Source: Abditibacterium sp. (GTDB lineage: Bacteria; Armatimonadota; Abditibacteriia; Abditibacteriales; Abditibacteriaceae). Taken from it: DNA of 64,000 nucleotides. The stretch spans positions 1,760,001-1,824,000 of the forward strand of contig OZ251992.1 in the NCBI GenBank assembly GCA_965246885.1, written 5' to 3'. Position numbers and translations under genes: made by a program. Below are positions 1-64,000 of this stretch, one piece after another (position 1 is the first letter of the stretch; every line of letters starts with the position of its first letter). The notes under the pieces were generated by a model. That model worked only from the letters and a program-made list of their open reading frames with translations, did no database searches and had not been told where the DNA came from.

Positions 1-757
1 CGTCGAAGCGTTCACTTCGCGCTACGAGAACATCCGCTTGCACTATGTGGACGCTTCGCCGCGCTTCCAAGAGCTGCTGCGCGGCGTCACCGACCCCGAA
101 GAGAAGCGCATCAAAATCGGCAACGAGTTCGTCGCCACCTTCGAGCGCGAGATGGGCTTGCTGGGCCACCACCACTTTCTCGCGCAGGGAACGCTCTACC
201 CAGATGTGATCGAGTCCGGCTCTGGCAAAGCCGCTAAAATCAAGACGCACCACAACGTCGGCGGCCTGCCGCCCGACATGGAGTTCAAACTTATCGAGCC
301 GTTCCGCACCCTGTTCAAAGACGAAGTGCGCGCGCTCGGCGAGGAGTTGGGATTGCCTTCGGACATGGTGTGGCGCCAACCGTTTCCGGGGCCGGGACTG
401 GCGATTCGCATCATCGGCGAAGTGACACCGGAGCGGCTCGACGTGCTGCGCCAAGCGGACGCCATCCTGATTGACGAGGTGAAAAAGGCCGGGTTATACC
501 GCATTATCTGGCAATGCTTTGTGGCGCTACTCCCGACGGTGAACTCCGTCGGCGTGATGGGCGACGGGCGCACCTACGCCCATCCGGTCGTGGTGCGCGC
601 CGTGACAAGCGAGGACGGCATGACGAGCGATTGGGCACGAATCCCGTATGAAGTGCTGGAGAAAATCTCCAACCGCATCGTCAACGAAGTCCCCGGCGTC
701 AACCGCGTCGTCTACGACGTCACCAGCAAACCCCCGGCGACCATTGAGTGGGAGTGA
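1..757 (+). CDS. guaA: GMP synthase (glutamine-hydrolysing), 3' part; truncated by window start
   Basis: [36 protein letters not shown] and C-terminal [14 protein letters not shown] motifs. Confidence 0.97.
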
Positions 758-787
758 TGCTTTATAAGTACCATTTACATCATCAAA

Positions 788-1297
788 GTGAAGGCGACTG
801 ACTTGCAAGTGGTTTCTCGACAAACGCTTCTTCTGGAAGCTGTCTTAGAGGCTTGGAGCGAAGGAGACATCTTTCCTCTGATCCACGAAGACTTGAAGCC
901 ACGAGGTTACGAACTGGAATCGGTGTTAGAAGTCCGAGACTGGTATCACCTTCGGGATGTCTCACAAGACGACTGGAACAGATACGCGGCGGCAGTGGCT
1001 TATATATTGAGTCCCTCCAAGGAATTTATCTTCTGGTTCGACGAGGAAGAAGAAAAGGAGCTAACCATGCCACACATACACGAAGACGACGTCATCATCG
1101 CATTTCGCCAAACGGTGGAAGAAGAACTACAGCGCGCGCAACAGGGCCAGCACGAGCCGCCCGCCTACATAAACGGCGCCTCGACCGAAGAGAACTTGGA
1201 GCGACTTTCGCGCGCGCACGCCAAACTGCAAGCCGAAGTCGCCCTGCTTCGCACCGTCATCCTGAAACTCTTGTCCCAGCCCGTAGACACGCAATAA
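788..1297 (+). CDS. hypothetical protein (lower GC than flanks)
   Basis: 169-aa acidic ORF between guaA and hpt with a coiled-coil-like C-terminus; no family recognised. Confidence 0.6.
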   Translation: MKATDLQVVSRQTLLLEAVLEAWSEGDIFPLIHEDLKPRGYELESVLEVRDWYHLRDVSQDDWNRYAAAVAYILSPSKEFIFWFDEEEEKELTMPHIHEDDVIIAFRQTVEEELQRAQQGQHEPPAYINGASTEENLERLSRAHAKLQAEVALLRTVILKLLSQPVDTQ

Positions 1298-1298
1298 C

Positions 1299-1381
1299 GC
1301 GGAAAGCGGAAGCCGGAACGCGGAAAAGAACGGCCCCGCGCTGCTTTTTCCGCGTTCCGACTTCCCACTTCCGATTTCCAA
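1299..1381. repeat. 7-nt-unit inverted repeat (GCGGAAA-type units facing TTCCGAC-type units)
   Basis: gcggaaa gcggaag ccggaac gcggaaa ... tttccgc gttccga cttccca cttccga tttccaa; a second copy lies at 42478-42546. Confidence 0.8.
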
Positions 1382-1383
1382 CG

Positions 1384-1977
1384 ATGCTTTCTCAACCATT
1401 TCGCCCACATTCCTTGGGCGCGGACATTTATGCGTCCGAGGCCGATGTCGAATCGGTATTACTTTCTGCGCAGCAAATTCAGGCACGCGTCGCCGAACTG
1501 GGCGCGCAGATTTCGCGCGACTACGAAGGGCGCGAGCCGGTGTTCGTGTCGGTCTTGGTCGGCGCGGTAATGTTCACCGCCGACTTGCTACGCCACGTCT
1601 CCGTCCCTTGCTCGCTCGACTTTATGGCCATTTCGAGCTATGGCAAGGAATCCCGTTCGTCGGGCGTGGTGCGCGTGATGAAGGACTTGGACGAAAGCGT
1701 CGAATCCAAGCACGTCATCATCGTCGAGGACATCATTGACACAGGGCTTACCCTCAATTATCTGCTCGACAACATCCGCAATCGCGGCGTCGCGTCCGTC
1801 AAAGTCGCCGCTTTGCTGGACAAGCCCAGCCGTCGCCTGACCGACGTGAGCGTGGATTACGTTGGTTTCGAGGTGCCCGATGAGTTCGTGATTGGCTATG
1901 GCCTCGACTTCGCGCAGCGTTACCGCAACTTCCCTTATGTGGGGGTACTTCGGCCCGAAGTGTATGGCGGCAAATAA
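1384..1977 (+). CDS. hpt: hypoxanthine phosphoribosyltransferase
   Basis: PRPP-binding motif VIIVEDIIDTGLTL, LLDKPSRR, FVIGYGLDFAQRYRN; start set at ATG 1384. Confidence 0.95.
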   Translation: MLSQPFRPHSLGADIYASEADVESVLLSAQQIQARVAELGAQISRDYEGREPVFVSVLVGAVMFTADLLRHVSVPCSLDFMAISSYGKESRSSGVVRVMKDLDESVESKHVIIVEDIIDTGLTLNYLLDNIRNRGVASVKVAALLDKPSRRLTDVSVDYVGFEVPDEFVIGYGLDFAQRYRNFPYVGVLRPEVYGGK

Positions 1978-2199
1978 GAGTGCGCGGTAAATTGAAACCG
2001 CGCACGCGCCTCGTGCGTTTAATGGGTGTTTCGTTGCGCGCCCCCTTCGGCGCGACGTTTGCGCCCAGACACCCCGCTTTGTTGATCGTTCCAACAAACC
2101 ACTCCTCGTTTAGTTCTTTTGCCCCACCGCATTTCTGGCGCGAGGCATCCCATCTTTTAACCCAATAAGCGCCCCTCTTACGGGCGTTTTGGAGACCGC

Positions 2200-4263
2200 A
2201 TGACATCCGATCAAGTCCAATTGGACACTACCGCCGCGCCCGACGCGGCCCCGTCCCAACCTAAACCCGTTCGCCGCCGCACGACCAAGAAAGTCGAAGC
2301 CGCCGAACAGCCCACCCTTCCCGAAACTACCCCGGAAGAAGCGCCCGCAAAGCCCAAGCGCACCCGCGTCGCCAAAGCCAAAACCCCCGACGCCGCGCCC
2401 GAAACCTCCGCGCCCGCCGAAATGCCTGTTGCCGTCGTTGCCGCGCCCGCTCAGGCCGCAGAGGAAGCCCCCGCCGCGCGCCCTTCGATTCCCGCGCGCT
2501 TTCCCTCCCGTTTCAAGCGCGTTGAAGAACCCGCCGCCATCGGCGACGCGCCCGCCGCCCTCCCACAGGGCGCCACCGCCATCGGCGAGCAGACCGCCGT
2601 CGTTTCTGCGCCGCCGACAGACTCCCCGATGACCTCGGCCTACCCCCCACTTCCCCCGGCAGACGTCTCTGAGCCGACGAGAGACGTCTCTCAAGGGTTC
2701 ACCGAGGCCGCTCCCCAAGAGAACGGCACTCCGAACGGGGAGTTCAACGGCCCTAACGGTGAGTTTTCCGAAGGCGGCGGACGGATGCGCTACCGCGAGC
2801 GCCGCGAGTTCCGCCGCCAGCAACGCATGCAACAACGCCAAGACCGCTTAGGGCCAAACGGCGAGCCGCTTCCTCCCTTGCCGCCTAACGGCTTCGTGCC
2901 TAACCCCAGCAATGGCCAAGGCGCGCCGCAAAACTTCAACCGCGACCGAGAGCGCGGGCAGCAGAACGGTTTCCAGCCGCGACGCCGCGAGTATGACTTC
3001 TTCACTCTCAAAGCGATGGGCGACGAGGACTTAGAAAACGCGGCCCGCGAGTACGGCCTCGAACCCGACGATTCGCGCGGGCGCGACGCGCTCTTGATGG
3101 CCCTCATGGACGCCCAAGCGCGCGCCCAAAACTCCGTCCTCAAGACCGGTATTCTCGACGCCCACGATCACAATAAAGCGTTCCTGCGCTGCGAGGGCTA
3201 CACGCCGTCCGAAGCCGACGTGTATGTCAGCCAAACGCAGATCAAGCGCTTTAATCTTAAGTCAGGCGATTTAGTCTTTGGCACGGCCCGCGCGCCCAAG
3301 GAGAACGAGCGCTTCTTCGGCCTGCTCCGCGTCGAGTCCATCAACGGCCTGTCGCCCGACGAACTGCGCTCGCGCAAAGATTTTGAGAAGCTCACGCCCA
3401 TCTTTCCGACGGAGCGCTATAATCTCGAAACCGAGCAGGGCAACATTACCGCGCGCATCATTGACCTGATCTCGCCCGTTGGCAAAGGGCAACGCGGCCT
3501 GATCGTCGCTCCGCCCAAAGCGGGCAAAACGACGCTGATTAAGTCCGTCGCCAACTCCATCGCCGTCAACAACCCCGAAGCCGAACTGTTCGTTCTGCTG
3601 ATTGACGAGCGCCCCGAAGAAGTCACCGACATCTCGCGCAGTGTGCGCGGCACCGTTGTCGCTTCCACGTTTGATGAGATGCCGGATAACCACATGCGCG
3701 TCGCGGACATCGTGATGGAGCGCGCCAAGCGCTTGGTCGAAATGAAGCGCGATGTGGTAATTCTCATGGACTCCATCACCCGCCTGTCGCGCGCGTCCAA
3801 CCTTGTGGTGACGCCATCGGGCCGTACGCTTAGTGGCGGTCTCGACCCCGCCGCGATGTATCGCCCCAAACGGATGTTCGGCGCCGCGCGCAACATCGAA
3901 GAGGGCGGGAGTCTTACCATTCTCGCAACTGCCCTTGTGGACACGGGAAGCCGCATGGACGAGATGATTTTCGAGGAATTCAAGGGCACGGGCAACATGG
4001 ATTTGGTGCTCGACCGCGACCTCTTTAACCAGCGCATCTTCCCGGCCATAGACATCAACAAGTCCGGCACCCGCCGCGACGACCTGTTGCTTTCCAAGGA
4101 CGAACTCGCCGCCACTTTCCACCTGCGCCAAACCCTCGCGCGTCTGGACAACGATCAAGCCGTCAAACTGCTTATTGACCGCCTGAAAAACACCAAGTCC
4201 AACGCCAACTTCATGGAAGTCGTCGCCAAATCCGCGCGCCAAGCGGAAATTAAGGGAGCTTGA
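2200..4263 (+). CDS. rho: transcription termination factor Rho with long low-complexity N-terminal extension
   Basis: GKGQRGLIVAPPKAGKT Walker A, LLIDERPEEVTD, DSITRL, IFEEFKGTGNM. Confidence 0.97.
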   Translation: MTSDQVQLDTTAAPDAAPSQPKPVRRRTTKKVEAAEQPTLPETTPEEAPAKPKRTRVAKAKTPDAAPETSAPAEMPVAVVAAPAQAAEEAPAARPSIPARFPSRFKRVEEPAAIGDAPAALPQGATAIGEQTAVVSAPPTDSPMTSAYPPLPPADVSEPTRDVSQGFTEAAPQENGTPNGEFNGPNGEFSEGGGRMRYRERREFRRQQRMQQRQDRLGPNGEPLPPLPPNGFVPNPSNGQGAPQNFNRDRERGQQNGFQPRRREYDFFTLKAMGDEDLENAAREYGLEPDDSRGRDALLMALMDAQARAQNSVLKTGILDAHDHNKAFLRCEGYTPSEADVYVSQTQIKRFNLKSGDLVFGTARAPKENERFFGLLRVESINGLSPDELRSRKDFEKLTPIFPTERYNLETEQGNITARIIDLISPVGKGQRGLIVAPPKAGKTTLIKSVANSIAVNNPEAELFVLLIDERPEEVTDISRSVRGTVVASTFDEMPDNHMRVADIVMERAKRLVEMKRDVVILMDSITRLSRASNLVVTPSGRTLSGGLDPAAMYRPKRMFGAARNIEEGGSLTILATALVDTGSRMDEMIFEEFKGTGNMDLVLDRDLFNQRIFPAIDINKSGTRRDDLLLSKDELAATFHLRQTLARLDNDQAVKLLIDRLKNTKSNANFMEVVAKSARQAEIKGA

Positions 4264-4271
4264 GGTGGCGC

Positions 4272-4904
4272 TTAACTCGCGCCAGAAAAGAAGCTGAGCA
4301 GGTCGTGCAGTCGCCCAATCTCGGTGGCAGTTTCGGCGGCGGGCGCGGCGAAGAAGTCGGCTTCGACGCGCGCCAAAACGGGCGGTTGATGGAGCCAGTC
4401 GCGCGCTTCGTCAGGGATTCGGTCGGGGTTGTGGAGCGGCAGGGCTTCGGCTAAGAGTGTAGAGGAAAGGGAAGAAACGAACCATGCTTCGAGGAATGGG
4501 AGCCATGAAAGTCTGATGTGCTTAGCCGTTGAGAGAATTTCGGAGAGACTGTAGCCGTCGGCTTGTTCCAGCGAGCAACGCCACAGCAAAGCGAAACACG
4601 CCGTCACCGCGTCTTGCTCCTCAGCGGGCCACTCGCGCCAAGCGTGCGAGGCGAGCGTTCCCACTGGCCACAAGTCGCAAGATTCGCCGCGTTCAAGCGC
4701 GCGCCATGTTAACTCAAAGAAGGGCGGCAACAGTTTTTTGAAGCTCTCGTCGCCGTCTTGATAGACGACGGTGTCGGGCATCTCCTCCCATAGCTGAGGC
4801 ATCGTCCAGTTCTGCGCTTGCCAATGGTGGCTGTGGAGGATGACGAAGACGCGGTAGCAGTCGGTGATTTCGGCGGGCAGGGATGCGAGGAAGTCGGGTT
4901 TCAT
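4272..4904 (-). CDS. hypothetical protein
   Basis: 210-aa ORF filling the gap between rho and recA. Confidence 0.6.
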   Translation of the reverse strand: MKPDFLASLPAEITDCYRVFVILHSHHWQAQNWTMPQLWEEMPDTVVYQDGDESFKKLLPPFFELTWRALERGESCDLWPVGTLASHAWREWPAEEQDAVTACFALLWRCSLEQADGYSLSEILSTAKHIRLSWLPFLEAWFVSSLSSTLLAEALPLHNPDRIPDEARDWLHQPPVLARVEADFFAAPAAETATEIGRLHDLLSFFSGAS

Positions 4905-4949
4905 GGGCGCGGAAAGAAAGAGTGTGCCTAAAATCCTCCGCTCGCCCCC

Positions 4950-4978
4950 TTGCTTGTTCAGTGAAAACCGGATAAAAT
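4950..4978 (+). promoter_or_regulatory. putative sigma70-type promoter of recA
   Basis: TTGCTT-N17-TAAAAT upstream of recA. Confidence 0.5.
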
Positions 4979-5055
4979 TTCGGGGTCATTGATTCGAGTG
5001 AAGACAACGGGGAGTTGGATTTGCCCTGTTCACCGAAGCACACACCGAGAAACAC

Positions 5056-6159
5056 ATGGCTAAATCAACTGAATCGAACAAGATGGCGCCCGTCCTGACG
5101 AGCGGCGTCGCGGACAAGCAGAAGTCGCTCAACGAAGCGATGGCGCGCATGGAAAAGACGTTTGGCAAAGGCTCGATCATGCGTTTGGGCGAAAAGTCGC
5201 ACATGAAGGTCGCCACGACGCCGACCGGGTCGCTGTCGCTTGACCTCGCGCTCGGTGGCGGTTTGCCCAAAGGCCGCTTAATCGAGATCTTCGGCGCCGA
5301 GGGCGGCGGCAAGACGACGCTGACGCTGCATTGCATCGCCGAAGCGCAAAAAAAGGGCGGTATTTGCGCGTTTATTGACGCGGAACACTCGCTCGACCCC
5401 TCGTACGCCGCCAAGGTCGGCGTGGACATAGACAATCTGCTCATTTCGCAGCCCGACAACGGCGAGCAAGCCCTCGAAATGGCCGACACGCTCATCCGGT
5501 CGGGCGCCATTGACTTGGTCGTCATTGACTCGGTCGCCGCGCTCGTTCCCCGCGCCGAAGTCGAGGGCGAAATGGGCGACCAAACCGTCGGTTTGATGGC
5601 GCGCATGATGAGCCAAGGTTGCCGCAAGCTCGCGTCTACGGCGGGCAAAACCGGCACGACGATTATCTTCATCAACCAAATCCGCGAGAAAGTCGGCGTC
5701 ATCTACGGTTCGCCCGAAACGACCCCCGGCGGACGCGCGCTTAAGTTCTTCGCGTCGGTGCGCCTGCGCGTGTCGCGCGGCGAAGCCATCAAGAACGGCA
5801 CGGAGCAGATTGGCAACCGCACCAAAGTCTCGATTCCCAAGAACAAAATCGCCCCGCCGTTCCGCGAAGCCGAGTTCGACCTTGTGTATGGCAAGGGCAT
5901 CAACAAATACGGCGACATCCTCGATCTGGGCGTGAAATACAACCTCATCGCCAAGACCGGCGCATGGTTCACCCTCGGCGAAGAACGCTTCCAAGGCCGC
6001 GACCAAACCCGCGCCTACCTCGAAGAGAACCCCGAAGTCGCCGAGGAACTCGAAGAACAAATCCGCACCAAGATGGGCTTAAACGGCGCCGTCGAAGAAG
6101 TAGACCCCGTCAACCCCAACGCTGAAGTCCCCGAAGACGACGACTCGGACGACGAATAA
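5056..6159 (+). CDS. recA: recombinase RecA
   Basis: [49 protein letters not shown]. Confidence 0.98.
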
Positions 6160-6164
6160 ATCCC

Positions 6165-6194
6165 AAAGCCCCCAGTTCTCGCTGGAGGCTTTTT
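6165..6194 (+). terminator. intrinsic terminator after recA (possibly bidirectional)
   Basis: aaagcccccag-ttctcg-ctggaggc followed by a T run. Confidence 0.55.
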
Positions 6195-6228
6195 GGTTCT
6201 CGCAAAGACGCGGAAGCGCAAAGAGCGG

Positions 6229-6573
6229 CTACTCCAACGACTCGCCCGCGCCGAGCGCCAACTCGAAGTAAGCCACATCCCCGTTTTCGAGCGAGTAGCT
6301 TTGGTCGGGCGTGCGGGCAAATTCGTGAACCCAAACGGTGCAACGCTCGCGCTCCGCACCGAACTTCTCGATGTCTTTCTTGCACTCGGAAACACGCTGG
6401 TCGGATTGAGCGATGCTCATGTCCATCATCATGCTTGCCATAAGTTCGCGCGCTTCGCGTTCTTTGGCTGAGTAGTAATTCAAGCGTCCACGAGCAGCTT
6501 CAAGCAACTGCGCTCCCGTGTAGTTGAACTCCCAGTTGTCGCGGTTGGTGTTACGGTATTCGATGTGAGCCAT
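6229..6573 (-). CDS. hypothetical protein
   Basis: 114-aa ORF in line with argJ and the TIM-barrel gene. Confidence 0.65.
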   Translation of the reverse strand: MAHIEYRNTNRDNWEFNYTGAQLLEAARGRLNYYSAKEREARELMASMMMDMSIAQSDQRVSECKKDIEKFGAERERCTVWVHEFARTPDQSYSLENGDVAYFELALGAGESLE

Positions 6574-6585
6574 TGATGTGTCCTT

Positions 6586-7326
6586 TTATATCCTCCCCAT
6601 CCCCCGCAGGTTCTCCAGCGAAATACGAATCGAGTCGAAGGGGTCGCCGGGGCATTGGTCTTGTTCGACGACGTAGACGGGAACTTTGGCGGCTTCGGCG
6701 GCGGCGAAGATGGCGGGCCAGTCGAGGGTGCCGTTGCCGATTTCGGCGAAGTCGCCGTTTTCGCGGCGGTCTTTGATGTGGAGCGGCCCCAACCGCGCGG
6801 CGTAGCGAGTGATGTATTCAACGGGGTCGGCGCCGCCTTTGGCGATCCAGTAGGTGTCGAGTTCGGCGCCCAAGTCGGCTTCCGGCGCGTTTTCATACAG
6901 GACATCAAGGCCGTATTTGCCGTCGAAGGACTCGAACTCGAAGTCGTGGTTGTGATACAGCAGGCGCAACTCTTGGGCGCGCAAGCGAGCGCCGAGGTCG
7001 GACAGCATGGCGGCGGTTTTCGTCCACGCGCCCAGATCGCCGCGATATTCGGGGTCAATCCAGCCCAGCACCACGAGGCCGTTGCCGACTTTCTTGGAGA
7101 AGTTGACGACGCCGTCGAAGTCGTTTTGGAGGTCGCTGAGCATGACGAACACGGCGGTGATTTCCAAGCCCAAGTCGGCGCACTTCTGGAGGGAAGCGTC
7201 CGACGCGCCGTAGCCAATCTCGACGCCCTCGTAGCCGATGGCAGAGATTTTTTCGAGGGTGCCCAGTTCGTCTTGCGCGTATTGGTCGCGCACGGTGTAA
7301 AGCTGCAAAGAGATGAGTGGTCGCAT
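6586..7326 (-). CDS. sugar phosphate isomerase/epimerase (xylose isomerase-like TIM barrel)
   Basis: LQLYTVR, YHNHDFEF, ELDTYW, LHIKD, VVEQD motifs. Confidence 0.9.
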   Translation of the reverse strand: MRPLISLQLYTVRDQYAQDELGTLEKISAIGYEGVEIGYGASDASLQKCADLGLEITAVFVMLSDLQNDFDGVVNFSKKVGNGLVVLGWIDPEYRGDLGAWTKTAAMLSDLGARLRAQELRLLYHNHDFEFESFDGKYGLDVLYENAPEADLGAELDTYWIAKGGADPVEYITRYAARLGPLHIKDRRENGDFAEIGNGTLDWPAIFAAAEAAKVPVYVVEQDQCPGDPFDSIRISLENLRGMGRI

Positions 7327-7329
7327 GGT

Positions 7330-8532
7330 TCAGGTGTGGTATTCGGCGTTGATGCGGACGTAGTCGTAGGAGAAGTCGCACGTCCACGCCGTCCATTTGG
7401 CGGCGCCTTCGCCGAGTTGCAGGCGGATGAAGACGTCGGTGCCTGCCAGTTGGCTTGCGGCGAAAGTGTGGTCGAAGGCGACGGGTTCGCCGAGGTGGAA
7501 GAGTTCGACTTCGCCGAGCGAAAAGGATAACCGAGCGGCGTCAAAGGCGACGCCCGCTTTGCCTGCTGCCATTGCGATGCGGCCCCAGTTCGGGTCGCGC
7601 CCGAAGATGGCGCACTTCACGAGCGGTGAATTGGCGATGGAAAGGGCGATCTGCCGCGCGTCGGCTTCTGTCGGTGCCCCCGCGACTTCGATGTGAATCA
7701 GCCGCGTTGCGCCCTCGCCGTCGCGGGCGATTTTTTTGGCTAACTCCACGCAAACGGCATCGAGCAAGGTGGCGAACTGCGCCTCGTTGTCGTCGGTGAT
7801 TGCGACGCCCGAAGCGCCCGACGCGAGCAGAATCGCGGTGTCGTTGGTGGACATATCGCCGTCCACCGTCACCGAGTTGAACGAGCGTGCGACCGCCGCT
7901 TCGAGGAGCCGTTGCAAACGCGGTGTTTCGATGCGCGCGTCGGTCGTCAAAAAAGCGAGCAGGGTGGCATGAAGCGAGAGCGGCGCCATGTTCGGCCCGA
8001 TCATCCCGACGCCTTTGCATTGCCCGCCTACTGTCACCTCTGCGCCGCCAATTTTAAGCGTGGCGGCGGCGAATTTCGGCACCAAGTCCGTCGTCATAAA
8101 AGCGCGCGCCGCGTCTTCGTCGCTCGCGTCCAACGTCATCGCGCCAAGTGCCGCCTCGATTTTGCCCATCGGCAGGGCGTGCCCGATAATGCCCGTTGAG
8201 CAAACCAAAACCTCGCGCGCATCCAAGCCCAACTTCGCGCCCGCCAACTCGCACATCCGTAGCGCGTTCTTCACTCCCGCCTCGCCAGTGCAGCAGTTCG
8301 CGTTGCCCGCGTTGACGACAACCGCCCGCGCCCCGCCGAGCGCCAAGTTCTCGGCGGACACAAGCACCGGCGCCGCCTTGACCTGCGAAGTCGTGAACAC
8401 GGCGGCGGCAGTCGCGCCCGCGTCCGCGACGAGCAGAGCGACATCCAATCCCTCCGTCTTAATGCCCGCCCGCGCCGCCCCGACGCGAAAACCCTTGGGA
8501 GCGGTAACGCCGCGCCCTTCTAAGAATTGCAT
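7330..8532 (-). CDS. argJ: bifunctional glutamate N-acetyltransferase/amino-acid acetyltransferase
   Basis: NAGNANCCTG, CSTGIIG, MTTD, DGDMSTNDT, ARDGEGAT, DPNWGRI, YVRINAEYHT. Confidence 0.96.
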   Translation of the reverse strand: MQFLEGRGVTAPKGFRVGAARAGIKTEGLDVALLVADAGATAAAVFTTSQVKAAPVLVSAENLALGGARAVVVNAGNANCCTGEAGVKNALRMCELAGAKLGLDAREVLVCSTGIIGHALPMGKIEAALGAMTLDASDEDAARAFMTTDLVPKFAAATLKIGGAEVTVGGQCKGVGMIGPNMAPLSLHATLLAFLTTDARIETPRLQRLLEAAVARSFNSVTVDGDMSTNDTAILLASGASGVAITDDNEAQFATLLDAVCVELAKKIARDGEGATRLIHIEVAGAPTEADARQIALSIANSPLVKCAIFGRDPNWGRIAMAAGKAGVAFDAARLSFSLGEVELFHLGEPVAFDHTFAASQLAGTDVFIRLQLGEGAAKWTAWTCDFSYDYVRINAEYHT

Positions 8533-8545
8533 GGGAAGATTATAG

Positions 8546-8616
8546 GCCACAGATGAACACGGATGGACACGATAAGAACCCAAAAAACATCGGTGTCCTC
8601 CGTGTGCATCTGTGGC
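8546..8616. repeat. imperfect inverted repeat built of about 9-nt CACRGATGR units
   Basis: gccacagatgaacacggatggacacgat ... atcggtgtcctccgtgtgcatctgtggc. Confidence 0.65.
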
Positions 8617-9569
8617 TAAGACAACTGCTCCGCCCAATACTTCGTCGTCGCGCCTTTGACGATGGCGAAGATGGCGGTTTGGGCGGCGATGTCAGCGGGG
8701 TGGATTTTGGAAAGATCGGGGATAACCTCGAACAAGCGCCCGACGAAAGAGAAGTGGTTGGCGCCGGGGATGACGCGCGTTTCGATGAGGTCGGGCGGCG
8801 CGCACGCGACTTCGCGCAGTTTGGCGCGGTAGTCTTCGCCCCAGACGGTCTTGTCGCGCTCGCCGGTGACAAGGAGCATCGGGGTTTCGAGGCCGCGCCA
8901 CACTCCCTTGGGTTGCGCGAGGACGCCGCCTTCGCTCGACAGATTCACGATGGCTTTGACCCGCTCGTCGCGGGCGCCGAACGATTCGCCGCGCGCCCGG
9001 AACTTGACGCCGCCCAGCAAACACGCGACGTGCCCGCCGAACGAGTAGCCGCCGACGCCGATGCGCGCCGGGTCGAGGCGCCCGTCGAAATCGCCGACTT
9101 CATCCAACAGCCCGCTCATGTCCACGCAGCGCGCGCGCCAAGGGCGCGGCTCGCACAGCGCGAGTCCCCACACGTCCCACGTCGTGCGCTGTTGGGCGGG
9201 AACGACGTGACCCGCCGCCTCGAAGTGCCGCGAAAAAGCGTCGGCGTGCTTGGGCTGCAACACGACGAAGCCATGCGATGCCCAATGCCGCGCGAGCAAG
9301 AAGTAGCCCGTCCCGTCGTCGCCGCCGCCACCCGAAAACAACACGGCAGGGCGCCCGCGAAGCGGCTCGCCGCCCTCATCAAGGGGGAAGGTCGCACGGA
9401 AATGCGGGTGGTTCTCCTCGCCGTAAGCGTAAGTCCCCACGTCCGCGAAGGGGCGCAGGTCGGCGGGCACGTCTTGAAGCGGCGCCTCGAAGCGGTTCAT
9501 CTCGCGCGAAAAGCGCGCCAAGTTCCAAAGGATGCGAACGGTCTGCGACCATTCATACGGGCCTAACAT
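8616..9569 (-). CDS. alpha/beta-fold hydrolase
   Basis: GYSFGG nucleophile elbow, LLVTGERD, GANHFSF. Confidence 0.8.
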   Translation of the reverse strand: MLGPYEWSQTVRILWNLARFSREMNRFEAPLQDVPADLRPFADVGTYAYGEENHPHFRATFPLDEGGEPLRGRPAVLFSGGGGDDGTGYFLLARHWASHGFVVLQPKHADAFSRHFEAAGHVVPAQQRTTWDVWGLALCEPRPWRARCVDMSGLLDEVGDFDGRLDPARIGVGGYSFGGHVACLLGGVKFRARGESFGARDERVKAIVNLSSEGGVLAQPKGVWRGLETPMLLVTGERDKTVWGEDYRAKLREVACAPPDLIETRVIPGANHFSFVGRLFEVIPDLSKIHPADIAAQTAIFAIVKGATTKYWAEQLS

Positions 9570-9617
9570 GAGCGGGAAAGTGTAGGGGCTGGGCTTCCCT
9601 TTAAACTGCCGCGCCAG

Positions 9618-12116
9618 ATGCAGAAAATCCCCTTGCCCGCCGCTTGGACAGTCCGAGCCGTTTCCAACCCCGAAGAAGTCCCCGCCGAAATCGCCAACCG
9701 TGCCATCCCCGCCACCGTTCCCGGCTGCGTCCATCTCGACTTATTGCGCGAGAACCTCATCCCCGACCCGTATCTCGACCGCAACGAGGCGCTCGTCGCG
9801 TGGATTGGGCGCACCGATTGGGAATACACCACGACGTTTAGCGTTCCCGCCGAAGCGTTGGAAGAGGAGCGCGTGGATTTGGTGTGCGAGGGGTTGGACA
9901 CCGTTGCCACGATCTACGTGAACGGCGTCGAAGTCGGGCGGAGCGAGAATATGCACGTCGAAAGCCGCTTCGAGGCCAAGGCTGCGCTTCGTGCGGGCGA
10001 CAACGAACTCCGCATCGTCTTCGCGTCGCCGATTCATTACGCGCGCCAAATGCGCGACCGCTTGGGCGATTTGCCGCACGCCAACTCCTATCCCGACTGC
10101 GAGCCGTTCCATTTCATCCGCAAAAACGCGAGCAACTTCGGCTGGGATTGGGGGCCAGCCCTCACGACAAGCGGCATTTGGAAAGCCATTCGCCTCGAAG
10201 CGTGGAGCGTCGCGCGCATCAAGTCCGTGCGCCCCTTGGTGCGCGTGGCGAATGAGAAAGTGGCAGTAGTGGATGTGGAAGTGGAGTTTGAAAGGACGGA
10301 TAGAGGCATGACAAACATTAGCCTTCTCCTGCGCGACGATAAAACTTTTTATGTGGAATACGAGAAGGATGCCTTCCACAACGGCGACCTTTTGATAGTT
10401 CCTGTTTTAATCCAAAATCCCTCCCTTTGGAACCCGCGCGGCTATGGAGAGGCGAAACGCTATGTGTTGGATGTGCATATCTACGGCATATTAGAAGAAG
10501 CCGCTTTGGAGTTCGATTTCTCGCGTGCATTAATCGGACTCCGCGAGGTTGAGTTGGACACTTCCCCCGACGACATTGGGGCGAAGTGGGACATCAAAGT
10601 GAACGGGCAGAAGATATGGTGTAAGGGCGCGAACTGGATTCCCGATGATGTGTTTTTGACGCGGGCGAGTGAGCCGGAGCGGTTGCGCGCGCGGTTGGAG
10701 CAAGCGTGCGCGATGGGGATGAACATGATTCGCGTGTGGGGCGGCGGCATCTACGAAACCGACGAGTTCTATGGGTTGTGCGACGAGTTGGGATTGCTGG
10801 TGTGGCAGGACTTCCCCTTCGCGTGCGCGGCCTATTCCGAAGAATCGCCGCTGCGCGAGTTGGTCGTCGAAGAAGCGCGGCAGAACGTCGCGCGGCTCGC
10901 CAAGCACCCGTCGCTCGTGTTGTGGAACGGCTGCAACGAGAACTTGTGGGGCTGGTTCGATTGGAAGTGGCAGGAGGAAGTCGGGGCGCGAACGTGGGGC
11001 GCCGGGTATTACTTCGACATCCTGCCCGCCATTGTCGCGGAGCTTGACCCGACGCGGCCTTATTATCCGGGCAGCCCGTTTTCGGGTACGATGGACATCC
11101 ACCCCAACGCCGACGCTTTCGGCCCCAAGCATATGTGGGACACATGGAACGAGGTCAGCCACACCCACTTCCGCCGCTACTCGCCGCGCTTCGCATCGGA
11201 GTTCGGCCACCAAGCGCCGCCGACGTTCGCCACCCTCGCCCGCGCCATTCCTGAGGGCGAGCGCGACCCGTTCTCCGCCGCGATGCTCGCGCACCAAAAG
11301 GCGGGCGACGGCAACGCCAAGCTGCACGCGCGTTTATCCGAGTGGTTCGACATCCCGTCCGATTTCGACGACTGGCTGTTCCTCACGCAACTCGTCCAAG
11401 CCCGCGCCATGACCACCGCCGTCGAGTGGTTCCGCACGCGCGCCAGTTGCTCCGGCGCGCTGTTTTGGCAACTCAACGACTGCTGGCCCGTGACTTCATG
11501 GGCCGCCATAGACGGCGACGGACGCCCCAAGCCCCTCTTCTACGCCGCCAAACAGTTCTTCCGCGAGCGGCTTTTGACCATCCAACCGGACGGCGAACAT
11601 CTCGCGCTGTGGGCGCATAATGATGGGGAGTGGCCTTGGTTTTTGAACATCAACGTTTACTCTCACAATATGGACGACGGCATTGAGGACTACGTGGGGT
11701 TCTCTGAGATTTGCCCCGCCCGCACGCTTCTAAAACTGGGAGTGCTTAAGGGTTGGACGAAGCGCGAAGACGTAGCTTACATCCGCGCGGCGGACTTCGA
11801 CCGCGCCATTCAAAAAACGATAAACACCGCCTTTTGGTTCTTCGACGCCGACAAGAACCTTGCCTACCCCGAACCGAAGTTCGAGGCGACGCTCGACGGA
11901 AACACGCTGACAATAGAGGCGCAAACGCTCCTCCGCGACTTGTATCTGAACGCCGACCGCATCGGCGGGACGGTGCGCGAGAACCTCGTAACGCTGCTTC
12001 CGGGCGAAACGTGGTCGGTGGACATCAAGGGCGTGGCGCCGGAGGCGCTTGACCTCGCGGCGCTCACGTCGCGGCCTATTTTGAACTGCGCGAACTGGTT
12101 CGGGAAGGGGGTTTAA
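9618..12116 (+). CDS. glycoside hydrolase family 2, beta-mannosidase-like
   Basis: FGWDWGP, KGANWIP, NMIRVWGGG, LLVWQDF, LWNGCNE, FASEFG, FWQLNDCWP. Confidence 0.92.
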   Translation: MQKIPLPAAWTVRAVSNPEEVPAEIANRAIPATVPGCVHLDLLRENLIPDPYLDRNEALVAWIGRTDWEYTTTFSVPAEALEEERVDLVCEGLDTVATIYVNGVEVGRSENMHVESRFEAKAALRAGDNELRIVFASPIHYARQMRDRLGDLPHANSYPDCEPFHFIRKNASNFGWDWGPALTTSGIWKAIRLEAWSVARIKSVRPLVRVANEKVAVVDVEVEFERTDRGMTNISLLLRDDKTFYVEYEKDAFHNGDLLIVPVLIQNPSLWNPRGYGEAKRYVLDVHIYGILEEAALEFDFSRALIGLREVELDTSPDDIGAKWDIKVNGQKIWCKGANWIPDDVFLTRASEPERLRARLEQACAMGMNMIRVWGGGIYETDEFYGLCDELGLLVWQDFPFACAAYSEESPLRELVVEEARQNVARLAKHPSLVLWNGCNENLWGWFDWKWQEEVGARTWGAGYYFDILPAIVAELDPTRPYYPGSPFSGTMDIHPNADAFGPKHMWDTWNEVSHTHFRRYSPRFASEFGHQAPPTFATLARAIPEGERDPFSAAMLAHQKAGDGNAKLHARLSEWFDIPSDFDDWLFLTQLVQARAMTTAVEWFRTRASCSGALFWQLNDCWPVTSWAAIDGDGRPKPLFYAAKQFFRERLLTIQPDGEHLALWAHNDGEWPWFLNINVYSHNMDDGIEDYVGFSEICPARTLLKLGVLKGWTKREDVAYIRAADFDRAIQKTINTAFWFFDADKNLAYPEPKFEATLDGNTLTIEAQTLLRDLYLNADRIGGTVRENLVTLLPGETWSVDIKGVAPEALDLAALTSRPILNCANWFGKGV

Positions 12117-12125
12117 ACTCTGGTC

Positions 12126-12692
12126 ATGGCAACATTAACCGCGCTCGATCCGCTTGTCGAGGAACTGATGGAAGTTGAGGGTAAGGCGGAGATAGTGGAT
12201 GGGGAGATCAAACACCTTATGGCAACTGGAGGAAAACCCGGCCTCGCGGCCAAGCGCATTCTCTTGGCGCTCGCGTTCTACGAAGAGACGAGCGATGGCA
12301 TCGCCTTTGGCGACAACGTCGGCTTTTTGTGCGACTTGCCCAACCGTAAGTCTTTCTCACCGGATGCCGCCTTTTACGTGGGGCCGGAGCCGGAAATGGG
12401 CTTTCTTCCCGAACCCCCCGTCTTCGCCGTCGAAGTGCGGTCGGAGAACGACTACGGCCCTAAAGCCGAAGAGGAGATGGCCGCCAAGCGCGCGGACTAC
12501 TTCGCGGCGGGCACGCTCGTCGTGTGGGACGTGGATTTGGACAGGGATACAAAAGTCGTCGCCAAATATGTCGCGTCCGACCCAGACAAACCGCAGTTCT
12601 TCGGCAGGGCGGACGAAGCGGACGCCGAGCCTGCGGTTCCCGGTTGGAAGATGAAGGTTGCGGCCTTGTTTGCCCCGGTTCGGGCGCAATAA
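12126..12692 (+). CDS. Uma2 family (putative restriction-endonuclease fold) protein
   Basis: AEIVDGEI, SPDAAF, FAVEVRSEND, KRADYFAAGTLVVWDVD. Confidence 0.88.
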   Translation: MATLTALDPLVEELMEVEGKAEIVDGEIKHLMATGGKPGLAAKRILLALAFYEETSDGIAFGDNVGFLCDLPNRKSFSPDAAFYVGPEPEMGFLPEPPVFAVEVRSENDYGPKAEEEMAAKRADYFAAGTLVVWDVDLDRDTKVVAKYVASDPDKPQFFGRADEADAEPAVPGWKMKVAALFAPVRAQ

Positions 12693-12721
12693 ATAAAATT
12701 GCGGGAAGAAACTCATGTAGT

Positions 12722-12736
12722 TGGCACCCGGCTTGC
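12722..12736 (+). promoter_or_regulatory. sigma54 (RpoN) -24/-12 promoter
   Basis: TGGCAC-CCGGC-TTGC, consensus spacing. Confidence 0.75.
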
Positions 12737-12811
12737 CTAAGAGACGGGACAGACGCGGCGCAGTTACCTTGCGCGCGGCGCCAAATTCTGGAGAACACAC
12801 ACAAACACATC

Positions 12812-13999
12812 ATGAGCGACATTCGTAACGACGAGAACGTGCAACACGGCATTGACGACAATGCACATGGCGATGCCGCCAAAGGCTTGGAACTGGGCGG
12901 TTTGGGCGGCGGCGCCGTTGGCGCCATTGCCGGATCGGTGCTTGGCCCGGTCGGAACCTTGGTAGGCGCCTTAATCGGCGGCTCGGTCGGCGCTGTCGCA
13001 TCCGGCGCGGCTGTTGCCGCCGTTGACAGTGTGGACAACGACAACACCGTTTCCGGCGTTGGCACCGGCGCCACACTCAAGGACGGCGAACACGTCGGCA
13101 CCACTTCAACTGGCTACGGCACCACGCCCAACGTTCACGCTGGCACCCCGTCCGGCGATTATGAGCGCGGCACCTATGTCGGCGGTTCGGATGTTTCCGG
13201 CACCGTTGGCGCGGGCGGTCACAACGTCGTCACCGGCGATGAAGCGCACACCGGCGCTGGCAAAGCGGGCTTGGCCGAAGGCGCCCTCGCTGGCGGCGTG
13301 TTAGGCGCGGCTTTGGGCGGCCCCGTTGGAGCCGTCGTCGGCGGCACGCTTGGCTCTTTGGCGGGTGGCGTTGCGGGTGACGCGACCGAAGCTACCGGCA
13401 CCGGAGTGGGCACCAGCACTTACGACACCACAACGGGTGGCTATGGCACCGGCGCAGGCATTCAAACTGGCACCACGCCCGACGTGCACGCTACCGACGA
13501 GCGCTACACCCAACTCACAAGCGGTGACTACGCCACACGCCCCTATGGCACTTACGAGGGCCGCAGCATTTCGCGCACCGATTACAACTCCTTGCCCGAA
13601 AACGACCGCATGAAGGTGCAGTTGGTCGAAGAGGAGCTTCACGTTGACAAAGAAGTGCGTCAAATCGGCGAAGTGCAAATCGGCAAGCGCATCGTGACCG
13701 AGCAGGTCAACGTCCCGGTCACTTTGGAGCGCGAGGAAGTCATCATCCACCGCCGCGACGTGTCCGGCGGCGCGGCTGGCACCATCGGCGCCGACCAAAC
13801 CATCGTTGTGCCCATCTCTGAAGAGTTCGCCCAAGTCACCAAAACCGCGCACGTCACCGGCGAGGTCGAAATCGAAAAGCGCATGACGAGCGAGCAAAAG
13901 ACCGTGTCCGACACCGTGCGCCGCGAGGAACTCGACCTCAACGAAGGCACGACGGGCCGCGTCACCGTCGAAGACGACACCCGTAACCGCAACATGTAA
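12812..13999 (+). CDS. glycine-zipper protein with C-terminal YsnF/AvaK (DUF2382)-like domain
   Basis: two GxxxG-rich hydrophobic segments; VQLVEEELHVDKE...GEV...K...VSDTVRREE; RBS GGAGA before ATG 12812. Confidence 0.85.
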   Translation: MSDIRNDENVQHGIDDNAHGDAAKGLELGGLGGGAVGAIAGSVLGPVGTLVGALIGGSVGAVASGAAVAAVDSVDNDNTVSGVGTGATLKDGEHVGTTSTGYGTTPNVHAGTPSGDYERGTYVGGSDVSGTVGAGGHNVVTGDEAHTGAGKAGLAEGALAGGVLGAALGGPVGAVVGGTLGSLAGGVAGDATEATGTGVGTSTYDTTTGGYGTGAGIQTGTTPDVHATDERYTQLTSGDYATRPYGTYEGRSISRTDYNSLPENDRMKVQLVEEELHVDKEVRQIGEVQIGKRIVTEQVNVPVTLEREEVIIHRRDVSGGAAGTIGADQTIVVPISEEFAQVTKTAHVTGEVEIEKRMTSEQKTVSDTVRREELDLNEGTTGRVTVEDDTRNRNM

Positions 14000-14011
14000 A
14001 TGTTGTTTGCA

Positions 14012-14049
14012 AACAAAAACCGCCCGATACACATCGGGCGGTTTTTTGT
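14012..14049 (+). terminator. intrinsic terminator
   Basis: aaaaaccgcccgat-acac-atcgggcggttttttgt. Confidence 0.8.
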
Positions 14050-14064
14050 CTGACTCCACCCGGA

Positions 14065-14079
14065 TGGCACCCCTCTTGC
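14065..14079 (+). promoter_or_regulatory. sigma54 (RpoN) -24/-12 promoter
   Basis: TGGCAC-CCCTC-TTGC, consensus spacing. Confidence 0.75.
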
Positions 14080-14149
14080 CCCTTTACGAGTCAGATGCAG
14101 CGCAGTTGTCTTTCGCGCCGCTTCAAACAAAGGAGAACACACAAACATC

Positions 14150-14446
14150 ATGGACAACATCAACGACGACGGCGTGCAACACGGCATTGACGATAACCCC
14201 AACGACGACGCCAAAAAGGGCCTCGAATTGGGCGGCTTGGGCGGCGGCGCGGTCGGCGCCATTGCGGGGTCGGCACTTGGCCCGCTCGGAACAATTGTTG
14301 GCGGCTTGATCGGCGGCTCGGTTGGCTCCGTCGCGTCGGGCGCGGCAGTGGACGCCGTTGACCAAGTGGACAACGACGACACCATCTCCGGCGTCGGCGA
14401 CGGTGTGACCCCCGATGATGACGGTGTGGCAAACCGCACCTTCTAA
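14150..14446 (+). CDS. small glycine-zipper protein, paralog of the N-terminus of 12812-13999
   Basis: shares VQHGIDDN...KGLELGGLGGGAVGAIAGS...GGSVG...AVD.VDND.T.SGVG with the upstream gene. Confidence 0.85.
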   Translation: MDNINDDGVQHGIDDNPNDDAKKGLELGGLGGGAVGAIAGSALGPLGTIVGGLIGGSVGSVASGAAVDAVDQVDNDDTISGVGDGVTPDDDGVANRTF

Positions 14447-14516
14447 GAATTGTCCACCTCCGAAGCCGCTCGGCATCCGTCGGGCGGCTTTCTTGTTTTA
14501 GCCGGACGGCGAAGAG

Positions 14517-14680
14517 TCACCGCCTCCCGCCATTGGACGACAGACGTCTGTCGTGCAATGGCGGGAGGAAGTCTTCCAATTCGGGGAGGCGGCGACGCGA
14601 TGGCGGGAGCAATTCTTCCAATTCGGGGATGAATTCTTCGCGTGGCGGACGTCCGCCGTGCCGCAAGGGAAGGCGGTGAG
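14517..14680. repeat. palindromic, 21-nt-periodic intergenic element
   Basis: 46-bp near-perfect palindrome 14523-14568 centred on GACAGACGTCTGTC, then degenerate 21-nt units and the palindrome GGCGGACGTCCGCC. Confidence 0.7.
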
Positions 14681-14722
14681 CGGAAAATTTCCGTCTGATA
14701 GCGTCGCCGTTCATCCCAAACT

Positions 14723-15790
14723 ATGGACTCTTTCGACTCGCTGTACGGCTGTTTACTGGGCGGCGCCCTCGGCGATGCGTTGGGGTTGCCGTTCGAGCGA
14801 CTTACCCCTGCCAAGCGCACACGGCTGTGGGGCGATTTCCCCGGTGGGCTGGAAATGTGCTTTCTGCCGCGTCGGGGTATGGTGTCGGACGACACTGAGC
14901 ACGCGCTTTTTACGGCGCGAGCCTTACTCGAATCGCGCGGCACCTCCGAGCGCTTCGCGCGCGTCTTAGCTTCGGAGCTGCGCGCGTGGATGCTCACGCT
15001 TCCCCCCGGCATCGGGTGGGCTACGCTCCGCGCGGGCGTCAAAGCGCTGTTGTTCCTGCCCGCTTCCCGCACCGGCGTCGTGTCGGCGGGCAACGGCCCC
15101 GCCATGCGCGCGGCGATCTTGGGCGCCTTTTTCGGCGACGCGACGGCGCAGCTAAAGGAGTTCTGCCGCGTATCCACCCGCCTCACCCACACTGATCCCA
15201 AAGCCGAATGGGGCGCATTCGCCGTTGCCCTCGCCGCCTCGCATGCCACCAAAGGGCAGGCCGATGGGCGCCGCTTTGTGCGCGATTTGGGCGAATGGAG
15301 CGACGACTCCGAGGCCGCGCGCGAGATGATTGCCCTCGCCAAACGCGCCGTTAACTCCGCCGCTCGCGGCCAAAGCGCCGCCGACTTTTGCGCTGACATG
15401 GGCCTCAAACACGGCGTGAGCGGTTACATTTTCCACACTGTTCCCGTCGTGTTGCAATGCTGGCTTCGCCATGCCGCCGACTTCCGCGCGGGCATCGAGG
15501 AGATAATTAGGTGTGGCGGCGATACCGATTCCACCGCCGCCATCCTCGGTGGCATCCTTGGCGCGGGCGTTGGCGGCGCCCAGTTGCCCGCCGACTGGAC
15601 GAGCGAACTGCGCGACTTTCCCAACTCGCGCGGCTATATCGAGCGCGTCGCCAAGGAACTTGCGCTCGCCGGGGATGAAGGCGTCACCGTCGTCACGCCG
15701 CGCGCCCTGTTCGGCATGCCGCTTCTGCGCAACGCCTTCTTTGTGTCGGTGGTAATCGCTCACGCCCTACGGCGCTTAGTCCCGTTTTAA
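14723..15790 (+). CDS. ADP-ribosylglycohydrolase family protein
   Basis: GGALGDALG, SDDTE, GNGPAMR, THTDP, GGDTDSTAAILG. Confidence 0.93.
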   Translation: MDSFDSLYGCLLGGALGDALGLPFERLTPAKRTRLWGDFPGGLEMCFLPRRGMVSDDTEHALFTARALLESRGTSERFARVLASELRAWMLTLPPGIGWATLRAGVKALLFLPASRTGVVSAGNGPAMRAAILGAFFGDATAQLKEFCRVSTRLTHTDPKAEWGAFAVALAASHATKGQADGRRFVRDLGEWSDDSEAAREMIALAKRAVNSAARGQSAADFCADMGLKHGVSGYIFHTVPVVLQCWLRHAADFRAGIEEIIRCGGDTDSTAAILGGILGAGVGGAQLPADWTSELRDFPNSRGYIERVAKELALAGDEGVTVVTPRALFGMPLLRNAFFVSVVIAHALRRLVPF

Positions 15791-16267
15791 GCGAGTAGAC
15801 TTGAAAGCGTGCGAAGTGCGGGCAACAACCGCGTCCATCAAAGGGCGCTTGCCTTTAGGGAACTGCCAGAGGATAGAAGCGAAGCCGTCGCCTTGCGGGA
15901 CAGTTTTCTCGTAGAAGATCTCCCCGCCGGTAAAGCCCGACAGGACGTAAAACTGCGGTGTGTAGCGGGTGTATGTGACGCGAGCGTGGTCTTTGGCCCA
16001 CTCGCGGCGCGCGGCATCCATTTGTGCGCGCAATGTCCGGTTGAAGGCGTTGTTTTCGCCCCACGCGGACAATTTGAATTTGCCGTCGTCCGACTTCCAC
16101 ACCCGCCCGTCGCCGTTGTCGGCTTCGGGAAGCGGCGTCACCAAAGAAGTGGGGTAGAGGACGCGATAGCCAAAGCGGGCGTTCTCGTAGGTCGCGTAAC
16201 TCTCGCTTGCCAGCACGCCGCTTCCCGCGAAGAGGGCGACGGTTCCCAGCCAAACAGTCGGTTTCAT
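15776..16267 (-). CDS. hypothetical exported protein
   Basis: signal-peptide-like N-terminus; YENARFGY...DNGDG motif. Confidence 0.7.
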   Translation of the reverse strand: MKPTVWLGTVALFAGSGVLASESYATYENARFGYRVLYPTSLVTPLPEADNGDGRVWKSDDGKFKLSAWGENNAFNRTLRAQMDAARREWAKDHARVTYTRYTPQFYVLSGFTGGEIFYEKTVPQGDGFASILWQFPKGKRPLMDAVVARTSHAFKSTRLKRD

Positions 16268-16310
16268 CGCGTCAGTTACAGTTCAATCTGTGGGCCAACA
16301 GCACCCCTCC

Positions 16311-17210
16311 ATGCCCAAAGCTGTTAAACCTTTATGCCTGACTAAAAGCAAAGATTGGCCGGTAGCGTTGGCGCTCTTCGTTGCGGTGGTATCTTGGGGC
16401 GCGGCGTGGGTTTCGATTCGGGTGGCGGTGCGCGATTTTTCGCCGGGACAACTGGCGTTGGGGCGTTATTTGGTCGCGTCGGCGGTGCTGTTGCCGCTTC
16501 TGCTGCGCAACCGCCCGTGCTTTGCACGGGACGACTGGGCGGCGATTGCGGTTTCAGGCATCTGTGGATTTTCGGGGTATAACCTGCTCTTGAACGCGGG
16601 GGAACAGACGATTTCGGCGGGCGCGGCGGCGCTGATTGGTTCGACGATTCCGGTGTTCGTGACGCTTGGCGCGGCACTGTTTTTCGGTGAACCGCTTTCC
16701 AAGCGGGCGCTGTGGGCGACGGGGATTTCGCTTGCAGGCATCGCGCTGTTGGCGCTGGGAGGCAAAGGGGGCGTGCGACTTTCGCCGGGCGCCCTACTGG
16801 TGTTGGGCGCAGCGTTGGGCGCGGCAGCGTATCAACTCATTCAGATACGCTTGCGCCCCCGCTACGGAGCGCTCGATTTGACGGCGGCTTCGATGCTGTG
16901 CGGAACAGTTGCGCTGGTGCCGTTTGGGGGCGGGTTGGTCGGCGCACTTCATCGGGCGCCGCTCGCCGCGACGGGGCATTTGGTGTTTTTGGGCGTGTTC
17001 CCCGGCGCGCTGGGCTACGTGCTGTGGAGCTTTGTATTGTCCAGACTGAGCGTGGCACGGGTGATGAGTTTTTTATTTTTGGTGGCGCCGTGCGCGGTGC
17101 TTTTGGGTTGGCTGGCGCTGGGAGAACTGCCAAGCGCGCCGCAACTGGCGGGCGGCGCTCTTGCCCTTGCAGGCGTAATATGGTGCCAGACCGAACGGAG
17201 TTCTTCATGA
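16311..17210 (+). CDS. DMT/EamA family transporter
   Basis: about 10 hydrophobic segments in two EamA-like halves (SWG..W, FFGEPL, LGELPS). Confidence 0.88.
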   Translation: MPKAVKPLCLTKSKDWPVALALFVAVVSWGAAWVSIRVAVRDFSPGQLALGRYLVASAVLLPLLLRNRPCFARDDWAAIAVSGICGFSGYNLLLNAGEQTISAGAAALIGSTIPVFVTLGAALFFGEPLSKRALWATGISLAGIALLALGGKGGVRLSPGALLVLGAALGAAAYQLIQIRLRPRYGALDLTAASMLCGTVALVPFGGGLVGALHRAPLAATGHLVFLGVFPGALGYVLWSFVLSRLSVARVMSFLFLVAPCAVLLGWLALGELPSAPQLAGGALALAGVIWCQTERSSS

Positions 17211-17965
17211 CGAAACGCAACGACTGGAACGCGCAACTTTACAACGACAAGCATGCCTTCGTATGGCAAATGGGGGCGGGCGTCGTCGAACTTCTCGCGC
17301 CGCGCGAGGGCGAGCGCGTCCTCGATTTGGGCTGTGGCACGGGCGAACTGACCGCTCAGATAGCGGCATGCGGTGCTGATGTCGTCGGCTTGGACGCTTC
17401 GCCTGCGATGCTCCGCCAAGCCCGCGCGCGGTTCCCATCTATGGAGTGGCACGAGGGCGACGCGCGCGATTTTGACCTCGGCACCGACTTCGACGCCGTG
17501 TTTTCCAACGCGACGCTGCACTGGGTCTTCGATCACGGCGCCGTTGCGCGCAGGGTGTTCCGCGCCCTCAAACCGGGTGGGCGCTTTGTCGGGGAGTTCG
17601 GCGGGCGTGGCAACGTCGCGCGCTTGGAGTCGAGCCTTGTGCGCGCTGCCCGCGAGTTGGAGTTGCCACCTTACCAGCCGAGCAACACCTTTCCCACATT
17701 GCGCGAGTGGGCAGCCAGCCTCGAAAGCGGCCAATTGGAGCCGCAGTTTTTACAACTTTTTCCGCGCCCCACGCCTCTGGAAGGCGAGGATGGACTCAAG
17801 AACTGGTGGCGTCAATTCCGCGCGGCTTACTTGGACGCGCTTCCGCGCCGCGACCGCGATGCCGTGTTAGGGCGTGCCCACGACATCGCCGCGCCCTTCT
17901 TGCAAAGTGAGCGCGGCTTTTTTGCCGACTACGTGCGCTTGCGCTTCGTGGCCTTGAAGCGGTAG
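17207..17965 (+). CDS. class I SAM-dependent methyltransferase
   Basis: VLDLGCGTG, GLDASPAML, FDAVFSNATLHW; ATG overlaps the upstream TGA. Confidence 0.9.
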   Translation: MTKRNDWNAQLYNDKHAFVWQMGAGVVELLAPREGERVLDLGCGTGELTAQIAACGADVVGLDASPAMLRQARARFPSMEWHEGDARDFDLGTDFDAVFSNATLHWVFDHGAVARRVFRALKPGGRFVGEFGGRGNVARLESSLVRAARELELPPYQPSNTFPTLREWAASLESGQLEPQFLQLFPRPTPLEGEDGLKNWWRQFRAAYLDALPRRDRDAVLGRAHDIAAPFLQSERGFFADYVRLRFVALKR

Positions 17966-17990
17966 GGCGGCGCCTCACACTAAAGGGTCA

Positions 17991-18923
17991 ATGGAAAAGC
18001 ATGGCATGGGCGCGCGGGAGTTGGTGCTGGAGCGCGGTCGGGTGCGCGAAGCGGCCAAGGTGTTCGCCGTCGAAACGCCGGTTCTGCGCGTTCACACCTT
18101 CCATTCCAGTTCCTTGTCGGCGCTCGTGGCGTCGCTTCCGGCGCTGGTGGCGCTCCGTGAGAGTTTCCCCGGCGCGCGCTTGTCGTGCTTTGCGCGCGCG
18201 GAACACGCGGCGCTTTTGCAGCACTTCCGGGCGATAGACGAAGCGACGGCGCGGCCATCGGGTGGGGTTCCGCGCCAAGCGGCGCTGATGGCGCGCTTGC
18301 ACGCGGGCGAGCCGGACTTGGCCATTTCGTTTTCGCAGGGCGCCAACGCGATGCTGCTCTTGTGGTCAACGCGCGCGCCGCGCCGGGCGGGGTTCGTGCC
18401 CTCGCACTTCGAGGCGTTTCTCACGCACCGCGTCCGCAAGCGCGGCCTCTTGTCCGCCCAGTCGGGGCTGGAGTTGGTCGAATCCGTCGGCGCTTTTCCG
18501 CGCGGAGGGCGGGCACGCGATTTCTTGGACGTGCCGCACGAGCGCTTTGAGGCGCTTCGCGCCCGCCTGCCGTTTCCGTTCGAGTCGTTCGTCTTGTTGC
18601 CTTTTGATGCGCCGCGCCGCTCGACGAATGAGCGCGCCGCGTGGGGCCGCGCCGTGTCGGAAATGCGCGCGTCGTGGCCCGTCGTCGTCGCGGGCGGACG
18701 GGCGGGGGAGTGGAAGGGCGCGCTGTCCGAAGACGCGCCTCATCCGTTGCATCACGCGGATGCGCCGGACGCCCTCGAACTGCTCGCGCTTATCCGCGCG
18801 GCCCGCGCCGTCGTCGGCCCCCCCAACGGCGCGACTGATTTAGCGCGATTGGACGGCAAAACGACCATCCGCGCCACGCCAGACATTGCCTATAAGGAGG
18901 CGCTGCTCGCGCTGGGCTTGTAA
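17991..18923 (+). CDS. glycosyltransferase family 9 (heptosyltransferase-like), divergent
   Basis: SSLSALVASLPALVALRESFPGARL resembles the GT9 N-terminus; adjacent to kdsB. Confidence 0.65.
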   Translation: MEKHGMGARELVLERGRVREAAKVFAVETPVLRVHTFHSSSLSALVASLPALVALRESFPGARLSCFARAEHAALLQHFRAIDEATARPSGGVPRQAALMARLHAGEPDLAISFSQGANAMLLLWSTRAPRRAGFVPSHFEAFLTHRVRKRGLLSAQSGLELVESVGAFPRGGRARDFLDVPHERFEALRARLPFPFESFVLLPFDAPRRSTNERAAWGRAVSEMRASWPVVVAGGRAGEWKGALSEDAPHPLHHADAPDALELLALIRAARAVVGPPNGATDLARLDGKTTIRATPDIAYKEALLALGL

Positions 18924-18931
18924 CTAATGCT

Positions 18932-19705
18932 ATGACCGACGCCCACATCCTCATCCCCGCGCGCTATGCTTCGACGCGCTTCCCCGGCAAGCCGCTCGCC
19001 GACCTCGGCGGCCAAACCGTCCTCGCCCGCGTCGTGCGTGCCGCCCTCCGTAGCCGCGCCGCGTGGCCCGTTTATGTGGCGACCGACGACGCGCGCATCG
19101 CCGCCGAAGTCGCGGCGCACTTCTCGCCCGACGCAGCCCGCACCGTGATGACTTCGCCCGACTGCCACACCGGAACCGACCGCTTGGCCGAAGCGGTTCG
19201 CGCGCTTGCATTGCCGCGCGCCGGGCGGCAAATCATCGTCAACGTCCAAGGCGACGAGCCGTTTCTCGACCCGCGCCATGTGGACGTGCTGCTTGACTTG
19301 ATGGGCGCGCAACCCGACCTGCGCATGGCCACCCTCGCCACGCCGCTTTCCGACGCGGCGCAGTTCCACGACTCCAACGTCGTCAAAGTCGTAGTGTCGG
19401 GGCACCGCGCCTTGTATTTCTCGCGCGCGCCCATCCCCCACGACCGCGATGGAAGCGCACGCGCCCTTCCGCTTCGCCACTTGGGAATCTATGCTTACGA
19501 GGCGAATTGGCTCTTGGAAATGGCGGCGCTCCCGCCCTCGGCGCTCGAAGAAGTCGAACGCTTGGAGCAACTGCGCGCCCTCGAAGCGGGCATCGCCATC
19601 GGCGTGGCCGTCGTTGGGGATGTCGTGCCGATTGCCATAGACACGCCGGAAGACTTGGCGCGGGCGCAGGCGTTCTTGGCAGGCGCCGCGTCGTCGGAGG
19701 TTTAA
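18932..19705 (+). CDS. kdsB: 3-deoxy-manno-octulosonate cytidylyltransferase
   Basis: IPARYASTRFPGKPL, VNVQGDEP, ALYFSRAPIP, HLGIYAY, LEQLRALE, IDTPEDL. Confidence 0.95.
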   Translation: MTDAHILIPARYASTRFPGKPLADLGGQTVLARVVRAALRSRAAWPVYVATDDARIAAEVAAHFSPDAARTVMTSPDCHTGTDRLAEAVRALALPRAGRQIIVNVQGDEPFLDPRHVDVLLDLMGAQPDLRMATLATPLSDAAQFHDSNVVKVVVSGHRALYFSRAPIPHDRDGSARALPLRHLGIYAYEANWLLEMAALPPSALEEVERLEQLRALEAGIAIGVAVVGDVVPIAIDTPEDLARAQAFLAGAASSEV

Positions 19706-19716
19706 ACTTGTCTCCT

Positions 19717-20946
19717 ATGCAACACCACAAGCACTCCCTTCCCAACGGCCTTGCCATCGTTGGCGAACACAACCCCGACGCGCGCTCTTTGGCGATGGGC
19801 TTCTTCGTCCAAACCGGCGCGCGCGACGAAAGCGACGAAGTGTCGGGCGTTTCCCACTTCCTCGAACACATGATGTTCAAAGGTACTGCCCAACGCTCCG
19901 CCGAAGAAGTCAACCGCCACTTCGACGAAATGGGCGCCCGCTACAACGCCTTCACGAGCGAGGAAGAGACGGTCTACTACGGCGCCGTCTTGCCCGAATT
20001 TCAGGACAAACTGCTCGACCTGCTCGCCGACATGATGCGCCCCGCTCTACGCGACTCCGACTTCGACATGGAGAAGAACGTCATTTTGGAGGAGATTGCC
20101 ATGTATCAAGACCGCCCGACGTTTCGCGTCTTCGACTTGGGCCGCGAGTCGTATTTCTCCGGGCACGCGCTGGGCAACTCCGTGTTGGGGTCGGCGCAGT
20201 CCATCGCCGCCTTGGAGCGCGACCAGATGCAGGAGTATTTCGGGCGCCGCTACGCCGCCAATAACCTGACTCTTGTGATGGTCGGCAACTACAACTGGGA
20301 GGAAGCCGTCGCCGGGGCGGAGCGGTTGTGCGGGAGTTGGAACACCGCCGAGTCTCCCCGCGAGCACGCCGCTTTCGCCGCGCAACCCAAGGTCGTCGTG
20401 GATAAAACCGACAAGTTCAACCGCGCCCACATCGCCCTCTTCGCGCCCGGATTCGCCGCGCAAGACCCGCAACGCATGGCCGCTTCGGTCGCGTGCGAGG
20501 TCATCGGCGCGGGGCAAGGCTCGCGCTTGTACTGGGCGCTTGTCCACAACGGCCTCGCGGAAGCGGCGCAGTTGGGCCACGACGCCAACGACGGCGAAGG
20601 CGCCTTTTACGGCTATTTGCTCGTTGACCCCGCGCGCGCGCAAGAAGCCCTCAACGCTTTCCGCGCCACCCTCAACACGGCCTGCGCCGACGGTTTGTCG
20701 GTCGAAGAAGTCGAGCGCGCCAAGCGCCGCTTCGCTTCTTCCATGACGCTTTCCGCCGAAACGCCAATGGGACGCCTGCGCCCCGTCGGAATGGACTGGA
20801 TGCTGCGCCGCCAACAGCGCGCGCCCGAAGACGCCCTGCGCGAACTGCTCGCCGTCACCCCCGAAGAAGTCAACGCCATCCTCCATACCATGCCCTTCGA
20901 GTTGGCAACCGTCGCCGCTTTGGGGCCGGTGGCGGAGTTGGTTTAA
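19717..20946 (+). CDS. M16 family (pitrilysin-like) metallopeptidase
   Basis: inverted zinc motif HFLEH in GVSHFLEHMMFKGT; NAFTS. Confidence 0.93.
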   Translation: MQHHKHSLPNGLAIVGEHNPDARSLAMGFFVQTGARDESDEVSGVSHFLEHMMFKGTAQRSAEEVNRHFDEMGARYNAFTSEEETVYYGAVLPEFQDKLLDLLADMMRPALRDSDFDMEKNVILEEIAMYQDRPTFRVFDLGRESYFSGHALGNSVLGSAQSIAALERDQMQEYFGRRYAANNLTLVMVGNYNWEEAVAGAERLCGSWNTAESPREHAAFAAQPKVVVDKTDKFNRAHIALFAPGFAAQDPQRMAASVACEVIGAGQGSRLYWALVHNGLAEAAQLGHDANDGEGAFYGYLLVDPARAQEALNAFRATLNTACADGLSVEEVERAKRRFASSMTLSAETPMGRLRPVGMDWMLRRQQRAPEDALRELLAVTPEEVNAILHTMPFELATVAALGPVAELV

Positions 20947-20966
20947 GCAGAGAAAACGAGGAAATC

Positions 20967-21194
20967 ATGTCCATCACCATCGAAAACCCGACCGCCGAAA
21001 CGATTCTCGCCGCGCTGCGCGATGTCCCCGCCGGAGAAGTCGAGCGTTTGCGCACCCTTCTCAATGCCCGCTCCATCATGGACGACCCGACTTACAGCAG
21101 CAGTTGGAGCGAGGAGGACTTCCGCGACCTCGACCGCTACACCGCGCGCCTGATAGACGAACGCTTCGGCCCGGAGGAAGCCAACTATGATTGA
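20967..21194 (+). CDS. small acidic protein, putative antitoxin
   Basis: 75 aa with RBS GAGG; WSEEDFRDL C-terminal half; overlaps the start of a toxin-like remnant. Confidence 0.6.
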   Translation: MSITIENPTAETILAALRDVPAGEVERLRTLLNARSIMDDPTYSSSWSEEDFRDLDRYTARLIDERFGPEEANYD

Positions 21195-21300
21195 ACAGGA
21201 TGAAGCGACCATCATCGGGCGTCTCTCCGATGCCGATTGGGGCGAGGTGCAGGAGCGGCTCAGGCGCGCGTTGGCCATTTGGCCTGCGCCCGTTGTCTAA
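21187..21300 (+). pseudogene. remnant resembling the C-terminus of a PemK/MazF-family toxin
   Basis: MIEQDEATIIGRLSDADWGEVQERLRRALAIWPAPVV*; IGRLS..DW.EV..RL..AL resembles the last helix of PemK-like toxins. Confidence 0.55.
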
Positions 21301-22196
21301 ATCCCCCGCCCCCAGTTCCAGCCGATATCGAGCAACAGGGCGGCGTTCCAGCCCATGAAGAACAGGCTCGCGGCCCACGCCGGATACGGCTTGTCGCGCC
21401 ACAGAAAGATAGCATCAACCGCAAAGCCGAGCGCGCCCAGCAACAAAAGCGGCGGCAAATACGGCTTGGAATGGAGCGACAACGCGAGCGCGCTTTCCGC
21501 CAACATCAGCGCGACGATAATCCCCTTGGTTGGCAGGGCGCCCAGCGCGACGGCGGTGGTGGTGCGGTGGGCGCGCGCGTCCGGGGCGATGTCGAGTATC
21601 TGCCCGAATCCGTGCGAGTGCATGGCGAACAACGCGCCGAAAACATACAACTGCCAAGGTGATACCGCGCCGCGTCCCCAGTCGGCGAGCACGAACACGA
21701 GCAAGTAGCCGATCTGCGACGCCATATCCAACAAGGGCCGGTCTTTGGTGCGGAGCGGCGGGAAGTTGTAGATGGCCGTTGCGCCCAACACCGCCGCGAA
21801 CCATACGACGGCTTTCGGGCCAAGCAGCGCCCAAAACGCCAGCAGAAACGGCACTTGCACGAGCGTGATAATCCAAGGCAAGCGCCGAATCTGCGCCGCC
21901 GTCGGCCTTGCACCGAAGAGGAACGAGTCTTTGCGCGGATTCAGCGCGTCGGTCGCGGTGTCGGTCAGGTCGTTGGCGGCGTAGATGGCCATGCCGAGCG
22001 GAAACCCGACATACAGCAGCCCCAACCACAACGCGCCGTCGAAGCGTGCCCGTCCTTCGCCCAACGGCAGCAAAAAGAACCACACCGACGTGAGCCAAAA
22101 GCCGGGCCGCGCGGCTTTGACCCAAAACAAAAGCTCGCGCCCGACGTGCAGCAGGGACAATGGGCGCGCAGTTCGGGCGAGGGGGTGGGCTTTCAT
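21297..22196 (-). CDS. UbiA family prenyltransferase
   Basis: ARPGFW, NDLTDTATDALNPRK, YNFPPLRTK, QILDIAPD; multiple TM segments. Confidence 0.85.
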   Translation of the reverse strand: MKAHPLARTARPLSLLHVGRELLFWVKAARPGFWLTSVWFFLLPLGEGRARFDGALWLGLLYVGFPLGMAIYAANDLTDTATDALNPRKDSFLFGARPTAAQIRRLPWIITLVQVPFLLAFWALLGPKAVVWFAAVLGATAIYNFPPLRTKDRPLLDMASQIGYLLVFVLADWGRGAVSPWQLYVFGALFAMHSHGFGQILDIAPDARAHRTTTAVALGALPTKGIIVALMLAESALALSLHSKPYLPPLLLLGALGFAVDAIFLWRDKPYPAWAASLFFMGWNAALLLDIGWNWGRGI

Positions 22197-22272
22197 CGCT
22201 CTCTCCTCCAGATGCCACGCGGTTTACCCTTTCCGCGCGCCGAAAGAAAGCGGCTTTTGGACATCGCTGTGC

Positions 22273-23067
22273 CTACGCCCCGACGCGCCGCTCGCGGACT
22301 TGGAACTCGTGGATGGCGCGGCGCAGTTCTTTCGGCGCGAACTCTGGCCACAGCGTGTTGGTAATCCAAAGCTCCGCGTAGGCAATTTGCCAAGGCAGGA
22401 AGTTGGAAATGCGCATTTCGCCGCCGGTGCGAATCATCAGGTCGGGTTCGGGCAAATCGCCGGTGTAAAGCGCGCGCGAAATCGCTTCCTCGGTCACTTC
22501 CTCGATGCGCAGCAACCCCTCTTGCACGCGCGCGATAAGGTTCTTGAAAGCGTCCGCGATTTCCGCGCGCCCGCCGTAGTTGAGCGCGAGGTTGAGCACC
22601 AATCCGGTGTTGTGGAGGGTCGTCGTCGTGCACTCGTCCAGTTGGCGCAACAGGTATTCCGGCAATCCTTCCCTGCGCCCGATGTGGCGAATCTGCACGT
22701 TGTTGCGTTGCATGCGCGGCAGTTGGTCTTTGAGTTGGTGGGTGATCAGCCGCATCAAACCGGAGACTTCGGCGTGCGAGCGCTTCCAGTTTTCGGTCGA
22801 GAAGGTGTAAAGCGTCAAGGCGCGCAAGCGCAAATCCACGCACTCTTGGATGATGTTTTGGGTGGTGTTGGCGCCGATGGTGTGGCCGCGAATCGCCAGC
22901 CAGCCCTGCTGCTTCGCCCAGCGCCGGTTGCCGTCCATAATGATGGCGATGTGCTGCGGCAGATGCGCTAAATCGAGTTCGGGGTCGCCTTCGCCGTGAG
23001 GATCGGCGTGGCCGTTGGGGTGAGCAAAGGAGTCGGTTTTCACGGCAGTAGGGGAACGCAAGAACAT
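22273..23067 (-). CDS. uppS: undecaprenyl diphosphate synthase (isoprenyl transferase)
   Basis: HIAIIMDGNRRWA, FSTENWKR, LNYGGR, PDLMIRTGGEMRISNFL; start uncertain (TTG 23076 possible). Confidence 0.95.
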   Translation of the reverse strand: MFLRSPTAVKTDSFAHPNGHADPHGEGDPELDLAHLPQHIAIIMDGNRRWAKQQGWLAIRGHTIGANTTQNIIQECVDLRLRALTLYTFSTENWKRSHAEVSGLMRLITHQLKDQLPRMQRNNVQIRHIGRREGLPEYLLRQLDECTTTTLHNTGLVLNLALNYGGRAEIADAFKNLIARVQEGLLRIEEVTEEAISRALYTGDLPEPDLMIRTGGEMRISNFLPWQIAYAELWITNTLWPEFAPKELRRAIHEFQVRERRVGA

Positions 23068-23087
23068 CAGAAGCAACGACCCCCAGT

Positions 23088-23330
23088 TTAGCCGGACGCG
23101 CGCGGCTTTTCCGCCCTCGCCTCGCCCACCAATTCGTTGCCCACCAATAACTCGACTTTTCCCGCCCCCACTTCGCGCGCGCGCAAGACGCGCTCGCCGC
23201 CCCAATGCGGCGTGTAGCCGCGCGGAAAGAACGGCGGCGCGCTGGAAACGACGCGCGCGGAAATCCCCTGCGCGCGCAACTCTTCCAGCGCGGTTTCAAC
23301 GGGAAGCGCAAGTAACGAGGCGAAGTTCAT
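23088..23330 (-). CDS. small hypothetical protein between frr and uppS
   Basis: 80-aa ORF tightly packed in the frr-uppS operon. Confidence 0.6.
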   Translation of the reverse strand: MNFASLLALPVETALEELRAQGISARVVSSAPPFFPRGYTPHWGGERVLRAREVGAGKVELLVGNELVGEARAEKPRASG

Positions 23331-23345
23331 GGCGCGAGCGCAGCC

Positions 23346-23903
23346 CTACACCTCCATGATCTCGGCTTCTTTGGCTTTGCCGATTTTCTCGACTTCGGCG
23401 ATCATCTTGTCGGTCGTCTTTTGCACGTCGGCCTTAAAGCGCGCGAGGTCGTCCTTGGAAATCTCGCCGTCTTTTTCCATCCGTTCCAAATCTTTGTTGG
23501 CGTCTTGGCGGATGTTGCGGACGGCGATTTTGTGCGCTTCGACCTTTTTGCTCGCTTGCTTGACCATGTCCTTGCGGCGCTCCGTCGTGAGCAGGGGAAC
23601 CGATACGCGCACCGATTTACCGTCGGCCACAGCCGTGACGCCCAAGTCCGTTTTGGAAATGGCGTTGGCGATGGCGCCGACGACGCCCGCATCGTAGGGC
23701 GTAATGAGCAACAAGCGCGCGTCGGGCACGGTGATTTGGCCCATTGTCTTGAGCGGCGTCGGGGTGCCGTAATACTCGACCATCACTTTGTCGAGCAGGG
23801 CAGGCGTCGCGCGTCCGGTGCGCAGGGTGGACAAGTCGGAGTGAAGGTCTTCTACCGCGCGCTGCATGCGCGCTTGGGCTTCGGAGGCAATGGTTTGTGG
23901 CAT
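23346..23903 (-). CDS. frr: ribosome recycling factor
   Basis: LRTGRATPALLD, YYGTPTPL, LTTERRK, AVRNIRQDA. Confidence 0.97.
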   Translation of the reverse strand: MPQTIASEAQARMQRAVEDLHSDLSTLRTGRATPALLDKVMVEYYGTPTPLKTMGQITVPDARLLLITPYDAGVVGAIANAISKTDLGVTAVADGKSVRVSVPLLTTERRKDMVKQASKKVEAHKIAVRNIRQDANKDLERMEKDGEISKDDLARFKADVQKTTDKMIAEVEKIGKAKEAEIMEV

Positions 23904-24038
23904 GGGAACTCGCTTCGAGAGCTTAAAAGGTTAACAAAGCCTCTCCACCGCGACACACTCAGAGTGCGGGGAAGCCTTCGTGGGCGAATTGGCTAATACT
24001 ACAAAGCATGCGAGTCCGTTGGCGCCGATAGACAAGCT

Positions 24039-25079
24039 ATGAAGATTTTCATTGCAACCGTGAGAGACGAAAGCTGGAGCCGCGAGATGATCGAGCGTTT
24101 TCACTCGCTGGCGGCGCGTGACCGTTTTGGGGTTCATGCCCTCGTTCCCGACGCCGAAAGTGCCGACATCATTTTATTCGTGGACTTACATCAATTCCAC
24201 TTGGATTGGCAGTTGAAGCAGCTACGCCGCCACCCGCTCGTCCAGCGCTTTGGCACCAAAATCATGGTCTACGACGAGCGCGACCGGCCTTTCTGCATTT
24301 TTCCCGGTCTCTACGTGAGCATGCCTAAGACCTACTTCGATGTTTCGCGGCAAAGGGCGTGCTCGTATTCCTACCTCAAGAACGAGTTGGTGCAACCCGT
24401 CGCTTCCGAGCCTGACCTCCTCTTTTCTTTTCAGGGCGCCAGCACGCACTCCTCGCGACGCACGATTTTCACTTTGTCCCACCCCCGCGCCGTCATCGAA
24501 AACACGAGTGCTGTCAACTTCTTTGAGGGGCCGGAGATGGCGGCCAACGAAGAATACCAGACCCGCGTCAGGCTGCAAAAGGAGCGCTACAAAGAAATCG
24601 TGGCGCGCTCGAAATTCGTGCTGTGCCCGCGCGGTTGGGGCGTGTCGTCGTTTCGTTTGTTTGAAACCCTCGCCGCCGGGCGGGTGCCGGTCATCGTTTC
24701 CGACGAGTGGGTCGCGCCGCGCGGCCCGGATTGGGACGCATGCTCGGTTCGCATCCAAGAAAGCGATGTCCTGAACTTGGCCCGCATCCTCGAAGCGCGC
24801 GAAGCGCAGTGGCCCGTCATGGCGCAAAACGCGGCGGACACTTTCCGCGCTTGGTTCGCCGCCGATGTTTTGTTTCATCGCATGATGGACGACTGCCAAG
24901 ACCTGCTTCAGCACGCTCCATTGGGGCCGCGCAGCTTGTCGGTCATCGGCGGCGGCTACCGGGCGAGCGGTTGGCTCAGTTGTTTCGAGGAGCGCACGCG
25001 GGGGCAACTCAGCGCACGGCGCCATGAACTCAAAGAAAAGCTCAAGCGGCGCTCAAGCGGCTCGGCGCAGGCCAACTGA
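24039..25079 (+). CDS. exostosin-like (GT47) glycosyltransferase
   Basis: LLFSFQG, SKFVLCPRGWG.SSFRLFETLAAGRVPVIVSD. Confidence 0.8.
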   Translation: MKIFIATVRDESWSREMIERFHSLAARDRFGVHALVPDAESADIILFVDLHQFHLDWQLKQLRRHPLVQRFGTKIMVYDERDRPFCIFPGLYVSMPKTYFDVSRQRACSYSYLKNELVQPVASEPDLLFSFQGASTHSSRRTIFTLSHPRAVIENTSAVNFFEGPEMAANEEYQTRVRLQKERYKEIVARSKFVLCPRGWGVSSFRLFETLAAGRVPVIVSDEWVAPRGPDWDACSVRIQESDVLNLARILEAREAQWPVMAQNAADTFRAWFAADVLFHRMMDDCQDLLQHAPLGPRSLSVIGGGYRASGWLSCFEERTRGQLSARRHELKEKLKRRSSGSAQAN

Positions 25080-25122
25080 AAACGGCGCCGGAAGCGGGGC
25101 GGGTTCCTAAACTGGCGCCCCG

Positions 25123-26301
25123 ATGAGAATCGCTTTGTTTGCCAGCGCCTTTCACCCCAGTTTGGGCGGCGTCGAAGAGTTGGTGCGCCAACTCGCGCAC
25201 GCGTTGAAGCGGGGCGGACACGACGCTTTCGTCGTTACCGAACGCTGGCCGCGCATCCTTCCTGCTTTTGAAGAATACGAAGGGTTGCACCTCTACCGTT
25301 TTCCTTTTCGCACCCTCGCGGGCGGCTCTCCCCTCAACGTCGCGCGCTCTGCCGCGTCTTTGGCGCTGACTGGCGCGTCCATTCGCCGCGAAGTCGCCGC
25401 CACTCTTGCCAAAGAGCGCGCCGATGTGGTGCATGTTCAATGCGTCAGTAACAATGCCCGCTACGCGCAAGGCGCCGCCAAAACTTTGGGGTTGCCTTTG
25501 GTTGTCACCCTGCAAGGCGAACTGACAATGGACGCCACGCAGCTTTACCAAAGGAGCGAAGCCGCGCGCCAACTGATGCGAAACGCCCTGCGCGGCGCCG
25601 ATTTTATCACCGGTTGTTCGGGCCAAACCGTCCGCGAAGCCGAAGAGTTTCTGGGCGAGCCGTTTGGCAGTCGCGGGCAAGTCGTGTTCAACGGCATCCG
25701 TTTGTCCGACTTCGAGGGCGTCGCGCCGTATCCGCACCCGCGCCCGTATATCCTCGGCATCGGGCGTCATGTCCCGCAAAAAGGCTTCGATGTTCTGCTC
25801 CGCGCCTTCGCGCGTTTGGTCGGGGAAGGCGATGCCACGACCGATTTGCTGCTGGCGGGCGACGGCGCCAATCACGAAGAACTCAAAGCCCTCAGCGCCT
25901 CGTTGGGATTGGATGGTCGCGCGCATTTCGTCGGGCGCGTTGACCGCGCTAAGGCGGTTTCCCTCTTCAATGGCAGCGCGTTTTTCGTGCTCCCGTCGCG
26001 CCATGAGCCGATGGGCATCGTGAACTTGGAAGCGATGGCGGCGGGCAAAGCCGTCGTCGCCAGTCGCGTGGGCGGCGTCCCGGAACTCGTGACCGACGGG
26101 CAAAACGGCTTGCTGGTCGAACCCGACAACGTCGCGGCGCTCCATTTGGCCTTGCAAACCCTCGTGCGCAACCCAACCGAAGCCGCGCGTTTGGGAGCCA
26201 ACGGCGCGCAAAGCGTGCGCGCCTTCGATTGGGACGCCATCGCCGCCCAATATCTCGACGTGTACAACCGCGCCAAGGCGACGCACACCGCGCGCCGTTA
26301 G
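25123..26301 (+). CDS. glycosyltransferase family 4
   Basis: GGVE, NGI, GRHVPQKGFD, LPSRHEPMGIVNLEAMAAGKAVV. Confidence 0.93.
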   Translation: MRIALFASAFHPSLGGVEELVRQLAHALKRGGHDAFVVTERWPRILPAFEEYEGLHLYRFPFRTLAGGSPLNVARSAASLALTGASIRREVAATLAKERADVVHVQCVSNNARYAQGAAKTLGLPLVVTLQGELTMDATQLYQRSEAARQLMRNALRGADFITGCSGQTVREAEEFLGEPFGSRGQVVFNGIRLSDFEGVAPYPHPRPYILGIGRHVPQKGFDVLLRAFARLVGEGDATTDLLLAGDGANHEELKALSASLGLDGRAHFVGRVDRAKAVSLFNGSAFFVLPSRHEPMGIVNLEAMAAGKAVVASRVGGVPELVTDGQNGLLVEPDNVAALHLALQTLVRNPTEAARLGANGAQSVRAFDWDAIAAQYLDVYNRAKATHTARR

Positions 26302-26864
26302 CCGGTGGGAGCGCATCCCGCGACGGCCAAGCGTTGTCGCGTGACGGCCAAGCGTTGTCGCGTGACGGCGGAGCGTTGTCGCGTGACGGCGGAGCGTTGT
26401 CGCGTGACGGCGGAGCGTTGTCGCGTGACGGCGGAGCGTTGTCGCGTGACGGCGGAGTTGTAGGGCTGGCCTTTCGCTGTGTTGAGCACGCGTCTCGCAT
26501 AATTCAGCGTGCTTCTCCCCCTATTTAGCTGGCCTTTCGTGCGATACAGCATGGCCTTCACGGTGTTCGGAGCGGCGGCGGAAGCTCTCATCGCGTCGGC
26601 GGGGGTCTGTAGCGCGTCGGCGGCCCTTTGTTTCTTGCCCCTCGCATCATTTAGCACGCCCCTCGCATCGTTTAGCATGACTTTCGCCCTGCTTAGCTTG
26701 CCCCTCGCGCAATTTAGCATGACTTCCGGGGTGCTTAGCTTGACGGTGGAGGTTTGTTGCTCGACGGTGGGGGTACGGATCGAAGAAACAAGGGGCCACA
26801 GGCAAGCTACAAGGGGCGACAGACGTAGTGAAAAAGGCAACAGACGCCCTTTTTGTCTCCACAA
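26298..26864 (-). CDS. possible heptad-repeat (coiled-coil-like) protein; may be non-coding repeat DNA
   Basis: 188 codons open; LSTPEVM LNCARGK LSRAKVM LNDARGV LNDARGK ... RQRSAVT repeats. Confidence 0.3.
   Translation of the reverse strand: MWRQKGRLLPFSLRLSPLVACLWPLVSSIRTPTVEQQTSTVKLSTPEVMLNCARGKLSRAKVMLNDARGVLNDARGKKQRAADALQTPADAMRASAAAPNTVKAMLYRTKGQLNRGRSTLNYARRVLNTAKGQPYNSAVTRQRSAVTRQRSAVTRQRSAVTRQRSAVTRQRLAVTRQRLAVAGCAPTG
26319..26460. repeat. 21-bp tandem repeat CGTGACGGC(GG/CA)AGCGTTGTCG, about 7 copies; degenerate 21-nt periodicity continues to about 26850
   Basis: units start at 26319, 26340, 26361, 26382, 26403, 26424 and 26445 with no spacers. Confidence 0.9.
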
Positions 26865-27207
26865 GCGCCTTTCTTGCCCTCAGTTACGAAAATAGAATTG
26901 ATTCGGCGCGAGCGCAACTGTTATTAGTCGCGCACAATATCCCCGCTGTCGCCAAAAACGGGCGGGCGGGGCCGCGCAACGTCGCGCGCGTTTCGTTTAA
27001 AATGCTCCCCGTGCCCACACGAAGCTCCGCGCCTGAACTGCAACCCTTGAAAGCCTCGCTCCAATTGGGGAGCGTCGGGCGAGTTGCCGCGACGGGCGCC
27101 GTGAGTGTGCCGATGGCCCGCCCCATCTTCGCCGCGTCCTACCCCAATGAATTGGCAACCGCAATCGAAACTTCGTCGGGCGTGCCGCGTGCTCGGAGGG
27201 GGAACTG

Positions 27208-27702
27208 ATGCTGCGCAACGGCACCGCGCCGCCCGCTTTTCTGCTCCCTGATTCGGATGGGCGCCCGCGTTCGCTGGATGAACTGCGCGCCGAAAAGCCG
27301 CTCGTCGTGCTCTTTTTTCGCGGCGCCTTTTGCGCAACGGCGCGCCGCGATCTGCTGGCGTGGGGCGACCTCTATGAACGCATCGGCTGGCTCGGCGCGG
27401 GCTTGGTTGGGGTGAGTGTGGACGCGCCCGATGAACTGGCGCGCTTGCGAAACACTCTGCAACTGCCCTTTGACTTGCTCAGCGACAGCGACTTCAGCAT
27501 TTCGCGTGCGTGGGGCATCTACGAATCGGATGAAACCGACGCAGGCCCGCAACCGCACGGCGAACCGGGCACCTTCGTCCTCGACCGCAAAGGGAACTTG
27601 GCTTATTCGCAACCCCAAAGCGGCCCCAAAGGAGCCGCCAGCGCCAATGAAATCCTGCTCATGCTCCAGTTGATGAACCGGCAGGACGGCTTTTATTGGT
27701 AA
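27208..27702 (+). CDS. AhpC/TSA peroxiredoxin-like protein
   Basis: APPAFLLPD, LFFRGAFCATA (single Cys), LLSDSD, PGTFVLDRKG. Confidence 0.85.
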   Translation: MLRNGTAPPAFLLPDSDGRPRSLDELRAEKPLVVLFFRGAFCATARRDLLAWGDLYERIGWLGAGLVGVSVDAPDELARLRNTLQLPFDLLSDSDFSISRAWGIYESDETDAGPQPHGEPGTFVLDRKGNLAYSQPQSGPKGAASANEILLMLQLMNRQDGFYW

Positions 27703-27713
27703 AGCCCCGGCAC

Positions 27714-28151
27714 TTACAGCGCGGGGGCAACCTCAATCAGTTCGCCGACGACAAGTGGGGCGCGTTTTTGTTCGAGGGCGTCGCGGCGGTCAATGGCGGC
27801 GACTTCGCGGACTGTCTTTCCTTCGCGGCGCAAAATCGCAGCAAGCGAAGCGACGCAATCTTGCATCGCCGCCGTGCCGCCACTCAGGTTGACGACGTTC
27901 CGCTCTTCGCCCGACGCCGCCAAAAAACGGGCGAGCAAGCGCCCTTCGGCAAAGCCCGCAAGGGGATCGCCCAAGACGTGCGTCTCGAACTCGAAGTTGG
28001 AGTGAAAAAAGCGCGCGGCGTCTAAGGCCGTGCCCAAAGCGGCGATGGCTTCGACCGAGGTGACGACCACCACGCGGTCGGGGCGCGTTAGCAAAATGGC
28101 GGAATACAGCGTGCCGTAGTTAAGTCCCAACGGGGAAAACAAGACTTTCAT
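27714..28151 (-). CDS. stand-alone CARF-domain-like (Rossmann-fold) protein
   Basis: KVLFSPLG beta1-Gly loop, PDRVVVVTS beta2 and VVNLSGGT matching CARF motif II (N/D-x-S/T-G-G); 145 aa with no effector domain. Confidence 0.65.
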   Translation of the reverse strand: MKVLFSPLGLNYGTLYSAILLTRPDRVVVVTSVEAIAALGTALDAARFFHSNFEFETHVLGDPLAGFAEGRLLARFLAASGEERNVVNLSGGTAAMQDCVASLAAILRREGKTVREVAAIDRRDALEQKRAPLVVGELIEVAPAL

Positions 28152-28172
28152 CGGAAAAGTTCGGAAAGTGGA

Positions 28173-28201
28173 TTGACAGGCGCTGCGGTGTTGCTTATAA
28201 T
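28173..28201 (+). promoter_or_regulatory. perfect-consensus sigma70 promoter for the rtcB leader
   Basis: TTGACA-N17-TATAAT. Confidence 0.85.
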
Positions 28202-28239
28202 AGTTCCCCGTCCGCGAAGACCTTCGCAGGAGACCCATC

Positions 28240-28338
28240 ATGTCCGCGCCGCGCCCATTTCTCGCCCACAACCGCCTTCCGCAACCCGGAATAGGTCGGT
28301 CGGCGCGCGCGCTCATCCTTCGGGGCACCCGCTTGTAG
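28240..28338 (+). CDS. putative leader peptide (32 aa) upstream of rtcB
   Basis: RBS AGGAGA then MSAPRPFLAHNRLPQPGIGRSARALILRGTRL*. Confidence 0.55.
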   Translation: MSAPRPFLAHNRLPQPGIGRSARALILRGTRL

Positions 28339-28358
28339 GCGAAAGAATCCACTTTCCC

Positions 28359-28394
28359 GGCGCGAAGGCTTTGGCTTTCGCGCCTTTTTATTTT
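28359..28394 (+). terminator. intrinsic terminator/attenuator in the rtcB leader
   Basis: GGCGCGAAGGC-TTTG-GCTTTCGCGCC followed by TTTTTATTTT. Confidence 0.8.
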
Positions 28395-28478
28395 CCCCAT
28401 CCCGGCCCCGTCGCGTGCGCCCTCTCACAAGAAGCGCCAGCTTCGGGGCAATCGGGACAAAGGTGTGAGAAGCAACCC

Positions 28479-29906
28479 ATGATTACTGGAAAGACATTGA
28501 AGCAACGCGGCTGGAAAGAGGGCCGCACCGTAGGACTCGCCAAAGCCGCCGCCGAAGCACTGAGCGCGCGCGGACTGGACGAGTCGCAAATTCTAAACAA
28601 GCTGGACGAAGTGTTGGCCGCGCCCGCCGCTTATCTAAGCGACGCGACGTTCAACGCGCTCGCCGACGAACTGTTGCGCCGCGAGCGCAACGACAAATCG
28701 AAATTCGACGACGCCCTGCGCGAAACTCCCGTCCCGTTCCCCATTTGGGGCGAGGCCCAAATTGACGCGGGCGCCATCGAGCAGATGCGCAACGCCGCCC
28801 ATCTTCCCATCGCAGTCGCGGGCGCCCTAATGCCCGACGCCCACATCGGCTACGGCCTCCCCATCGGCGGCGTCCTCGCCACGCGCGGCACCGTCATCCC
28901 CTACGCCGTCGGGGTCGACATTGCCTGTCGGATGAAATTATCAATCTATGAATGTTCGCCGATTATCCTTGGTCAGCAGAAGGGGAAGTTTGAGAACGCT
29001 TTGCGCGACCAAACGAAGTTTGGGGCGGGCAAGGCGTGGCACGGGGCGGAACGGCGCGAGCATCCGGTGTTGGACGATCCCGATTGGAACGCTTTCGGTT
29101 TGCTTCGCAAATTGCGCTACAAGGCCGAGGAGCAGTTGGGGACTTCGGGGAGCGGCAACCACTTTGTCGAGTGGGGCGAACTGGAGTTGAAAGAAGCGAG
29201 CGCGGAGTTGGGGTTGGACGCGGGCAAATACCTCGCGCTCCTCTCGCACTCCGGGTCGCGCGGCGTCGGGTTCCAGATCGCCAAGGTGTACTCGAACCAC
29301 GCCAACTCTTTGCATCCCCAACTGGCGGACAAGGTGCGCCACCTCGCGTGGCTGGATATGGACTCCGAAGCAGGGCAGGAATACTGGATCGGAATGGAGT
29401 TGGCCGGTCGTTTCGCCGAAGCCAACCACGCCGTTATCCACCGCGAAGTCGCTAAAGCGGCGGGCCTCAAGGAGATTGCATCCGTCGAAAACCACCACAA
29501 CTTCGCGTGGCGCGAAACGCTATCTGATGGCGGGGAAGAGGTCATCGTTCATCGCAAAGGCGCGACTCCGGCGGGCGCGGGCGTGTTGGGCGTCATCCCC
29601 GGTTCGATGGCCGACGCGGGCTACGTCGTGCGCGGCAAAGGTCTGGCGTCGAGCCTGCAATCCGCTTCGCACGGCGCGGGCCGCAAGTTGGGACGCAAAG
29701 CCGCCATTGGCTCCATCACCAAATCGCAGCGCGACCGGTATGTATCCGAGCGCGGCGTCAAAGTCTTGGGCGGCGGCTTGGACGAAGCGCCGCAAGCCTA
29801 CAAGGACATCGAAGAAGTCATCGCCGCCCAGCGCGACTTAGTGGATGTGTTGGCCAAGTTCTCGCCCAAGATTGTGATGATGGCGGACGAAGCGGGGGAT
29901 GTTTGA
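28479..29906 (+). CDS. rtcB: RtcB family RNA ligase with N-terminal extension
   Basis: MPDAHIGYGLPIGG, GVDIACRM, LGTSGSGNHFVE, HSGSRG, NHHN, VHRKGAT, HGAGR, DEAPQAYK. Confidence 0.95.
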   Translation: MITGKTLKQRGWKEGRTVGLAKAAAEALSARGLDESQILNKLDEVLAAPAAYLSDATFNALADELLRRERNDKSKFDDALRETPVPFPIWGEAQIDAGAIEQMRNAAHLPIAVAGALMPDAHIGYGLPIGGVLATRGTVIPYAVGVDIACRMKLSIYECSPIILGQQKGKFENALRDQTKFGAGKAWHGAERREHPVLDDPDWNAFGLLRKLRYKAEEQLGTSGSGNHFVEWGELELKEASAELGLDAGKYLALLSHSGSRGVGFQIAKVYSNHANSLHPQLADKVRHLAWLDMDSEAGQEYWIGMELAGRFAEANHAVIHREVAKAAGLKEIASVENHHNFAWRETLSDGGEEVIVHRKGATPAGAGVLGVIPGSMADAGYVVRGKGLASSLQSASHGAGRKLGRKAAIGSITKSQRDRYVSERGVKVLGGGLDEAPQAYKDIEEVIAAQRDLVDVLAKFSPKIVMMADEAGDV

Positions 29907-29951
29907 GCAAAACGCAGAAGACCAACCGGGGCCTTCTGCGTTTTGCTTTTC
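29907..29951 (+). terminator. hairpin/terminator after rtcB
   Basis: gcaaaacgcagaag...cttctgcgttttgc followed by tttt. Confidence 0.6.
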
Positions 29952-29963
29952 GAGGAGAACATA

Positions 29964-30413
29964 ATGGAAGAAGAACTCAAGATAATCCCGACGACATACA
30001 AAGCCAAACTGCCGCGCGCGTTATCTTACTCTTGCGGCGCGAAAACGCTTTCCGTAGCATGGCAGGGCGTGCCACAGTTCGACTCTTTCGATCTTCAGTT
30101 TCGTTGCGACGTGCCATTAGAACTTCGGGGTTTTAGTGGACATCGGGACATCCTCTCCGTTTATCTCAGCAAGTGGCACTTCACCCAATCTTCGCGCTTT
30201 TGGGAGGAAAGAGAGGACGGAAAGCTCATGTGGAACATTAACGTCCGTGCTTGTCGGTGTGAAGACGCTCATGAAGTGCGCCAGTGGTTGCGCGACAAAG
30301 GTTTGGGGATGGCGCGTTCGTGGCTTGAACACGATGCTCATCTCAAACGGCAGAGTTCTTGGCTCGCCACATTTGATGAAGATTCGCGCGAGTTCGCCGT
30401 TCGGCATGGCTAA
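29964..30413 (+). CDS. hypothetical protein (lower GC)
   Basis: RBS GAGGAG; 149-aa ORF; IPTTYKAKLPRALSY N-terminus. Confidence 0.65.
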   Translation: MEEELKIIPTTYKAKLPRALSYSCGAKTLSVAWQGVPQFDSFDLQFRCDVPLELRGFSGHRDILSVYLSKWHFTQSSRFWEEREDGKLMWNINVRACRCEDAHEVRQWLRDKGLGMARSWLEHDAHLKRQSSWLATFDEDSREFAVRHG

Positions 30414-30416
30414 CGC

Positions 30417-31055
30417 CTACTTCTTCTCGTTGCGCATCTTGTAAATGGTGCGGACGAGGGTTTCAGCGTCGGGGGCGGCTTCGAGGGCGAGGGCGTCGTG
30501 GACTAACTTCTCGGCTTCGGCGGGTTTGTAGCCCATCAAGCGCAGCAGTTGGATGGCGTCGCCCGCAACATCGTTGTGCATGGCTAAACCGGCGGCTTTG
30601 GCTTGGGCGTCCAAGCCGGAGTCGTTCATCAGAGCGAACTTTTGCAGCTTGCCTTGCAGGGTGGCGACCAAGTCGCGCGCTTTTTGCTTGCCCACGCCGG
30701 GGAGACTTTGCAAGAGCGAGTAGTTGGCGCCTTCAATGGCGGCGGCGAGCGTCGAAACGGGACGGGCGAAGGTCTGCAAGCCGCTTTTTGGCCCCATGCG
30801 CGGCACGAGGAGGAGCTTCTCAAAGAACTCGCGCTGGATGGAGTTTTGGAAGCCGAGCAAAATGGGGGTAGCGCGGTTCTGCTCGGTTTGAAGGTAGTAG
30901 ATGGTGTCGAGGGAGATTTTCTCGCCGAGGGGAGTGGCTTCGAGCGCTTTTTCAACGATGAGGGGAACGGCGATTTCGTAGGTCAGGCCGCCGGTTTCGA
31001 CAAGGAGGGCGCCGTCAACGTGACCGGCGAACGTGCCGGAGATTTTGGAGATCAT
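30417..31055 (-). CDS. ruvA: Holliday junction branch migration protein RuvA
   Basis: MISKISG, GGLTYEI, LLGF...EFFEKLL.V..MGPK, LPGVGKQKA, C-terminal L..MGY domain. Confidence 0.9.
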   Translation of the reverse strand: MISKISGTFAGHVDGALLVETGGLTYEIAVPLIVEKALEATPLGEKISLDTIYYLQTEQNRATPILLGFQNSIQREFFEKLLLVPRMGPKSGLQTFARPVSTLAAAIEGANYSLLQSLPGVGKQKARDLVATLQGKLQKFALMNDSGLDAQAKAAGLAMHNDVAGDAIQLLRLMGYKPAEAEKLVHDALALEAAPDAETLVRTIYKMRNEKK

Positions 31056-31067
31056 GTAACTGTTAGT

Positions 31068-31769
31068 TTAAGTGGCCGCTTTGCGTGCCAGAAACGCCGT
31101 TGCGATGCCGAAAGTGTGCTGGAAGGAGCGCACATCGGCGAAGTTTTCTTCTTGTAAGAGGCGCGCGAACTCGCGGCGGCTATAGAAGCCGCCGACGGAT
31201 TGGGGCAGGTAGTTGTAGGCGCTTGCGTGGTGGGAGATGACGCGGCCAACAGGGGCGAGTAGGGTGTTGAACATCCCGAAAAAGCGGGCCAAGGCGGGCG
31301 AAGTCGGGCGCATGAACTCCAACACGAGCAGTCGCCCGCCCGGTCGCAGGACGCGGTTGATCTCTTGGATGCCGCGCCGCGTGTCCTCGAAGTTGCGCAC
31401 GCCAAAGGCGACCGAGACGGCATCAAACTCCCCATCGGCGAAGGGGAGCTCGAGCGCGTCGGCTTCTATATAAGGATGCAAATCGTCTTTGGCACGCGCG
31501 ATGTCGAGCATGCGCGGCGAAAAGTCGGCGCCGGTGATGGCAGCGTCGGGCGCTTGACGGGCGAGTTCGCGCGTCAGTTCGCCGGAGCCGCAACATAAAT
31601 CCAGAACGCGCTCACCGCGCCGCACGCACAGCCGCTTGGCCGCGCGGCGGCGCCAGATGGCGTCCTGATTTCCCGACAAAAGGCCGTTAAGCAGGTCATA
31701 AGTCGGCGCAATGTCGTCGAACATGGCGCGAACGGCGGCGCTCGATTTGTCGGGTTGGGGCAAGTTCAT
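31068..31769 (-). CDS. menG: ubiquinone/menaquinone biosynthesis methyltransferase (UbiE/MenG)
   Basis: VRAMFDDIAPTYDLLN, VLDLCCGSG, AFGVRN, AYNYLPQS. Confidence 0.9.
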   Translation of the reverse strand: MNLPQPDKSSAAVRAMFDDIAPTYDLLNGLLSGNQDAIWRRRAAKRLCVRRGERVLDLCCGSGELTRELARQAPDAAITGADFSPRMLDIARAKDDLHPYIEADALELPFADGEFDAVSVAFGVRNFEDTRRGIQEINRVLRPGGRLLVLEFMRPTSPALARFFGMFNTLLAPVGRVISHHASAYNYLPQSVGGFYSRREFARLLQEENFADVRSFQHTFGIATAFLARKAAT

Positions 31770-31835
31770 CGTGCGGATGAAGACGCCCGCCCGAAAGCAA
31801 GGGAAACGGGTTTTAGCGAAACACAGATGCCGGGG

Positions 31836-32771
31836 TTAGAAGTCCCCGCCACCCGAATCGAAGCCGCCACCGTCATCGAAGCTGCTGCCGGAATCGAAGG
31901 CGCTACCTGAATCGAAGCCGCCGCCCGCATCAGCCGGATCGCCGTACGGGTCGGCGGAGGAATCGAGGCCGAGGCTGCCTTGGCCGGGGTCGTAACCGGC
32001 GTTGGTGTCATAGCCGGTGTTTTGGAAGCCGGAGTTGGCAGCGTCGCTGGGGTCGCCGTAAGGGTCGGCAGAAGCGTCCAACCCGCCACTGCCGGGCGCG
32101 AAATAATCTATCGGGTTGTAGTCGGAAACGCCGCCGGGAACGCTTGCGGCTTCGGGCGAACTTTGGAAGCCGCGCTCGTTGTCGTGGTGCGAGAAAAAGG
32201 AGTTGGCGATGGAACTACCGATGAACGAACCGGCCATGCTGGAAAGCAAGCCGCCCGCGAGCATGCCGCCCATGCCCCCCATCATGCCACCGCCACCCAT
32301 CATGCCGCCACCCATCGGCTGGGCGTAGCCCGCTTGCTGAGGTTGGCCGTAGCCCATCGGCTGTTGCCCGCCGTAGCCGGGTTGAGCCGGGGCGCCGAAA
32401 GTCCGCTCTATAAAGCCGGGTTGCCGAATTTCGGCGCGGGTCGTGGCTTGGGCGAGCGAGCGCGGATCGAGGGTGATGCGCCCCGCTTCGGCAAGCGGCA
32501 CGTTCTGCGTGAGTTGTTGCAACACCATCTGGCGTTGCTCCGGCGTCAAGCGAGCGAAGGCTTCTTCATGCGCGCGCTCAAGGTCTTCGGGCGGCGCGGT
32601 TTGCAGCATATACCGATAGCGCGCGATGGCCTGCTCGTCGGCGTTTTGCGGGCGGTTTGGGTTGCCATACACGCCTGGTTGTGCATTGAAGCCGTAAGCG
32701 GCGCCCGGAGGGGGCGCGGGTTGTGGTTGCGGCTCATCGTGGTGGCCAAAGAGTTTGTCGAGGAATCCCAT
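31836..32771 (-). CDS. hypothetical Gly/Asp-rich protein
   Basis: RBS AAGGAGG; DEQAIARYRYMLQTAPPE core with a low-complexity acidic tail. Confidence 0.75.
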   Translation of the reverse strand: MGFLDKLFGHHDEPQPQPAPPPGAAYGFNAQPGVYGNPNRPQNADEQAIARYRYMLQTAPPEDLERAHEEAFARLTPEQRQMVLQQLTQNVPLAEAGRITLDPRSLAQATTRAEIRQPGFIERTFGAPAQPGYGGQQPMGYGQPQQAGYAQPMGGGMMGGGGMMGGMGGMLAGGLLSSMAGSFIGSSIANSFFSHHDNERGFQSSPEAASVPGGVSDYNPIDYFAPGSGGLDASADPYGDPSDAANSGFQNTGYDTNAGYDPGQGSLGLDSSADPYGDPADAGGGFDSGSAFDSGSSFDDGGGFDSGGGDF

Positions 32772-32853
32772 AACGGCCCTCCTTGTTGCGTTTTGCGAAC
32801 CAAAACGGGCAGGGGATGTAAAGGAGTTTGGAGAGGCTTGCTTCTGCTGTTGC

Positions 32854-32911
32854 CCGACCACTAAAGTGGCGGCTTGGCCAGAGGCCCCCAAGCCGCCACT
32901 TTAGTGGTCGG
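32854..32911. repeat. REP-like 24-bp perfect inverted repeat
   Basis: CCGACCACTAAAGTGGCGGCTTGG / CCAAGCCGCCACTTTAGTGGTCGG. Confidence 0.75.
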
Positions 32912-32930
32912 TCTTTACGTCGCCCAGCCC

Positions 32931-33473
32931 CTAAAAAGGGGCAGAAAACATCTGCGTTATCCACAAGTCCCCCGTCGCGTCGGTGGTGAAGCCGATGCCG
33001 ATACGGGTCACGTCGCGGTTGAGCAAGTTCGCGCGGTGATGGGGTGACTTCATCAGGGCGGCGTGCGCGTCGAGGACATCCTTCGCGGTCAAAAAGGAGC
33101 GGCTGCCCCACACGCGGTAGATGTTTTCGGCGACGATGTGGGGAGTAACGCCCATGCCCGCGACGTAGCGGTCGAGCGGATCGCGGAGTGCGGGCGTGGG
33201 CGATTCGTGCGCGAAATACTTCAAGTCGCGCATCTCGGCGGAGTGCGCGCGGGCGACTTCGGCCAACCGCGCGTCGCTTTTCAAGCGAGAAAGCCCCTGC
33301 TTCTCGCGCTCATCGTTGATGGTCTGGAGCATGGACGCTTCCAACTTCGACAAACGCGCATCGCTCGCCGCCAACCGCGCGGCCACCGGCTCGGCGTGCG
33401 CGCGCCCCGCAACGCCTACTCCCAACGCGGCGCCCAGCGCCACCCCCACCATCAACCGAGAACGACGAAACAT
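32931..33473 (-). CDS. CAP (SCP-like) domain exported protein
   Basis: INDERE, ARAHSAEM..YFAHES, AENI, MKSPHHRANLL, IGIG, ITQMF. Confidence 0.9.
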   Translation of the reverse strand: MFRRSRLMVGVALGAALGVGVAGRAHAEPVAARLAASDARLSKLEASMLQTINDEREKQGLSRLKSDARLAEVARAHSAEMRDLKYFAHESPTPALRDPLDRYVAGMGVTPHIVAENIYRVWGSRSFLTAKDVLDAHAALMKSPHHRANLLNRDVTRIGIGFTTDATGDLWITQMFSAPF

Positions 33474-33551
33474 AACGTGCCCATTTAGACCCACGCAGGG
33501 GCGAGGGGTTGCTTTGGAACTGGCGAACCCACAGCCGTTCTTAAGGCTCAC

Positions 33552-33983
33552 TCAATCAAAGCCGAACACGATTCGCACGCGGTCATCGCCGCACCGTTTG
33601 GCGAGGTGGGCGACCGTTTCCAGCAGAAATTGCACGGGAACGCTTAGATTGTCGTGCGAAAGATTAGCGTGTTCCAATGCCGCGACCAGTTCATCGGCGA
33701 GTAGCCAACTGATGCCGCATGCACCATCCAATTCTCGCTTGACCAGCCAATTACAATCGGTCGGAAAAGAGCGCAACGGGAACAGAGGCTTGATGCCGTT
33801 TTCTGTGTTGCGGATACCTGCCAACGCGGAGAAGAACTCGTAGTCCTTGTAACCGCTGATTGCGTCACCGCGCAAGTCCCACACGGAAACATTATCGTCG
33901 AAGGGTTGAAGATGCCGCTCGGCAGGATAATCCTCAGCGCGCGTAAAGTCGTATTCGATAAAGACGTGGATGTCTGTTCCCAT
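33552..33983 (-). CDS. hypothetical protein, resembling a family I recall from phage genomes
   Basis: MGTDIH...YEFFSALAGIRN...SWL...EL...RIVFGFD; RBS GGAGG. Confidence 0.65.
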   Translation of the reverse strand: MGTDIHVFIEYDFTRAEDYPAERHLQPFDDNVSVWDLRGDAISGYKDYEFFSALAGIRNTENGIKPLFPLRSFPTDCNWLVKRELDGACGISWLLADELVAALEHANLSHDNLSVPVQFLLETVAHLAKRCGDDRVRIVFGFD

Positions 33984-33990
33984 TGTTCCT

Positions 33991-34067
33991 CCAAACAAAA
34001 ACAGCCGCCAGTCTGACCAACTGGCGGCTGTTCATCTAAAGCGCGATTACGCTTCGGTGGTTTCGGT
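33991..34067 (-). repeat. duplicate of the rplO 3' end plus terminator
   Basis: 30 bp at 34038-34067 identical to 34926-34955; AACAGCCGCC...GGCGGCTGTTTTTGTTTGG terminator shared with 34880-34920. Confidence 0.85.
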
Positions 34068-34097
34068 CGTTTCGCCGACTTCTAACATCGGCGCGGG

Positions 34098-34565
34098 TTA
34101 GCGGATGAAGAGTGCGCGGCAGAATCCGGCTTCTTGCATTGGCTTGATTTCGGTGCGGTCTTTGGAAACGAACTCTGCGTTCAAGCGCCGCGAAAGGGCC
34201 ATTCCGAAGGCGTCGCCGAGCGCCAAACGGGGGACTTGTTTGGGTTTGTCCGGGTCGCGTGGCATGGCTCGCCGCTCTGCGATGAGAAGCGCGACATCTT
34301 GCCAAAACGTGGTGTCCAAGTCGCTCCGCTCTTGCACTCGGCAAACTGTCCGCAACTGAGCCAGCGCGTTTTGGGCGTCGCGCAGATTGGCCGCAATCGA
34401 GGGCGGCCCGAAATCATAAAAGACCTCGGCCAAGTTCACGGAATGGGCGAAGCAAGCCGCGTCAGGCGCCTTGAACAAACCCGCGACCATCGGGCCTTCG
34501 GGTTCGCCGTTTAGATAAGCCAACATCGCGCTTGAATCGAAGACCAGCACGCGCGGGTTGGGCAT
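34098..34565 (-). CDS. PIN-domain (VapC-like) toxin
   Basis: VFDSSAMLAYL..E, VNLAEV, LALGDAF, VSKD acidic PIN residues. Confidence 0.85.
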   Translation of the reverse strand: MPNPRVLVFDSSAMLAYLNGEPEGPMVAGLFKAPDAACFAHSVNLAEVFYDFGPPSIAANLRDAQNALAQLRTVCRVQERSDLDTTFWQDVALLIAERRAMPRDPDKPKQVPRLALGDAFGMALSRRLNAEFVSKDRTEIKPMQEAGFCRALFIR

Positions 34566-34846
34566 CAAGAGTTTGGCTCCCGTTGTCGCCGCTCCAGCGC
34601 CGCGAGGTAGTCCGCTTCGCCTTCGGCATGACGCTCGGCCAGAAATTCGTCCACGCTGCGCCCGCGTCCGGCGAACATTCCCAGCCCCGCGTCCACCGCC
34701 GCCACCCGCGCGGCTTCGGCGTCATCGGGCGCGGCGAACGGCTCCAACACCGACAGCGCCCACGCTTCGAGCGGCACGCCCTGCTCCCGCGCCGCGCGTT
34801 CGATGCCCGCAAAAACGCGCGGCGGGATGTCCAAAGTTAAAGTCAT
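34565..34846 (-). CDS. putative antitoxin
   Basis: MTLTLDIP...AAREQG N-terminus and SVDEFLAERH; stop overlaps the PIN gene start. Confidence 0.75.
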   Translation of the reverse strand: MTLTLDIPPRVFAGIERAAREQGVPLEAWALSVLEPFAAPDDAEAARVAAVDAGLGMFAGRGRSVDEFLAERHAEGEADYLAALERRQREPNS

Positions 34847-34879
34847 GGCTGATTCTGCCTTCAAGTTTCCCTTAACGCG

Positions 34880-34920
34880 CCAAACAAAAACAGCCGCCGA
34901 TTGAAGAATGGGCGGCTGTT
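34880..34920 (-). terminator. intrinsic terminator ending the spc operon after rplO
   Basis: AACAGCCGCC-loop-GGCGGCTGTT followed by TTTGTTT. Confidence 0.8.
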
Positions 34921-34934
34921 TGTTCAAAGCGCGA

Positions 34935-35471
34935 TTACGCTTCGGTGGTTTCGGTTTCCGTCGTCTCGGCGGCTACTTTGGGTTTGCGGCCCGAATAGTT
35001 CACTTTGACGATGAGTTCCATTGTGCCGCCGATGGCTTCGATGGCGGCGGCGGCGGACTCGGTGAAGTGGTTGGCGCGGATGGTGAGCGGTTTGGTCAGT
35101 TCGCCCACGCCCAACACGCGCAGACCGTCGAAGCGGCCTTTGACGAGGCCCGATGAACGCAGCAAGGCGGCGTCCACGACCGTGCCTGCGGGCAGGCGGT
35201 CGAGTTGCGACAGGTTGACGATGCCGTATTCCTTGCGCGTCGGGCCGATGGGCATGGCGCCTTTGCCTTTGCCGCGCAGTTTCGGGAGGCGACGAAAAAG
35301 CGGGGTTTGGCCGCCTTCAAAGCCCGGTTTGACCGAGTTGCGCGCGTGCTGACCTTTCTGGCCGCGCGTCGAGGTCTTGCCGTGACCCGAACCGATGCCG
35401 CGCCCGACGCGCTTCTTCTTTTTGCGCGCGCCCTTGGCGGGACGGAGGTTGGTGAGTGTTAAAAGTTCCAT
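34935..35471 (-). CDS. rplO: 50S ribosomal protein L15
   Basis: RVGRGIGSGHGKTSTRGQKGQ, GFEGGQTPL.RRLPK. Confidence 0.97.
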   Translation of the reverse strand: MELLTLTNLRPAKGARKKKKRVGRGIGSGHGKTSTRGQKGQHARNSVKPGFEGGQTPLFRRLPKLRGKGKGAMPIGPTRKEYGIVNLSQLDRLPAGTVVDAALLRSSGLVKGRFDGLRVLGVGELTKPLTIRANHFTESAAAAIEAIGGTMELIVKVNYSGRKPKVAAETTETETTEA

Positions 35472-35501
35472 GATAAGTTGCGTCCGATGAATAATGGCTT
35501 G

Positions 35502-35574
35502 CCGATTGGAAGAGGGCGGTAGCCCCGCTCCTGCCCACTTGGTCGAAGCGGGGCTACCGCCCTCTTCCAATCGG
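35502..35574. repeat. GTAG-type REP doublet (28-bp perfect inverted repeat)
   Basis: CCGATTGGAAGAGGGCGGTAGCCCCGCT and its reverse complement; same unit at 45194-45260. Confidence 0.8.
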
Positions 35575-35587
35575 GGTTGGCCAACGG

Positions 35588-35788
35588 CTACGCTTCTTCG
35601 ACCGTGACGAGGTGTTTGATTTTGAACACCATGCCGCGCACGCTATCGTTGGCGGGGAGGACGTTGACCGCGCCCATTTTGCGGAGACCGAGGGCCACGG
35701 CCGTTTGCTGCTGGTCTTTGGGATTGCCGATCAAACTTTTGGTCAGAGTCACCTTGATATTCGATGACGAGTGGTTGTCTGGATTCAT
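35588..35788 (-). CDS. rpmD: 50S ribosomal protein L30
   Basis: IKVTLTKSLIG...QTAVALGLRK...VRGMV.KIKHLV. Confidence 0.93.
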   Translation of the reverse strand: MNPDNHSSSNIKVTLTKSLIGNPKDQQQTAVALGLRKMGAVNVLPANDSVRGMVFKIKHLVTVEEA

Positions 35789-36317
35789 AGAGGCTTGCGT
35801 CCTTGAGTTGGCGGGGAATCGCCAGTTGTTCGATTGAAATACCGCGCCGCGCGGCCACGTCGGTGGCGCGCTGCATTTGTCGGAGGCCGTCGAGGACGGC
35901 ATACACGTTGTTGATAGCGTTGTCGCTACCCATCGCTTTGGTCAGGATGTCGGTGATGCCCGCCGCTTCGAGAACGGCGCGCGCGGCGGGGCCAGCGATA
36001 ACGCCCGTTCCCGGCGAGGCCGGTTTGAGCATGACGCGGGCGCTGCCGTTGCGACCGATGACCATGTGCGGCACGGTCGAGCCGACCATCGAGACTTCGA
36101 TGAGGTTCTTGGCCGCGCTTTGCGAGCCTTTGCGAATCGAGTCGGGAACGCTCGCCGATTTGCCCATGCCGACGCCGACGTGTCCGTTGGCGTCGCCCAC
36201 GACGATCAGCGACGAGAAACGGCGCTTGCGGCCACCTTTGACGGTTTTGGAAACCGGCTTGAGTTGGACGACTTTTTCAACCCGTAATTGTTCGGAATCT
36301 ACTTGAACTCGTGCCAT
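35643..36317 (-). CDS. rpsE: 30S ribosomal protein S5; C-terminus overlaps rpmD
   Basis: SKTVKGGRKRRFS, VGDANGHVGVG.GK, KPASPGTGVIAG. Confidence 0.95.
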   Translation of the reverse strand: MARVQVDSEQLRVEKVVQLKPVSKTVKGGRKRRFSSLIVVGDANGHVGVGMGKSASVPDSIRKGSQSAAKNLIEVSMVGSTVPHMVIGRNGSARVMLKPASPGTGVIAGPAARAVLEAAGITDILTKAMGSDNAINNVYAVLDGLRQMQRATDVAARRGISIEQLAIPRQLKDASLYESRQPLVIEYQGDSDQKFDRQSQRPAANGRGPRSPQNGRGQRPPRQR

Positions 36318-36320
36318 AAT

Positions 36321-36689
36321 TTAAAATACCAAGCCGCCCTCGCGCGCAGCCTCGGCCAATTCCTTGACCACGCCGTGATAGCCCACGCCGTTGCGGTCGA
36401 AAACGACCATCTCGATGCCCGCCGCCTTTGCGCGCTCGGCAACCGAAGCGCCCACAACGCGGGCGGCGGAACAAGAGCCTTTGCCGCCTTCGATGCCCGC
36501 CGCGATGTCCTTTTGAACAGTCGAGACCGCGACGAGGGTTTTGCCGTTCACGTCGTCAATGACCTGAACATGGATGTGCTTGAGCGTTTTGTTCACGCAC
36601 AAACGCGGGCGATTGGGAGTGCCCGTGACTTTCTGCCGCAAGCGCAAATGACGGCGCTGGCGCAGTTGAACTGAAGTTTTCTTTGCCAT
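36321..36689 (-). CDS. rplR: 50S ribosomal protein L18
   Basis: RRHLRLR, RPRL, QVIDD, VVFDR..YHG, AREGGL. Confidence 0.97.
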
Positions 36690-36763
36690 GATTGATGTGC
36701 CCCGATTACCGACCGGGGCGGATTAGTATGAGAGGTAAATGCGTGGTTGGGTTACGAACTGAC

Positions 36764-37246
36764 TCATGTGGATTCGACTTCGCCGTCTGCGGTCATTTCG
36801 TAGTCTTTAGACCAGTAGAAAACCCAGTCGCCACGCTTGCTTCTCTCTTGCCAATCTTTAAAATAGGATTGGGCTTCTTCTAAGGCTTCGTCGTCTTGAC
36901 ACCAACTAAAGTCGTCAATATCCAACGGCATTGCCTGTGCGCCCACATGGTTGTCGAAGAATGGTTGAACTTTGATAGGTTGCCAAACAAGGCCTATCTC
37001 GCTTCGCCATTCTTCGATTTGCCTATCCAACATCTGCACGAACTGCTCGTCGTAAACATTGAAAGGGCCAACATCCTTTACGCGAGGAGCAGGGTGGTTC
37101 CAAACTCTCTCCTCACGACTGAGTAAAACGCCTTCAGACGAGAAGAAATAAGCCACAAGATGAGGGCAGAGTAAGCCAATGATAACCTGTCGGCTATCGC
37201 TGGTTACGCCGCAACGAAAATCCTCATATCCCTTGAGTGTGAACAT
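36764..37246 (-). CDS. hypothetical low-GC protein inserted between rplF and rplR
   Basis: 160-aa acidic, aromatic-rich ORF with AT-richer codons than its flanks. Confidence 0.75.
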   Translation of the reverse strand: MFTLKGYEDFRCGVTSDSRQVIIGLLCPHLVAYFFSSEGVLLSREERVWNHPAPRVKDVGPFNVYDEQFVQMLDRQIEEWRSEIGLVWQPIKVQPFFDNHVGAQAMPLDIDDFSWCQDDEALEEAQSYFKDWQERSKRGDWVFYWSKDYEMTADGEVEST

Positions 37247-37266
37247 CGTGGTGTAACCACCCGACT

Positions 37267-37845
37267 CTACTTCTTCTTCTTATCCGCCTGTTTACCGGCT
37301 TTGCGGATGACTCGCTCGCCTTGGTAGCGCAGACCTTTGCCTTTGTAGGGTTCGACGGGGCGGCGGCCTTTGACATCCGCCGCGAAGTCGCCGAGGATTT
37401 GTTTCGAGTGGCTCGAAAGCACAATCGTCGCGGCCAGTAGGCCGTTTTCTTGGGTGGGCGTCGAAGCCGTCGCGGTGGCGGCGATGCCGTCGGGCATCGG
37501 GATGTCAACGGGGTGCGAGTAGCCGAGCGCCATTTTGAGCGTCTTGCCCGCGACTTCGGCGCGATAGCCGACGCCGCGCAGTTCGAGCGTTTTGGTGAAG
37601 CCTTCGCTCACACCTTTCACCGCGTTGAACAGCAGGGCGCGCGTCAAGCCGTGCATGGCGCGGTCTTGTTTGGTTTCGGAAGGGCGCACAACGGACATGG
37701 TGCCGCCCTCTTGGTTGACCTCGAAGTTCGCCGGAACGGGCGCCGTGACGGTGCCTTTCGGCCCCTTGACGGTCGCCACACCGTCGGCGACCGAAATCGA
37801 AACGCCGGACGGAACGGGGATAATTGCTTTGCCAATACGTGACAT
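37267..37845 (-). CDS. rplF: 50S ribosomal protein L6
   Basis: MSRIGK, VKGPKG, GVGYRA, LGYSHPV, EPYKGKG. Confidence 0.97.
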   Translation of the reverse strand: MSRIGKAIIPVPSGVSISVADGVATVKGPKGTVTAPVPANFEVNQEGGTMSVVRPSETKQDRAMHGLTRALLFNAVKGVSEGFTKTLELRGVGYRAEVAGKTLKMALGYSHPVDIPMPDGIAATATASTPTQENGLLAATIVLSSHSKQILGDFAADVKGRRPVEPYKGKGLRYQGERVIRKAGKQADKKKK

Positions 37846-37854
37846 GGTAAGTCT

Positions 37855-38247
37855 TCAATACACCTTGGCGAGCAGCTCGCCGCCGACTCCGGCTTTGCGC
37901 GCGGCTGCGCCGGTCAGCACGCCGCGCGGCGTGGAGAGAATCGTGATGCCGAGGCCGCCCAGAACGCGGGGGATGTCGGTTTTGCCGACATACATACGGC
38001 GGCCCGGTTTCGACACGCGCTCGATGTGTTGAATAACACGCTCGCGGTCATTGTAGCGCAGCACAACGGTAATGGTGCCCTGCTTGTTGTCTTCGACGGT
38101 GCTGTAGTCGGCGATATAGCCTTCTTGTTTCAGCACGCGCGCGATCTCGACTTTGATCTTGGAAGAAGGAACGGTGACGTCCACTTTCTTCGCTTGATTC
38201 GCGTTGCGGATACACGTCAGGAAGTCCGCGATGGGATCAGTTTGCAT
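37855..38247 (-). CDS. rpsH: 30S ribosomal protein S8
   Basis: TDPIADFLT.IRNA, SKPGRR.Y, GLGI.ILST..G, GGEL. Confidence 0.97.
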   Translation of the reverse strand: MQTDPIADFLTCIRNANQAKKVDVTVPSSKIKVEIARVLKQEGYIADYSTVEDNKQGTITVVLRYNDRERVIQHIERVSKPGRRMYVGKTDIPRVLGGLGITILSTPRGVLTGAAARKAGVGGELLAKVY

Positions 38248-38318
38248 AATGTTTCTACTTGATATCCCCACTCGTAGAAGTGGTTACCATCCGGCGCAGG
38301 GCGTTGCCCCACGCTTGC

Positions 38319-38513
38319 CTACCAAGAGCTTTTGGTCACTCCCGGAATTAACCCGCGATGCGCCATGCCGCGAAAGCAGATGCGGCAGATGCCGAAGGCG
38401 CGCATGAAACCGCGCGGGCGACCGCATAGCCCGCAACGGTTCATGTGGCGGGCGGTTAAGTCTTTGGTTGCGTTTTGTCGCAGCGTTTTGGCGACTTTTG
38501 ATTTTTTAGCCAT
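38319..38513 (-). CDS. rpsN: 30S ribosomal protein S14, short zinc-binding type
   Basis: [11 protein letters not shown]...CRICFR...IPGVTKSSW. Confidence 0.96.
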
Positions 38514-38649
38514 TGTCTTGTTCGTCGTTCTTGCGACGGCTTTTTGGGACGCTTGTGGCGGTGCTTTGTATCCACTTCATTATCGCCGCCGAGATGAACA
38601 CCACGACGACGAGCAGTAGAAAGGTCAAGCCCCAGCCGAAAAGTCCCAT
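38506..38649 (-). CDS. putative 47-aa single-pass membrane protein between rplE and rpsN
   Basis: [50 protein letters not shown]-like AAGGTGGA; stop overlaps the rpsN start. Confidence 0.55.
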
Positions 38650-38661
38650 AGTGTGTCCACC

Positions 38662-39240
38662 TTACGCGGCTGTTTGCCCTTCGGCGGAAGCGTCGCCGCG
38701 TTTGCGGAACGGGAGGCCGAGTTCGCGCAGCAAAACGCGGGCTTCCTCGTCGGTTTTGGCGCTTGTGACGAAGGTCACGTCCATACCGCGCGTTTTGGTG
38801 ATCTTGTCCACGTTGATTTCGGGGAAGATGACCTGCTCTTTGACGCCGAAGGTGTAGTTGCCGCGCCCGTCGAAGGAGCGGTCGGGGATGCCCTGAAAGT
38901 CGCGGATGCGCGGCAGGGCGGCGTGGATGAGACGATATAAGAAGTCCCACATCCGCTCGCCGCGCAGCGTCACGACGCAACCAATCGGCTGCCCTTCGCG
39001 CAACTTGAAGCCCGCGATGGACTTCTTCGCCTTGCGAATGGCGGGCTTTTGCCCGGTGATGGTCGCCAGTTCTGCGGCGGCGGCGTCCATCAGTTTCGAG
39101 TCGTCTTTGGCGTCGCCCACGCCCATGTTGACGACGATCTTTTCGAGTTTGGGCAACTGCATCACGTTGGCATAGCCAAACTGCTTTTGCAGCGCCTCTT
39201 TGACCTGCTGGTCATAACGGTCTTTTAAAATAGGTGTCAT
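38662..39240 (-). CDS. rplE: 50S ribosomal protein L5
   Basis: [44 protein letters not shown]. Confidence 0.97.
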
Positions 39241-39279
39241 CGAATGATGCCGAACGGTTTCCAAGCGTTCGGATGGTTA

Positions 39280-39678
39280 TTACTTCAAGCCGAAGCCCGG
39301 AAAGGGAACAACGCCAACGAAACTCAGCAGTCCAGAAGAATTTTCATCTACGAAAGCTGAATCGTATTTGAAGTTGTAAAAGACGACCGCAGTGGTCGCT
39401 TTAGTCCAACCCTTAGCAGTCGCTTCTACGATTGCGGCCTCAACGAATGTTTGCGAGCGTGAAAAACCAGCAAGCAAATCTTTAATGGGTTTCGGCCCGT
39501 CTTTGACACTCGCTTCTGGGCCATCAGGCGGGTATATCTCGAAGTTAAAGTCGTCCCTAAACGTCTTGTTCAGACTCAGATATTCATCCAACTCTTTCTC
39601 CGAAGCGAAGTTACCCAGCCAGAAGGAGATGAATCCGCCAATCCTGAATTGTTCGTGTGTGGCTGTTGGTCTTGGCAT
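39280..39678 (-). CDS. immunity protein 22 (Imm22/DUF4284)-like protein inserted between rplX and rplE
   Basis: ISFWLGNFASEKELDEYL...LLAGFS...VVFYNFKY...LSFVGV pattern; low GC. Confidence 0.7.
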   Translation of the reverse strand: MPRPTATHEQFRIGGFISFWLGNFASEKELDEYLSLNKTFRDDFNFEIYPPDGPEASVKDGPKPIKDLLAGFSRSQTFVEAAIVEATAKGWTKATTAVVFYNFKYDSAFVDENSSGLLSFVGVVPFPGFGLK

Positions 39679-39693
39679 TTTCCGCCTTAATAC

Positions 39694-40056
39694 TCACCCA
39701 ATCGTTTCGCCGCTTTTCACGCTGACGCGGGAAACTTTGCCGTCTTCGCCTTTGACCCGTTTGACGCGGGTGGGTTTGCCGCTTTTCGGGTCGAGGAGCA
39801 TGACGTTCGAGGCGTCAATGGGCATCGGTTTCTCGGTGATGCCTTCGTCGGTGTTGCCTTGCTGCTTGCGCTTGTCGGGCGTGTTTTTCATCACGTTGAC
39901 GCCTTCGACGACGACTTTGCCCTTTTTCGGCAGGACTTCGAGGACGGTCTTGGGCGTTTTGCGGTCGCGGTTCTTGCCCGCAATGACGACGACTTGGTCG
40001 CCTTTGCGGATGGACAGCTTGACCGGTTCGTGTTGGGCTTTGGTGCGTTGCGCCAT
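39694..40056 (-). CDS. rplX: 50S ribosomal protein L24
   Basis: IRKGDQVVVIAGK, VVVEGVN, PIDASNV. Confidence 0.96.
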   Translation of the reverse strand: MAQRTKAQHEPVKLSIRKGDQVVVIAGKNRDRKTPKTVLEVLPKKGKVVVEGVNVMKNTPDKRKQQGNTDEGITEKPMPIDASNVMLLDPKSGKPTRVKRVKGEDGKVSRVSVKSGETIG

Positions 40057-40424
40057 TAGAGAACCTCCGGGGCGAGCGACACGATTTTCATAAAGCCTTT
40101 GTCGCGCAGTTCGCGCGCGACGGGGCCGAAGATGCGCGTGCCGCGCGGGTTGCCGTCGTTGTTGATAATCACGGCGGCGTTGTCGTCAAAAGCGATGTGC
40201 GAGCCATCGGCGCGGCGAACGCCCGTCACGGTGCGAACGATTACGGCCTTCACGACATCGTGGGTTTTGACCGGCGCGCCGGGAATCGCTTCCTTGACCG
40301 CGCAAATAATGCGGTCGCCGACGTTGCCGAATTTGGCGTTCGAGCCTTTCATCACTCGAATGCACAGCAGTTCGCGCGCGCCGGAGTTATCGGCGCAACG
40401 TAAGCGGGTTTCTGTCTGGATCAT
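40056..40424 (-). CDS. rplN: 50S ribosomal protein L14
   Basis: MIQ...[32 protein letters not shown]. Confidence 0.98.
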
Positions 40425-40442
40425 GGTGTTCCTTGGCGGCGC

Positions 40443-40715
40443 TTATTTGGCGCGTTCGACGATCTCCAGAAGTCGCCAGTTTTTGTCTTTGGAAAGGGGG
40501 CGCGTTTCCATGATGCGGACGCGGTCGCCTTCCTTGCACTCGTTGTTTTCGTCGTGCGTTTTGAACCGCTTGGTGACGCGCTGGACGCGGCCATAAAGCG
40601 GGTGACGCGACAAGCGTTCGACCGCGACGACGCAGGTCTTGTCCATTTTGTCGGACACAACCAAGCCTTCGCGGACTTTGCGCGCTGTTCTTTCGATGGG
40701 TGTTTGTTCTGCCAT
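40443..40715 (-). CDS. rpsQ: 30S ribosomal protein S17
   Basis: [34 protein letters not shown]. Confidence 0.97.
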
Positions 40716-40776
40716 TGTGGGTTTCCTGTAGGGAATGATGTCCCCCGCTCCCTTATAGAAGGAAGCGGGTTTTTCT

Positions 40777-41028
40777 TCAGGCCGCCTGCGCTTCGCGGGC
40801 GGAAAGTTCGGTTCGCACGCGCGCAATCAGTTTGCGGACGTGCCGGATACGCATGGGGTTGGGTAGCTGCTGGAGCATCGCTTGGGTGCGGAGGTCGAAT
40901 AATTCGCGCTCGCAATCCTTCAAGATGCCGTGCAGTTCCGCTTCCTCGGCGCCTTTGACTCGCTCTCGGACTTCGTAGAGCTTGACTTTGGCGTCGGCGT
41001 TGGAAATATATCGGTTCAAATCGGCCAT
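40777..41028 (-). CDS. rpmC: 50S ribosomal protein L29 with N-terminal extension
   Basis: ELFDLR.Q...QL.NP.RIRHVRK.IAR..T; lies between rplP and rpsQ. Confidence 0.9.
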
Positions 41029-41031
41029 TGT

Positions 41032-41535
41032 TTACAACTCCTCAACGAGGACATCCTCGCTAATGCCGCCCTCGTCCGTCACGGCGCCGTCAGTCGGTTT
41101 ATCGGCGACGGCTTGCGAGATGACTTCGGCTTCGCGCTGGATGAACTTGGTTGCCATCGGCAACTTCATTCGCGCGCGGCGCATTGCTTCTTCGGCGACA
41201 TCGGCGGGGATGCCGGACATCTCGAACAAGATGCGCCCCGGCTTCACGACCGCGACCCAGAACTCGACGGAGCCTTTGCCGGAACCCATGCGGGTTTCGG
41301 CGGGCTTTTGCGTCACCGGTTTATCCGGGAAGACGCGAATCCACAATTGGCCGCCACGCTTGACGTGACCGCGAATCGCGCGACGCGCCGATTCGATTTG
41401 GCGGGAAGTAATCCAGCCCGCCTCGACCGCTTGGATGGCGAAGTCGCCAAACGCGATGTAGTTCCCGCGCGTCGCCACGCCGGAGCGCCGCCCTCGGTGC
41501 TGACGGCGAAATTTCACATTCTTAGGCATCAACAT
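41032..41535 (-). CDS. rplP: 50S ribosomal protein L16 with acidic tail
   Basis: [30 protein letters not shown]. Confidence 0.97.
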
Positions 41536-41538
41536 AAG

Positions 41539-42468
41539 TTATCTTCCGCCTCCTTGGTAGCCGCCACCGCCGCCTTGACCGCCGCGATAGCCACCGCCAC
41601 CTTGACCGCCGCCGCGATAACCGCCGCCACCTTGCCCGCCGCCCTGACCGCCGCGATAACCGCCGCCGCCACCCGGCCCGCCGCGCCCGCGATCCCCGCC
41701 GCCACCGCGTCCCCGGTCTCCGCCGCCGTAGCCGCCCCGGTCGTCGCGTCCACCGCGATCATCGCGGCGTCCGCGCGGCGCGGTCAGCGTCGGCGCTTCC
41801 ATGCCGTCAAGGATTTCGCCGCGATACACCCAGCACTTGATGCCGATGTTGCCGTAGGTCGTGGCAGCTTCGGCGGTGCCGTAGTCAATGTCGGCGCGCA
41901 GCGTGTGACGGGGGACTTTGCCCTCGTTCACGATTTCGCGCCGCGCGATCTCGGCTCCGCCCAAACGTCCCGCCGCTTCGATGCGGCACCCAAGCGCGCC
42001 ATCTTTGATAACGCGCTGGAGCGTCATACGCAGGGCGCGACGATAAGCGATACGCCGCTCGATTTGCTGCGCCACGCTTTCGGCGACGAGCGTCGCGTCG
42101 AAGTTCGGGTTGCGAATCTCTTCAACGGTGACGCGCACGTCTTTGCCGGTGAACTTGCTGAGCGCCTTTTGGAGCCGCTCGATGTCCGCGCCACGCTGCC
42201 CGATGATGACGCCGGGCTTGGCCGTGTGCAATTTGACGGTGCAACGGTTGGCTTGACGCTCGATCTCGATGCGCGAGAGAGCCGGGTCGTTGGTGCGCTC
42301 GCGCGAACCGGGACGGACGGGCTTCGACTTCACGAAACGCCGGATAAAGCGACGAATTTTCTCGTCTTCAAGTAAGAACTCTTTGTATTGGTCTTTGGAA
42401 TACCAACGGCTCTGCCAAGGTTTGATGATGCCAAGGCGCAGGCCATAAGGGTGAATTTTCTGTCCCAT
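41539..42468 (-). CDS. rpsC: 30S ribosomal protein S3 with Gly/Arg/Tyr-rich tail
   Basis: MGQKIHPYGLRLG, KPGVIIG, GRLGGAEIAR, TLRADIDY. Confidence 0.97.
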   Translation of the reverse strand: MGQKIHPYGLRLGIIKPWQSRWYSKDQYKEFLLEDEKIRRFIRRFVKSKPVRPGSRERTNDPALSRIEIERQANRCTVKLHTAKPGVIIGQRGADIERLQKALSKFTGKDVRVTVEEIRNPNFDATLVAESVAQQIERRIAYRRALRMTLQRVIKDGALGCRIEAAGRLGGAEIARREIVNEGKVPRHTLRADIDYGTAEAATTYGNIGIKCWVYRGEILDGMEAPTLTAPRGRRDDRGGRDDRGGYGGGDRGRGGGGDRGRGGPGGGGGYRGGQGGGQGGGGYRGGGQGGGGYRGGQGGGGGYQGGGR

Positions 42469-42477
42469 GATAGGAAG

Positions 42478-42546
42478 GCGGAAAGCGGAAGCCGGAAAGC
42501 GGAAAGGGGCAACCCCAATTTCCGACTTCCGGTTTCCAACTTCCGC
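42478..42546. repeat. 7-nt-unit inverted repeat between rplV and rpsC
   Basis: gcggaaa gcggaag ccggaaa gcggaaa ... tttccga cttccgg tttccaa cttccgc; first 20 nt identical to 1299-1318. Confidence 0.8.
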
Positions 42547-42548
42547 GT

Positions 42549-42881
42549 TTAGACGGCCTCCTCGACAACGACGGTGATGTGGCTCATGCGCTTTTTCAAT
42601 TGATCAGCGCGGCCCCGCGAACGGGGAAGGTAGCGCTTGAGCGTTTTGCCCTTATCAATCATAATGGTCCGCACGACCAAGCGGTCTTCGTCGGCGCCCT
42701 CGTTGTTGACGGCATTGGCGGCGGCGCTTTTGATGACCTTGGCCAAAATGGGCGACGCGATATGCGGGTCGAGCGCCAACATGTTTTGCGCGGTCACGAC
42801 GGGTTTGCCCATCACTAATTTGGCGACGCGGCGCACTTTGAGCGGCGTCATGCGAAGGTCGCGTAGAATTGCTTTTGCCAT
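42549..42881 (-). CDS. rplV: 50S ribosomal protein L22
   Basis: P.KVR.VA, KSAAANA, LKRYLPRSRGRA, SHITVVV. Confidence 0.96.
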   Translation of the reverse strand: MAKAILRDLRMTPLKVRRVAKLVMGKPVVTAQNMLALDPHIASPILAKVIKSAAANAVNNEGADEDRLVVRTIMIDKGKTLKRYLPRSRGRADQLKKRMSHITVVVEEAV

Positions 42882-43159
42882 TACTTTCTCACCTTTTCGG
42901 TCGCGCCGCCATGCCGTTTGAACGTGCGTGTCGGGACGAATTCGCCCAGTTTGTGCCCGACCATGTTCTCTTGAACAAAGACCGGGACGTGTTTGCGCCC
43001 ATCGTGAATGGCGATGGTATGGCCGAGCATTTCGGGGAAGATGGTCGAACGACGGCTCCACGATTTGATAATGGCCTTTTTGCCGCTCTCGTTCATCGCC
43101 TCGATTTTCTTCATCAGCGACAGATCGACAAACGGCCCTTTTTTCAGTGAACGGGACAT
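42881..43159 (-). CDS. rpsS: 30S ribosomal protein S19
   Basis: [28 protein letters not shown]. Confidence 0.98.
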
Positions 43160-43162
43160 GGG

Positions 43163-43999
43163 TTACTTCTTCCTCTTTGAAATAATCATCTTGGAACTCG
43201 GCTTCTTCTTGGTGCGGGTCTTGAAGCCGATGGCTTTGACGCCGGTGGCCGAGACGGGGCCGGACTTGCGACGGCCAACACTCGCGCGGCCTTCGCCGCC
43301 GCCGTGCGGGTGGTCGTTGGGGTTCATCGCTTTACCACGAACGTGCGGCGTGATGCCGCGATGCCGATTGCGGCCCGCATTGCCCCACACGATGTTCTCC
43401 CACTCCGCGTTGCCGACGGCGCCGATGGTGGCGCGGCAACCGAGTTGAACCAAACGGGTCTCGCGCGACGGCAGCAAAATGAGCGCGAACTTGCCCTCTT
43501 TCGCTTGGAGCGTGATGGCCGTGCCCGCGCTGCGGCCCAACTGGGCGCCGCGTCCGGGTTGCAGTTCGACGTTGTGAATTGTGGTGCCGACCGGAATGTT
43601 TTGCAGGGGAAGCGCATTGCCAACGCGGATTTCTGCGGTGGCGCCGTCCATGATTTTGGCGCCGACTTTGAGGCCCGCCGGAGCGATGATGTAGCGCTTG
43701 GTGCCGTCTTCGTTCTGGATGAGCGCGATGTTGGCCGAGCGGTTCGGATCGTATTCGAGGTGCGTGACTTCGCCCGCAACGCCGTCCATACGGCGCTTGA
43801 AGTCCACGATGCGATAGAGTCGTTTGTGACCGCCGCCTTTGTTGCGGGCGGTCATGCGGCCTTGATTGTTGCGGCCAGCCGTCTTTTTGAGCGGCTCGGT
43901 GAGCGATTTTTCCGGTCGCTTCTCGGACAGTTCGGGATTGACGACCTTTGTCATCGAACGCCGCGCCGGAGAAGTCGGATTGTAATTCTTAATTGCCAT
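43163..43999 (-). CDS. rplB: 50S ribosomal protein L2
   Basis: [35 protein letters not shown]. Confidence 0.98.
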
Positions 44000-44053
44000 G
44001 ATCGAAAGGTTTGATACCGCCCGGTTGGACGGTATGAGGACATCTCCTTACGC

Positions 44054-44359
44054 TTAAGCGCCCTCGAAAATTTCCTTTAAGCGGGTCGCGGGCGCGCCTT
44101 CGGCGAGCGTCACGATCGCTTTCTTGTAGTCGGCGGTCTTGCCCTTGCGGGCGCGTCCGACCTGCTTGGTCTTACCTTTCACGGTGAGCGTGTGAATCGA
44201 GCGAATCTTGGTGTCGAAGGCTTCTTCGATGGCCCGTTGGATTTCGGGCTTGTTCGCGCTCGGTTTGCACCGGAAGGTGTATTGGCCCACCATCGAGAGC
44301 TTCACCGATTTTTCGGTGATGATGGGGCGGTCGAGGATTTCGTATAACGGCTTGCTCAT
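44054..44359 (-). CDS. rplW: 50S ribosomal protein L23
   Basis: RPIITEKS, ANK.EI, KGK.K, KKAIVTL. Confidence 0.95.
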   Translation of the reverse strand: MSKPLYEILDRPIITEKSVKLSMVGQYTFRCKPSANKPEIQRAIEEAFDTKIRSIHTLTVKGKTKQVGRARKGKTADYKKAIVTLAEGAPATRLKEIFEGA

Positions 44360-45024
44360 GCGGTCACCTCTTGGGAGGATTCGGGTTCGGCGCCTTTGCC
44401 TTCGATGCGCAGCGTCATTTCGGCCCACGCACCGCGCGTGCAAAGCAGGTAGTCGGTGCCCAAAACGTCCACCATCGAAGTCATGCCGACATATTGCGCC
44501 TTGACTTTGGGCAGATTGCGCGCGCTGAGCGCCACGTTCTCTTCGCCGTGCGAGGACAAAACGAGCACTTTGAACTCGGAAAGTCCCAGCGCCGCGAGCA
44601 ACGCGACCATCTCTTTGGTTTTGGGCGCCTCGAAAGAAAGGGCGTCCAATAGGTAGATGCGGTCGTTTTGCAAACGCGAGTTGAGGACGGTGCGAAACGC
44701 GGCCTGACGCATTTTGCGCGGCGTGTTTTGTGAGTAGTCGCGCGGGCGCGGGCCGTGAACGACGCCGCCACCGCGCATGTGCGGAACGCGCTTGTCGCCT
44801 TGACGCGAGCGGCCCGTTCCTTTCTGGCGCCGGATTTTGACGCCCGAACCTTTCACTTCGTCGCGCCGCTTGGCCTTGGCCGTGCCTTGTCGTTTGCCCG
44901 CCAACTCCGCGACCATCACTTGGTGAACCAAGGTCTGTTTCGCGTTAGCGGATTCGAGTTTGGCGGGAGCGGCGAGCGTCCCAGTGGACGCCCCGCTCCG
45001 GTCGAAAATTTTGATTTCTGCCAT
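44356..45024 (-). CDS. rplD: 50S ribosomal protein L4
   Basis: RQGT, RQKGTGRSRQG, GGVVHGPRPRDY, LSARNLP. Confidence 0.96.
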   Translation of the reverse strand: MAEIKIFDRSGASTGTLAAPAKLESANAKQTLVHQVMVAELAGKRQGTAKAKRRDEVKGSGVKIRRQKGTGRSRQGDKRVPHMRGGGVVHGPRPRDYSQNTPRKMRQAAFRTVLNSRLQNDRIYLLDALSFEAPKTKEMVALLAALGLSEFKVLVLSSHGEENVALSARNLPKVKAQYVGMTSMVDVLGTDYLLCTRGAWAEMTLRIEGKGAEPESSQEVTA

Positions 45025-45091
45025 GTTCGTTCGCGCGCCTCTTCGCCGACGGGCGCGGATTAGTTGTTTGTGGGCTTCGTCGTCAAGCCAT

Positions 45092-45183
45092 CGGAGAAGC
45101 CGGGATTCGAACCCGGGATGAACGGTGGAGCCATCCATAACTCATTAGCAGTGAGCCGCCTTCGACCACTCGGCCACTTCTCC
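45092..45183 (-). tRNA. tRNA-Ser, anticodon GCT (CCA not encoded)
   Basis: GGAGAAG/CTTCTCC acceptor stem, GCCGAGTGGTCGAAGGC D-arm, GCTCA-CT-GCT-AA-TGAGT anticodon arm, long variable arm, GGTTCGAATCC T-loop. Confidence 0.95.
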
Positions 45184-45193
45184 AAACTGCCCC

Positions 45194-45260
45194 GAGCGGG
45201 GCTACCGCCCCCTTCCAATCACGGAATGGAGCCGATTGGAAGTGGGCGGTAGCCCCGCTC
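45194..45260. repeat. GTAG-type REP doublet, opposite arrangement to 35502-35574
   Basis: GAGCGGGGCTACCGCCCCCTTCCAATC ... GATTGGAAGTGGGCGGTAGCCCCGCTC. Confidence 0.8.
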
Positions 45261-45406
45261 TACTCCTTCGTCGGTAGGTCGGAGGCCTTGATTGTCCAAG
45301 GCTTCGTCCGATGCGGATTCGGCGCGAATATCATCCAAGCGGCGAATCCCAAAACAAACACGAGAATCGCAACCTGCACCCATTCACCGAAAGTCCAGTG
45401 CCTCAT
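45260..45406 (-). CDS. putative 48-aa single-pass membrane protein
   Basis: MRHWTFGEWVQVAILVFVLGFAAWMIFAPNPHRTKPWTIKASDLPTKE*; ATG overlaps the transaldolase TGA. Confidence 0.5.
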   Translation of the reverse strand: MRHWTFGEWVQVAILVFVLGFAAWMIFAPNPHRTKPWTIKASDLPTKE

Positions 45407-46065
45407 CAGTAAGTCCGATTCTCCGCCGGGATTTTGTTCCAGTCGGTGTCGAACAGCTTGAGGCCGATGTCCGTGAGCGGGTTGTTGACCAGCTTTTTGA
45501 ACAGCGTAAAGGGCATCGTCGCCACGTCGCTTCCGGCGATGGCAGCTTGTTGGATGTGCAAAGCCGAGCGCGTCGAAGCGGTCAGGATCTGCGTGGCGAA
45601 CTCGTAGTTGTCGTAGATCGCGCGAATATCGCGGATCGTGTCCATGCCTTCGCCGCCGATGTCGTCTATGCGGCCCACGAACGGCGAAATGTAAGTCGCG
45701 CCGACTTTGGCCGCGAGAAGTGCCTGCACCGGCGAGAAGCACAGCGTCACGTTGGTTTTGATGCCCTCTTCGGTGAAGACCTTGACGGCCTTCAAGCCCT
45801 CTTGAGTGAGCGGCACTTTCACGACGACGTTGGGCGCCAAGTCCGCCAAAAAACGGCCCTGACGCAGCATCTCGTCCTTGTGTTCTGCCGTGACTTCCGC
45901 CGAAACGGGGCCGGAAACGACGCCACAAATCTCCTTCACCAATTCGATGAAGTTGCGATTCGATTTGGCAACGTGCGACGGGTTCGTCGTGATGCCATCG
46001 AGTAGGCCCGTTTCTTGCGCTTCGCGGATTTCGCTGATGTCCGCCGTGTCGAGAAAAAATTTCAT
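45406..46065 (-). CDS. fsa: transaldolase / fructose-6-phosphate aldolase family (short type)
   Basis: FFLDTA, GITTNPS, GPVSAEV, VVVKVP (Schiff-base Lys), TNVTL.FS, YISPFVGR.DD. Confidence 0.93.
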   Translation of the reverse strand: MKFFLDTADISEIREAQETGLLDGITTNPSHVAKSNRNFIELVKEICGVVSGPVSAEVTAEHKDEMLRQGRFLADLAPNVVVKVPLTQEGLKAVKVFTEEGIKTNVTLCFSPVQALLAAKVGATYISPFVGRIDDIGGEGMDTIRDIRAIYDNYEFATQILTASTRSALHIQQAAIAGSDVATMPFTLFKKLVNNPLTDIGLKLFDTDWNKIPAENRTY

Positions 46066-46098
46066 GGTGTCTCCGTTCGTGTCGTCCGCTCAAGCCCT

Positions 46099-46782
46099 TT
46101 ACGCCTTAAAAATTTTCAGCAACCCACCGGGTGCGCCGGGGACGGCGCCTTTGACGACGAGCAGGTTGCGCTCGGCGTCCACTTCCACGACCGACAGGCC
46201 GAGTTGCGTGACCGTCGCGTCGCCCATGTGACCGGGGCGGCGGGCGCCGGGAAAGGTGCGGGCCGGGTCGGTCGCGCCGTTCGAGGCGGGTTTGCGGTGG
46301 ATTTTGGCGCCGTGCGAGCCGCCTTGTCCGCGAAAGTTGTGGCGCTTCATGGCGCCCGCAAAGCCGCGTCCCTTGCTTTTGCCCTGCACTTTGATGTCGT
46401 CGCCAGCCGTGAAAATGTCGGCAACCGTCAAGGACGCGCCGGGAGCGGGTTCTTCGCCGTCGCCTTCCAAGCGGAACTCGCCCAGAAAGCGCGTCGGCGT
46501 CGCGCCGCCATTGCGGGCAAAGTGGCCCGCGACGGGTTTCGACGCTTCGCCTTTACCTCTGTGCCCCGCATCGCCGCGCTTGATTTTGGTCTCTTTGCGC
46601 GCCGCCTTCTTTTCGACGTAGCCCAGTTGCACGGCGTCGTAGCCGTCCTTTTCCTCGGTCTTGCGCTGCACAACAGCGCACGGCCCGCACTCGATAATCG
46701 TCACGGGGACGACGTTGCCTTCAGGCGTAAACACTTGCGTCATGCCGACTTTGCGGCCCAATAATCCATTAACAGTTGCCAT
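46099..46782 (-). CDS. rplC: 50S ribosomal protein L3
   Basis: LGRKVGMTQ, DGYDAVQLG, SKGRGFAG.MKRHNF, VKGAVPG. Confidence 0.97.
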   Translation of the reverse strand: MATVNGLLGRKVGMTQVFTPEGNVVPVTIIECGPCAVVQRKTEEKDGYDAVQLGYVEKKAARKETKIKRGDAGHRGKGEASKPVAGHFARNGGATPTRFLGEFRLEGDGEEPAPGASLTVADIFTAGDDIKVQGKSKGRGFAGAMKRHNFRGQGGSHGAKIHRKPASNGATDPARTFPGARRPGHMGDATVTQLGLSVVEVDAERNLLVVKGAVPGAPGGLLKIFKA

Positions 46783-46835
46783 TTGATTCTCCAGAGGTCA
46801 GCCCGCGAGTGCGGGGTAGACGTTCGATGCCGTCG

Positions 46836-47138
46836 TTACAGCTTGATTTGAATATCCACGCCGCTCGGCAGGTTCAGGTTCGTGAGTTCCGTGATGGTGC
46901 GCGGGTCGGGGTCAATGATGTCAATCAAGCGTTTGTGCGTCCTCATCTCGAAGTGTTCCATTGATTCCTTGTCAACGAACGGCGAGCGGATAACGCAGTA
47001 GATGCTTTTGTCGGTCGGAAGCGGAACTGGCCCGCTTAAGCGCGAGCCAGTGCGCCGCGCCGTAGTTACGATTTGCTGCGCCGTCTGGTCGAGCAATTTA
47101 TGATCGAAGGCGCGCAGCTTGATGCGAATTTTTTCCAT
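46836..47138 (-). CDS. rpsJ: 30S ribosomal protein S10
   Basis: [33 protein letters not shown]. Confidence 0.98.
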
Positions 47139-47176
47139 GTGTGATGTTCAACCTTGCGCCGACGTGCGCGCAAATT

Positions 47177-47446
47177 TCAACTCGTCTCCTCTGTCATTTC
47201 GAAAGGAGCTATGCGACTTGAGGAATCCACCTGCGCCCCGTCATTAGTTCCATTGGCGCTCGACTGTCCGCCCTTGTTGTAACGGGCCATCAGTCGCCGC
47301 TTGCGCTTTTCATCCAATTCCGCCCGCAGTTCATCGGCACGAGGGCTGTCCTCTCCACCGAGAATGACCTCACCGGTCTCCTCATCTTCATAAAGGATGG
47401 GCCGCGATAAATCTGGGATGACTCGCATAACTTCGCTCGCTGACAA
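47177..47446 (-). CDS. small hypothetical ORF between tuf and rpsJ, bracketed by inverted repeats
   Basis: 89 codons; flanked by GTCATT(T/C)CGA...GAGGAATC arms at 47193-47227 and 47447-47482. Confidence 0.45.
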   Translation of the reverse strand: MSASEVMRVIPDLSRPILYEDEETGEVILGGEDSPRADELRAELDEKRKRRLMARYNKGGQSSANGTNDGAQVDSSSRIAPFEMTEETS

Positions 47447-47502
47447 GATTCCTCTGCTCGCTTAAGCTCGCCTCGGAATGACAGGGATGGTGGTAAAGAC
47501 GC

Positions 47503-47549
47503 GAAAAGGCCGGTGCGCCCCGCATTGAATCGCGGCCACCGGCCTTTTG
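47503..47549 (-). terminator. hairpin/terminator after tuf
   Basis: aaaaggccggtg ... caccggcctttt. Confidence 0.6.
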
Positions 47550-47557
47550 CTCTGCCT

Positions 47558-48748
<1,191 letters not shown>

Positions 48749-48848
48749 CTCAGTTTTGATTTCCTTGGGCAGCCCAAAAGCCGCCGAATTTGTGTCTCGC
48801 CGTGTTTCCCGCGCGCCGTGCGAAGAGGAAATGGCCCCGTCTGGGAAC

Positions 48849-48896
48849 AATAAAAAACCCTTCGCCTCCCCTGAAACAGACGAGCGTGCGAAGGGT
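48849..48896 (-). terminator. terminator-like hairpin within the tuf 5' leader
   Basis: ACCCTTCGC...GCGAAGGGT followed by TTTTTATT on the minus strand. Confidence 0.55.
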
Positions 48897-48974
48897 AAAA
48901 TACCTTTCTAACACGCCGACAGTATCCGCGAAGGACTTACCGACGAGAGGGCATCTGCGAGACGCCAACGGAAA

Positions 48975-49003
48975 ATTATACGGGTTTCCGCCGCGCGCAA
49001 CAA
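48975..49003 (-). promoter_or_regulatory. putative sigma70 promoter of the tuf-S10 unit
   Basis: TTGTTG-N17-TATAAT on the minus strand. Confidence 0.65.
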
Positions 49004-49013
49004 GGGCAAGGTT

Positions 49014-49784
49014 TCATTTGGCCCCATCAGCTTCAAAAGTGACGCGCGGAAAGGTAGGCTTCAGCAAGCGAATGTGGTTTGTCGAGTTCGGCTGAATTTG
49101 CTCCATCAAGGCGAAAAGCCAACGCCGCCGCGTTTCGTCGTCTTGGTTTGGTCGCATAAGAACGGGCCATCGGCGTGGCCATTCGGGTGTGGGCTTTAGC
49201 GAACTCCAAGGACGATCCAAAAGCACCACAAAAAACTGCGCTTCTTCCCCCTCTTTACGCGGCCACGAAAGTTCAGCATAAGCGCACTGCCCCTGTCTTT
49301 CCCAAACGAGAAGCATTTCACGCTTATCGTCTGCGCCTGCCGAAATTCCATAACCCGTAGGGGCACCCATATCGAACAGCACCTGCTTGAGGGGCTTTGA
49401 CAGGACATTTGCTTCCTCGGAAATATGCCTCAGTTGGTAGAGGCTAAAATCTGCCCCAGCTTGGATTCGGATGAGCTTTCTTTGCGAGAAGAAAAATAGG
49501 CCATACGAAAAAGGCGCGCCATCCAAATCTAAAGCGAGCAAAGCCTCGCTTCGTTTGGCAGCACGGTCTAATTTTTGTTTGGCGGTCAAAAGGCTCCTGT
49601 TGTTGCCATTGTTGTAACCGCCATCAAAAACCCCTGCTTTAGGATGCGCCTTCAAAAACTCCTCCCATCCCTGCCCCAACTTCACCCCGTTAAACGAAAG
49701 CGACGGCGCCGCTTCACTATGCGCGACGCGCGCGAAGCCACAACCAAGAATGAGAGAAAGAAGGAAAGCGGCGCGGTGCAACAT
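49014..49784 (-). CDS. hypothetical exported protein (lower GC)
   Basis: signal-peptide-like N-terminus; 256 aa. Confidence 0.65.
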   Translation of the reverse strand: MLHRAAFLLSLILGCGFARVAHSEAAPSLSFNGVKLGQGWEEFLKAHPKAGVFDGGYNNGNNRSLLTAKQKLDRAAKRSEALLALDLDGAPFSYGLFFFSQRKLIRIQAGADFSLYQLRHISEEANVLSKPLKQVLFDMGAPTGYGISAGADDKREMLLVWERQGQCAYAELSWPRKEGEEAQFFVVLLDRPWSSLKPTPEWPRRWPVLMRPNQDDETRRRWLFALMEQIQPNSTNHIRLLKPTFPRVTFEADGAK

Positions 49785-49811
49785 AGGTGGTCTTATTTTA
49801 GGCGGTGCCGC

Positions 49812-51041
49812 TCACATCTCGCCTACCGCATAAACCTCTATGGCCGAGTCACCTTGCGGACGGCGCGCAATGGTATCGGGGCCGGGGCCGGAATTGGGGA
49901 TAAGCGGGTACGCCACGCGCTCTTGGCGCACCAAAGCGAATCGGCTCCCATCGGGCGAGAAGCAACCGACGCCATCCGCTTCGGCTTGGAGGGTCGTTGG
50001 CCAAGGGAAGGGGTCGTCCGAATAGTAGATGCGCGCGGCGATGGTGCCACTGCCGCGCGTATAAAAGACGGCTTCCTTGCCCAGCGTCACGACCGTGTGG
50101 CCATCGGGCGAAAAAAGCGTTGTCCAGCCGCTATCTACCTGCGACGTGTACGGCCAGCGATAGATGTAGTAGGGCCACTCGTAGCGGTAGGTGTCCCAGT
50201 AATAATAAGGCACATGATAGGGCGCGATTGCGGCTTTGGTTTCGCCCGTCTCGAAAGTAACGAGGTGCATCTCGCCCTTGACGACCGATAGCGCCGTCCC
50301 ATCGGGCGACTGCGCGACCGAAAAGCCGCTAATGGCGCCCAAGTCCACCGGAGTCGTGCGGCTGCCATCCGCCAGCTTGTAGTCGCTCCAGAAACACTGC
50401 GAGCCGGAGGGGTTGCCAACGACGCAGCGCACCGATGCCCCGCGACTCCGGAGCGAGGTGATGGGAAGCAAGCCGTTGGGTTTCTCCCACACGACCTTGC
50501 CATCGAGAGCGCCGCGCTCCTGCACGAAGTGGGTGGAGCCGCGCTTAGCCGCGCACACCACGCCCTCACCTCCAACGACCGCGATGTTGTAAACATCCGG
50601 CGCCGTCCACAGACGCACTGGCGACCCCTCAAAAGCAACGCCGCCCGGCCAACCCCACACCATCAGCCCCCGCGCCCCGCAGAAGAACAGTTGCTTGCCG
50701 TCGTCGGAAAAAGCGAGAACGTGGCGCAGTGGCGGGCGGTCTTCAAAGAGCTTGCCCGCTTCTTTGGCGCCGTCCCAAACGACGGTGCGCCCGCCCGTTG
50801 CATTGAAAAGCGCCACAGAAGTTGGAGTCGCCGCCGCCAAAAAGTCGCCGTTCGGCGAAAAGCACAGCGCCGACACCCGCCCGCTCATCGCCACCGCCAC
50901 AACGCGCGACAAGTCGCCCTCCACGTGGGTTTCAAAACGCTGAGCGCGCGTAACAGTCGCGCCCGGCGACTCCCGAAACTGCGCCGATGCAGGTATGCAC
51001 AAGCTCAGGGGTAAAAGAAGAAGCAGAAAAAAGCGTTTCAC
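49812..51041 (-). CDS. exported WD40/beta-propeller-like protein
   Basis: signal peptide MKRFFLLLLL...AQ; repeated FSPNG/FSDDG/QSPDG/FSPDG blade ends. Confidence 0.7.
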   Translation of the reverse strand: MKRFFLLLLLPLSLCIPASAQFRESPGATVTRAQRFETHVEGDLSRVVAVAMSGRVSALCFSPNGDFLAAATPTSVALFNATGGRTVVWDGAKEAGKLFEDRPPLRHVLAFSDDGKQLFFCGARGLMVWGWPGGVAFEGSPVRLWTAPDVYNIAVVGGEGVVCAAKRGSTHFVQERGALDGKVVWEKPNGLLPITSLRSRGASVRCVVGNPSGSQCFWSDYKLADGSRTTPVDLGAISGFSVAQSPDGTALSVVKGEMHLVTFETGETKAAIAPYHVPYYYWDTYRYEWPYYIYRWPYTSQVDSGWTTLFSPDGHTVVTLGKEAVFYTRGSGTIAARIYYSDDPFPWPTTLQAEADGVGCFSPDGSRFALVRQERVAYPLIPNSGPGPDTIARRPQGDSAIEVYAVGEM

Positions 51042-51163
51042 AATACGGGGCGCAAGTATCCCGCACCTTCGACGAATCTGCACCGCCTACTTAAGCGCCC
51101 TTCCTTGTTAACTGTATGAGTTTAAACAACTCATACTGTGTATCACGCGGGTCTGGTATGGCT

Positions 51164-51508
51164 TTATCTCCTCAACTCGCGCCGCCATTTAACTAACTCC
51201 TGCGCGCCCTGCGGCGTTCGGGGCTTCCAACCGCCCGCGTCACAGCCGCAGCCTTGATAACGGATTCCGGCGTTCACTAAAATTTGCGCCGCCGCCCATG
51301 CCTTTAAGTCGCCTTGTTTAGGCACTTGGAAGTCCATGCCAATGTCGAACATCCGCGCCCCACATTGGGGACACGCAGCCATCCGTTTGCCGTGTTCCTC
51401 TTTTCGGGGTTTTTGTGCCATCTCGCTTTCGATGGGCAACCGGAAGCTCTTGCGACACGAGAAGCACGCGAAGCGCGGTTTGTATACATGGGAAGCGTAG
51501 CGGCACAT
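51164..51508 (-). CDS. hypothetical zinc-ribbon-like protein
   Basis: CFSCRKSF...CPQCG...G.DF.VPK...W. Confidence 0.65.
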   Translation of the reverse strand: MCRYASHVYKPRFACFSCRKSFRLPIESEMAQKPRKEEHGKRMAACPQCGARMFDIGMDFQVPKQGDLKAWAAAQILVNAGIRYQGCGCDAGGWKPRTPQGAQELVKWRRELRR

Positions 51509-51590
51509 GAGCAAGAGTAACGCGCGAAGCAGAGCGTAGGTTCGGCTTCCTCCAAAGCGTCGAAAATTTCTTCGGCTAAGGGTGCGATGT

Positions 51591-52238
51591 TCATGGGAAG
51601 TGCTTAAACTCAGTCGTCCCTCGCGTAGCGAGGGCAGGGGATGACCAGATGCGCCACAGTATCCAGCCGCCCCACGCGAGGGCGGCGAGGAGAAGAAGCG
51701 CGGCTTCCCCCCGGCACATCCAAGCGAGGGTAATGTCAAAACGCAACAGGCCCAGATGCTCCAACAGGTAATGCCAGTCGTGAATGGGTTCGCTGCCGTC
51801 GAGCGCGGCGCCGAGAGATGTTAGCTCCAAGTGTTGCGCGCGGGCGTCGGCGATGTAGTTCGCCAGATTGAACGCGCTCGATGCCAGCCAATAGCCGCCC
51901 ACGCACAGCGCGAAGTAGTCGCGTTGCCGCACCCACATCCACAGCGCGATGAGCGGCGCGGCGAGTTGCGCGATGCTGCCGCCCGCTATCCCCAAAAACT
52001 CGCCCAACGGCCCAAACACCACATGCCCCAACTCATGCACGCCGAACGTGAGCAGAGCGAAGATGTCGGTTGCTTCGGTTGACAGCAAGTGGTGCACGCC
52101 CGACCACACCAAAAACGCCCACAACGGCGCGCGCCACACGAGCGAGGCTTTGGGTTGCGCCGCGCACCACGCGAGGGCATCCCGCTTTAGCTCGCGGGGC
52201 CATGCGCGGAGGCTGAGAGGTGGAAGGCTTTCGTTCAT
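51591..52238 (-). CDS. hypothetical membrane protein with HExxH motif
   Basis: VHELGH, AGGS..Q, YIADAR, HDW; multiple TM segments. Confidence 0.7.
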   Translation of the reverse strand: MNESLPPLSLRAWPRELKRDALAWCAAQPKASLVWRAPLWAFLVWSGVHHLLSTEATDIFALLTFGVHELGHVVFGPLGEFLGIAGGSIAQLAAPLIALWMWVRQRDYFALCVGGYWLASSAFNLANYIADARAQHLELTSLGAALDGSEPIHDWHYLLEHLGLLRFDITLAWMCRGEAALLLLAALAWGGWILWRIWSSPALATRGTTEFKHFP

Positions 52239-52299
52239 CGGGAAACTCCTGTTGTCCAATAACTTTGGCGCTTATCTTGCCAAAGTCTCGCGCTTTTGT

Positions 52300-53391
52300 A
52301 TGCAATCCAACCAGATGCGCCGGGGCCTCGTTCCCGGCCTCGCTGCCCTTGCCCTTGTCGGAAGTGTCGCCCATGCGCAGGTCATCATGCCCGCGCACCT
52401 CACCGGAAAGCCCGACCCGCAGATGAAAGCGGTCTTGACTTCGCTCAAAGAGTTAGGTGCCAAGCCGCTTCACACCCTCAACTACAAGCAGGCCCGCCTT
52501 CAAGCGGGGCCGCCCGACGCCGTGAAGCGCACCTTGCAAAAGCAGGGCAAGCCGACGACGCCCGAAGTCGTGGACAGCGTGCGCGACGTGCGCATCAGCA
52601 CGAGCCAAGGTCCGGTGACTGTCCGTTTGTATCGTCCGATGGGTTCGGGTAAAGCCAAACTGCCCGTTATCGTCTACTTTCACGGCGGCGGTTTCGTGAT
52701 TGCGTCGGTGGCCGCTTACGACTCCTCGTGCCGCGCCTTGGCCAATGCGACGGGCGCCCTCGTTGCTGCCGTTGCTTACGACCTCGCGCCGGAACGCCGC
52801 TTGCCCGTCGCGCACGAGGAGTGCTACTCCGTCACGCAAGCGATGATTAATGGCGGCGCCGAGCAATACGGCGGCGATTCCAAGAAGGTCGCCGTCGCGG
52901 GCGAGTCGGCGGGTGGACAACTGGCCATTGACATGTCGTTCATGGCGCAAATGCGCGGCGGCAAAAAGCCGGTTTATGAGTTGCTCGTGTATCCGTTCAT
53001 CAACGGCAAGACGATTTATCCCTCGCACCGCCAATTTAAGAAGCAAGCGCCGCTTTCGACGCCCGACATCCCTTGGTTTTTGGGCTATGCGCTTCCCAAC
53101 AAAGCCCTTGCCAAGTCGCCGCTCGCGCAACCGCTTTACGCTCCGACGGCGCTCCTCAAAGGCTTGCCGCCGACGACCATCGTGGCGGCGGAACTCGACC
53201 CGCTCATGAGCGAGGGTGTCTTATTTACCAAGAAACTCCAAGCGGCGGGTGTGCCGGTTCGTTACAAGCTGTATCCCGGCGTCACGCACGAGTTTTTCGG
53301 TATGGGCGCGGTGGTGGACAAAGCCAAAGACGCCGTTGCCTTTGGCGCGCAGGGGCTAAAAATGGGTTTTACGATGAAAATCAAGCCGTGA
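52300..53391 (+). CDS. secreted alpha/beta hydrolase (HSL-family esterase/lipase)
   Basis: HGGGF oxyanion motif, GESAGG, DPL, HEF; signal peptide. Confidence 0.9.
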   Translation: MQSNQMRRGLVPGLAALALVGSVAHAQVIMPAHLTGKPDPQMKAVLTSLKELGAKPLHTLNYKQARLQAGPPDAVKRTLQKQGKPTTPEVVDSVRDVRISTSQGPVTVRLYRPMGSGKAKLPVIVYFHGGGFVIASVAAYDSSCRALANATGALVAAVAYDLAPERRLPVAHEECYSVTQAMINGGAEQYGGDSKKVAVAGESAGGQLAIDMSFMAQMRGGKKPVYELLVYPFINGKTIYPSHRQFKKQAPLSTPDIPWFLGYALPNKALAKSPLAQPLYAPTALLKGLPPTTIVAAELDPLMSEGVLFTKKLQAAGVPVRYKLYPGVTHEFFGMGAVVDKAKDAVAFGAQGLKMGFTMKIKP

Positions 53392-53579
53392 CAGACGCTG
53401 GTGACTGAATGACACACGCCTGCCAGCGGGTGAGAGAGGCCGGTGACTGAGTGGCAGAGGCGTGGCGACCGTTGACAGACATGCGCCGGCCAGTGGCAGA
53501 CCCCTGTCACCCGTTCCCCCATACCTGTCAACGGTCGCCACGCCTCTGCCACTCAGTCACCGGCCTCTCTCACTCGCTG
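53389..53579. repeat. 21-nt-periodic array containing a 55-bp inverted repeat between convergent genes
   Basis: units TGRCAGA-like at 53389, 53410, 53431, 53452, 53473 and 53494; arms 53424-53478 and 53525-53579 differ at one position. Confidence 0.85.
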
Positions 53580-56500
53580 CTACCAGCATGGATTTTGGTG
53601 GAGCAGGGCGGTGAACTCATCGGGCGGCAAGGGGCGCGCAAAATAGAAGCCTTGAGCGGCATCACAGCCAAGCGCGCGCAGGGCATCGAGTTGTTCCTTG
53701 GATTCCACGCCCTCGGCAACGACGTGCATTTGCAACCCGCGCGCAAGGCTGAGGATGGTGCCGACGATTTGGCTGTTGCGCGCGTCGCCGCCCATTTGCG
53801 CCACGAACGAGCGGTCTATCTTCAACACATCGAGCGGGAAGCGGTGCAAGTAACTCAGGCTGGAATAGCCGGTGCCGAAGTCGTCCATTGCCAACTCGAT
53901 GCCCATTTTGCGTAGACCGCGCAGCATCTGGCTCGCCGATTCCGCGTTGCCCATGATGACCGATTCGGTGATTTCCAACTTCAATCGCGTCGCCGCGAAA
54001 CCGGTGCGCACGAGGATGTCGGCGACCCGTTCCAGCAAATCGCCTTGGGAGAACTGTTGGCTGGACAGGTTGACCGCGATGGTTAAATCCTCGCCCCATG
54101 CGGCGCCTTGGCGACACGCTTCTTCCAAGACCCACCAGCCGATGGGAACGATGAGTCCGGTTTCCTCGGCGAGGGGGATGAACTCGGCGGGCGACACCAA
54201 GCCGCGCGTTGGGTGTTGCCAGCGCACGAGAGCTTCAGCGGCGCTTACCCGCCCGGTGTCGAGGCTGACGATGGGTTGGAAGAAAACGCGCAGTTCGCAG
54301 CGTTCAAGCGCCCGCCAGAGGTCGGATTCGAGTTCCAAGAGGCGCACGGCGCTTTGGTGCATGGAAGCGTCGAAGATCGCGTGGCGCGCGCGCCCCAAGC
54401 CTTTGGCGCGGTACATCGCAGTATCGGCGTTGCGCAAGAGTTCGGGGGCCGAAGTCGGGCCGCCTTGGGAGGGTGCCACACCCATAGAGACGGTCACAAA
54501 CACCTCGCGCCCTTCCAAGAGAAAAGGCCGCTCCAATTCGCGCCCAATGCGGCTGGCGACGGCTTCGATGACTGCTTCGTCCGCCAACTCTTCCAATAGG
54601 ACGGCAAACTCGTCACCGCCCAAGCGCGCAACGGTATCTCCCGGTCGCAAACAGGACGCGAACCGCTCGCCCGCCTCGACCAGCAAGCGGTCGCCTGCGA
54701 GATGGCCGAGGGAATCGTTGATGTTTTTGAAGCGGTCGAGGTCAAGGAACAAGACGGCGAAGGAGTGCTCTTGGCGGGCGATGGCGCGCTCCAAACGGTC
54801 AAGGAACAGCGCGCGGTTGGGTAGTCCGGTCAAGGCGTCGTAGAACGCCGACTGCGCCAGTTGCGCTTCAAAATTCTTGCGCGCGCAGATGTCGGTTTGG
54901 CTGCCGGAGATGCGCGTCGCTTCGCCGCTTTGGTCGCGCACGGCCAAGCCGCGCCCTAACATCCACATCCATTGGCCGTCGCGGTGCTTGAGGCGGTATT
55001 CGCACTCGAAGTGCGCGCTATGACCGCGCAGGTGCGCGTCCAGCTTGGCGTGCAGTTCGGCGTGATCGTCGGGATGGACGCGCTGGAGCCACTCGTTGGG
55101 GTGGTCGGTGGCGGGTGCGCGGCAACCGATCATGTCGAGCCAGCGCGGGGATAAATAAATGGTGCCGGTGCGCAGGTTCCAGTCCCAGAGGCCATCGTTG
55201 GCGCCGCGCGCGGCCAAGGCGTAGCGCTCCTCGGAGTCGCGCAGGGCGCGCTCCGCCCAGATTTGCTCGGTGACATCTTGCGTTGAACCCAAGTAACGAA
55301 TGGGCGCACCGTCGGCATCGAGTTCGACTTGGGCGTAGGCTTGCAGGTATCGCTCTTGCCCGTCGACGCGTCGGATGCGAAATAGCATCGAGTCGCTGCC
55401 CGTGTGGAGCGCTCGTTCTGTGGAAGAAACGACCAAGTCGCGGTCGTCGGGATGGATATGGTCGCGGATGGTTTCGATTTGCGGCGTGAAGGAGTGCGGC
55501 TCGTAGCCGAACAGGGTGAAGGTGGTGGTTGACCACTCGACGCTTCCGGTTTTGATGTTCCAATCGAACGAACCCACGCGCGCCAACTTTTGCGCTTCGT
55601 CGAAAGCGCGCCGTGAGCGGGCGACTTCGGCTTGGGAAGAGCGCATGGCGGTTTCGTCCACAACCAAGCCATCCCATACCGTCGCGCCGTCGTCGCGGCG
55701 CCAGGGAATGGACGCGCCGCGCACCCATTTCCAGTTTCCGTCCGTGTCGAGCAAACGCCCGCTCCAATCCCACGCTGACAGGTGATGGGCCGACTCTTCG
55801 ATGGACGTGTGAAGGCCGAGCAAGTCGTCGGGGTGGATGCGCTCCAAATGAGGCGCCAAATTGCCCGCTCTCCAGTCGAACTCTTCGCCCCAAATTTCGC
55901 GGGCGCGGGCCGAAATGAAGTCGAAGCGCATCGCGCCATTGGCTTCGCGCACAAAGCGATAGACCACCCCCGGCACATTCGCCACGATGCTCGCGTAGCG
56001 CCGCTCCGACTCACGCCACTGCTCGCGCACTTGCTCGGTTTCGCTTTGGTCGATGCCCACGCCCAACGCGCCGCCTTCGGGAAGAGGCGCGTAGCGCACC
56101 GCCATAAAGCGCCCACCGAACCACCCCGAACCCTCGCACTCCTCCCCACCCAAAGCACGTCGCGCCAACTGTTCGATGGCTTCCACGCCCCGCGTCGTGT
56201 CGAAGATGGATTGGCCTTCGATGTCAAAAGGCTTGATGCCCATCGATCGTAGCGCCGCCCCGCGCGCGAGGGTGATGACGCCGTGCGGGTCGAGTTGCCA
56301 TAGCACGAGCGGGGAATTGTCCACCGCCGCGTGCATCCGTCGCTCCGATTCCAGCGCGCGCCGCGCGATGAGAACCCGCTCGGACACATCCAGCACCGTG
56401 CCCACCAGCCGAACCGGAACCCCCGACGCGTCGCGCTCCAACTCGGCCCGCGACTCGACCCACTTTTGGCTTCCATCGGGCATAAACAGGCGATGCTCCA

Positions 56501-57323
56501 AGCTCACGCTCGCGGGGCCGTCGGGCGCCGACAACGAGGCGATTAACTCCATCGCGCGCGCCCAATCTTCTGGCACGAACTGCTTTTGCCACTCCCCCAA
56601 GTTGGTCGGCACTTCGTCCGGGGCAAAACCGACGATACGGTAGAACTCCTCGCAGGCATAGCCAGGCGCATCGCGGAAGTCTTCGATTCCGTCGAGCGTC
56701 ACCCACCACCACCCCAAGTGCGTCAAACGCTGCGCTTCTTCGAGATCGTGGCGCGCGCTTTCCAAGGCGCGGGCGTTGTCTTGGGCACGGGCATTGCGTA
56801 GCGCGCCGCGCAAGCAGTGCTCCAAAAGTGGCGCGGACAACTCCTCTTCCAACAAGCAGTCGCTCGCCCCCGCTTCCAAGAGACGCCGCTTGGCGGCCCG
56901 TTTCCCCGTCTCGTTGGCGCAGCGAAGCACGACGACAATGGGCAATGAACTCTTGGCTCGAAAGGCCGCCAACGTCCGAAGACTCTCCGCTTCCCCGGCT
57001 TTCCAAATCAGACAGAGTTCTTCCTCGGCGCTTTCGTGCGACTGGGCCAATGCTCCCAATGCGATGGCGGTTAACTGCGCGGGAACGGGAGGACGCAAAG
57101 GCACGCCCGCGAGGTCGCGCACTCTTTCGACCTTCCACACGCGGGCTTCGGGGGACAGGCGCTCGCTTTCAAGCAACAACGAGCGGGGGCACGAGGATTC
57201 GGAGTCACTTCCGGCCTCGCTCCACAGCCAAACGCGGCACACGAGCGACGCTTCACGGGCTGTTTCGAGAAAAGAAAACGAAACCTCCGCACGCGGGGCA
57301 AGGGGCAAGGCAGCGGGACTCAT
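53580..57323 (-). CDS. multi-PAS diguanylate cyclase/phosphodiesterase (GGDEF-EAL)
   Basis: several PAS repeats (HPDD), DALTGLPNR, RPGD I-site plus GGDEF, AEALVRW, DDFGTGYSSL. Confidence 0.93.
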   Translation of the reverse strand: MSPAALPLAPRAEVSFSFLETAREASLVCRVWLWSEAGSDSESSCPRSLLLESERLSPEARVWKVERVRDLAGVPLRPPVPAQLTAIALGALAQSHESAEEELCLIWKAGEAESLRTLAAFRAKSSLPIVVVLRCANETGKRAAKRRLLEAGASDCLLEEELSAPLLEHCLRGALRNARAQDNARALESARHDLEEAQRLTHLGWWWVTLDGIEDFRDAPGYACEEFYRIVGFAPDEVPTNLGEWQKQFVPEDWARAMELIASLSAPDGPASVSLEHRLFMPDGSQKWVESRAELERDASGVPVRLVGTVLDVSERVLIARRALESERRMHAAVDNSPLVLWQLDPHGVITLARGAALRSMGIKPFDIEGQSIFDTTRGVEAIEQLARRALGGEECEGSGWFGGRFMAVRYAPLPEGGALGVGIDQSETEQVREQWRESERRYASIVANVPGVVYRFVREANGAMRFDFISARAREIWGEEFDWRAGNLAPHLERIHPDDLLGLHTSIEESAHHLSAWDWSGRLLDTDGNWKWVRGASIPWRRDDGATVWDGLVVDETAMRSSQAEVARSRRAFDEAQKLARVGSFDWNIKTGSVEWSTTTFTLFGYEPHSFTPQIETIRDHIHPDDRDLVVSSTERALHTGSDSMLFRIRRVDGQERYLQAYAQVELDADGAPIRYLGSTQDVTEQIWAERALRDSEERYALAARGANDGLWDWNLRTGTIYLSPRWLDMIGCRAPATDHPNEWLQRVHPDDHAELHAKLDAHLRGHSAHFECEYRLKHRDGQWMWMLGRGLAVRDQSGEATRISGSQTDICARKNFEAQLAQSAFYDALTGLPNRALFLDRLERAIARQEHSFAVLFLDLDRFKNINDSLGHLAGDRLLVEAGERFASCLRPGDTVARLGGDEFAVLLEELADEAVIEAVASRIGRELERPFLLEGREVFVTVSMGVAPSQGGPTSAPELLRNADTAMYRAKGLGRARHAIFDASMHQSAVRLLELESDLWRALERCELRVFFQPIVSLDTGRVSAAEALVRWQHPTRGLVSPAEFIPLAEETGLIVPIGWWVLEEACRQGAAWGEDLTIAVNLSSQQFSQGDLLERVADILVRTGFAATRLKLEITESVIMGNAESASQMLRGLRKMGIELAMDDFGTGYSSLSYLHRFPLDVLKIDRSFVAQMGGDARNSQIVGTILSLARGLQMHVVAEGVESKEQLDALRALGCDAAQGFYFARPLPPDEFTALLHQNPCW

Positions 57324-57405
57324 GGAAGGAGGAGCGCGCAGGAACAAGCAGAGTATGCGCGTTTCGCTTTTGAAGCGATTGCACAATTTCGGCCTCTAAA
57401 CGACG

Positions 57406-57432
57406 AAAGCCGCGCCCGAAGGCGCGGCTTTT
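57406..57432. terminator. bidirectional-type terminator after fabI
   Basis: aaagccgcgcc-cgaa-ggcgcggctttt. Confidence 0.7.
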
Positions 57433-57446
57433 CCCTTAAAATTCTG

Positions 57447-58223
57447 TTACATCCCCAGAATCTGGTATCCGCCGTCCACATACAGCACTTGTCCGGTCAT
57501 GTGCTGGCTGGCGTCGGACGCCAGAAACAGGCCCGTCCCGCCCAGAGCGCTCGCTTCGGCGGGCCAAGGGATGGGGGCTTTGGACTGCACGTGCGACACC
57601 ATCGTTTTGAAGCCCGCTATTCCTGCGCCCGCGAGGGTTTTGGTTGGCCCCGCCGAGATGCAGTTGACGCGGATGCGCTTTGGCCCCAGTTCGTGCGCGA
57701 GGTAGCGCGCGGTCGCTTCGAGTCCGGCCTTGGCCACGCCCATGACGTTGTAGTTGGGCACGACCTTCTCGCTGCCCAAATACGTCATGGCGACGATGGA
57801 GCCGCCATCGGTCATAAGCGGCAGGGCGTACTGCGCCATCGCAATGAGGGAGTAGGTCGAAACGTCGAGGGCGACGCGAAACGCTTCGCGGGTGGTTTGC
57901 GAGAACGGCTCGGAAAGGGCTTCCTTGGGCGCGAAAGCGACGGCATGAAGCACCAAGTCCACGCGGTCGGTTTTAGTGCGCACGTACTCGAAGAACGATT
58001 CGAGTTCCTCGTCCTTGGAAACATCGCACGGCGCGAGGGCCACTTCGCCGCCAAAGGTCGCGGCTAACTCTTCGACGTTTTCTTTGAGGCGCTCGCCTTG
58101 ATAGTTGAAGATCAGGGTCGCGCCCGCCTCATGCCACGCTTGCGCAATGGCCCACGCGATGGAGCGTTTGTTCGCCACACCAAAAACAAGGCCCACTTTT
58201 CCGGCCAACGGTTTGTCATTCAT
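57447..58223 (-). CDS. fabI: enoyl-[acyl-carrier-protein] reductase FabI
   Basis: GVANKRSIAWAIA, YQGERL, TYLG, NYNVMGVAKA, ISAGP. Confidence 0.95.
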   Translation of the reverse strand: MNDKPLAGKVGLVFGVANKRSIAWAIAQAWHEAGATLIFNYQGERLKENVEELAATFGGEVALAPCDVSKDEELESFFEYVRTKTDRVDLVLHAVAFAPKEALSEPFSQTTREAFRVALDVSTYSLIAMAQYALPLMTDGGSIVAMTYLGSEKVVPNYNVMGVAKAGLEATARYLAHELGPKRIRVNCISAGPTKTLAGAGIAGFKTMVSHVQSKAPIPWPAEASALGGTGLFLASDASQHMTGQVLYVDGGYQILGM

Positions 58224-58271
58224 CAGGGTTTATTTTAGAACAAGGGCGCTGGGGCGCCCTCAGAGGGTGCT

Positions 58272-59675
58272 TTAGTAGCGGGTGCGCAGCGCGTTGCGGC
58301 GTTGCTCGTTGAAAAAGTCGGGGTCGCCGAAGATATACATGCGCACCACGCGGTTGTTGCGGATGGTGAACACAGCGTTGTAGGACTGGTCGTAGCGCAG
58401 GTCGTAGGTGCGGTAGGCGCCGTTGTCGGGCGAAGTGGTGGCGCCGCCCGCCGCTCCGCCCACTGCCGCGCCAACGGCGGCTCCGGCGCGCGCGGCGGAG
58501 CCCGGATTGGCACCCCCGGCAGTGGCGCCCGCCGCGATATTAGCACCCACAGCAGCCCCAACAGCCGCGCCCGTTGCGGCGCCTCCTCCGCCCCCACCGC
58601 CGGGAGTGCCGGTGACGGAGTTCGCCGACGCGACATCGGCGCCAAGGGGCACAATGTCGTCGGGGTAGCCGTAACGGTTCATCACTTTGCGGAAGTCGTC
58701 GCCGAGCTTGACGGTGTGGATGGGGTCTTCCTGCTGAGTGCGCGCGATGGGCGAAGTGATGCCCGCCACAATCACCGCTTCGCAAAAGCCGAACTTATCT
58801 ACCACAAAGCCCATCGCATAGGTTTCGCGCTTGTACAGCCACTCGACTTGGTTGGGCGACAGTTGGACAGTGACAGCCAAAGCCCAGTCGGGCAAGCCCC
58901 CGTTGGGCGTTGAGCCGGGAAAAAGCACCGCCGCTTCGGGGGGCTTTTGCGGCAACGTGAGGTTAGTGGAAGTGATGGTAGTGGTCGTCGCACCCGCATC
59001 CGCCCCGCCACCGGGTGCTCCACCGCCGGGCGCTCCGCCGCCGCCTGCCGGGGCAGCGCCACCCGCTCCGGCGCCGCCGCCAGTTGCGGCGCTCACGACT
59101 GGCACCACGACGGCGGTGGGGTTGCCATGAATGGCGAACAGGCCGTAGCGGTCAATGCGGTTGAAGCGGTCTTTGTCCACTGCTTTGGTGCCCAAGCCGA
59201 TGCCGCACAGTTGGAACTCCAACGGGTAGCGCACCCACGAGGGCACAACGGTGCGCGCTCCGCCACGCCTGCCGCCGCGCCCCGTCGAAGGCACCGCCGC
59301 CGGGGGCAACGGGCGCGGGAACCCTTGCGCCAAATACACTGGCGCTTTGCGCTTGGCACCCGCCTTGGGAAAGCGCGGCGCTTCAAATGTGGGAGCCGTA
59401 AACAGGTTCTTCATCGGGCGCTTGATGGCCTCGCCCTGCCAGAACGGTCGAAAGCCCGGCAACGGCTCCTCCTGATACTCGCGCTGCAAGCGCATGATTG
59501 TGTCATAGGACACGTAGCGCGGCAGCTTTGACTGGTCGAGGGGCGCGGGACACGCGGCGGCGCGAACCGCTTTGTGCGCCGTTTTGCGACCGTGCTTGTG
59601 GGCGCGCGGCGCGGCCAGCACAAGCGGGCACAAGGAAAGCGCGACCAAGGGTGCGATGCGAGAAGTGGATTTCAT
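58272..59675 (-). CDS. hypothetical exported protein with Gly/Ala-rich linkers
   Basis: signal peptide; long ORF with typical high-GC codon use. Confidence 0.7.
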   Translation of the reverse strand: MKSTSRIAPLVALSLCPLVLAAPRAHKHGRKTAHKAVRAAACPAPLDQSKLPRYVSYDTIMRLQREYQEEPLPGFRPFWQGEAIKRPMKNLFTAPTFEAPRFPKAGAKRKAPVYLAQGFPRPLPPAAVPSTGRGGRRGGARTVVPSWVRYPLEFQLCGIGLGTKAVDKDRFNRIDRYGLFAIHGNPTAVVVPVVSAATGGGAGAGGAAPAGGGGAPGGGAPGGGADAGATTTTITSTNLTLPQKPPEAAVLFPGSTPNGGLPDWALAVTVQLSPNQVEWLYKRETYAMGFVVDKFGFCEAVIVAGITSPIARTQQEDPIHTVKLGDDFRKVMNRYGYPDDIVPLGADVASANSVTGTPGGGGGGGAATGAAVGAAVGANIAAGATAGGANPGSAARAGAAVGAAVGGAAGGATTSPDNGAYRTYDLRYDQSYNAVFTIRNNRVVRMYIFGDPDFFNEQRRNALRTRY

Positions 59676-59801
59676 GGATTCGTGTTCAAGCGGTCTGCTG
59701 TTCGTCCGGTCTGCGCCCAAAGCGCAAAATGTGGCGCGGAAGGCGCCAGTTTAATCCGCTCCCACATTCCGGGGCGCGCGCCGCTCTTTCGGGGGCCTTC
59801 C

Positions 59802-62435
59802 TCAGCCCTCGCCTTGCACCGCGAGGGCACCTGAGGGGTAGAACGGCGAGTTGGACAGCCGCACGCCGCGCTGCGCGCCCACCAGTTTCCACGCGCCGCT
59901 TGTATGGTCGCCGCCCAAGTGGAACTTCGTGCCCGGCGCGTCGCACCAAAACGTCAGTTTGTCACCCTCCACCAGCAACTCCCACGCCCCGCCGCGCGCC
60001 CATAACTCAAGCAAACGCCGCGCGCCCAGCCGGATTTGCAAGGGCGTTTCCGCACTTTGCGCCGCGCTTTTAACCGGGGTGAGGCCGAAGTCATCCAAGC
60101 GGAACTGCGGAGGCGTGTGCCCGACAAAGCGCGGGTCGAGGCCCGCCACTTCGTCCGTGTTGCGGGTATCGCTCGCCATTTTGACGAGGAAACGGCGGCT
60201 TTGCGCGAGGGGTTGCCCATCGAGCGACAGGGCCACCAGCGCGCCATCTGTCCCGCCCTCCACTTGCAAGCCGTCCGCAAAACCGTGCGCGCCGCGCAGA
60301 TCGCCCGCCAGCAGTTGCGCGCGCGGCGTTTCAAGGGAGAAGCGCCCCGTTGCGGCGTCGCGCCGCACTTCCCGCGTGTCCGAGCGAAACACCCCCCGCG
60401 CCGCTTCGCGCGGGTCGAAGGCGATCTTCCCGCTCAGCTTGAGCGCATCCAGCGCCGCGCCCAGCACTTCGTCGCGCCTAAGCTCCGTCCACGCGAGGCG
60501 CTTGGCTCCGGCATCCCACACGCCGTGCGAAAGCGTTTGCGATTCGTTCTCCCCTTCGGGCACCATGCCCCGCGCACGCAACACCCCCGAATCCAGCGCC
60601 ATCGCGCGCAAGCGGTCACGGCCCCCGACGGCATCGAACAATACTCCGCCATACGCGAAATACACCCCGCTCGTCGCGCGCGGTATCAGGCCCAAATCCC
60701 GCCAAAACGCGGGCGACCACGCCCCGTTCCCGGCGCCGTCCAAACGCAGGTCGCGGCCATAGAGGAGGCTGGGCGCGCCGGAATAATGCCCCGTCGCGCT
60801 GCGACCCGTTGGCAGGATGAGGTCGGCTCCGGGCGGCGCGACGAACTCCTCGCCCTCGAAGGCGATGTTCTCGACCCGCGCCGTCCACCCCAAGTTGTAA
60901 AGCGGGTTATACGGCTTCTCGTAGGTGAACAGATCGGTTTGGGAGTAGGGCACCACGACGCGGTTGCGCAGCGTCTGGGCCAAGCCGCCGCGAAAAATCT
61001 GCCCGCCGACTGCCGCCATGCCCCAGCGCGCCGGGTCGCTTCGCACGTTGAAATACCCCACGCGCGCCGTCGGCTCCGTCTCGTAGCCAAAGAGTATCAG
61101 CGCGTCCATGTCCTGCATCGCCGCGAAAGTGGCGGCTTCCAAAACGCCCGCCGCGCGGTGCGGATTGGGCCAGCAGTAGTTCCACTCGCGCACCACGAAC
61201 GGCTTACCCGCCACGCGCGCCAGCCCCAGCGTCGCCGCCATAGACTGCTCGCCCACGTCGGACACCGGATTTTTGCCATGATAAAACGACGGCAATTTCC
61301 ACTGCTGCGCCCCAGTCGCCCAATACGGATGATCGTAGTAGAAGTTGCACCCAATAAAGTCGAGTTCCTGCGCTTGGCTTTGCAAATCCGGCAGATCATC
61401 GTAGCGCCCCGTCGCACAAAGCGGGATTTTAATCTTCAGTTCGTCGCGCAAAAACGTCCGCATTTGGGCGAAATACGCGCGGTGCAAGTCGTACGCGAAG
61501 CGCGCCCCATCGAACTTGCGAGCGCCCGACGCGAACGGCAAGTCGGCGCTTTTGAGTTGCTCCGGCGTCCACGTCATCGCGGGCAGTTCGACGCTGCCAT
61601 TTTCGAGCGACTCGTTCGGCCCCAGCGACGACACGCCGTCTTTTGTCCAAGCCGCGCGCAACTTCTCGTTCGTGCCGTAGCGCGCACGGAGCCACCCGTT
61701 CCATTTGGCCTTGAACTCGCCCGCGTATGGCGGGGGCATCGAGCGCCACAAAGCGCGCCGCATGAACAGCCCGTTTTCGTCGTAGATTTCCAGCATCACG
61801 ACGGTCGGATCGTCCGCGTAGCACAGGCCCGTATAAGCGTTGCGGTGCGCCCGCATCAGGGCGCGAGCGTACTCCTTCTGGAGCGCGATGAGTTTGGGAT
61901 CGAAGACGGCGTAGGGCTTGGCGCTCCGTCCGATGGCGTCGGCGCTGCGCACGCCGTCACCCGCTTTGAACTGGCGGTAGTCGAGCAGGTCGAGATAGAT
62001 GTAAATCCCGTTCTTGCGGGCCTCGCTAATCCAGAAATCGAGCTTGCGCAGACGCTTGGCGTCGAAGTGGCGCGAGTCGGGGCGGGATTGGTCAATGATG
62101 CCGCCGCGCTCATCGAAGTGATGGAGGCGCACCAAATTAAATCCTGCCGCGCGGAAGTTACGGAGCATCGCCACGATGTGGGCATCGGATTCTTGGAGCG
62201 TGGTATTGGCGACGTTGATGCCCCAAAAGCGCGCGCGTGTCCCGTCGCCCCACGCGAAATGCGCGCCGTCCACTCGCAAGAACCCCTTGGCTCCGGCGGG
62301 CGCGGGCACGGAATCGGACAAGTCGGCGAGACTGGCGCGCGGGAAGGGGGTGGCGTTGGGGTCGAGAACCGGAAAGTCCGCCCGTGCACGAAGACCGCAG
62401 CAAAGCACGCACAAAAGCAGGAAGAAGCGACGCAT
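59802..62435 (-). CDS. secreted clan-A-like glycoside hydrolase (family uncertain)
   Basis: RFWGIN, GFNLVRLHH, GIYIYLDL, N.YTG..YADDP, KPFVVREWN. Confidence 0.75.
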   Translation of the reverse strand: MRRFFLLLCVLCCGLRARADFPVLDPNATPFPRASLADLSDSVPAPAGAKGFLRVDGAHFAWGDGTRARFWGINVANTTLQESDAHIVAMLRNFRAAGFNLVRLHHFDERGGIIDQSRPDSRHFDAKRLRKLDFWISEARKNGIYIYLDLLDYRQFKAGDGVRSADAIGRSAKPYAVFDPKLIALQKEYARALMRAHRNAYTGLCYADDPTVVMLEIYDENGLFMRRALWRSMPPPYAGEFKAKWNGWLRARYGTNEKLRAAWTKDGVSSLGPNESLENGSVELPAMTWTPEQLKSADLPFASGARKFDGARFAYDLHRAYFAQMRTFLRDELKIKIPLCATGRYDDLPDLQSQAQELDFIGCNFYYDHPYWATGAQQWKLPSFYHGKNPVSDVGEQSMAATLGLARVAGKPFVVREWNYCWPNPHRAAGVLEAATFAAMQDMDALILFGYETEPTARVGYFNVRSDPARWGMAAVGGQIFRGGLAQTLRNRVVVPYSQTDLFTYEKPYNPLYNLGWTARVENIAFEGEEFVAPPGADLILPTGRSATGHYSGAPSLLYGRDLRLDGAGNGAWSPAFWRDLGLIPRATSGVYFAYGGVLFDAVGGRDRLRAMALDSGVLRARGMVPEGENESQTLSHGVWDAGAKRLAWTELRRDEVLGAALDALKLSGKIAFDPREAARGVFRSDTREVRRDAATGRFSLETPRAQLLAGDLRGAHGFADGLQVEGGTDGALVALSLDGQPLAQSRRFLVKMASDTRNTDEVAGLDPRFVGHTPPQFRLDDFGLTPVKSAAQSAETPLQIRLGARRLLELWARGGAWELLVEGDKLTFWCDAPGTKFHLGGDHTSGAWKLVGAQRGVRLSNSPFYPSGALAVQGEG

Positions 62436-62906
62436 CTAATCCTCCGGCACGACGGCCTCGTCTATGACGGACTCGCTCGCGGCGAAAAAGCCGATGCCGC
62501 GCGCCGCCAGCGCCGACGCAACCAACGCCAACAAGAGCAGATACCCCACGCGCAAGGTTTCCTGCCCAAACACGACAAGGGTGGCTTGGAGCACCTTGGC
62601 GACGTTGTTCGGGGCGTCCAAGACGCCCGTTCCCGGCGAGTCCTGAATCCGGTTGACCTGCATGTTGAGAAATCCGGGTTGCGAGAACTCTTTAAGCGCC
62701 GCCAGCGCCTGCCAGAAGACATAGAAGAGCAGGGCGACGCCGAGCGCGAAAATGGACAGCCCGACCCAGCGCGCGATGCGCCGCCAGCGCGAACCGGTGC
62801 GGCGGGCGAGGGCGCGTTCGCCTGCATAGGGGGAAGGGGAGTCCGCTTCGATGGCCCCAGAAGAGGGGGGCACGTCGCGTGCGGCGGCGACAAGTTTTTC
62901 GGACAT
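62436..62906 (-). CDS. hypothetical membrane protein
   Basis: two hydrophobic segments; abuts the glycoside hydrolase gene; start may be as far up as 62954. Confidence 0.6.
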   Translation of the reverse strand: MSEKLVAAARDVPPSSGAIEADSPSPYAGERALARRTGSRWRRIARWVGLSIFALGVALLFYVFWQALAALKEFSQPGFLNMQVNRIQDSPGTGVLDAPNNVAKVLQATLVVFGQETLRVGYLLLLALVASALAARGIGFFAASESVIDEAVVPED

Positions 62907-62959
62907 ATTGGTTGGGAGCAAGCCGTCAAAGTTTAGCGGAGCGCCGTCCGTCACTCCGC

Positions 62960-63058
62960 GCCGGACGTCCCTCCCTTGCTGACAGACGTCTGTCGTCCAT
63001 CCCCAGACGTCTGTCGGCCACTCCCAGACGTCCGTTTGTCCGTGACAGACGTCTCTCT
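62960..63058. repeat. five GACGTC-cored units at 21-bp spacing
   Basis: cggacgtcc, cagacgtctg, cagacgtctg, cagacgtcc, cagacgtctc in the divergent intergenic region before mutL. Confidence 0.8.
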
Positions 63059-63114
63059 TCGCGCTTTTTCATCAAGTCGAATGAAACGGCGCTAAACTTC
63101 GGGGATAACAGATT

Positions 63115-64000
63115 ATGGCACAACGAATCCGGCAGCTGCCGCCCGATGTAGCGAACAAAATCGCGGCGGGCGAAGTGGTGGAGCGGCCCGCCAATGCCGT
63201 CAAGGAACTCATCGAGAACGCCCTCGACGCGGGCGCGCGCCGCATTTCCATTGACATTGAGGAGGGCGGCAAAAAGCTCATCCGCGTGCGCGACGACGGA
63301 AGCGGCATGAGCGCGCAAGATGCGGTTTTGTGCTTGCAACGCCACGCGACCAGCAAAATTCAAGAGGCCGACGACTTATGGCGCATCTCCACGCTTGGCT
63401 TCCGGGGCGAAGCGATGCCCAGTTTGGCGGCGGTGTCGCGCATGGAAATCACCACGCGCGAAGAAGGCGCCGAGTCGGGCACGCGTTTGGTCGTGGAAGC
63501 GGGCGAGGTCTTGGGCGTCGAAGAGATCGGCTGCGCTCCGGGAACCGAAATCACCGTGCGCGGCCTGTTCTTCAACACGCCCGCGCGCTTTAAATTCCTC
63601 AAATCGGATAGCGCCGAAGCCGCGCGCATTTCCGAGATGGTCGGGCACCTCGCGCTCGCGTATCCGCATGTCGCGTTCGTGCTCAAGCACAATGGCAACG
63701 AGAGCTTGCGCGTCGAAGCCGGAGGCGATGCCTTCAACGCCCTTGTGTCAGTGTGGGGCCGCGACACGGCGCGCGCCATGATGCCCATTTCGACGAGCGA
63801 GGAGTTCCCCAACATGAAAGTCACCGGCTTCGCGGGCCGCCCGCAGTTCACGCGCGCCAATCGCAAGGGGCAGTTAGTATTCGTCAACGGGCGCGCCGTG
63901 ACCAGCCGCGCTCTCCAGCACGCGTTTGGTGCCGCCTACGAAGGGCTAATTCACGGGCGCGACCGCTATCCGGTCGGGCTTATCTTTTTGCACGTCGCGC
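63115..64000 (+). CDS. mutL: DNA mismatch repair protein MutL, 5' part; truncated by window end
   Basis: IAAGEVVERPANAVKELIENALDAGA, DDGSGM, HATSKI, LGFRGEA, LFFNTPAR. Confidence 0.96.
   Translation, partial: MAQRIRQLPPDVANKIAAGEVVERPANAVKELIENALDAGARRISIDIEEGGKKLIRVRDDGSGMSAQDAVLCLQRHATSKIQEADDLWRISTLGFRGEAMPSLAAVSRMEITTREEGAESGTRLVVEAGEVLGVEEIGCAPGTEITVRGLFFNTPARFKFLKSDSAEAARISEMVGHLALAYPHVAFVLKHNGNESLRVEAGGDAFNALVSVWGRDTARAMMPISTSEEFPNMKVTGFAGRPQFTRANRKGQLVFVNGRAVTSRALQHAFGAAYEGLIHGRDRYPVGLIFLHVA

Follow-up and report, generated by a model that had tools for sequence, protein, structure and literature searches.

A stand-alone CARF protein beside rtcB in Abditibacteriaceae: a putative repurposed CRISPR CARF in a translation-stress locus

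The carf-rtcB Locus and the rtcB Leader

The window, i.e., the 64,000-bp stretch of Abditibacterium sp. DNA analysed here, carries two genes arranged back to back. The minus-strand gene, carf (27714–28151), runs for 145 codons from an ATG at 28151 to a stop codon ending at 27714. The plus-strand gene, rtcB (28479–29906), is single-copy and encodes a 475-residue RNA ligase (Pfam PF01139, E 1.6e-81). RtcB residues D120, C150, H228, H257, H339/H340 and H398, which we take to be catalytic, are invariant in 20 family sequences. The genome measures 3.55 Mb in two contigs and is 92.7% complete.

The carf product is a genuine stand-alone CARF protein, i.e., a whole, single-domain protein of 145 residues. 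The earlier note had described a Rossmann-like ORF of this length with the motifs VLFSPLG, PDRVVVVTS and VNLSGGT followed by Ala; all are present, and the AlphaFold model (pLDDT 94), a wide structure search and Foldseek each return a six-stranded, Rossmann-like CARF fold. In the structure search, the first 21 matches are all CARF proteins, including Can2, Csm6, Card1 and Sso2081, with Z scores from 9.1 to 14.6. The top match (Z 14.6) superimposes with an rmsd of 2.6 over 121 residues, and the first non-CARF match follows at Z 8.4. The absence of RtcR structures from the fold matches carries no weight either way; the protein has no match to PF06956 (RtcR). Pfam and NCBIfam return nothing meaningful, and the named homologs are Abditibacterium or Abditibacteriota proteins. 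TraI matches in a PDB sequence search were set aside as spurious. The gene is not a fragment of a Csx1-like gene, the outcome that the earlier note thought would undo its reading: homologs are mostly 143–145 residues long, and the genome holds no CARF-HEPN remainder.

No promoter for carf was found by a promoter scan. Downstream, a gene for an AhpC/TSA-like redoxin (27208–27702) converges on carf across an 11-bp gap; it is not a conserved neighbour. Farther along, a 21-bp tandem unit (26322–26457; 6.5 copies, 98% identical) lies just after a glycosyltransferase gene.

The carf ATG lies 21 bp from the −35 box of rtcB, TTGACA at 28173, as had been noted. This box belongs to a sigma-70-type promoter, TTGACA-17-TATAAT (28173–28201, plus strand), which matches the consensus at 12 of 12 positions, is one of only two perfect sites of its kind in the 3.55-Mb genome, and would drive the rtcB leader. 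Next in the plus-strand leader, on which the earlier note did not remark, are a predicted 5′ hairpin (28211–28232), which overlaps the ribosome-binding site AGGAG (28228–28232) of an upstream ORF (uORF); the uORF itself, a Shine–Dalgarno (SD)-led leader peptide of 32 codons (28240–28338); and an intrinsic terminator (28359–28389) with an 11-bp stem and a T run, lying 94 nt ahead of the start of rtcB. The promoter, SD-led uORF and intrinsic terminator expected of an attenuator all lie upstream of rtcB.

The arrangement is shared by relatives. The terminator is found at 23 of 25 rtcB loci (the exceptions being G015, rearranged, and G003, cut), the uORF at 22 of 25 (21 by pattern and G010 by hand; G019 is cut), and the promoter pattern at 20 of the 23 loci having the terminator. 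The uORFs are 30–45 codons long, end 18–48 nt before the hairpin, and show little peptide conservation. As background, such a uORF precedes 5 of 335 terminator-like sites in the host genome. Hairpins covering the SD sequence much as 28211–28232 does are seen by eye in same-genus relatives.

A candidate antiterminator that looked convincing by eye failed or was marginal in three tests against shuffled controls (beaten by 1/21, 0/22 and 3/22 leaders, the last at the p floor), and the leader of the window scored below its own shuffles (z −1.8). Strong pairing of the 5′ arm is lost as a modelled ribosome advances in some relatives, the window not being among them. Rfam yields nothing significant in 26000–31000.

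The direct repeat TCGGAAA(A)GT (TCGGAAAAGT/TCGGAAAGT; 28151–28169, plus strand), to which the earlier note drew attention, is indeed present between carf and the rtcB promoter but is not conserved: of 24 other rtcB genes whose upstream DNA was inspected (truncated in two cases), 0 have it. It is probably incidental, and its candidacy as an operator was dropped.

Of the suggestion that rtcB is controlled independently of RtcR, one half stands. RtcR is absent from all 41 genomes searched, with a positive E. coli control. The other half, that CARF is the replacement sensor, is weakened, because rtcB has its own uORF-terminator leader, and this leader is also found, unchanged, in genomes that lack carf (G004, G009, G011 and G021). 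By analogy with known attenuators, the promoter-uORF-terminator leader is likelier than CARF to be the RtcR-independent switch of rtcB, and we regard that role as probable.

Several rtcB loci have features of their own. In G001, G003, G004 and G006, and at L072, L073 and L083, rtcB is interrupted by an insertion at about residue 150. In the four genomes the insertion is in frame (open frames of 718–809 residues). It probably represents an intein placed at the conserved cysteine motif. In G023 (C8:1719030-1720447), rtcB is split into two frames by a frameshift or an assembly error. At L047, L053, L059 and L038, similar palindromic inserts of the CACAGAG...CTCTGTG type lie between the terminator and the rtcB start; these are possibly REP- or MITE-like elements.

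CRISPR Ancestry of the CARF Protein

The CARF protein matches, over its full length, the C-terminal domain of the CARF2 CARF-HEPN-CARF proteins (PADLOC PDLC01839, E 7e-34; positions 380–517 of 518). It carries the motifs of this C-terminal CARF family (PDLC01838-01840), i.e., LGxxG, DP/GF, NLTGGT and DRRxxxEQxxxP. By these sequence features it belongs to a family appended to Csx1-type effectors and is not RtcR-like. Among the best 150 of 432 matches (50%-identity representatives), 111 are C-terminal fusions, 31 are stand-alone, 1 is N-terminal and 7 are partial. Other fusion partners include an NYN domain, the CARF domain in that case being 55% identical, and a Card1-like nuclease. The NYN ribonuclease fusion, P0272 (555 residues), is the closest long relative. 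P0231 and P0261, each about 1000 residues, combine a CARF domain, an HD-CE domain and a C-terminal CARF of the family studied here. No fusion to RtcB was seen among the 115 longer proteins examined.

A genome scan for relatives, limited to the best 80 of 86 loci, comprises 15 host-family loci and 65 from outside, where host family denotes the Abditibacteriaceae-like genomes. Type III genes are found at 53 of the 65 outside loci, and other cas genes or arrays at 7 further ones. The question of whether homologs are linked to rtcB or to type III systems has two answers: the host-family genes are usually linked to rtcB (see below); outside relatives mostly have type III genes as neighbours, and rtcB at 0 of 65 loci, within flanks of at most 8 kb on contigs many of which are shorter. 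A notable parallel is a stand-alone, 145-residue sister, 53% identical, on a contig encoding Cmr5 and Cmr6 (type III-B). The same contig carries another CARF protein and a Csx3-like ORF. A quick tree with many open forks gives the host-family clade a support of 99 and suggests that its sisters are stand-alone proteins. No match to the CARF protein was found in plasmids, phages or viral contigs. Descent from RtcR is not supported: the roots of the protein lie in a type III CRISPR family.

What the parent family does may be read from the company it keeps. In the PADLOC profiles, Csx3, Csx16, Csx20 or Unk can fill the same C-terminal slot in CARF2-HEPN proteins, and Supplementary Table 2 of PMC12669027 gives cA4 degradation as the activity of Crn3/Csx3, Csx16, Csx20 and Crn4/Unk_01. 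By analogy with these occupants of the slot, ring-nuclease activity is plausible for the parent family. Our literature search found no biochemical study or assay of the CARF2 C-terminal CARF family.

Retention and Linkage in the Host Family

carf is present as a single copy in 20 of 27 host-family genomes, several of which are incomplete. Elsewhere in the phylum it was found in 1 of 324 genomes. In 105 genome pairs, dN/dS is 0.176 for CARF (about 0.18) and 0.180 for RtcB, by a rough pairwise estimate with synonymous sites near saturation. A protein from a type III CRISPR family has been retained vertically, under selection, in genomes most of which show no cyclase, as described next. We hold this origin and retention with high confidence.

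The earlier note's statement that no CRISPR is in view holds for the window but not for the genome, where CRISPR loci lie at distances of about 0.74 and 1.33 Mb; both look type I by eye. In one (G000:C1:2529843-2543882), a type I-like cas operon adjoins an array of about 214 repeats; the other array, near C1:3124086 (G000), is short. Neither RAMP nor Cas10 palm profiles match in the host genome at its 92.7% completeness, nor does mCpol, and SMODS is found in 0 of 27 family genomes; PF19810, suggested by the Atlas, is found in 0 of 41 genomes. The host-family carf genes are not located in type III CRISPR loci: 48 of their loci, some of them duplicates, showed neither cas genes nor arrays. Eighteen of the 20 carriers lack type III genes. 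RAMPs together with a strong Cas10 palm occur among the 20 only in G006 and G010, far from carf. Ten family genomes have weak Cas10-palm matches (E 6e-7 at best, most of them partial), which we did not score as Cas10; the nine of these genomes searched for RAMPs (all but G041) have no RAMP match. CRISPR-free members of such families have precedent: according to PMC12409355, 25% of Csx15 cases are in genomes that lack type III.

A residue of the first loop has changed in the host family. At position 11, 92% of 142 outside domains carry Ser, as do 63 of 65 rows of a second alignment; the 120 family sequences carry Ala (38%), Asn (32%) or Ser (25%). From these alignments, the loop serine appears nearly invariant in outside relatives and relaxed to variable in the host family. 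By its position, Ser11 may correspond to S11 of the ring nuclease Sis0455, described as key to substrate binding and catalysis there (PMC9638899). The CARF protein of the window has Asn11 and, after GGT, Ala94, where the family has Thr or Ala. Judged by positional equivalence, it thus has neither the first-loop Ser nor the Lys after the GG motif that mark Crn1. The Ala that the earlier note took for a departure from the usual Lys/Arg is real but not peculiar, because Thr takes the place of Lys/Arg throughout the family, also in its CRISPR-linked members; we no longer count the missing basic residue as a special feature. Nor are Tyr12 and the ARFFH stretch host-family innovations: Tyr12, and a stretch similar to ARFFH, are also found in the CRISPR-linked sister.

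CARF might still be a ring nuclease, or a sponge, for cyclic oligoadenylate, damping type III systems that arrive sporadically by horizontal transfer. The PADLOC slot shared with the cA4-degrading proteins points this way, as do the retained G9, G13, GGT and DRR residues and the type III loci of two carriers. Against these stand the 18 of 20 carriers without a type III match, selection on carf as strong as that on rtcB, and the replacement of Ser11 in both type III carriers (Ala in G006, Asn in G010). Such a role is improbable.

The neighbourhood of carf gives another kind of evidence. In 12 of 19 relatives, carf is back to back with rtcB (divergent, 319–596 bp), so the adjacency seen in the window is conserved across genera, and the earlier note's fear that homologs might never be linked to rtcB is laid to rest. 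The pair persists at less than 600 bp in four of six genera. In three relatives, insertions have moved the genes 2.9, 4.5 and about 10 kb apart without changing their divergent orientation; the genes are unlinked in G015 and G017, and in two more relatives the loci run into contig ends. A metagenome search returned 16 loci, some near-duplicates, from which two outgroups and four short or cut loci were set aside; of the 10 evaluable host-type loci, 4 show the adjacency and 6 are unlinked. The counts overstate the case, because kin are not independent. The linkage is real and inherited within one family, but not obligatory.

Could carf be a passenger, with a conserved job unrelated to RtcB, such as binding another nucleotide? 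The unlinked genomes and metagenome loci are what such a reading predicts, as are the absence of rtcB near outside relatives in the best 80 of 86 loci and the unchanged leader of genomes that have rtcB only. In addition, rtcB is present in 24 of 24 relatives searched, whereas 7 of the 27 family genomes lack carf; and in G021, one of the latter, rtcB faces clpC directly, so that CARF could be a passenger. A divergent pair could also be preserved by overlapping promoters alone: the carf start is about 20–90 bp from the rtcB promoter in many genomes, which makes the two genes hard to separate. Yet the pair has kept its divergence across insertions and four genera while other neighbours were scrambled, and we consider the passenger reading somewhat unlikely.

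The second conserved neighbour is clpN/clpC. In 8 of 19 relatives, carf lies directly upstream of it on the same strand, the two starts being no more than 800 bp apart; with a limit of 3.5 kb, the count is 10. The same arrangement is seen at 4 metagenome loci and at L085, and in G006 the carf and clp reading frames overlap. All other neighbours occur at 3 of 20 loci at most, except for a prepilin-like family at 7 loci, read as multi-copy. The clpC link is nearly as strong as the rtcB link. CARF could be the first gene product of a carf-clpN/clpC unit, serving ClpC proteolysis as an adaptor or as a ligand-gated regulator, with rtcB merely the divergent neighbour. In the host genome, however, clpC lies about 680 kb from carf while rtcB has stayed adjacent, and we know of no precedent for a CARF-Clp partnership. 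We judge this proposal, too, to be of low probability.

A Proposed Role and Its Known Counterparts

Most of what is known of CARF domains concerns the reading or destruction of CRISPR second messengers. RtcR is, to our knowledge, the main example of a CARF tied to RNA repair. Against this background, the linkage of carf and rtcB hints at a novel function under stress to RNA or ribosomes, and the preferred reading is as follows. An ancestor of the host family would have acquired a small stand-alone CARF of the kind found in type III CRISPR loci, in which such proteins probably bind or degrade cyclic oligoadenylate, and would have kept it after that signal was lost. Synteny suggests that the ancestral order was rtcB ← → carf-clpC. 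CARF would now reside in a stress locus in which rtcB is switched on by its own leader, without RtcR. Transcription from the sigma-70 promoter would normally stop at the terminator behind the translated uORF, and read through when uORF translation is disturbed; the leader elements are observed, and the switch is proposed by analogy.

CARF itself is most likely a homodimer that would bind, and at most slowly cleave, short RNA or oligoadenylate pieces. Candidate ligands are pieces with 2′,3′-cyclic phosphate ends, arising from the same ribosome or RNA stress. CARF would then be an accessory binder beside RtcB and ClpC rather than the transcriptional sensor of rtcB. The proposal that a free CARF senses or clears a signal while RtcB repairs the RNA is thereby narrowed: its roles as an RtcR-replacing sensor and as a ring nuclease are both weakened, the latter because 18 of 20 carriers show no cyclic-oligoadenylate synthase and the loop serine is relaxed.

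Seen from its sequence and setting, CARF looks like a CRISPR protein put to new use at a translation-stress locus. The explanation taken as a whole falls a little short of an even chance. The part of CARF in RNA-damage handling is tentative, and a functional tie to RtcB is, if anything, more tentative. A specific version is possible but doubtful. In it, a ring-nuclease-type CRISPR CARF, domesticated as a housekeeping factor for RNA damage, would bind or process 2′,3′-cyclic-phosphate RNA ends for RtcB, or gate ClpC in response to such ends, and a leader that senses ribosomes would set the induction of the locus.

If this version is true, it describes a second, independent CARF-RtcB partnership, convergent with RtcR; and if CARF handles RNA ends, defence signalling has been linked to RNA repair a second time. 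A 145-residue CARF under strong selection without a cyclase, together with a 53%-identical CRISPR-linked sister, makes a clean pair for asking how a CARF pocket comes to take a different ligand. With its leader, the host family joins the lineages in which translation, and not RtcR, appears to control rtcB. We found no paper on the Abditibacteriaceae CARF clade or on a CARF-rtcB pairing, although existing classifications may cover the family.

Four known systems invite comparison. The nearest is the C-terminal CARF of the CARF2 CARF-HEPN-CARF (Csx1/TM1812-like) proteins, to which the host protein is related over its full length, by shared motifs, and by its identity to the stand-alone member on the type III-B contig. 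It differs in that the host gene is vertical and single-copy, has relaxed Ser11, and adjoins rtcB and clpC with no cas gene nearby.

The Crn1 ring nucleases Sso2081 and Sis0455 (CARF_m13) are likewise stand-alone CARFs (7ygh: Z 13.4, rmsd 2.5 over 135 residues). Identity to them is only about 20%, they are not the top match by a margin, and most carriers of carf lack a source of cA4. Sis0455 uses the basic residues R105/K106 after GGT (PMC9638899), whereas the host CARF has no basic residue there.

The RtcR-rtcBA regulon resembles the locus in that a CARF gene is divergent from rtcB. RtcR is a CARF fused to a sigma-54 AAA+ activator; unlike it, the host protein has neither AAA+ nor HTH domain and no PF06956 match. 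The promoter here is of the sigma-70 type, although the genome has sigma-54. RtcA is not found in the host genome and is over the cut-off in 7 of 27 family genomes. A CARF-RtcB link gains plausibility from the report, in PMC9650030, that the RtcR CARF binds RtcB and tRNA fragments, even though it belongs to a different CARF family.

The closest counterpart of the leader is the PA5471.1/armZ attenuator of Pseudomonas aeruginosa. There, according to the accessible text of PMC12057347, in which no CARF gene is mentioned, the leader peptide PA5471.1 controls armZ, an RtcB-like ligase gene, and read-through on ribosome stalling is proposed but needs confirming. In both cases a uORF and a terminator precede an RtcB-like gene; the host uORFs, at 30–45 codons and with little peptide conservation, are the longer ones.
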